Assembly: GCA_046536775.1 (NCBI GenBank)
Contig: JAWDMD010000002.1
Location: 1 to 32,000 of the forward strand
Length of the DNA stretch: 32,000 nucleotides
Origin: Candidatus Nanopusillus sp.
GTDB taxonomy: Archaea; Nanobdellota; Nanobdellia; Nanobdellales; Nanobdellaceae
Direction of reading: 5' to 3'
Shown here: positions 1-32,000 of the stretch, piece after piece
Layout of the letters: each line of letters starts with the position of its first letter
How positions within the stretch are numbered: position 1 is the first letter of the stretch
Notes under the pieces: model-generated
Told to the model about the DNA's origin: nothing
The model's database searches: none
Seen by the model: the letters and a program-made list of their open reading frames with translations, nothing else
Translations under genes and position numbers: made by a program

Positions 1-49
1 TGTTGTAGACAGGTATTTCTAGGACATGATCAACAGATAGAAGTAATTG

Positions 50-466
50 CTAAGTTAAAGAAATTTTAATTTTTCTTAATTGAATTATTTTTCTTATACT
101 TATCAAAAATATCGAAATACCAAAAAACAATACTATCGGATTTGGATATATACCATAATTGGATGCTACATTTCTTACTGCTATATCTATTATATTATTA
201 GAATTTAATGTAAAAGCCGAAAAAAGGATCAATATTGATATAAATAATGAAATTATATAACCATATAAATTATCTTTTCTTATTAAATAGATTGAAGATA
301 TCGATAGTAAAAAAATTATAAATAAGAAAATATTGATTGAAATATTAATATAATCTGGAAAAATTGATGGATATATAATAAAGGATATTAAGTCCAAAAA
401 TGTTTCTACAGAAAATAATAGTAAAAGCGTGTATAGAAATTCCTTCATTATATCTATATTATTCAT
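50..466 (-). CDS. hypothetical multi-pass membrane protein
   Basis: 138-aa ORF with about four helix-length hydrophobic segments. No recognisable catalytic motif and no competing ORF. Confidence 0.5.
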   Translation of the reverse strand: MNNIDIMKEFLYTLLLLFSVETFLDLISFIIYPSIFPDYINISINIFLFIIFLLSISSIYLIRKDNLYGYIISLFISILILFSAFTLNSNNIIDIAVRNVASNYGIYPNPIVLFFGISIFLISIRKIIQLRKIKISLT

Positions 467-989
467 ATTTTTTGAATTATAGAAAAATTTAAAAACTAAT
501 TATTATGGCTTCCTAAGCACAATCCTAATGCTTTTGACATAAGCTTTCTATTTTCTTTAAATTTATCTTTCTTTATGTTGTTTAATTATGTCTATTAATT
601 TATAATCACAATTATAAGGTTCTTAATTAAATTGTCAGTTCTTTTATTATTTATATTATTATTGCAATTTTCTATTGATCTTTTTATATCATTTATTGAT
701 ATTTGAGGAAATTTGTTTTTCGATTTTTCATTACAATTAATCTAATATTCATTTTTATATAATGATTTATTAATGGAGTTTCTTCAACTCTTTCTATAAT
801 ATCCTTAGGAGCTTTTATTATAATTTTCTATAATTCTCTTTGATTTATTGATAATACATTTCCTAATGCAAAATCTATGAATTTATTTTTATTTTCTCTT
901 ATAATTTGGGATTTACAATATCTTCTAAAGAAAAAATTGAGATTAGTTTTTAATATCTTTTCTGTAAAATTCGAAATTGTAATAAATAA

Positions 990-1910
990 TCAATCATTAT
1001 TTATTCTTAATCTTATCTCGCATGCTCTACAAATTTCTCTAGTAGTTGGATATCCGCAAATTTTACATTTTCTTAATTTTATAATATTTATCTTTTTATA
1101 ATCGCTTTTAGCTTTATATATTATTTCTAAAATATTTCTTAAGAAATTTCTATGAAATCCTGGATATTTATCTTCTAACTTGTATAATTTTGATCTGATT
1201 ATATCTCTAAATTCACCAACAATAAAAGGACATTCTCCAAAAGGCGGTTCTAAATTATTTAATATTGAATATAGCAGATTTTCTTTTTCTGTATTGAAAT
1301 AGAAAGGTTTAATTCTAGGAATAAAATCTTCTTCAACTATTCCCACATATGGACCTTCCTTCAACAGATCTTTTAAATTTCCTTCAAAAATATTCATTAA
1401 GATTGTTTGAACTTCATCGTTTAAATTATGTGCGGTTGCAAATTTATCTAGATTTAGATCTTTTGCAGCTTTCCACATTAACCATCTTCTCCATACACCG
1501 CAAATTGTACATGATTTGTATTCTTTTGATATTTTTACAGCCCGATCTAATCTAATATTAAAATATTCAGTAAATTTATATATTTTTATATTTAAATTAT
1601 ATTTTTTTGAAATTTCTAATAACTTTTCTGTATCTTTATCCCTATAACCCTTTATTCCTTCGTCAATATGAATCCCAAAAACCTTAATATTAAAATATTC
1701 ACTATATTTATTTAAGAAAAATAATAATGCATTCGAATCTTTTCCTCCAGAAACCCCAACACCAATTCTTTCTCCAGGTTTTATCAATCTATATCTTTCA
1801 ATTGTATTTATTGTCTTCTCTTCAAAATATTTTATAAAATGGTCTCTGCAATAATAATTTCCATCAATATCTTTATATATTGCATTATTACTACAAAAAC
1901 TGCACTTCAT
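990..1910 (-). CDS. tRNA 2-thiolation PP-loop ATPase (TtuA/Ncs6/Ctu1 family)
   Basis: N-terminal zinc finger (CSFC...CRDH), PP-loop SGGKDS, central Cys pair CTICGVWRR, C-terminal zinc ribbon CKIC...CRAC. Overlaps the upstream gene by 4 nt. Confidence 0.8.
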   Translation of the reverse strand: MKCSFCSNNAIYKDIDGNYYCRDHFIKYFEEKTINTIERYRLIKPGERIGVGVSGGKDSNALLFFLNKYSEYFNIKVFGIHIDEGIKGYRDKDTEKLLEISKKYNLNIKIYKFTEYFNIRLDRAVKISKEYKSCTICGVWRRWLMWKAAKDLNLDKFATAHNLNDEVQTILMNIFEGNLKDLLKEGPYVGIVEEDFIPRIKPFYFNTEKENLLYSILNNLEPPFGECPFIVGEFRDIIRSKLYKLEDKYPGFHRNFLRNILEIIYKAKSDYKKINIIKLRKCKICGYPTTREICRACEIRLRINND

Positions 1911-2923
1911 TTATTTATTTCTCTTATGAAATAATCTTTTATTGCAGGTACTGCATCATATATGAATTTACCCTTTACTTTTGTCCTAATCAATATTTTA
2001 CTTTCAGTCATTCTTTTTAATATATTTGATATTGCATGAATTGTTGTATCAGAATATCTCTCCTTAAATAATTTTAGCAATTCATTAACTGTTTTTGGAC
2101 CATATTTTGTTATTAATTCCACTATATATCTTTGTTTTTCTGTTAATTTTAATAAATCTATTGGAGGTTTCTTTGATTCATATATCTTATCTACAACATC
2201 TTTATCGACAATATTTTTCCTTTCTCTATACGCAATTAATAATGCTTCATACGAGTGTTTTAATATTTCTCTTGGTAAACCTCCAGATAAATTATATATT
2301 TCTTCTATTGCATCATCTGTAAATAGGTCTGGACTACCTGCAAGTTCCAATCTTTTTTTAATTAATAATCTACCGCTTTCAGGATCAAGAGATTTTAAAT
2401 ATATTTTTGTGATAATTCTTTCATATAATGTCCTGTGTTCTTTTAACAATCTTTCTTCAAATTCTGGCAAGCCTGCTAATATAAATGTGCAATTTGTTTG
2501 ATCCGATATAACTTTTATCCATTCTAAAATATTATCATCACAAAATGTAGCTTCATCTAAAAATATTATTAAATTTTTCTTATTTAAATATTCCACTAAA
2601 TTAAATTTCTTAAATTTGTATACTATCCTTTCAAAAAAAGATAATCTATCAATAAAGTACTTTTCAAATTCTTCCTTTTTTTCAAGAGGTCTATAAATAT
2701 ATATTTTATTCTTTGTTTTAAGATTATTGTATATCAACAATAATAATGTTGTTTTTCCTGCTCCAGTAGGACCAGAAACTAAAACAATTTTTTCTTTATT
2801 ATTTATAGAATTTAGTAATTTTGTTTTTTCTAAATCATATCCAACAAAAGTTTCTAAAATTACTTCTAGTTTAAAAGGATTATCTCTCAATTTAAAAAAA
2901 TTAAGCATTTCAGTATCATTCAT
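1907..2923 (-). CDS. AAA+ P-loop ATPase with C-terminal winged-helix-like domain (ExeA/Arch_ATPase/ORC-like)
   Basis: Walker A GPTGAGKTT and Walker B FLDEATF. N-terminal FFKLRDNPF resembles ExeA-like ATPases. The C-terminal ~80 aa look HTH/wH-like (KQRYIVELITKYGPKTVNELLK). The exact family is not resolved. Confidence 0.6.
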   Translation of the reverse strand: MNDTEMLNFFKLRDNPFKLEVILETFVGYDLEKTKLLNSINNKEKIVLVSGPTGAGKTTLLLLIYNNLKTKNKIYIYRPLEKKEEFEKYFIDRLSFFERIVYKFKKFNLVEYLNKKNLIIFLDEATFCDDNILEWIKVISDQTNCTFILAGLPEFEERLLKEHRTLYERIITKIYLKSLDPESGRLLIKKRLELAGSPDLFTDDAIEEIYNLSGGLPREILKHSYEALLIAYRERKNIVDKDVVDKIYESKKPPIDLLKLTEKQRYIVELITKYGPKTVNELLKLFKERYSDTTIHAISNILKRMTESKILIRTKVKGKFIYDAVPAIKDYFIREINK

Positions 2924-2978
2924 ATAAAATTTTTTAATAAAAACATTATTAAATTTAAAGAATATGATATGCTTATAT

Positions 2979-3051
2979 AGCCCCGTCGTCTAGTGGTCTA
3001 GGATTCAGGGTTTTGGTCCCTGAGACCGGGGTTCGAATCCCCGCGGGGCTA
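2979..3051 (+). tRNA. tRNA-Gln (anticodon UUG)
   Basis: Hand-folded 73-nt cloverleaf. Acceptor AGCCCCG/CGGGGCT with the A1-U72 pair typical of archaeal tRNA-Gln. Anticodon stem CAGGG/CCCTG, loop TTTTGGT. T arm CGGGG-TTCGAAT-CCCCG. CCA not encoded. GC-rich island in AT-rich DNA. Confidence 0.9.
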
Positions 3052-3292
3052 CTTTTAATTGAGATAATATGGTTCCTCTAATTTTGTATCAAGAATATAA
3101 ATATTTAAAGATTAAATAAAAGATTTTAATTATTGTTTCAACAATTTTTGATCCAAAATTTTAATAAATTTTGTAAGAGCTAAAGAGAATATAAATACAA
3201 TAATTATAATAATTAGATGAATCATTTTATATTATTTAAATCCAACTTTTATAGAGGAATATAAAAATAAAAATATTTTAATGATCTTTTTT

Positions 3293-3315
3293 AGTAGTAA
3301 GGCTGTCTTACTATT
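3293..3315. other. inverted repeat / hairpin (9-bp stem, 5-nt loop) in a long non-coding spacer
   Basis: AGTAGTAAG-GCTGT-CTTACTATT (one G-T pair). Lies about 65 nt upstream of the ORF starting at 3380. Function unknown. Confidence 0.3.
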
Positions 3316-3379
3316 TAAAAGTTATGTCAATTTTAGTAGGACCATGTATTTATAAATTATCATTTTTTTAGATAATATT

Positions 3380-4000
3380 ATGCTAGAAAGCATGATCAAC
3401 CAAATACTCCAAATATTTAACTATAATATATTAAAAATAATAGTAATTTCTGCTTCTATTATAATAATTGGATATTTTATAGGAAAACTTATAGCATTAA
3501 TACTTAAGATAATACTGAAAAAGGTCCTTGGTCTTGATAGATGGTTATATGATAAACAGATAATAACCACATATTCCCTTACAGATTTAATAGTAAATGT
3601 AACTAAGTTCTTTATATACTTTTATTTTATTGGATTTGCATTTTATATTGTTCCATATACTAGTAATATAGGAACCCTAATTTTTAATATACTAAGTAGT
3701 TTATTAATAATAATAGTAGTAATAATAATTTCATATGCAATGATGGAATTTATATTGAGATATTTTTTATATCCAGCAATCCAAAATTTTAAGTATGTAA
3801 ACTTTATATTGGGTTCAATAAGATTTATTGTTTTATTTTTTATGTTAGTATTAACACTTAGCTATTTAAATCTTTTATCTCCTGTTCTTCTCTACATGTT
3901 TATAATACTCTTTGGCGGAATAGTTATATCTATTTCAATTGCTATAGGCATAGCTTTATCAGATATATTAAAAGAAAGATTTAGAGATATAATAAAATGA
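3380..4000 (+). CDS. hypothetical membrane protein (possibly TM-helix-repeat / MscS-N-terminal-like)
   Basis: 206-aa ORF with about five hydrophobic helices. Overlaps the next gene by 4 nt (ATGA). The family assignment is only a resemblance. Confidence 0.45.
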   Translation: MLESMINQILQIFNYNILKIIVISASIIIIGYFIGKLIALILKIILKKVLGLDRWLYDKQIITTYSLTDLIVNVTKFFIYFYFIGFAFYIVPYTSNIGTLIFNILSSLLIIIVVIIISYAMMEFILRYFLYPAIQNFKYVNFILGSIRFIVLFFMLVLTLSYLNLLSPVLLYMFIILFGGIVISISIAIGIALSDILKERFRDIIK

Positions 4001-5163
4001 ACTATAAAGAAAAAATTATTATAATTAGTAATAGTTTAGTTGGGGGAATGTTAAATAGTTTATTCTTTGTTTATCCATATTATTTTAATTTTTCATCTAA
4101 TGTATATTATTCTTTAATTTCCATATCTTATATAGGATCGATAATAAGTTCAGCAATATTTGGAAATATTAAAATAAATGAAAAAAACTATATTAATATT
4201 GCAGTAATTGGTGTAATAGGACCTCTTTTATCTTCTATACTGTTAGTTTATCCAAATGTTTATTTATTAATATTATCATTCTTATTGTTTAATATTACAT
4301 ACTCATCTACATACTTTTCTTTTTTATTATATTATAAAGATGTAGGTTTAAACTTTCATTTTAATATTTATTGGACTTTTGGAGAAATAATACCACAAAT
4401 TTCTCTTCTTTTTCTTTCTTTAATCTATAACATATATATTGTTTCTATTTTGTTATTATTATCTACAATATTTATTATATATAGGAGATTATATTTATTC
4501 TTGTTTTCATCAGAATATGAATTAAATTTATTGAATAGAATTGATAAAATATTTTCAGTTGCAGAAAATAATATAGATAAATTTGGAGCTGTATATCCAA
4601 TATTTGAAGGTTTAGTATTCCCATTGAATATAAAAAAGTTAAGAATTGGATATCTAGAATTGTATAATCTATTTGTTTTGGTTGGATTTTCATTAGTTTG
4701 GACAGCTTTGGTTTATTCTGTAAATATGTTTTCTTTATCTACAATTTTTCCATTTTTATTATTTATAAATGGGTTATATACTTCAATCTTATATAAGATA
4801 TATAAAAGGGAAACTAATTTTAGAAATATAAAAATCGGAATACTTTCTAGATTTTTAATAGGTATTATAATATTATTATCTCTAATATTGTCTTTATCAA
4901 AAATATACAATGCTATGGTACTATTAGTATTATTTATACTAGCTGCATTTTCATGGACAATGTTTCAATATTTCTTTGATAATTATATAATATTAAATTA
5001 TCCACAGAGATTTGGAAATATATACTTATTTAGAAATCTTGGTGGTACAATAGGATCATTATTACTCTATTATATTTCAGTTCAATATGGTTTATTTTTA
5101 TCATTCATTATTTTAGGTATCTCTTTCTTTTTCTTAAATTATGCTTTAAAGAATTATAATTAA
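3997..5163 (+). CDS. polytopic membrane protein, possible transporter (MFS-like topology)
   Basis: 388-aa ORF with about 10-12 hydrophobic segments and no soluble domain. No diagnostic motif recognised. Confidence 0.45.
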   Translation: MNYKEKIIIISNSLVGGMLNSLFFVYPYYFNFSSNVYYSLISISYIGSIISSAIFGNIKINEKNYINIAVIGVIGPLLSSILLVYPNVYLLILSFLLFNITYSSTYFSFLLYYKDVGLNFHFNIYWTFGEIIPQISLLFLSLIYNIYIVSILLLLSTIFIIYRRLYLFLFSSEYELNLLNRIDKIFSVAENNIDKFGAVYPIFEGLVFPLNIKKLRIGYLELYNLFVLVGFSLVWTALVYSVNMFSLSTIFPFLLFINGLYTSILYKIYKRETNFRNIKIGILSRFLIGIIILLSLILSLSKIYNAMVLLVLFILAAFSWTMFQYFFDNYIILNYPQRFGNIYLFRNLGGTIGSLLLYYISVQYGLFLSFIILGISFFFLNYALKNYN

Positions 5164-5172
5164 TAATATTTT

Positions 5173-6615
5173 ATGGATATAAAGCTAAGAAAAATATCTG
5201 AAAATATATATGAAATACCCCAAGAAAAAGGAATGAATGTTCCGGTTAGAGTATATGCAAATGACAAGTTAATAGAAAAGATGAAAGAAGATAAAACATT
5301 AATACAAGGAAAGAATGTCGCTAGTTTGCCAGGAATACAAAAATATTCTATTGTAATGCCAGATGGACATGAAGGTTATGGATTTCCAGTTGGTGGAGTT
5401 GCAGCATTTGATATAAATGAAGGGATAATCTCTCCAGGTGGAATAGGATATGATATAAATTGCGGAGTAAGATTACTAAGAACAAATTTAAAATATGAAG
5501 AGATAAAACCAAAATTAAAAGAAATTGTGAATGAAATATTTAGAAATGTACCTGCAGGAGTTGGAGAAACCGGAAAAGTTGTTTTATCTGCCGGACAATT
5601 TAAAGATGCAGTAGAAGAGGGTTTAGAATGGAGTTATAGAGAAGGTTATGCATGGAAAGAGGATTTGGAACATGTAGAATCTTATGGTAGATTAAAAGAT
5701 GCTTCAATAGAACATATATCAGATTTATCAATTAGGAGAGGAATGGATCAATTAGGAACTATAGGGTCTGGAAACCATTTCATTGAAATACAAGTAGTTG
5801 ATAAAATATTTGATAAGGATATAGCAAACAAATTGGGAATATTTGAAGAAGGACAAATAACAATATTAATTCATACAGGTTCTAGGGGTTTTGGACATCA
5901 AATTGCATCAGATTATATAGATTTAGGATTGAAAAAATATAGGGAAGAAATAAATAAATTACCAGATAAAGAATTGGTATATTTACCCTTTCAATCTGAT
6001 GACGGAAATAATTATTGGAAATCAATGAGTGCTGCAGCAAATTTTGCATGGAATAATAGACAAATAATAACATATTTTATTAGAAAATCATTCCAAAAAG
6101 TATACAATCATTCAATAGAAGATATTGGATTAAATATTGTATATGATGTTGCTCATAATATTGCAAAAATTGAAGAATATAAAGTTGATGATAAAAGGAA
6201 AAAATTAATTGTTCATAGAAAAGGTGCTACTAGAGCATTTCCATCAGGTTCGGAAGAATTGGTTGAGGATTATAGAAAAATTGGACAACCAGTATTAATC
6301 CCAGGTTCAATGGGAACAGCATCATATGTATTGATAGGATCTGAAAAATCCATGGAATTATCTTTTGGATCTTCTGCGCATGGTGCTGGAAGAAATATGT
6401 CGAGAGCTGCTGCGAAAAGGTCATTTAATTATAATGAAATAATTAAAAATTTAGAAGAAAGAGGAATTTATGTAAAATCTACAACAAAAGAAGGTGTAGT
6501 TGAAGAGGTACCTGAAGCCTATAAAAATGTTGATGAAGTTGTAAAAGTAACTGATGAATTGGGTATTTCTAAAATTGTTGTAAGATTAAGACCAATAGCA
6601 GTTATAAAAGGTTAA
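5173..6615 (+). CDS. rtcB: RNA-splicing ligase RtcB (3'-phosphate/5'-hydroxyl RNA ligase)
   Basis: Full-length 480 aa carrying the conserved RtcB blocks MPDGHEGYGFPVGGV, GGIGYDINCGVRLL, GSGNHFIE, HTGSRGFGHQ, PGSMGTASYVL and SSAHGAGR. No intein insertion. Confidence 0.95.
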   Translation: MDIKLRKISENIYEIPQEKGMNVPVRVYANDKLIEKMKEDKTLIQGKNVASLPGIQKYSIVMPDGHEGYGFPVGGVAAFDINEGIISPGGIGYDINCGVRLLRTNLKYEEIKPKLKEIVNEIFRNVPAGVGETGKVVLSAGQFKDAVEEGLEWSYREGYAWKEDLEHVESYGRLKDASIEHISDLSIRRGMDQLGTIGSGNHFIEIQVVDKIFDKDIANKLGIFEEGQITILIHTGSRGFGHQIASDYIDLGLKKYREEINKLPDKELVYLPFQSDDGNNYWKSMSAAANFAWNNRQIITYFIRKSFQKVYNHSIEDIGLNIVYDVAHNIAKIEEYKVDDKRKKLIVHRKGATRAFPSGSEELVEDYRKIGQPVLIPGSMGTASYVLIGSEKSMELSFGSSAHGAGRNMSRAAAKRSFNYNEIIKNLEERGIYVKSTTKEGVVEEVPEAYKNVDEVVKVTDELGISKIVVRLRPIAVIKG

Positions 6616-6645
6616 ACTTTAATTAATATTTTGCAATAATTTTTT

Positions 6646-9066
6646 ATGAAAATATTTGTATTAGATTTTGATCATGATAAAGAAAAAATTTATATTTATG
6701 GAAGAGATGAAAATGGAAAAAAAGTAAGAATAGAATATGATCAACCATTTTATGTATATATAATATTAAAAGATGAAAAATATTTAGAAGAAATAAAAAA
6801 TAAATTGAAAGATGAAAAATATATAAAAAATCTTGAAATTCTAAAGAAAAATTTTATAGGAAAAGAATATAATGTAATAAAAGTTTATTTGAATCAAGAT
6901 GATTATGATAAAATAAAAAATTTTGCTGATAAGTTAAAAGAAGAAGGAAAAATAATTGGAAAAAAAGAAGGTGATATTAATATAATAAAAAAGTTTCAAA
7001 TAGATAATGATATATATCCATTATATACATATGATTTGGAATTAGAATTAATAAAAAAAGGAGATAATATAGATTATTACAAATTAAAGAAAAATAATGG
7101 AGTTGTTGAAAATAAATATAGGTTGAAGGTTATATCCTTTGATATAGAAACTGCTTCTAATAAATCCATAATATCACCAGAAAAAGCAAATATATATATT
7201 ATTTCAATATACGATGGAGAAAAATATTATTCAATTTTTTGGGGAGGAGAATCAAATGAAGGGATGAAAGTAAATAACGAATTGGAATTATTAAAAAAAT
7301 TTAATGAGATAATTAAAAGTTTAGATCCGGATGTAATTGTTGGATATAATTCAAATAATTTTGATTTATATTTTTTGTATGAAAAAGCAAAAATGTTGGG
7401 ATTTAATTTTGATTTTGGATGGGATGGAAAAGGAATAATATATACTAAAAAAAGGGAGGAAGATAAAAAATATAGGATAGTTGGAATACAAAATGTTGAT
7501 TTATATGATATTGTCACAACGATATTTGCTCCTCAACTAAATTCTGAAACATATTCTTTAGATGAAATTGCTATGGAAATATTGGGAGAGGGAAAATTAG
7601 ATATGAATTTAAATAAAATGTCAGATATAATTTATAATAAAAAAGATTTTAGTTACTTAATAAAATATAATAGAAAAGATGTAGAATTAACCTATAGACT
7701 ATATAAACATTTTGAAGGAATTTTATTAGAGTTAGCAAGATTGGTTGGAATTACATTATACGAGTTATCTGGAAGTACATATGGAATCCTTGTAGAAAAT
7801 TATCTAATAAAAAGGGCAAAAGAATTTAATGAAATAATACCAAATAGACCAGATCCGAATGAGGTAGAGAATAGAAAAAGGAAAACATATACTGGTGCTA
7901 TTGTATTAGAACCAAAACCTGGTTTGTATAAAAATATTGCGGTTTTTGATTTTAGATCTTTATATCCATCAATAGTAATTAAATATAATATTTCTCCCGA
8001 TACATTGAAATGTGAACATGAAGAATGCATGAAAGATAAGATAATTATTGAAACTAGTTTCGGAAAATCTGAGGTATGGTTCTGTAAAAAGAAAAAAGGT
8101 TTTATATCTGCAGTATTAGAAAAGGTATTTGAAGAAAGAGCAAATTTAAAGAGAGATTTAAAAAGTTTAGATAAAAATTCTGAGGAATATAAAATAATTG
8201 ATAGTAGGCAGACAGCATTAAAATATATAATAAATTCTACATATGGTTATTTGGGTTTTCCAAATTCTAGATGGTACTGTTTAGAATGCGCGGCTTCAGT
8301 AACTGCTTTAGGAAGAAAGCACATATTAGAAGTAAAAGATTTTATTGAAAAAAATGGATATAAAATTTTATATGGAGATACAGATTCTATATTTGTTATT
8401 GTAGACAATAAAGAAAATGCTCTAAATTTATTAAACAAAGTAAATAATATTTTGCCAAAACCATTGGAAATGGAATTTGAAGATTATTATATATCTGGAA
8501 TATTTGTGGAAAAAAGATCTGGAGAAGGTGGCGCTAGAAAAAAATATGCATTACTATCTGAAAATAAGAATATTAAATTAAGAGGTTTTGAGGTTGTTAG
8601 AAGAGATTGGTCAGAAATTGCTGGGGAAGTTCAAGAAAAGGTGATTAGGTTAGCTCTAGAAGGAAAAATAAAAGAGATAAATGATTATTTATCAGAAGTT
8701 ATTAAAAATATAAGAAATCATGTTTATCCTAAAGAGAAATTTATACTAAAGGAACAATTAAGAAAAGATCCATCAGAATATGAAGTTACGGCTCCACATA
8801 TTATAGCAGCAAAGAAATATAAAGAAAGAGGTTATGATGTTAGAAGAGGGTTCATAGTTGAATATATAATAACAAAAGGTGGTGAAAAAATTTCTGACAA
8901 AGTCAGAATATTAGATGAGGTTAAAGATAATGAATATGATCCAGAATATTATATATATAAACAGGCTTTGCCAGCTATAGAACCGATATTAAAAGCATTA
9001 AATATATCTGTAGAAAATATAGGAAAAGCTCAAAAAGATATATTATCATTTTTTAAAAATGGATGA
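6646..9066 (+). CDS. polB: family-B DNA polymerase (PolB), contiguous and intein-free
   Basis: Exo I FDIET, motif A DFRSLYPSIVI, motif B KYIINSTYGYLG, motif C YGDTDSIF. At 806 aa it has the normal length of an unsplit archaeal PolB. Confidence 0.95.
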   Translation: MKIFVLDFDHDKEKIYIYGRDENGKKVRIEYDQPFYVYIILKDEKYLEEIKNKLKDEKYIKNLEILKKNFIGKEYNVIKVYLNQDDYDKIKNFADKLKEEGKIIGKKEGDINIIKKFQIDNDIYPLYTYDLELELIKKGDNIDYYKLKKNNGVVENKYRLKVISFDIETASNKSIISPEKANIYIISIYDGEKYYSIFWGGESNEGMKVNNELELLKKFNEIIKSLDPDVIVGYNSNNFDLYFLYEKAKMLGFNFDFGWDGKGIIYTKKREEDKKYRIVGIQNVDLYDIVTTIFAPQLNSETYSLDEIAMEILGEGKLDMNLNKMSDIIYNKKDFSYLIKYNRKDVELTYRLYKHFEGILLELARLVGITLYELSGSTYGILVENYLIKRAKEFNEIIPNRPDPNEVENRKRKTYTGAIVLEPKPGLYKNIAVFDFRSLYPSIVIKYNISPDTLKCEHEECMKDKIIIETSFGKSEVWFCKKKKGFISAVLEKVFEERANLKRDLKSLDKNSEEYKIIDSRQTALKYIINSTYGYLGFPNSRWYCLECAASVTALGRKHILEVKDFIEKNGYKILYGDTDSIFVIVDNKENALNLLNKVNNILPKPLEMEFEDYYISGIFVEKRSGEGGARKKYALLSENKNIKLRGFEVVRRDWSEIAGEVQEKVIRLALEGKIKEINDYLSEVIKNIRNHVYPKEKFILKEQLRKDPSEYEVTAPHIIAAKKYKERGYDVRRGFIVEYIITKGGEKISDKVRILDEVKDNEYDPEYYIYKQALPAIEPILKALNISVENIGKAQKDILSFFKNG

Positions 9067-9379
9067 AATAAATGAATATGAGAAAATAATAGAAGATTTA
9101 GAAAATAAAATTAAAGATTTAAAAGAGGAATTGGAAAAAAATAAGAAAATGAAAGATGAAATTTATGATAAATATTTAAAATTAAAAAATACATTCGATA
9201 AGAATAATGAATATAATAAATTATTGGATGAATTAAAGATAATTCTAATGGAAATAAACTTAAAATTTAAAGATATAGATGATATTAAAAAAAAGGTATA
9301 TAATTTAGAATTAAAATATGATATGATAAAGAAAGAAATTGACGACATAAGAAAAGAATTATTAAAAAATATTTGGTAA
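9059..9379 (+). CDS. small coiled-coil protein, unknown function
   Basis: 106 aa, K/E/D/L/I-rich with heptad-like periodicity. Its start overlaps the polB stop by 8 nt (aATGGATGAaat), which suggests translational coupling. Confidence 0.5.
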   Translation: MDEINEYEKIIEDLENKIKDLKEELEKNKKMKDEIYDKYLKLKNTFDKNNEYNKLLDELKIILMEINLKFKDIDDIKKKVYNLELKYDMIKKEIDDIRKELLKNIW

Positions 9380-9411
9380 GTTTAATAAAATTTATTATAA
9401 ATAATTAGTTT

Positions 9412-10575
9412 ATGGATTTAAATAAAGATGTAGATCTAATCGATGAGTTTTTCTCGTATGTAAAAAATTTTAATAATAGAATATTCGAAATAAAAAGAAG
9501 TTTGAATAATTTTGTAAATAGAGAAGAATTTAATAATCAATTAAAAGCTTTGAAAGAAGAATTAGAAAATGTAGAAAAAATATTAGATAATTATAAAGAA
9601 ATATTAAATGAAGATTTACTCAATAAAGTAAGATATTTAAATGATTTAAAATTAAAAATAGATGTATTAGAAAACAATCAGAAAAACTTTATTGATTATT
9701 CTACTATAGTAAACATAAAATCAAAAATAAATAAATTAGAACTTGATATAAATTCTCTAAGTAATAAAATAACAAAATATGAAGATGCTATAAATAGTAT
9801 AAAAGAATTAAGTAATAAAATAAAAGATTCGACAGATAGATTAAGTAAAATAGAAGATTCATATACAAATATTAATGATTTTAATGATCTGAAAGAAAAA
9901 GTGGCTAATTTAACGAATTTAGTATCTAAGACAATAGACAATTTATCTAAAGATTTATTACAATATAATAAAATATCTGAAATGATAAATGAGATAAAAG
10001 AAAAAGATCTATATAATATTAATAGTAAATTGGAAGAGATAGAAAAGAAACATGAAGAAAAATATTCTGAAATTAGTAATAAAATAAGCAATATGAACTA
10101 TCTATTGCAATTAACAAATGATGATATTAAAAATATAAAACAATTTAAAACTTATGAAGAATTATATAACAAATATATAAACTTCGAAAATAGATTAAAT
10201 AGCATATATGCATTATTTGAGGAATTAAATAATCTGGTTGTAGATTTAAGATCTAAAGTAAATGAAATGGACAAAATTGAAGAAATTAATGAAAAATATA
10301 ATAAATTGGAAGAAAGTTTAAACAATATTAGGGAAGAAATAAGAAATGTAAAAACAGAATTGTACGATTCTAAAGATATACTAGAATCTGTATTATCCGA
10401 TTATGAAAATTTAATGAATAAAGTAAAGAAAATAGAGAACTTTATTGATTTAGCTAACCTTGAGTATATAATAAATGAAGTAGAAAAAATAAAAATAATG
10501 GAAAATGATATAGAAAATATAAAGAGATTATTATTATCTAAAAATATAAAAGAAGAAGAGGAATATAAGTACTAA
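9412..10575 (+). CDS. long coiled-coil protein, unknown function
   Basis: 387 aa, almost entirely predicted coiled coil. No TM segment and no NTPase motif. The antisense ORF 9696..10091 is a low-complexity mirror of it. Confidence 0.55.
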   Translation: MDLNKDVDLIDEFFSYVKNFNNRIFEIKRSLNNFVNREEFNNQLKALKEELENVEKILDNYKEILNEDLLNKVRYLNDLKLKIDVLENNQKNFIDYSTIVNIKSKINKLELDINSLSNKITKYEDAINSIKELSNKIKDSTDRLSKIEDSYTNINDFNDLKEKVANLTNLVSKTIDNLSKDLLQYNKISEMINEIKEKDLYNINSKLEEIEKKHEEKYSEISNKISNMNYLLQLTNDDIKNIKQFKTYEELYNKYINFENRLNSIYALFEELNNLVVDLRSKVNEMDKIEEINEKYNKLEESLNNIREEIRNVKTELYDSKDILESVLSDYENLMNKVKKIENFIDLANLEYIINEVEKIKIMENDIENIKRLLLSKNIKEEEEYKY

Positions 10576-10928
10576 TAGACTTTTTTAATTTTATCTATTA
10601 TATCTGCAAGCCTACTTATTATATCATATAATTTTATTAGTTTTTCTTTTTCTATATTTTTATGATCTAATCCTTTTTCTATATCTAAATAATCAAATAC
10701 TTTATCAGATTTAACAATATATAATTCATCAAAGAAATTTCTTCCTTCCAATTCTTTTAATATTGATATAAATTTTAACGATTCATTAAGATTGTTTAAA
10801 TCTATTTCTTTTTTTAATACTAAAGTTATTTTTCCACTCTCCCCCTTTTCTAATTTTTTAATTTTATTATCAAGTTGTAATAATTTCCTTCTTTTAGCAT
10901 ATTCTGGGGATGGTATTATTAATGGCAT
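10572..10928 (-). CDS. hypothetical protein
   Basis: 118-aa ORF, convergent with the coiled-coil gene and overlapping it by 4 nt. No recognisable motif. Preceded on its own strand by the C/D box sRNA. Confidence 0.45.
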   Translation of the reverse strand: MPLIIPSPEYAKRRKLLQLDNKIKKLEKGESGKITLVLKKEIDLNNLNESLKFISILKELEGRNFFDELYIVKSDKVFDYLDIEKGLDHKNIEKEKLIKLYDIISRLADIIDKIKKVY

Positions 10929-10958
10929 AATAAATATTAATATATGGAAATTTAAAAA

Positions 10959-11008
10959 TCAGCAGTTACTCCTCTCATCATTAATTCAGATTGTGTCCAC
11001 GTCATCAT
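10959..11008 (-). ncRNA. C/D box sRNA (2'-O-methylation guide)
   Basis: The minus strand reads ATGATGA(C)-CGTGGACACAAT-CTGA(D')-ATTA-ATGATGA(C')-GAGGAGTAACTG-CTGA(D). Boxes are perfect and both guides are 12 nt, giving a 50-nt core, which is the canonical archaeal architecture. It sits in the divergent intergenic spacer. Confidence 0.85.
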
Positions 11009-11046
11009 AATATTTATTTATAAGAATTGTATTTTTTATTTTTTAT

Positions 11047-12030
11047 ATGAATGAAATGCTTCCTTTATTGGTATTTGATATAATAATATTGGCATATTCT
11101 TCATACCAGGATATAAAATATAAATCTGTAGATGATATAATAATATATATTTTATTGATATTTAATGTATTCTATTTTTTATATTTAATTGTCCAAAATA
11201 TTTATCCAGGAAATTTTATATTTTCATATTATATTCTCTTATTTTTCACTTTATTATATCTATTTAGGTTGCTGGCCATTGGAGATCTATTTATTTTCTT
11301 TTCAATATTCTTTCTATTATCCTTCTTTTCTCTATATAAGATGTTATTATTTTTATTTTATTTAGTATTATTTGGATTTATATTCCACAATATAGAGGCT
11401 ATTAAGGCATATAAAGAAAATAGAAAAAGATATTATATTTTCATTTTTAATATTATCTCAATATTGGTTTCTATATATTTTATCAACCTTTTTGTTTTAT
11501 ATTTTGATATTTATTATCTATTAATTTCTCTAATTTTCATATATATTCCATATTTTCTATTTAGATATATATCAAAGGATTTAGAGGAAAAATTAACGTT
11601 TATGAGAAATGTAAATGAATTGGTTGAAGGAGATTGGATAGAAGATGGAATAGAAATTAATAGTATAAAGAAAGAAGATAAAGAAATATTAGTTAAATAT
11701 TTCGATATTTATGAAAATGAGAATAAATACGTATTAAAATTTAAGAATAATAATAAATTAATAAATTCTCTTATTATCTTAATAATCTCAGTTTTACCAT
11801 TAATATTTTATTTTTTAAATGAAATTTTCTTTTATTATTCTATGCCATTTATCATAATATTTTATCATATATTTCAAAATAAACTGTTTATTGGAAGATT
11901 TGGTCTTTCAAAAGAAGAAATTAATATATTAAAGAAATTGGGAGAATATAATGATATAAAAGTAAAAGTAAAAGAAGGAGCACCATTTATTCCTCCAATA
12001 TTCCTTTCTTTCATATTCTTACTAATATGA
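11047..12030 (+). CDS. A24-family prepilin/preflagellin (class III signal) peptidase, FlaK/PibD-like
   Basis: Polytopic membrane protein. Asp22 sits in SSYQDIKYK and Asp80 in the AIGD (GxGD-type) motif, a spacing like the two catalytic Asp of FlaK/PibD. The C-terminal GAPFIPPIF block is typical of the family. A soluble insertion lies between TM segments, as in FlaK. Confidence 0.7.
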   Translation: MNEMLPLLVFDIIILAYSSYQDIKYKSVDDIIIYILLIFNVFYFLYLIVQNIYPGNFIFSYYILLFFTLLYLFRLLAIGDLFIFFSIFFLLSFFSLYKMLLFLFYLVLFGFIFHNIEAIKAYKENRKRYYIFIFNIISILVSIYFINLFVLYFDIYYLLISLIFIYIPYFLFRYISKDLEEKLTFMRNVNELVEGDWIEDGIEINSIKKEDKEILVKYFDIYENENKYVLKFKNNNKLINSLIILIISVLPLIFYFLNEIFFYYSMPFIIIFYHIFQNKLFIGRFGLSKEEINILKKLGEYNDIKVKVKEGAPFIPPIFLSFIFLLI

Positions 12031-13043
12031 AATATGAAATAATAGATAAGAAAATAATAAAAATTAAGATAGAGGATGAAGTGGATTTATTATATTTGTA
12101 TAAAATAGTTAATGTAGGTGATATTATAGAAGGATATGATTATAGAACATTAAAATTTGAGAATGAGAAAGAAAAGAAAAAAATAAAAATAAAAATAGAG
12201 ATTGAGAATATAAAATTTTCTGAATATAAGGATTCATTGAGGATCTCTGGAAAAATAATTGATTCAAATGATAAAGATTCTATTGGACACTATCATACAT
12301 TTGATATAAGAATATCTACAGAATTTACATTATATAAAAAAGAAGAAATAAAAAAATATGAAGAAAAAATATTAGAGAAATCTTCTAGAAAAAAAGAAGA
12401 TATTTTTGTAATATCAATAGATAATAATGATATAGCTCTAGGCATAATAAATAATGGGATAAAAATTATAAAGGAAGAATACTATAAGATAAATAAGGGA
12501 GATCTGGAAGAAAAAACAAAGTTATATAAAATATTTTCAGAATTTTTAGATACAATAAGGGATTATGATATTAAATTTCTATGTATAATTGGTCCATTAT
12601 TTTATCCTGAAGAATTTTATGATTATATAAAGGACAAATTAAATATAAAAAATATAAAAATATATAAGGTATCTAATGGAGGTGTAAATGGTATATATGA
12701 ATTTGTTAGGAGAACAGAATATTATGAAACATTAAAAAATTTAGAAATTTTAGAAATAAATAAATTAATTGAAGAAGTATTATATTTAATGCAAAAAAAT
12801 ATGGTAGTATTTGGATACGATGAAGTATACAATAATGCAATGTATAATAATATAGAATATGTTTTAATATCTGAAGAATGTTTTAAAAAAATGAAAGAAG
12901 AAAACAATATTGATAAAATTATAAATTTATTTAATATTCTGGATAGAATAGATGCAGAAATATATTTTGTAAATAATAATGCCAATAATTTTGAATTAAT
13001 TGATAGATTTTGTATTGTTGGAAAATTAAGGTATAAATTATAA
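12027..13043 (+). CDS. Pelota/Dom34 mRNA surveillance (no-go decay) factor
   Basis: 338 aa. The N terminus (KIKIEDEVDLLYLYKIVNVGDII) matches the Pelota Sm-like domain, and the C-terminal eRF1-like region ends ...CIVGKLRYKL. Overlaps the upstream gene by 4 nt. Confidence 0.8.
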   Translation: MKYEIIDKKIIKIKIEDEVDLLYLYKIVNVGDIIEGYDYRTLKFENEKEKKKIKIKIEIENIKFSEYKDSLRISGKIIDSNDKDSIGHYHTFDIRISTEFTLYKKEEIKKYEEKILEKSSRKKEDIFVISIDNNDIALGIINNGIKIIKEEYYKINKGDLEEKTKLYKIFSEFLDTIRDYDIKFLCIIGPLFYPEEFYDYIKDKLNIKNIKIYKVSNGGVNGIYEFVRRTEYYETLKNLEILEINKLIEEVLYLMQKNMVVFGYDEVYNNAMYNNIEYVLISEECFKKMKEENNIDKIINLFNILDRIDAEIYFVNNNANNFELIDRFCIVGKLRYKL

Positions 13044-13068
13044 ATATTAAGGAATATTTTATTAAAAT

Positions 13069-14118
13069 ATGAAAAAATTGCAAACGACAGGTTTAGGTAT
13101 ATTCTTTATATTATTGGGTATGGTAATTTTTGTATATTGGATAATTCTCCCATATCAGTATAGACAATCTTTAATACAACAATTAATTAATGGAACTAAT
13201 ATGACATTATATTTTCCTTCAAATTCTTCAAATATAAGTACTAGTAATCAAATCTTTCAAAATATACAATTATCAAAAAGCCAGAATTATTATTATATAG
13301 CAAGTAATTATACAATAGGAAGTTATACTCCAGTATATTATATTAATTTGGGAACTTTAAATTTTGAAACAAACATATTTTATGGAACAGTTAGTAAAAG
13401 CTTATATTTCTATTATTCTGACAATTATAATGGAATAAATATTACTGCATATTCTACATGTAATGATGGGAACTTTGATATATATGTAAATAATTATGAA
13501 TTATATTCTGGATGTCAAAATGGTGAAATAAGCATTTTCGTTTCTCCAAATTATTTAAATAATGGAGATAACGAATTAAAAATAGTATTTTCCCCATCTA
13601 GTATAATATTCGGTGGGAATGGAATATTGAATAACATAAATATAAATTATCTAGAGTTTTCATCATTAAATTTTAACTATTATTATATATCTGGAGATGT
13701 ATATATGTTCTATGATTTTTGTCCATATTCTCCTCAAAATGTAGAATTGATTGTAAATGGGTTATCAATTCCACTATCTTCATGTTCTAACTTATTTTAT
13801 CTAACCCCATATTTAAATGTTGGAGAGAATACAATTAGTCTGATCTCATCTTATCCAGTTAATATAAATAATTTATATATAGAATCAAAGAGCAATATAT
13901 TTTATATAGCATTTCCAAATAATTTAACAAATTATATATTGGATATTGTAGTCAGTCAAGGCTCTGGAGAAGTTATAATAAATAATAATTGTATATATGA
14001 TATAAGTTCATCTGTTGGAGCTTATGCAATAAATATATATAATTGTTTATTGCCAGAAAATCTGTTAGAAATAAAAACAGACAGTTATCTTAAGATAGAT
14101 TATTTACAGATATCTTAA
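13069..14118 (+). CDS. secreted or membrane-anchored Asn/Tyr/Ser-rich surface protein with three internal repeat modules
   Basis: N-terminal hydrophobic anchor (GLGIFFILLGMVIFVYWII), many N-x-S/T sequons and six Cys in three local pairs. A repeated module end is visible: YLNNGDNELKIVF...ININYLEF, YLNVGENTISLIS...NINNLYIE, PENLLEIKTD...KIDYLQIS. Confidence 0.6.
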   Translation: MKKLQTTGLGIFFILLGMVIFVYWIILPYQYRQSLIQQLINGTNMTLYFPSNSSNISTSNQIFQNIQLSKSQNYYYIASNYTIGSYTPVYYINLGTLNFETNIFYGTVSKSLYFYYSDNYNGINITAYSTCNDGNFDIYVNNYELYSGCQNGEISIFVSPNYLNNGDNELKIVFSPSSIIFGGNGILNNININYLEFSSLNFNYYYISGDVYMFYDFCPYSPQNVELIVNGLSIPLSSCSNLFYLTPYLNVGENTISLISSYPVNINNLYIESKSNIFYIAFPNNLTNYILDIVVSQGSGEVIINNNCIYDISSSVGAYAINIYNCLLPENLLEIKTDSYLKIDYLQIS

Positions 14119-14140
14119 AAATTTATAAATAAAGAAATTT

Positions 14141-14515
14141 ATGATTCATCATATGAAGAAAAGGGGAGCTAGAAGATCCAGTGGTGGATTAGTTTTTTTA
14201 TTAATTTTAATAATTTTGGCAATGGCGATTTATCTATATTATAATCAGATTCTTGGATATTTAGAAAATAATCAAATGTTCCAAACTATCGAAAATATTA
14301 CAATGCAATTTATCAATGAAAGTCAACAAGCTTTTAATATTATTCAAAATTCCTTAAATGGAAATATTAGTATAAATAATTTATATACATCTAATAATCA
14401 AAATAATACAAATACTTTAAGTAATGTAGGTCAAAATTCTTCAAGTATAACTAGCTCAACTCAGACTTATATTGGTGGTGGTAGTAGTTCTAATGGTAGA
14501 CATCTTATTCGTTAA
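14141..14515 (+). CDS. small N-terminally anchored Asn/Ser/Gln-rich protein
   Basis: 124 aa with a basic N terminus followed by a TM helix (GGLVFLLILIILAMAIYLYY). An alternative start at 14153 gives MKKRG.... It contains copy 1 of the 183-bp duplication. Confidence 0.5.
   Translation: MIHHMKKRGARRSSGGLVFLLILIILAMAIYLYYNQILGYLENNQMFQTIENITMQFINESQQAFNIIQNSLNGNISINNLYTSNNQNNTNTLSNVGQNSSSITSSTQTYIGGGSSSNGRHLIR
14235..14417 (+). repeat. direct repeat copy 1 (183 bp, inside the CDS 14141..14515)
   Basis: Base-for-base identical to 14616..14798 when aligned by hand across all 183 positions. Confidence 0.9.
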
Positions 14516-14615
14516 TTGTAGCATAAATTATAGCATATTATATATAACTTTAATACAATGCTTATAAATATCTAAAAACTTTATTTTGTATATAGGTGAT
14601 AAGCAACCAAACATT

Positions 14616-14798
14616 TATATTATAATCAGATTCTTGGATATTTAGAAAATAATCAAATGTTCCAAACTATCGAAAATATTACAATGCAATTTATCAATGA
14701 AAGTCAACAAGCTTTTAATATTATTCAAAATTCCTTAAATGGAAATATTAGTATAAATAATTTATATACATCTAATAATCAAAATAATACAAATACTT
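14616..14798 (+). repeat. direct repeat copy 2 (183 bp, intergenic; 5'-truncated gene fragment)
   Basis: Identical to 14235..14417. It keeps the reading frame but has no start codon or TM segment. It hits TAA at the repeat end because one T of the TTT at 14416-14418 is missing here. Confidence 0.9.
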
Positions 14799-14810
14799 AA
14801 AGTTAATATC

Positions 14811-15824
14811 ATGATAAAATTTTTAATTAATAAAGTAAATATATATTTAATGAAAGCTGGAAGATTTGTGTATTTGCTACCAATATTATTTACAGGTACT
14901 ACTTTGTTTTATTTTTCTACATGTCCAATTGGTAATATTGGCTCTGGAAATTTGGGATTTTTAAATGGTGGAAATTCCAATTTATATCAACCTTCATGGG
15001 CATTAAATCAACCTGGAAATGTATATTTATATATCCAGGCTCCCTCCTCATTAAATTATAGCGAATCAAGCGGTTTAAATTATAACTTACCTCTTATTTA
15101 TGTTAATAACATTTATACAATGTCAAATTCCCAGCTAGGAGTTTCATATTATGTTTATAGTTATGCCTTATCTTCTCCTTATTCAGGTAATTTTAATGCA
15201 GAACCGGCAGTTTATAATTCTTCTTCTAATCAACTTTCTCCTTCAAATTCTACCATTGGAAATCTTAAAGTTTCTCTGAGTTCCGGTCTTCAAGCAGTAC
15301 CACCCCAAATACCAATAGTTGTAGAATATAATATATCAAATGTTGTTACTAATGTATTAATTCAATTACAATTAAATTATTCTAACAGTCAGATAACATT
15401 AAGTGAACCTGTGTATTATTCGTCATCCCCAATAACTCCATCATCTTCTAATGTTAATGTGAATGAAACCAATGGAAATATATATTTTTCAATAGCTTTC
15501 CAAGATTCTGTTGGATGCTTTAGTAATGTATATTCTAGTAATCAAGCTACTTTTAATATAAATGCTGAATTAAGTATTATTGGAGCAAATCAAATAAATA
15601 TACCAAATGGGGAAGAGGGTTTCTCATGTAATCCAACACAAAATGTTCCAATGAATTCATCTACAATATCATGTAGCATAAATATACAGCAATTAGCAAA
15701 AAATAATCAAGAAATTCAAAATCTAATAAATTCAAATCTGGTACTACCTGCATATGTTCTAATGAATCTTTCATATAATTGCTATGAAGAAGATATATAT
15801 AATATTCCAGTAACTGAAACTTAA
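14811..15824 (+). CDS. secreted Asn/Ser/Tyr-rich surface protein
   Basis: 337-aa ORF. The more likely start is 14850 (MKAGRFVYLLPILFTGTTLFYF, a signal/anchor). Many N-x-S/T sequons and five Cys. No enzymatic motif. Confidence 0.6.
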   Translation: MIKFLINKVNIYLMKAGRFVYLLPILFTGTTLFYFSTCPIGNIGSGNLGFLNGGNSNLYQPSWALNQPGNVYLYIQAPSSLNYSESSGLNYNLPLIYVNNIYTMSNSQLGVSYYVYSYALSSPYSGNFNAEPAVYNSSSNQLSPSNSTIGNLKVSLSSGLQAVPPQIPIVVEYNISNVVTNVLIQLQLNYSNSQITLSEPVYYSSSPITPSSSNVNVNETNGNIYFSIAFQDSVGCFSNVYSSNQATFNINAELSIIGANQINIPNGEEGFSCNPTQNVPMNSSTISCSINIQQLAKNNQEIQNLINSNLVLPAYVLMNLSYNCYEEDIYNIPVTET

Positions 15825-15868
15825 AACTGTATATAAATTTAATAAGTATTTTTAATATATTTTAAAAA

Positions 15869-16645
15869 ATGTATAAGAGAAAAGATTCTCCAAAGGTGAA
15901 TGATTATGTTATATGTACTGTAAATAATATATCAGACGTAGATGTAAAGGTTAGTTTAGATGAATATGAGAATTTTAATGGAATAATTCCGATAGATGAA
16001 TTATCAAATAGAAGAATTACAAATCCACGAATTTTGGTTAGAGAAGGTAAAAAGATTGTATGTTTAGTACTTGATGTAGATGTACAGAATAGATTGGTTA
16101 CTTTATCGTTAAAGAGAGTTGATAAAAATAAACAAAAAGCGAAAATCTCAGAATATAAAAGAGAGATGGTTGCTTATAATATATTGAAAATAATGAGTGA
16201 AAAGGAAAATATAGATATGAGTAAATTGGAAAGGGATATAATATTTAAAATTGTTCCAGAAAACAAGCTTTATAGCGCATTTTTAGAAGCTTATATAAAT
16301 GGAAAAGGTGTTTTAGATAAATATAAAATAAGTAAAAAATATTCTGATCTATTATATAAATATATAGTTGATTATCTAAATCCACCAAAATACGAGTTTA
16401 CGTATATAATGCAGGCTTATTGTTTAGATGGAGATGGAATATATAAAATAAAGGAATTTCTTAAAAAGATAAAGGATCTAAATATAATGATAAAATATAT
16501 GGGATCACCTACATATATGTTAAAATATGTTACTATAAGTCCATCTGATTTACAAAAAAAAGAAAAAGAAATGCTAGAATTGATAAATAAAGAAGCTAAA
16601 GATTATAATATAATTTATGAAATAAATAAATATGAAAGAGATTAG
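15869..16645 (+). CDS. eif2a: translation initiation factor aIF2 alpha subunit
   Basis: N-terminal S1 domain (VNDYVICTV...GIIPIDELSNRRI...EGKKIVCLVLDVD...LSLKRV). The 258-aa length and the Nop10 gene immediately downstream match the conserved archaeal arrangement. Confidence 0.85.
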   Translation: MYKRKDSPKVNDYVICTVNNISDVDVKVSLDEYENFNGIIPIDELSNRRITNPRILVREGKKIVCLVLDVDVQNRLVTLSLKRVDKNKQKAKISEYKREMVAYNILKIMSEKENIDMSKLERDIIFKIVPENKLYSAFLEAYINGKGVLDKYKISKKYSDLLYKYIVDYLNPPKYEFTYIMQAYCLDGDGIYKIKEFLKKIKDLNIMIKYMGSPTYMLKYVTISPSDLQKKEKEMLELINKEAKDYNIIYEINKYERD

Positions 16646-16808
16646 AAAATGTAAAAATTGTAAAATATATACATTTAAAGAAGTCTGTCCAATTTGCAGT
16701 AATAAGACATCTAGAATAATACCCCCCAAATTTTCTCCAGATGATAAATGGGGTGATTACAGGAGAAAAATGAAAAAAGAAATCTTATATAAAAATAATA
16801 TATTATAA
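16632..16808 (+). CDS. nop10: H/ACA RNP protein Nop10 (58 aa, below the ORF-track cutoff)
   Basis: My own translation: MKEIRKCKNCKIYTFKEVCPICSNKTSRIIPPKFSPDDKWGDYRRKMKKEILYKNNIL. It has a CxxC...CxxC zinc ribbon and the PPKFSPDDKWGDYRR block characteristic of Nop10. The ATG overlaps the aIF2-alpha 3' end by 14 nt. Confidence 0.85.
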   Translation: MKEIRKCKNCKIYTFKEVCPICSNKTSRIIPPKFSPDDKWGDYRRKMKKEILYKNNIL

Positions 16809-16814
16809 TATATT

Positions 16815-17612
16815 ATGGAATTCATAATTGATAAAGAAAAAATAAGAAATATGAATAATATAGTTTTTCTTTATTCAATAGGCGGAGGATTTGGAAATTT
16901 GTCAAAAATAGTTGGAAAAAAACTGATAGAAACTTATAAAGGAAAAGTTGTTGGAAGAATAATAACAGATTTCTTTCCTGATGTAGTTAAAATAGATAAA
17001 AAAGGATATATATCGGATAATATAAGTTATAAATTATATTCTGTTCCAATTGGTAACTATAATTTTCTAGTATTATATGGGGATTTCCAGATAATGATCC
17101 TAGAAGATCCGGGATTATCTTTATACTTTAGATATAAATTCATGAATAAACTATTTAGAATAATAAATAAATTTAATTTATTGGAATTAAGTATAATTGG
17201 TGGAATAGGTTCACATCAATTAGAACCGGAAAATCCAAATTACCTGTTTTCATTAAATAAATACTATGATATAAATAAAATAAAGGAAAAATTGGGAGAA
17301 CCAGAATTATATAAATCAAATACTGTTGTTGGAATGAGTGGATTATTTTTATATTATTCTCAACTATTTAAAAAACCAGCTTATTTATTGTTAGTTGAAA
17401 CATATTTATCAAATCAAATCAATGGATATTTTGGTGCTTCAAAGGCATTAGAAATATTGGGTAAGTTATATGGATTTCAAGTTGATACGACTGATCTAAA
17501 GGAAAAAGGCAAGAAACTAAAAGAAAGACTAGAAAAAGATCTAAATATGATTAAGAAGTTAGAAGAAGAAAATAAGAAAAGAGAAAAAAGTTCAGGATAC
17601 TATTACGGATAG
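16815..17612 (+). CDS. PAC2-family protein (proteasome assembly chaperone-like, COG1938-type)
   Basis: 265 aa. N-terminal pattern VFLYSIGGGFGNLSKIVGKKLIE and a charged C-terminal tail. Its position after aIF2-alpha and Nop10 matches the conserved archaeal cluster. Confidence 0.6.
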   Translation: MEFIIDKEKIRNMNNIVFLYSIGGGFGNLSKIVGKKLIETYKGKVVGRIITDFFPDVVKIDKKGYISDNISYKLYSVPIGNYNFLVLYGDFQIMILEDPGLSLYFRYKFMNKLFRIINKFNLLELSIIGGIGSHQLEPENPNYLFSLNKYYDINKIKEKLGEPELYKSNTVVGMSGLFLYYSQLFKKPAYLLLVETYLSNQINGYFGASKALEILGKLYGFQVDTTDLKEKGKKLKERLEKDLNMIKKLEEENKKREKSSGYYYG

Positions 17613-17617
17613 AAATT

Positions 17618-18088
17618 TTATTTTATTTTTAAATTTGTTAGCGATTGATTATCTGGTCCTTTAGAATCTTTTTTAACTTGTGCAAGATATATATTTAATA
17701 ATGCAGATACTTTCATATTTATAGCTTGAGGTATTTGATTTAATAATAGATTAATCTTTTCTTTGTTATATTTTATTTCATTGTCTTTTGTTATAATTTT
17801 CATTTCTTTTATATCTTCTATATCAATTCTTGATGGTGTATAAAATAGGATAAAATCTACTAATGAATCGAAATCTTTGAAATCTGCATATATTTCTAAA
17901 TAAGAAGACCATCCATTCATAGTTTTTCCATCTGGGGTTTTTATATCTTTTGTTATAGGATCGACAATTTTTTTATCTATTATTTGGAAATTTTTGAATT
18001 TTGATACGGCCTCAAATGTTTTATTTAAAAATTCTATTAATTTATCCTTATCATTAGAAAATGCTTCAAAATATAGTTTTGACTTCAT
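17618..18088 (-). CDS. hypothetical protein
   Basis: 156-aa soluble ORF overlapping the upstream L44e gene by 4 nt. No motif recognised. Confidence 0.5.
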   Translation of the reverse strand: MKSKLYFEAFSNDKDKLIEFLNKTFEAVSKFKNFQIIDKKIVDPITKDIKTPDGKTMNGWSSYLEIYADFKDFDSLVDFILFYTPSRIDIEDIKEMKIITKDNEIKYNKEKINLLLNQIPQAINMKVSALLNIYLAQVKKDSKGPDNQSLTNLKIK

Positions 18089-18399
18089 CTTATTGCAGTT
18101 GATAGCTCTAACTTTTTGTGTCTACCCTTTATTTCCCAAATAGTTTGTTTTTTGCATACATTGCATTCTAATCTTATATCAGCCCCTTTAGATGATTTTA
18201 TATTACCCCTCTTTCTTTGTGATAAAGGTTTCTTACTATATTTTCCTTTATTTCCTATTCCCTTTTTTCCTTCTCTTGCTCTTCTAGCACCCCAAACCAA
18301 ACCAGTCCTAGCTTTTATATTTTTTACAATGATTACTTTATGTTCCGTGACTTTTCTACAATGTGGACAATATTTATTAACGGTTTTTGGTAATTTCAT
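18085..18399 (-). CDS. rpl44e: 50S ribosomal protein L44e (eL42)
   Basis: Very basic 104-aa protein with a split zinc ribbon (CPHC...CNVC). The N terminus MKLPKTVNKYCPHCRKVTEHKV is typical of L44e. Confidence 0.9.
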   Translation of the reverse strand: MKLPKTVNKYCPHCRKVTEHKVIIVKNIKARTGLVWGARRAREGKKGIGNKGKYSKKPLSQRKRGNIKSSKGADIRLECNVCKKQTIWEIKGRHKKLELSTAIR

Positions 18400-18431
18400 T
18401 AAAGATAATTATATTAAATAATTTTATAAGT

Positions 18432-19031
18432 TTAATTAACTATTTTTCCTATTCCAGTATTTTCTAATTTTTCAGCAAAGTTATTATTTAATATTATTAT
18501 ATCTCCAACTTTAAAAGGTCCATATATTTTTCCATTTGGGCCAACAATCTTTGGTAGTTGATTTTTAATAACAACAATATTCTTATCTATTTTATTTTGA
18601 TATAATGAGACATTTATATTTATATCTGAAAAGAATTTGTTAATATCTATTTCTTCTCCATTAATAATCTTGTTTTGTATATTTTCTTTATATGATTTTA
18701 ATATTTTTTTTACAAGAGAATATAATAATTTTTCTTCTTCTTCTAAAAAATCTTCTGATATTATATTTAGATCTTCTTTAACCTCTAATACCGTATTATT
18801 TATTATTTTACTAGTTCTTATATTAATTAATTCCGATAATGATTCTTTTAGTCTGTCCATTGTTGCAATAACCTCTCTATATTCTTTGCTATCAGATTTA
18901 TATGCTTCTAATTGTTTTTTATATTTTTTTAATAGTTCAGATACTTTAACATAAAAATCTTTTTGTAAATTTAGTAATGTTTTTTTCTCTTTTTCTTTTT
19001 GTAAGTAGGTAATTATATCTGATATATCCAT
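18432..19031 (-). CDS. GINS complex subunit (Gins51/Gins15-type)
   Basis: 199 aa. N-terminal helical A-domain pattern (LLNLQKDFYVKV...INIRTSKII...EEEKLLYSLV) and C-terminal small beta domain (IYGPFKVGDIIILNNNFAEKLENTGIGKIV), as in archaeal Gins51. Confidence 0.6.
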   Translation of the reverse strand: MDISDIITYLQKEKEKKTLLNLQKDFYVKVSELLKKYKKQLEAYKSDSKEYREVIATMDRLKESLSELINIRTSKIINNTVLEVKEDLNIISEDFLEEEEKLLYSLVKKILKSYKENIQNKIINGEEIDINKFFSDININVSLYQNKIDKNIVVIKNQLPKIVGPNGKIYGPFKVGDIIILNNNFAEKLENTGIGKIVN

Positions 19032-19072
19032 AATAGAATATTTTTAAATTAATTTTTAAAATAAAAGAAAGT

Positions 19073-20845
19073 ATGGATTACATTCCTTTATATATAAAAA
19101 ATTTATGTTTTAATTGTAATAAATTAATTTCTTCCTATAGACTTTCAAATGGTCTTCCTTGTGAAAATGATTTAGATGATAACGAAATATTAGAATTATT
19201 AAATATAAAGGATGAAAACACCTTTAGAGAGATTTTATACAAAAGATTATCTGAAAAGGGGAAATTAAGAGATTATTCAAATATTTATAATTTATATAAA
19301 GAAGTTAATAAATTTTCTGAATTCTTTAAAAAAATATTGAATTCTAATCCGTGGAAAGTACAAATAATGTGGTTTGAGAGATTATATAAAAATAATAGTT
19401 TTTCTATGATAGCACCAACAGGTGTTGGAAAATCAACATTTATTATAGTTTCATCTATTTACTTCTCTAGTGAATATAATAAAAAAATACTAATAATATC
19501 ACCTACAAGATTGCTTGTAAAACAATTTAGTGATTTATTTGATAAATTTATAAATAGTCTAAATCTAAATATAAAGTTTATAGCATATTATGGTGGTAAT
19601 AAAAAAGAAATTAAAGAAAAAATAAAGAATGAGGAATTTAATATATTAATTATTTCAAATCAATTCTTAACTAAAAATTTTGAAATATTAAAAGGTAAAA
19701 AATTCGATATTGCTTTTGTAGATGATGTAGATTCTTTTTTTAAAGGATCAAAAAATATCGAGAAACTGTTTATTTTAATTGGTTATAGTGAGGATGATAT
19801 AAATGTTGCTAAAAAAGTAATAGATCTAAAATTGACTGGTAAATTAGACTTTAATAGTGATTTATATAAAAGATTTTTAGAAATTAAAAATAAAAACCAT
19901 GGGATAGTTGTTTTATCTTCTGCTACTGGTAGTTTAAGGGGAAAAAGAGTCGGATTATATAGAGAATTGGCAAACTTTACTATTGGAACTGGAAGTTCAA
20001 AGATTAGAAATGTTGTAGATGTATATTATTTTCCCAAGAGAGATATAAAAGAGGAATTATTGGATCTTTTAAAAGAGTTAGAAGATGGCGCATTAATATT
20101 TGTTCCGAAAGAAAAAGGAATAGAATATATGAAAGAAGTTTACGATTATCTAATATCAAATAATATAAAAGTTGGTTTAATATATTCAAAAACAAAAACA
20201 AAAGAAATTGAGAGTATATTAAATGATTTTTATGAAAGAAAAATAAATTTCCTAATTAGTATTACAGATCCATATGGAGTATTAACTAGAGGAATTAATA
20301 TGCCCGAAAGAATAAAATATGCAATATTCTTAGGAATACCAAAGATAAAAATAAATATTAAAAATCTTGAGAGAAATATAATGAATATAATTATTCTATC
20401 TAATTTAATTATACCATATATATCTGATATAGAAAAAAATAGAATAATGAAGACTCTTACAAGATTAAGAAAAAATATGAAAAAATTATCTGCAGGAGAT
20501 CTAAAATTAATTTCTGATTTTTTAAATGAAAATAAGGTGAAGTTGGTCGGATATTTAAAATCCTTTACCGATGATATATTAACATTATATAATATTTTGA
20601 AAATTTATATTGATAGGACAGAAATATTGGATAAATTAAAGGAAAATCCAGATGTTTCTATAGAAATAGATACAAATAAAAATATATATCTAAATATTGT
20701 AGATCTTAAAACATATTTACAGGCTTCCGGAAGAACTTCTAGATTATACTCTGGAGGGATATCAAAAGGATTATCTATAGTTTTTGTAGATGATCAAAAA
20801 TTATTAAAATCGCTTGATATGAAATTAAGATATTATTTACTTTAG
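19073..20845 (+). CDS. rgy: reverse gyrase, helicase-like N-terminal half only (split reverse gyrase)
   Basis: N-terminal Zn finger (CFNC...C). SF2 motifs APTGVGKST (I), VDDVD (II), SSATGS (III) and QASGRTSR (VI). The ORF stops about 45 aa after motif VI. No Toprim/topoisomerase IA domain follows on either strand in this window. Confidence 0.85.
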   Translation: MDYIPLYIKNLCFNCNKLISSYRLSNGLPCENDLDDNEILELLNIKDENTFREILYKRLSEKGKLRDYSNIYNLYKEVNKFSEFFKKILNSNPWKVQIMWFERLYKNNSFSMIAPTGVGKSTFIIVSSIYFSSEYNKKILIISPTRLLVKQFSDLFDKFINSLNLNIKFIAYYGGNKKEIKEKIKNEEFNILIISNQFLTKNFEILKGKKFDIAFVDDVDSFFKGSKNIEKLFILIGYSEDDINVAKKVIDLKLTGKLDFNSDLYKRFLEIKNKNHGIVVLSSATGSLRGKRVGLYRELANFTIGTGSSKIRNVVDVYYFPKRDIKEELLDLLKELEDGALIFVPKEKGIEYMKEVYDYLISNNIKVGLIYSKTKTKEIESILNDFYERKINFLISITDPYGVLTRGINMPERIKYAIFLGIPKIKINIKNLERNIMNIIILSNLIIPYISDIEKNRIMKTLTRLRKNMKKLSAGDLKLISDFLNENKVKLVGYLKSFTDDILTLYNILKIYIDRTEILDKLKENPDVSIEIDTNKNIYLNIVDLKTYLQASGRTSRLYSGGISKGLSIVFVDDQKLLKSLDMKLRYYLL

Positions 20846-20992
20846 TTTAACATTTATTTAACATATTTAATTAACATCTTAACACTATTTAATTAATGTT
20901 TATCTATTATTTAATATTCTATTAACAAAATGTTTTAATGTTTTAACGTCATTTAATACAACTTTAACAAAAAGTTAATATTTTATTAAACA
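20846..20992. repeat. degenerate, roughly helically phased array of TTAACA / TTAAYR motifs
   Basis: TTAACA occurs at 20847, 20858, 20871, 20879, 20922 and 20964, and TTAACG at 20943. These are interleaved with TTAAT[GA] at 20893, 20911, 20935, 20953 and 20975. That is 12 units with spacings of 8-18 bp (mean about 11.6), including an exact 21-bp series 20922/20943/20964. Confidence 0.5.
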
Positions 20993-21021
20993 AATATAAG
21001 TAGTTGGTTAATATCTTATAT

Positions 21022-23334
21022 ATGGATATATCGAATGATTATAATAAACTATTATGTAAAATAATCAGAAATAATCATAGAGGAATTGTTGTTTTATCTG
21101 GCAAAGATTATTTTGATACTCTATCTAAATTTTTAAAAATATATTATGAAAAAATTAAGAACTTTAAAGATAATATAAAGATTTTATATGTCTCTGAAGA
21201 TTTTAATGGTGATTATTTATATAGATTTCAAAAATTAAAAGAAAAGATAGATTTTTTGGATATAGAAAAAATTAAATATAAAGATTCTAAAAAAATTTTG
21301 GGAAAGACATACGATATATTAATTTTAGATATGTATAAGTCTCTAACTCCAGATTATATAGGTAGAATTATTGAAACTTTATCTGGAATTGGTATAGCAT
21401 TCTTCTTAATTAAAGATTTTGAACATTTTGAGGAAAATTATACAACTTTTCACGAGCATTTATTAACCCCTCCATATAAGCTAGAAGATGTAAAAAAATA
21501 TTTTGAACATAGATTCAAAAATAAATTAATCCAATATGATAATATAATTATATATGACATAGAGAAGGGATTAATAAAGGGAATAAATGATGAATGTGTG
21601 TTAGAAGAAGCATACCCACCGGGAAGAAAAAAGATATTATTGTCAGATAATAGAAAGTTTTCAGATAGAATATATAAATTATGCTTAACTCAAGATCAGG
21701 CAAATGTTCTTTCTCTTTTAGAAAATTTATTAAATGATGAAAAATCAATATATCTAATTATTGCAGATAGAGGAAGGGGAAAGAGTGCCTCTCTTGGTTT
21801 AGCAATTGCCGGAATTTCCGAGATATTATTAAATAGTAAAAAGGTATATGATATTGGTATAACATCACCAGAATTTAATAATGTAGAAACGTTATTTGAA
21901 TTCTTAAAGTTGGGATTAAATAGAAATAATATAAAATATAAAGAAATAAGTGAGAAAAAAATAGTAATAAACAATAAGATATACATTGAATATAGAAAAC
22001 CATCTGAAATATTTAGAAAAAAATATGATATATTATTTGTTGATGAAGCTGCAGGTATTGGTATAAATATATTATTGGATTATATCAAAAAATATGATAA
22101 AATTATATTTTCATCTACAATTCATGGATATGAAGGAGCTGGTAGATCTTTTTCTGTCAAATTTTTAAAATATCTAAATTCTCTGAAAGATTTTAAGATA
22201 TATAGATATAATATGGTTGAGCCAATTAGATATAATGAACAAGATCCAATTGAAAAATGGCTATATGATACACTATTATTAGATTCTGAATCTTCAGAAA
22301 TTAATGAGAGTGATAAAGAGTTAATAAAAAATAAAGATGTAAGATTTTATAAAATACCAATGAAAGAATGGTTTTATAATGATGATCCAAAATTAAAGAA
22401 TTTTGTTGGAATATATATATTAGCACATTATCAAAATAGACCGAATGATGTTGTAATGCTTGCTGATGCACCACATCATGATGCTTTTGTTTTAGAATTA
22501 TCAAATGGAAAGATTGTAAATGGAATACATGTTGCATATGAAGGTGGCATAGATGATGATACAATCAATAAAATGTTAAAAGATTATAAACCAAAAGGAA
22601 ATATAATACCAGATATAATAGTAAAACATTATAGAATAAAAGAATTTGCTAAATTAAAAGGATTAAGGGTTGTTAGAATTGCTACAATACCAGAAATTCA
22701 GGGGATGGGTTTGGGATCTGTATCATTGGATAAACTATGTAATTGGGCTAAAGAGAATAATTATGATTGGATAGGTTCTAGTTTTGGTATAACTTACGAA
22801 TTATTGAATTTCTGGCAAAAAAATAATTTTGCATTAGTTCATTTATCTCCAGAAAAAAACAATGTTTCTGGAGAGTATTCTGGTATAGTAATAAAACCCC
22901 TAAACGAAGAATCAGAAAAAATAGTTAAAAAGTTAAATTATGAATTTAGGTGGAGATTAATAAATCAAATATCTGATGTATATTTTGATTTATCTCCAGA
23001 ATTAATATTAAAAATGTTAGAGACTCCATATGCATTTAAACCACATTATAAATTAAATTTGACAGATAATCAGGTAGAAAGACTGGAAGGTTATTTATCC
23101 TCACCTATGACATATGAAGCTGCTGCAGATGTTGCAAAATTATTATATATCTATTATTTATTATATACAGAAAAGGATAAACCAAAAATAGATAAAGAAG
23201 AATTGTTGATAGGAAAATTTTTATTATCATGGAGTTTTGGGAAAATATCAAATTATTTTAAAATTGAGAAGTTTGGGGCTAGAAGGTTGATAAAGAAAGA
23301 TATAAAAATAATATATAATTGGCTATTTAAGTGA
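21022..23334 (+). CDS. tmcA: tRNA(Met) cytidine acetyltransferase TmcA (NAT10/Kre33 homologue)
   Basis: Helicase-type P-loop ADRGRGKSA, the HGYEGAGRSF block and GNAT motif RIATIPEIQGMGLGS. The ORF track opens at a TTG at 21004; the first ATG, at 21022, is the more likely start. Confidence 0.85.
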   Translation: MDISNDYNKLLCKIIRNNHRGIVVLSGKDYFDTLSKFLKIYYEKIKNFKDNIKILYVSEDFNGDYLYRFQKLKEKIDFLDIEKIKYKDSKKILGKTYDILILDMYKSLTPDYIGRIIETLSGIGIAFFLIKDFEHFEENYTTFHEHLLTPPYKLEDVKKYFEHRFKNKLIQYDNIIIYDIEKGLIKGINDECVLEEAYPPGRKKILLSDNRKFSDRIYKLCLTQDQANVLSLLENLLNDEKSIYLIIADRGRGKSASLGLAIAGISEILLNSKKVYDIGITSPEFNNVETLFEFLKLGLNRNNIKYKEISEKKIVINNKIYIEYRKPSEIFRKKYDILFVDEAAGIGINILLDYIKKYDKIIFSSTIHGYEGAGRSFSVKFLKYLNSLKDFKIYRYNMVEPIRYNEQDPIEKWLYDTLLLDSESSEINESDKELIKNKDVRFYKIPMKEWFYNDDPKLKNFVGIYILAHYQNRPNDVVMLADAPHHDAFVLELSNGKIVNGIHVAYEGGIDDDTINKMLKDYKPKGNIIPDIIVKHYRIKEFAKLKGLRVVRIATIPEIQGMGLGSVSLDKLCNWAKENNYDWIGSSFGITYELLNFWQKNNFALVHLSPEKNNVSGEYSGIVIKPLNEESEKIVKKLNYEFRWRLINQISDVYFDLSPELILKMLETPYAFKPHYKLNLTDNQVERLEGYLSSPMTYEAAADVAKLLYIYYLLYTEKDKPKIDKEELLIGKFLLSWSFGKISNYFKIEKFGARRLIKKDIKIIYNWLFK

Positions 23335-24678
23335 TTAACCAAATCCTCCAATTTCTTCTATTTCCAATTCTAGAAGTTTTTTAATTCTCATTTGATAAGA
23401 GGGTGGAAAGTTTTTTAGAATATCATCTGCAAACCCCATATATATTAATCTTTTAGCTTTCTTTTTATCTATACCTAAACTTTGTAAATAAAGTACCTTT
23501 TGATCATCAATTTTTTCAGTTTTTGCTTCATGATTATAATAATTTTTATTGTTGTAAATTTCCATTCTTGGTATAGATTCTGCTATTCCTTCACCTTCTA
23601 TTAAAGAATCACATTTAGATATAACTTTTGAATTTTCAGAATTATTAAATATTTTTATATCTATTCTATTTACCGCCTTTCCATTTATTGATATAGATTT
23701 TGTTACAATGTATCCTTTTGAGTTTTTTCCGTTTACTAATATTCTTCCACCAGTATCTATTACCTGATTTTCATTTGCAATTGATATTGTATAAATCTCT
23801 CCCATAGAATTTTCTTCTAAAATTAATCCTGGATATAGCATTGTTACTTCGCTTCCAAATTCAGCAGATATCCATTTAATTTTAGCATTTTTATATACTC
23901 TTGCTCTTTTTGTTACTAGATTATATATATTCCTCGACCAGTTTTGTATTGTAGCATAAGTAACTTCTGAATTTTCTTTTGCAAAAACTTCTACTACCGC
24001 AGCATGTAACGAAGATATATTATATATTGGAGCTGTACATCCTTCTATATAAGTTACCCTAGAATTTTTATCTGCTATTATTAATGTTCTTTCAAATTGT
24101 CCCAGATTTTCTGTTCCTATCCAAAAATATGCCTGTAACGGAAAATCTACCTTAACATTTTCTGGTACATAAATAAATACACCACCACTCCATACTGCTG
24201 TGTTTAATGCTGCAAATTTATTATCCCCAAAAGAGATAACTTTTCCGAAATATTCCTTTACAATTTCTGGATAATCTCTCACTGCCTGGGATAAAGGCAT
24301 AAAAACAATACCTTCTTGATCTAGATATTTTTTTATTTCCTTATATACTGAAGAAGAATCATGTTGATATAATAATCCTGATAAAAACTCTCTTTCAAAT
24401 TCTTTTTTTAATCCCAATTTTTCTATTCTATTCTTTATATCATCTGGTAGATCTTCCCAGCTCTTTGGTTTATTTTCTTTAATTATACTTCTATAGTATA
24501 TCATATTATCAAAGTCAATATTATTTATTTCAGGTCCAAAATTTGGTAAATCTAATTTATTAAAATAGTTTAATCCTCTTAATCTTATATCTGTCATCCA
24601 ATCGGGTTCATTTAATATTTCAGATATTTTTTTGATTTTTTCTTCATCCAAAGGACCTCTTATAGTTATTTCTTGCAT
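23335..24678 (-). CDS. sufB: Fe-S cluster assembly protein SufB
   Basis: 447 aa. N-terminal EPDWMTDIRLRGLNYF block followed by a long beta-helix region and the C-terminal LIYMGFADDIL block, typical of SufB/SufD. Its stop codon directly abuts the tmcA stop. No sufC is adjacent. Confidence 0.85.
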   Translation of the reverse strand: MQEITIRGPLDEEKIKKISEILNEPDWMTDIRLRGLNYFNKLDLPNFGPEINNIDFDNMIYYRSIIKENKPKSWEDLPDDIKNRIEKLGLKKEFEREFLSGLLYQHDSSSVYKEIKKYLDQEGIVFMPLSQAVRDYPEIVKEYFGKVISFGDNKFAALNTAVWSGGVFIYVPENVKVDFPLQAYFWIGTENLGQFERTLIIADKNSRVTYIEGCTAPIYNISSLHAAVVEVFAKENSEVTYATIQNWSRNIYNLVTKRARVYKNAKIKWISAEFGSEVTMLYPGLILEENSMGEIYTISIANENQVIDTGGRILVNGKNSKGYIVTKSISINGKAVNRIDIKIFNNSENSKVISKCDSLIEGEGIAESIPRMEIYNNKNYYNHEAKTEKIDDQKVLYLQSLGIDKKKAKRLIYMGFADDILKNFPPSYQMRIKKLLELEIEEIGGFG

Positions 24679-24772
24679 ATTATCTATATATACATTATAT
24701 TTTTAAATTCATAACATTGTTATAAAATTTAAACAAAATTTATATAATATTATTTACAAGTAAAATAAATAC

Positions 24773-24847
24773 GCCCCTGTCGTCTAGTCTGGTCTAGGAT
24801 ATAGGGTTTTCGTCCCTATGACCCGGGTTCAAATCCCGGCGGGGGCA
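24773..24847 (+). tRNA. tRNA-Glu (anticodon UUC)
   Basis: 75-nt cloverleaf. Acceptor GCCCCTG/CGGGGGC with a U6-G67 wobble pair. Anticodon stem TAGGG/CCCTA, loop TTTTCGT. T arm CCGGG-TTCAAAT-CCCGG. CCA not encoded. Confidence 0.9.
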
Positions 24848-24904
24848 AAAATTAACATTATTGATTAGCAAATTCCTATAAATAAGAAGAGTGTTTAATA
24901 AGGT

Positions 24905-25498
24905 ATGAAAGGTCAAGGAGGATCTGGTTTTTCAGCAATGGTATTATTTATAGCAGCAGCATTGACAGCAGCAATAGCAGCATTAGTAATCATTGGAGCA
25001 ACAACTAGTGCACAAGGACATGCAGCAGCTGCAGCACAACAAACAGTACAAACATCTGGTACAACTGTAGAAGTTGTAAGGGTAGAAGGTATAAACGTTA
25101 ATACAACAGCACAAACAGTACAAGAGTTCTTAGTATATACAAGATTAGCACCAGGATCACAGCCAATATTATTCAATCAAACAGCAGTAATATTCTATTC
25201 TCCAGCTGGTAGAGAAATATTTGCATATGGAGGGGCTGTAGCAAATTCTTCATTAGTAACAGGATATACAGGATATTATTATATTGATCAACATGATTCA
25301 GTAGATAATTCAGGATTATTATACAATGGAGTATTAGGACCAAATGATTTAGCAGCATTATTAGTATATGCTAATGTATCATTAGCAACATCACAAACAT
25401 GGGAGTTCTCTATAATACCACCAAATGGACAACCATATGATTTATCTGGTGTAACACCGGCAGCAATGATATATCCAACAGTAATATTATATGGCTAA
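24905..25498 (+). CDS. archaellin (archaeal flagellin, FlaB-type) with class III signal peptide
   Basis: MKGQ-GGSGFSAMVLFIAAALTAAIAALVIIG is a short basic leader with a KG/Q cleavage-type motif, followed by the hydrophobic archaellin N-domain. The downstream block LVYTRLAPGSQPILFNQT matches the conserved archaellin 'aGS.pi.l' region. Confidence 0.75.
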   Translation: MKGQGGSGFSAMVLFIAAALTAAIAALVIIGATTSAQGHAAAAAQQTVQTSGTTVEVVRVEGINVNTTAQTVQEFLVYTRLAPGSQPILFNQTAVIFYSPAGREIFAYGGAVANSSLVTGYTGYYYIDQHDSVDNSGLLYNGVLGPNDLAALLVYANVSLATSQTWEFSIIPPNGQPYDLSGVTPAAMIYPTVILYG

Positions 25499-26108
25499 AA
25501 TGAAAGGACAAGCCTTTCAATCACTTTTTTTATTTATATTTTTGGTTGCATTAGCTGCAATAAGTACATATATAATTGTTGATGTTTATTTAAAAAGTGC
25601 TGGATATTCAATTACAAAATTGCAATTAAATCAACAACAATCTGCAGTACCACAATTTACAATTCATGATATTGAATATTCTGAATTTGGAAGTGTAGCA
25701 ACAATTTCATTTACATTATATAATTTGGGACCAACAAATATACCATTAAATGGATGGTTTATTGACTTTACAACCCCAGATGGTGATGTAGTATGTACAA
25801 CTCCAGTATTTGAAAGTGTAGCTGATGCTGCAAATATTGGTATATCAGAATCTGTATATGATGCAACATATAATGAAACATTAAGTTATGGACAAGCGAT
25901 ACCAGGAAATTCAATAGCAAATGTTAATTTAACAATTATTGGAGGACCATGTTTAAATTCAACAATAAACTATTCTGTAAGTAATTTACAAATGGGATTT
26001 AGAGTAATAATCCCACCAACTCAATATTATGATATAATGCAGTGTTCTGTAAATCCAGATACAGGTTATTCTTCATGTAGTACTTTAGGCTATCAATCAT
26101 ATCAATAG
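25491..26108 (+). CDS. class III signal peptide protein, archaellin/pilin-like (possibly FlaF/FlaG-type accessory)
   Basis: The likely true start is 25500 (MKGQ-AFQSLFLFIFLVALAAI), giving the same MKGQ leader as the upstream archaellin. A beta-rich domain follows. It lacks the conserved archaellin core block. Confidence 0.55.
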   Translation: MAKMKGQAFQSLFLFIFLVALAAISTYIIVDVYLKSAGYSITKLQLNQQQSAVPQFTIHDIEYSEFGSVATISFTLYNLGPTNIPLNGWFIDFTTPDGDVVCTTPVFESVADAANIGISESVYDATYNETLSYGQAIPGNSIANVNLTIIGGPCLNSTINYSVSNLQMGFRVIIPPTQYYDIMQCSVNPDTGYSSCSTLGYQSYQ

Positions 26109-26147
26109 ATTTTTGATCTTTAAAATTTTATTTTTAAATAATTCTTA

Positions 26148-27257
26148 ATGTTATGTAAGCATTTTCCAAAGTGTGGCGGTTGTCAAATTCAAAATTTATA
26201 TTATAATGAACAAATAGAATATAAAATAAAGAAATTTATTGATATATTTAAGAGGGAACCAGATGAAGTTATAAAATCACCGAAAATAATTTATTATAGA
26301 AATAGAATGGATTATGCTGTTGGTCCTAATTATGAAGTGGGATTAAAGGAATATGGAAAATGGTATTCATATGTAAATGTTGAAGAATGTTTTTTACAAT
26401 CTCAAGAATCAAATATAATAAGAAATAAATTTAGAGAATTTATAATAAACAAAAATTTAAAACCATGGGATACAAAAAAATATACAGGTTTTGTAAGATA
26501 TATTGTAATAAGAGAAGGAAAACTTACAAATGAGAGAATGATAAACATAATAACTTATAAAACAGATAATTTTGAATATTATAAAAATATATTTTTAGAA
26601 TTTTATAGTCAAATTAAAGATCATGTTAATTCATTTTATTGGTCAATAAATGATACAATTTCAGATGTTTCATATGGAAATATAAATTATTTATTATTTG
26701 GGGAAAAATATATTAAAGAAAAAGCCTTAGATAATTTTTATTATATTTCATCAAATAGTTTTTATCAGCCAAATAGCTATACAGCAGAAATATTATTAAA
26801 ATATGTAAGAGAATTTACAAATCCAAATGAAAAAGATGTAATCTATGATTTATATTCTGGTTCTGGTTTTTATGCAATAGAAATTGGGAAATATTCTAAT
26901 TATGTATATGCCGTAGATAATAATAATGGAAATTTTGAAATGTTTAATTTAAATAAAGAGATAAATAATATAAAAAGCGTGAGATTTTTATTATCTAATG
27001 TAGAAAATTTAGAAAAAATAAATGCAGATAAAATAATTATAGATCCGCCAAGGCCAGGAATAAATAAAAAAGTAATAAGAAAAATATTGGAATCTAATGC
27101 AAGGAAAATCATTTATGTTTCTTGTTATCCAGAAACACAAAAGAGAGATATAGATATTTTAATAAATAAAGGAAATTATAAATTGGAAAATATGATTTTG
27201 GTCGATCAATTTCCACATACATATCATATGGAGACAATTGCTTTATTAAATAAATAA
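26148..27257 (+). CDS. RumA/TrmA-family RNA (uracil-5)-methyltransferase
   Basis: N-terminal Cys cluster C-x5-C-x2-C (CKHFPKCGGC), SAM motif I DLYSGSGFYAIE, motif IV IIDPPRPG and the catalytic-Cys block YVSCYPETQKRD. No N-terminal TRAM domain precedes the cluster. Confidence 0.85.
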   Translation: MLCKHFPKCGGCQIQNLYYNEQIEYKIKKFIDIFKREPDEVIKSPKIIYYRNRMDYAVGPNYEVGLKEYGKWYSYVNVEECFLQSQESNIIRNKFREFIINKNLKPWDTKKYTGFVRYIVIREGKLTNERMINIITYKTDNFEYYKNIFLEFYSQIKDHVNSFYWSINDTISDVSYGNINYLLFGEKYIKEKALDNFYYISSNSFYQPNSYTAEILLKYVREFTNPNEKDVIYDLYSGSGFYAIEIGKYSNYVYAVDNNNGNFEMFNLNKEINNIKSVRFLLSNVENLEKINADKIIIDPPRPGINKKVIRKILESNARKIIYVSCYPETQKRDIDILINKGNYKLENMILVDQFPHTYHMETIALLNK

Positions 27258-27304
27258 CTACCTTTTAGGTAAAATTTATAATGTTTAAAATCTTTTAATT
27301 CATT

Positions 27305-28156
27305 ATGGTAAGGGCACAGTTTGGTTTGTCAACATTAATTATATTAATAGCAATAATAGTAACGGCAGCAGTAGCGGCTGGTGTAATAATATATACAGCA
27401 AGTTCTCTCCAATCAAAAGCACTACAAACAGGTGCACAAGCTGAGCAAAGAATAACAACAGGTATGCAAATTACACAAGTATTTGGATATCAATATGATC
27501 CATCAAGTGGCCAATTAAATAATTATTTACAGCAAATAACCGCTTTAGGACCGGTTGTATCATTAATGCCAGGTTCTAATCCAATTAATTTTGAATATGT
27601 AAGTACTTTAATTACAGATAGCAATGGAGATGTATATTCATATGCACCTTCACAATATGAGCCTACAGCAATATATGGTGTACTGCAAGGAGGAAGCTTT
27701 ATAATAACAGGATTTATGTTTAATGATCAGGTAAATGTATTAAATGTAACAATAAACAATTCACAAGAATGTTCTGCACTAAATAATCTTACAAATCAAT
27801 ATATATACACAAACTTTACATATATAAATGGAACTTTAGTTTCATGTATAATAGGATTAAATTCTTCAATAATTGGATATCCATTGAGTATAAATCAAGT
27901 ATTCCAAATATTGCAATCAATGAATGAAGCCGGAATTCAAAACCCATATGCAGTAATCGGGTTATCTGTGAGTCAGGAAAGTGTATATTTAACAACTGGA
28001 GAATTATATGAGATAATATATTATCTATCTAATGGATTATCAACAAACGAAAACTATAATATACAAATAACACCAGTAAATGGATATACATCTCAATATG
28101 GTGGAGCTATACCAGCAGTCTTATCCCAATCAGTAGTTTCTTTGGGAGGAAGTTAA
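27305..28156 (+). CDS. archaellin (archaeal flagellin, FlaB-type) with class III signal peptide
   Basis: MVRAQ-FGLSTLIILIAIIVTAAVAAGVIIY is a canonical archaellin N terminus. It is followed by LQSKALQTGAQAEQRITTGMQITQVFG and the LMPGSNPINF block. Confidence 0.8.
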   Translation: MVRAQFGLSTLIILIAIIVTAAVAAGVIIYTASSLQSKALQTGAQAEQRITTGMQITQVFGYQYDPSSGQLNNYLQQITALGPVVSLMPGSNPINFEYVSTLITDSNGDVYSYAPSQYEPTAIYGVLQGGSFIITGFMFNDQVNVLNVTINNSQECSALNNLTNQYIYTNFTYINGTLVSCIIGLNSSIIGYPLSINQVFQILQSMNEAGIQNPYAVIGLSVSQESVYLTTGELYEIIYYLSNGLSTNENYNIQITPVNGYTSQYGGAIPAVLSQSVVSLGGS

Positions 28157-28191
28157 AGATTTTAACTTTTTTAATTATCTTATAATTTATT

Positions 28192-28264
28192 GCCGCCGTA
28201 GCTCAGCTGGTAGAGCGGTGGACCTGTAATCCACAGGTCGTGGGTTCAAGCCCCACCGGCGGCA
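28192..28264 (+). tRNA. tRNA-Thr (anticodon UGU), with C at position 33
   Basis: 73-nt cloverleaf. Acceptor GCCGCCG/CGGCGGC, D arm GCTC-AGCTGGTA-GAGC, anticodon stem GTGGA/TCCAC with loop CCTGTAA, T arm GTGGG-TTCAAGC-CCCAC. CCA not encoded. A T-run follows. Confidence 0.85.
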
Positions 28265-28296
28265 TTTTTATATATTTTTTACAATTTAAGATTTAG

Positions 28297-28725
28297 ATGA
28301 AAAGAGTATTATATAAAGATAAGGTATTTTTATCAGAAGATAAGATTTTATATTTCTATGAAGTTTTATATTTATTAGAAAAAAAAGAAATTGAAGTATA
28401 TGATGAGAAAAATAATAAATTAGATATAGATTATTTTCTAGAAGATGAAAAAATTGAGTTATATTATGATGTATATAAGTATTTTAGAGAAAAAAATTAT
28501 TATTTGGGTACGGGATTAAAATTTGGTGGTATATTTAGAATATACGAAGATATCGAAGAACATTCAAAATGGGTTGCTATTCCAATAAATATTAATGAAA
28601 AAATAGATATATATGATTTTTTAGCAAAAAATAGAGTTGCACATAGTACTAGAAAAAGAATTTTATATTGTGTAAAGGATAATAATAATTATAGGTTTTT
28701 AGAAATAAGATGGAAAAAATTGTAG
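28297..28725 (+). CDS. endA: tRNA-splicing endonuclease, catalytic (alpha) subunit
   Basis: GLKFGGIFRIYEDIEEHSKWV and RVAHSTRKR carry the Tyr/His/Lys catalytic triad pattern of EndA. At 142 aa it is a single endonuclease unit. Confidence 0.8.
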   Translation: MKRVLYKDKVFLSEDKILYFYEVLYLLEKKEIEVYDEKNNKLDIDYFLEDEKIELYYDVYKYFREKNYYLGTGLKFGGIFRIYEDIEEHSKWVAIPININEKIDIYDFLAKNRVAHSTRKRILYCVKDNNNYRFLEIRWKKL

Positions 28726-29180
28726 TTAGAGAATTTAATAATAAATTTATTTTAAATAAGGAATTTTATGATAAAATAGGAAGAATTGGGAAAATGGATA
28801 AAGATCATATTATTTTAGAACCGGAAGAGTCTTTATATTGTATAAAAAAAGGATGGATAAAATTAGAAGGAATAAATAACTTTTTGGATTTTATTAAAAA
28901 ATACGAAAATATTCTAAATATGAAGAAATTTTATGTATTCGAAGATTTAAGAAATAAAGGATATTATCTAGATATAGAAAATGACTCAATTATCCTATAT
29001 ACAGATTATAAAAAAGAAAAGATCTTATACTATGTTTATCCAATATATGAAAATGAATTCTTATATATTAAAGATATTTTAAATTTTATGAATTCAAAGA
29101 ATCTAAATAAAATTTTATTGGCAATAATTGATATAGAAAATGATATAGTTTATTATGAAATAAATGAATTGTTTTTATAA
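28710..29180 (+). CDS. tRNA-splicing endonuclease, structural (beta) subunit
   Basis: EndA-like N-domain (ILEPEESLYCIKKGWIKLEG), the FYVFEDLRNKGYYL block and a C-terminal strand DIVYYEI, but no catalytic His/Lys pattern. Overlaps the alpha gene by 16 nt. Confidence 0.65.
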   Translation: MEKIVVREFNNKFILNKEFYDKIGRIGKMDKDHIILEPEESLYCIKKGWIKLEGINNFLDFIKKYENILNMKKFYVFEDLRNKGYYLDIENDSIILYTDYKKEKILYYVYPIYENEFLYIKDILNFMNSKNLNKILLAIIDIENDIVYYEINELFL

Positions 29181-29202
29181 AACTTTTTAACTATTTTTCT
29201 TA

Positions 29203-30573
29203 ATGGAAAGAGACCATATAGATATTGGAGATGATTTGGATATATTGGTAAAGCATGACAGGAGGATAGAAAAGTTAAATAGGAATTTTGGTGATCTTTT
29301 GGGAAAAGGTTTACAATTATTTTCTTTAGGAGGTGGATTAACATATTATATATTATCTCAAATATTGACAGATTTTCATCTTAAAAGAGGATACTATTTG
29401 GTAAGAACCCCCTTTATTACAAATACATTATTATATCAGATTTCAGGTCATCTTTCATATTATAAACAAAATATGTACATATTTAATATAGAAGATGAAG
29501 AATTTGCAATTAAACCAATGAATTGTCCACATCATATATTAATTTTCACTAATTTATTAGAAAAATATAGAAAAATAAAATTACCTTTTAGAACATTTGA
29601 ATTAGGTACTGTACATAGATATGAACCTTCAGGAAGTGTTTATGGATTATTAAGGGTGAGATCTTTTACACAAGATGATTCTCATGTATTTATTACTCCA
29701 AATTTATTGGAAAAGGAAATTGAAAAGTTAATGGATGAAATGATAATATTATATGAGAAAGTATTTAATATAAATTTAAAATCATCAGAATTTAAGGTAA
29801 GATTAAGTTTACATGATCCAAATAAGATGGATGAATATTCTGGTTCTAAAGAAGATTGGGAATATGTTGAAAATGTAATGAGAAATGTAATAAATAAATT
29901 ATCAAACAAATATAATTTTTCTACTTATGAAGGAATTGGAGAAGCTGCATTTTATGGTCCAAAATATGATTTTACATTAAAAATTGGGGAAAAAGAATGG
30001 CAATTAGGTACTATACAATTAGATTTCAATTTACCAAAGAACTTTAAACTTATTGAATTAGTAAAGGATTATTTTGGAATAGATAATTTATATATAATTC
30101 ATAGAGCCTATTTAGGATCTATAGAAAGATTTATTGGTGCATATTTAGAATCATTTAAGGGAAGATTACCATTTGTATTAACTCCAATTCAGGTTGCAAT
30201 ATTAGATATATTTACTGGAAATAAAGAAAAAGATAATAAAATAAAAGAATATGCAATGAAAATATATAATAATTTGAAAAATAAAGAGATTAGAGTTGTA
30301 AATATTGAAACTACGAAAACACAATTGAGTAATATGACAAGAATACTAGAATCAACATATAAACCATATATTATAATATATATTGGAGAAAAAGAAGTAA
30401 ATGATAATATATATTCAATAAGATATTATAATATAAATAGTAAAAATATTGAGGAAAAGAAAATAAAAGAAGAAGAAGTATATAATTTAATTGAAGGATT
30501 TGAAAAGCCATTGGAAGAATTAAATAATAAGAAATATAGAATATTTGAAGATTTTAACTTTATATTTGAATGA
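29203..30573 (+). CDS. thrS: threonyl-tRNA synthetase, catalytic core plus anticodon-binding domain only (no TGS or editing domain)
   Basis: Starts directly at the ME-RDH-IDIG motif that opens the class II core. Also has KPMNCPHH, motif 2 LLRVRSFTQDDSHVF and motif 3 GSIERFIGAYLE. At 456 aa there is no room for an N-terminal editing domain. Confidence 0.9.
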   Translation: MERDHIDIGDDLDILVKHDRRIEKLNRNFGDLLGKGLQLFSLGGGLTYYILSQILTDFHLKRGYYLVRTPFITNTLLYQISGHLSYYKQNMYIFNIEDEEFAIKPMNCPHHILIFTNLLEKYRKIKLPFRTFELGTVHRYEPSGSVYGLLRVRSFTQDDSHVFITPNLLEKEIEKLMDEMIILYEKVFNINLKSSEFKVRLSLHDPNKMDEYSGSKEDWEYVENVMRNVINKLSNKYNFSTYEGIGEAAFYGPKYDFTLKIGEKEWQLGTIQLDFNLPKNFKLIELVKDYFGIDNLYIIHRAYLGSIERFIGAYLESFKGRLPFVLTPIQVAILDIFTGNKEKDNKIKEYAMKIYNNLKNKEIRVVNIETTKTQLSNMTRILESTYKPYIIIYIGEKEVNDNIYSIRYYNINSKNIEEKKIKEEEVYNLIEGFEKPLEELNNKKYRIFEDFNFIFE

Positions 30574-31127
30574 AAAAGATTGATGAAGGTTGGCATTCTG
30601 AGATTTTTTTAACAGAAAATGGTACAATAATAAAAAAATTTAGGAATAAATTATATAAAAACTACGAAAAAGAAAAATATTTTTTAGATTTTTTAAGTAA
30701 TTATGGTTTTGTTCCAAAAATAATCTCTTATAATGATAAAAATTTGGAAATAGAAATGGAATATATTGACGGGAAAAAATTTGAAGATTTAGACATAGAA
30801 GAAAAGAAAAAATATTTAGATAGTATTTTAGATATTTTATTTTTATTAGATAGATTAAAAATTGAAAAAGGAGAAATGGGAAGGCCTTATCAACATATAA
30901 TTATTAAAGATAATAAAATTTATTTAATAGATTGGGAAAGAGCAAGATTAAAGGATAATCCCTCAAATATAACACAATTTATACAATATTTAATAAGTGA
31001 TAAAATAATCAATATTAATCAGGATTTAATAAATTTATTAAGAGAATATAAAAAATTTTATTCTGAAGAAATATTTAATAAAATTAAAGAAAAAATTAAA
31101 AGTATATTAAATAATAGAGGATATTAA
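30570..31127 (+). CDS. small atypical protein-kinase-fold protein (RIO/Bud32 superfamily, COG2112-like)
   Basis: 185 aa with a degenerate Gly-loop region, IIKKFR (VAIK-like Lys), a hinge MEYIDGKKF and ...GEMGRPYQHIII...IYLIDWERA in place of the HxDLxxxN/DFG motifs. Subfamily uncertain. Confidence 0.45.
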   Translation: MKKIDEGWHSEIFLTENGTIIKKFRNKLYKNYEKEKYFLDFLSNYGFVPKIISYNDKNLEIEMEYIDGKKFEDLDIEEKKKYLDSILDILFLLDRLKIEKGEMGRPYQHIIIKDNKIYLIDWERARLKDNPSNITQFIQYLISDKIININQDLINLLREYKKFYSEEIFNKIKEKIKSILNNRGY

Positions 31128-31198
31128 GCCTCCGTGGTGTAGTGGCAGCATACGGGACTGTCGATCCCGCGACCCGGGTTCAAATCCCGGCGGGGGCG
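31128..31198 (+). tRNA. tRNA-Asp (anticodon GUC)
   Basis: 71-nt cloverleaf. Acceptor GCCTCCG/CGGGGGC with a U4-G69 wobble pair. Anticodon stem CGGGA/TCCCG, loop CTGTCGA. T arm CCGGG-TTCAAAT-CCCGG. It starts on the base immediately after the TAA of the upstream CDS. CCA not encoded. Confidence 0.9.
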
Positions 31199-31204
31199 TT
31201 TTTT
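31199..31204 (+). terminator. oligo-T tract after tRNA-Asp (archaeal-type terminator candidate)
   Basis: T6 immediately follows the discriminator base. The convergent kinase gene has a T5 tract on its own strand in the same 17-nt gap. Oligo-T termination is the known archaeal mechanism, but T-runs are common in this AT-rich DNA. Confidence 0.4.
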
Positions 31205-31215
31205 AATAAAAATGA

Positions 31216-32000
31216 TTAAAATTCATTCAATATATATCTCTTAGCAATTTCATTTGCAAATAACAATCTATCTTTATTATCTAAATTCTTTAGATATCCG
31301 TGGAAATTTCCAGCATTCCAAGTATCGCCTGCACCTGTTAATATCATTGGTTTAACTTTCTCAATTTTTATATATATCTCTGATGGTAAAGAATAAACAA
31401 AATCTGAAGAATGAATGTCTAGATGTTCTATATTTAATATTTTATATAATTTATTTGCTAGATCTAACAAATTTTCATAATTCAATTTAAGGAAGTTTCC
31501 TAAATATTCCAATTCATATTCATTTAAACTTAAAACCCAAATTTTATTTTCTTTCAATATTTTAATTAATTCATTTAAATTTTCAATATTTATTGAAGGA
31601 TCACCTATATCCAAATAAATTTTAGCATCTCTATTTAAATTAATTATATATTTTAATAATTCATTGGATTTTTTATTATTATTCCAATTTCCAAAGAATA
31701 TATATTTTGTTTTCTTTAATATTTTTTCATATTTTTCTATTTCATCAATTCCAATTTGAATACCTTTTGGATCTGTTACCATAATTCTATCATCATCTTC
31801 TAAACTAATAGTAATGGAAATATCTGTATATATTGGTAAAAATCTTATCTTTAATTTTCTATCTTTTATATATTGTCTAAATATTAATTCTGAAATTTTA
31901 TTACATCCAGCTATTAATTTATTTTTAATTCCAATTTTACTTAATGCAATTGAAAAATTTGCAGCATTCCCTCCAATTTTTAATTTGATCTCCTGATTTA
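31216..32000 (-). CDS. PfkB/ribokinase-family sugar (or nucleoside) kinase, 5'-partial (continues beyond the window)
   Basis: C-terminal TGAGDTWNAGNF anion-hole/catalytic motif. My translation upstream of the track's Met stays open to the window edge and reads ...IGGNAANFSIALSKIGIKNKLIAGC..., the PfkB N-terminal signature. The gene therefore extends past 31782. Confidence 0.8.
   Translation of the reverse strand, partial: NQEIKLKIGGNAANFSIALSKIGIKNKLIAGCNKISELIFRQYIKDRKLKIRFLPIYTDISITISLEDDDRIMVTDPKGIQIGIDEIEKYEKILKKTKYIFFGNWNNNKKSNELLKYIINLNRDAKIYLDIGDPSINIENLNELIKILKENKIWVLSLNEYELEYLGNFLKLNYENLLDLANKLYKILNIEHLDIHSSDFVYSLPSEIYIKIEKVKPMILTGAGDTWNAGNFHGYLKNLDNKDRLLFANEIAKRYILNEF

Follow-up and report, generated by a model that had tools for sequence, protein, structure and literature searches.

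In this study, we identified in the spacer between two divergent genes a 50-nt element which very probably encodes an archaeal box C/D sRNA with two guides, an orthologue of Nanoarchaeum equitans sR14 (Neq sR14), predicted from sequence comparison to guide the methylation of two sites of the 23S rRNA. The window, which is the whole 32-kb stretch of DNA analysed here, comes from a Nanopusillus-type nanoarchaeote of the Nanopusillaceae. An initial annotation of the window had read the element as a C/D sRNA from its boxes, and this reading is supported by the boxes, the spacing, the conservation, the homology to Neq sR14 and the co-varying N+5 targets alike.

The minus strand at 10959-11008 reads directly as ATGATGA-CGTGGACACAAT-CTGA-ATTA-ATGATGA-GAGGAGTAACTG-CTGA, so that the boxes C, C', D and D', the two 12-nt guides and the 4-nt loop are exactly as the initial annotation had given them. 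The element, its parts and its neighbours are as follows.

10959..11008, minus strand: C/D box sRNA core of 50 nt, read directly and kept at the syntenic position in loci L001-L010, L136, L138 and L139
11002..11008, minus strand: box C, AUGAUGA; UGAUGA is fixed in the Nanopusillaceae orthologues save L002 (UGACGA)
10990..11001, minus strand: D' guide CGUGGACACAAU; the A at 10994 is its fifth nucleotide upstream of D'
10986..10989, minus strand: box D', CUGA, unchanged in every orthologue including Neq sR14
10982..10985, minus strand: D'-C' loop, AUUA; 3-4 nt across orthologues, variable in sequence and length
10975..10981, minus strand: box C', AUGAUGA; UGAUGA is unchanged in every orthologue including Neq sR14
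10963..10974, minus strand: D guide GAGGAGUAACUG; position 5 is the A at 10967 and position 4 the A at 10966
10959..10962, minus strand: box D, CUGA, unchanged in Nanopusillaceae; CAGA in Neq sR14
10572..10928, minus strand: conserved 118-aa protein with no Pfam match, the downstream neighbour, with a gene call of the same length in L136 and L138
11047..12030, plus strand: 327-aa membrane protein with a weak Peptidase_A24 match, the divergent neighbour and our synteny anchor

Both guide spacers are exactly 12 nt long in the window and in every Nanopusillaceae orthologue. The terminal boxes C (AUGAUGA) and D (CUGA) could form the tandem sheared G.A pairs of the k-turn of an archaeal C/D sRNA, and the internal D'/C' pair with its short loop (CUGA-AUUA-AUGAUGA) has the form of an archaeal k-loop. 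The element has a G+C content of 40% versus 23.6% for the whole window and 14-24% in the adjacent 50-nt windows, which bears out the earlier remark that it is richer in G+C than its surroundings. No terminal stem can form in the window sRNA, and the self-structure of the RNA alone is not significant (z = +0.76); the ends of N. equitans sRNAs are likewise reported to be unpaired (Randau 2012, PMC3491384). The mature sRNA probably extends a few nucleotides beyond the 50-nt core at both ends.

With guides of 10-13 nt, loops of 2-9 nt and up to two box mismatches allowed, no second C/D unit was detected in the 32-kb window, and the claim that the window holds a single complete unit thus survives a relaxed scan. 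By chance, a window would be expected to hold 1.3e-8 units of the strict pattern and 2e-6 of the loosest; not a single C/D unit turned up in 2000 dinucleotide shuffles, and block shuffles gave 0.017 relaxed matches per window. It is hardly conceivable, with such expectations, that the boxes are chance motifs. Nor does the plus-strand ORF 10792..11010 (72 codons), which overlaps the element and could be taken to account for it, offer more, as this ORF is mostly an antisense shadow of the 118-aa gene and is spurious, in line with what had been stated before. Moreover, the boxes are fixed across genomes in which the neighbouring protein is merely 50-60% identical. Nothing in the window except the tRNAs reached an Rfam gathering score. 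About twenty Rfam C/D families, mostly archaeal, align with the element end to end, all below gathering, with the top score for sR2 (24.1 bits, E = 0.0015, versus a gathering score of 42); such scores are expected because these families have only the boxes in common, and a sub-threshold profile of this kind is to be expected of a new guide family whose boxes are canonical. The exact guide 12-mers met only unrelated matches, such as primers, in the paper full texts searched, and no report of C/D sRNAs from Nanopusillus or Nanobsidianus was found in the literature searched.

With the A24-like membrane protein as synteny anchor, we obtained ten orthologous GTDB loci (L001-L010), all of them from Nanopusillaceae and including Candidatus Nanopusillus acidilobi, Ca. 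Nanobsidianus stetteri, several Nanopusillus MAGs and two deeper Nanopusillaceae MAGs. The element was found at the same syntenic position in 13 of 13 related loci, that is, in all ten GTDB loci as well as in L136 (an ENA contig 98% identical to the window), L138 (the complete genome of strain YN1) and L139. In the alignment, the D', C' and D boxes and the D-guide core GGAGUA(G/A)CU are fixed and box C shows the one variant of L002, while the loop, the guide ends and the flanks vary among orthologues. The neighbouring membrane protein is merely 50-61% identical in L009, L010 and YN1, and the conservation of the element is therefore selective.

The initial annotation had predicted the targets as full 12-nt complements of the guides and had proposed that the rRNA be searched for them, tying its reading to the presence of such sites. 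Sites for both guides are indeed present in Nanopusillus 23S rRNA, though not as full 12-nt complements: the actual pairing covers positions 2-10 of the D guide and 4-11 of the D' guide. During this search, metagenome contigs were scanned for GAAAAGYTACTCCGGGG, and two matches, L079 and L023, had an N. equitans-like context. L079 carries complete 23S and 16S genes within coding DNA of 20-28% G+C, and its FlaI is 93-99% identical to Nanopusillus and Nanobsidianus proteins; FlaI was used in turn as the synteny anchor for collecting 23S loci from named genomes.

The D guide is complementary through positions 2-10 to 23S AGUUACUCC in helix 74, where Nanopusillus 23S reads AG(C/U)UACUCC, with E. 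coli U2438 at +5. Against the 23S of L079, which is that of a relative, the window D guide forms nine consecutive Watson-Crick pairs at 2491-2499 with U2494 at +5, and nine consecutive pairs with the AGYUACUCC target are also formed in the same-genome comparisons of YN1 and N. stetteri AB-777_F03. The published prediction criterion is at least nine consecutive Watson-Crick pairs with a Watson-Crick pair at N+5, and the duplex of the D guide with a U-type 23S has this length; a 9-bp run spanning +5 anywhere in 16S and 23S was obtained for 119 of 3000 shuffled guides. Neq sR14 is tabulated as "23S U2712 / NP", and in the 23S alignment of the same study the N. equitans sequence GACGGAAAAGCUACUCCGGGGGUAACAG has N14 marked where the block begins (Dennis et al. 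2015, PMC4644070). The alignment column U2712 corresponds to E. coli U2438, as derived from the alignment with the landmarks A2451, U2552 and U2584/U2585, and the site for the window D guide is thus the same as the published target of Neq sR14.

As judged from the aligned sequences, guide and rRNA target change together across lineages. At the equivalent of E. coli 2437, a C or U in the rRNA faces a G or A at guide position 4. The rRNA has C in N. stetteri AB-777_F03 (whose assembly also provided sRNA locus L003), OBNano, YN1, L151 and L152, and the sRNAs from these C-type lineages all have G at guide position 4. It has U in a distinct Nanopusillus clade (L079, L141, L142 and L145-L147), and the guide has A in the window and L136 only, with G in all other genomes. 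The window and the U-type clade each differ by about 8-9% from all C-type or G-guide genomes and each have close kin at about 98% identity that form a clade of their own; the two are found in a common ENA sample series. We infer that the window belongs with the U-type 23S clade, a placement with which the divergence is consistent without being decisive; a C-type 23S in the window's genome would give an A.C mismatch adjoining the methylation site. The contig of L137 stops 16 nt before the D site.

The D' guide of the window is complementary through positions 4-11 to the A-loop sequence GUGUCCAC of helix 92, with E. coli U2552 at +5. U2552 is universally modified, its Um is one of the most conserved modifications of the ribosome, and the A-loop sequence UGUUC is near-universal. 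The best site for the D' guide is L079 23S 2604-2615 (GGGGUGUCCACC), comprising the 5' stem and the loop of helix 92, and its +5 nucleotide is the first of the A loop. The duplex of the window guide has eight Watson-Crick pairs, as its positions 1-3 are AAU and not CCC; a run of 8 bp, which is one base pair short of the 9-bp threshold, was matched by 530 of 3000 shuffled guides and is not significant by itself. The D' guide of L009 and YN1, UGUGGACACCCC, has 11 of 12 positions paired at the A loop, and for YN1 both partners of the duplex belong to one complete genome (AP031373.1), again with U2552 at +5; an 11-bp run was reached by 7 of 3000 shuffled guides. The D' pairing thus amounts to 11-12 bp in YN1, L009 and L010, which are deeper lineages, versus 8 bp in the window's clade. 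Of 5000 shuffles, only 5 brought the matches of both guides as close as 150 nt, as is the case for the two window guides. A published survey of seven archaea predicts an sRNA directed at U2552 in five of them (Dennis et al. 2015, PMC4644070). The A loops and the guides facing them are as follows.

A loop GUGUCCAC: Nanopusillus and YN1 (L079, L023, L131, L132, L137, L140, L143, L144, L151, L152); D' guide GUGGACAC
A loop GUGCUCAC: divergent Nanopusillaceae MAGs L133 and L134; D' guide of L010, GUGAGCAC, pairing at 12 of 12 positions, with the lineages of guide and rRNA linked presumptively
A loop GUGUUCAC: N. equitans; sR10 guide GUGAACAC

The short duplex of the window's clade leads to another reading of the same RNA, namely a functional C/D sRNA in which the D guide alone methylates, while the D' guide is decaying to an empty or chaperone-only state because U2552 is served by another, sR10-like sRNA or by a protein enzyme. 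We regard this as a serious possibility, albeit not the favoured one. The change of positions 1-3 from CCC to AAU in Nanopusillus proper, which leaves 8 bp and falls below the 9-bp criterion, agrees with such a decay, and N. equitans would represent its end state, since there the U2552 guide resides on sR10 and the D' guide of sR14, GAAAGCACAAU, has no predicted target. On the other hand, positions 4-11 are perfectly kept in all nine Nanopusillus-proper sequences of the alignment and hold a substitution that compensates the A-loop change U2555C, which argues for continued selection on the D' pairing. According to published work, weaker duplexes may suffice for double guides whose targets lie close together, and no second U2552 guide was seen within the roughly 8% of one genome that was covered. 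The 8-bp duplex in the window's lineage may still direct methylation. As a separate observation, the U2552 guide is intact on the sR14-type RNA in deep Nanopusillaceae and reduced to 8 bp in Nanopusillus proper, and in N. equitans it is absent from sR14 and present on sR10.

That the main targets are other RNAs (tRNA, 5S rRNA or mRNA), with the 23S matches being secondary, appears improbable. About a third of archaeal sRNAs have, according to published data, no rRNA targets and many pair with tRNAs, and the end CACAAU of the D' guide, which is common to N. equitans and Nanopusillus, is left unexplained by the A loop. However, tRNA targets were rejected for both guides, neither being complementary to any of the four tRNAs of the window, as had already been stated in the initial annotation; about 300 kb of Nanopusillus DNA offered no alternative target for the D' guide and no complementarity other than the antisense strand of the gene itself. 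The 23S sites, in addition, co-vary with the guides and agree with published assignments, and methylation of the 23S rRNA by both guides is the reading which we retain.

The spacer between the two divergent genes measures 118 nt, and the distances given earlier, 30 nt from the element to the ATG of ORF 10572..10928 (minus strand) and 38 nt to the ATG of 11047..12030 (plus strand), were reproduced. Three motifs of this spacer bear on transcription.

10948..10958, minus strand: UUUUUAAAUUU right after box D, kept in orthologues, a likely oligo-T terminator
11031..11039, minus strand: UAAAAAAUA, rich in A/T and TATA-like, which precedes box C by about 22-30 nt and was noted from its position only
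11017..11024, plus strand: TATA-like box TTTATAAG, 30 nt before the ATG of the peptidase-like gene, present in all orthologous spacers

The conserved T5 run lies immediately 3' of box D, and UUUUUAAAUUU, which contains it, is likely the oligo-T terminator of the sRNA. Together with the following AAA, the same run forms TTTAAA, which begins 28 nt before the ATG of the 118-aa ORF. In N. equitans, the box A rule has TTTAAA precede the transcription start by about 26-27 nt (Randau 2012, PMC3491384), and by this match the TTTAAA at 28 nt fits a box A and would imply a leaderless mRNA for the 118-aa ORF. UAAAAAAUA is a possible promoter or box A of the sRNA itself, a weak candidate in a spacer of 12-20% G+C. 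On the other strand, TTTATAAG reads as the conserved CTTATAAA that precedes box C; as a promoter of the sRNA this motif was rejected, since only about 11 nt separate it from box C, and its distance to the divergent peptidase-like gene makes it a better candidate for the TATA box of that gene. With this layout of terminator, box A and TATA-like box, the 118-nt spacer therefore appears to hold three overlapping transcription units.

The position in a spacer of divergent genes, where the flanking TATA-like motifs are also conserved, is what would be expected if the conserved block were a cis element, either an L7Ae-binding k-turn in the leader of the 118-aa gene or a part of the divergent promoters. 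L7Ae reportedly binds k-turns of mRNAs in archaea, as one study has it. Yet promoters need no two RUGAUGA/CUGA pairs at an exact 12-nt spacing, the variable parts of the block co-vary with 23S rRNA, the N. equitans homologue lies in another gene context (tRNA-Gly) and accumulates as a small RNA, and the T5 run follows directly upon box D. A cis role is accordingly very improbable, and a cis-regulatory element or a chance motif can be regarded as effectively excluded.

With the element taken as the gene of a double-guide sRNA, its mode of action can be proposed by analogy with characterised archaeal sRNPs. The sRNA would be transcribed as an RNA of about 50-60 nt, its C/D k-turn and C'/D' k-loop would bind L7Ae, and a Nop5 dimer would bridge both box pairs and bring two fibrillarins. 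Nascent 23S rRNA would then pair with each 12-nt guide, and its nucleotide opposite the fifth position of that guide, counted upstream from D or D', would be 2'-O-methylated by fibrillarin. Um at the U2438 equivalent (L079 2494), on the 3' strand of helix 74 where this leads into the peptidyl-transferase central loop, would come from the D guide, and Um at the U2552 equivalent in the A loop of helix 92 (L079 2608) from the D' guide. No L7Ae, Nop5 or fibrillarin gene is encoded in the 32-kb window; N. equitans has the RNP proteins NEQ125 and NEQ342 (Randau 2012, PMC3491384). The two 23S sites lie 114 nt apart in domain V, and helices 74 and 92 have to open for the two guides to pair; therefore, the RNP may hold this region of domain V open as a chaperone in ribosome assembly, a role that has been proposed for double guides in the literature (Dennis et al. 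2015, PMC4644070).

The A loops of these lineages are non-canonical (UGUCC/UGCUC versus UGUUC), and we tentatively suggest, as a speculative extension, that the U2552 guide tracks each of them by compensation while it migrates or decays between paralogues. If true, this would provide a small natural time series of the co-evolution of a guide with a critical rRNA loop, and of guide re-partitioning in shrinking genomes. The matched substitutions of guide and rRNA constitute direct comparative evidence for maintained RNA-guided methylation near the peptidyl-transferase centre in extremely reduced symbionts. The element also adds a predicted, unannotated functional RNA gene to the Nanopusillus and Nanobsidianus genomes and widens the family of Neq sR14 orthologues, in some lineages of which the sR14-type RNA carries a predicted Um2552 guide. 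Otherwise it is a textbook archaeal C/D sRNA of a known type, ordinary apart from its targets and their co-variation; new here are the two target assignments around the peptidyl-transferase centre, the co-variation including unusual A loops, and the hint of a re-partitioning between sR10 and sR14.

With reference to known systems, the Rfam families sR2 (RF01139), sR20 (RF01140), sR11 (RF01150) and snoPyro_CD (RF00095) align with the element at full length over boxes and spacing, but their guides are unrelated and their scores stay below gathering, so that the element is a member of none of them. Elsewhere, the same nucleotide, the first base of the A loop, is modified by enzymes that act alone or by snoRNPs of eukaryotes: bacteria and some archaea have the protein-only U2552 methyltransferase RlmE (FtsJ/RrmJ), and yeast employs snR52 and Spb1. 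In Methanococcus maripaludis, the D' guide ACGGAGUAGCUU of MmasR106 (Dennis 2015 supplement) has the core GGAGUAGCU in common with the window RNA and is, by our own reading, complementary to helix 74 (Mma AAGCUACCCCGG) with one internal A.C mismatch. This core sits at D' and not at D, and the other guide of MmasR106 is unrelated to that of the window; the likeness could be homologous or convergent.

The closest relative is Neq sR14 (GCTATATGAAGAGAAAGCACAATCTGAATAGTGATGAAAGGAGTAGCTGCAGAT), detected by 29,900 RNA-seq reads and listed as a C/D box sRNA for which no target was predicted in the study that reported it (Randau 2012 supplement, PMC3491384). By its sequence, the element is the Nanopusillus orthologue of this RNA: both have CACAAUCUGAAU..UGAUGAAAGGAGUAGCU in common, homology extends beyond the boxes, and the rRNA target, 23S U2712 or E. 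coli U2438, is the same. The genomic context is not shared, synteny being confined to Nanopusillaceae; the Neq sR14 gene lies between tRNA-Gly and NEQ370, and that of Nanopusillaceae between the 118-aa ORF and the A24-like protein. The two RNAs are alike in their near-identical D guides (AAGGAGUAGCUG versus AAGGAGUAGCUA, or GAGGAGUAACUG in the window), in the D' box, the C' box, the loop and the 3' end CACAAU of the D' guide, and in being compact, about 50 nt, without a terminal stem. In contrast to the window RNA, the terminal boxes of Neq sR14 are degenerate (AUGAAGA and CAGA) and its D' guide, which has no predicted target, is 11 nt long, whereas in the Nanopusillaceae RNA the boxes are perfect and the D' guide matches the A loop by complementarity.

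In N. equitans, the U2552 guide is carried by sR10 as the D' guide AGUGAACACCCU (Dennis et al. 2015, PMC4644070). The Nanopusillaceae RNA resembles Neq sR10 and sR7 of Sulfolobus acidocaldarius (assigned to 23S U2826 in the alignment of Dennis et al.) in having the D' core GUGxxCAC(CCC) across helix 92 and U2552 at +5, with the guide following the species' own A loop. Unlike in Nanopusillaceae, the D guide that accompanies the U2552 guide on sR10 targets U2880 (E. coli C2606); Nanopusillaceae, unlike N. equitans, combine a U2552 D' guide with an sR14-type D guide. The location of the U2552 guide on sR10 in the one and on an sR14-type RNA in the other suggests guide shuffling or differential decay between paralogous sR10/sR14-type sRNAs.

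In comparing the box C/D guide RNA gene of the window (10959-11008, minus strand) with its relatives, we observed that the end of the D' guide next to box D' (window 10990-10995, minus strand) reads CACAAU both in Nanopusillus proper and in sR14, its orthologue from Nanoarchaeum equitans. At the same D' guide end, CACCCC was found in strain YN1 and in two deeper Nanopusillaceae MAGs (L009 and L010), which are phylogenetic intermediates between Nanopusillus proper and N. equitans. The sharing of CACAAU requires either convergence or a second putative target bearing AUUGUG. Box C of the Nanopusillus-CON-C-r01 MAG (L002:9899-9975, minus strand) reads AUGACGA rather than AUGAUGA; the altered base is the U between both GA dinucleotides, a change that is probably tolerated in the k-turn.

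With regard to the D guide, the sRNA MmasR106 of the mesophile Methanococcus maripaludis has the D' guide ACGGAGUAGCUU (Dennis 2015, PMC4644070, supplement 1), which has the GGAGUAGCU core in common with the D guide. By our own reading of the sequences, this D' guide shows complementarity, broken by one A.C mismatch, to the same site in helix 74 of the 23S rRNA, hinting that methylation of the U2438 equivalent may be widespread in archaea.

The rRNA sites were located on L079, a metagenome contig with complete Nanopusillus-type 23S and 16S genes:
L079:1415-4350, plus strand, 23S rRNA gene
L079:4018-4029 (23S 2604-2615), A loop site
L079:10290-11783, minus strand, 16S rRNA gene
The A loop of the Nanopusillus 23S is a non-canonical UGUCC (E. 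coli U2555 to C), that of the divergent Nanopusillaceae MAGs (L133 and L134) is UGCUC (U2554 to C), and UGUUC is the A loop of N. equitans and most organisms. Helix 92 is closed by a G.A pair instead of C-G. The two rRNA genes are unlinked, lying on opposite strands about 6 kb apart, and FlaI, two T2SSF-like genes, ribosomal protein S19 and TGT stand between them. The order FlaI-23S-ProRS is kept from Nanopusillus out to relatives at 57% identity.

Transcription signals are packed very tightly around the sRNA (window 10948-10958, minus strand; 11017-11024, plus strand). The TTTAAA that would serve as box A for the 118-aa gene downstream, a presumably leaderless one, shares nucleotides with the predicted T-run terminator of the sRNA, and the predicted TATA box of the divergent gene sits between box C and the presumed sRNA promoter.

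RNA processing and modification genes, that of the PP-loop ATPase among them, are plentiful in the window, whose features include:
990-1910, PP-loop ATPase
2979-3052, 24773-24847, 28191-28265 and 31128-31198, four tRNA genes
5173-6615, RtcB ligase
19073-20845, plus strand, 590-aa ORF with reverse-gyrase zinc finger and DEAD/Helicase_C domains
21004-23334, NAT10/TmcA-type cytidine acetyltransferase
24905-25498 and 27305-28156, plus strand, two archaellin (Arch_flagellin) genes
26148-27257, tRNA (U5) methyltransferase-like protein
28297-28725, tRNA-splicing endonuclease catalytic subunit
The G+C content of the tRNA genes is 59-69%, against 23.6% for the genome, and that of the sRNA is 40%; G+C content alone flags the structural RNAs here, the sRNA included, which is a typical trait of an A+T-rich hyperthermophile. 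Taken jointly, the archaellin genes and the FlaI and T2SSF genes adjoining the 23S in L079 suggest that this nanoarchaeote may possess an archaellum or pilus system. The topoisomerase domain is absent from the 590-aa ORF, which, judged from its domains, resembles the helicase part of a reverse gyrase divided in two. Such a split reverse gyrase occurs in N. equitans, where its gene is flanked by C/D sRNAs (PMC3491384).
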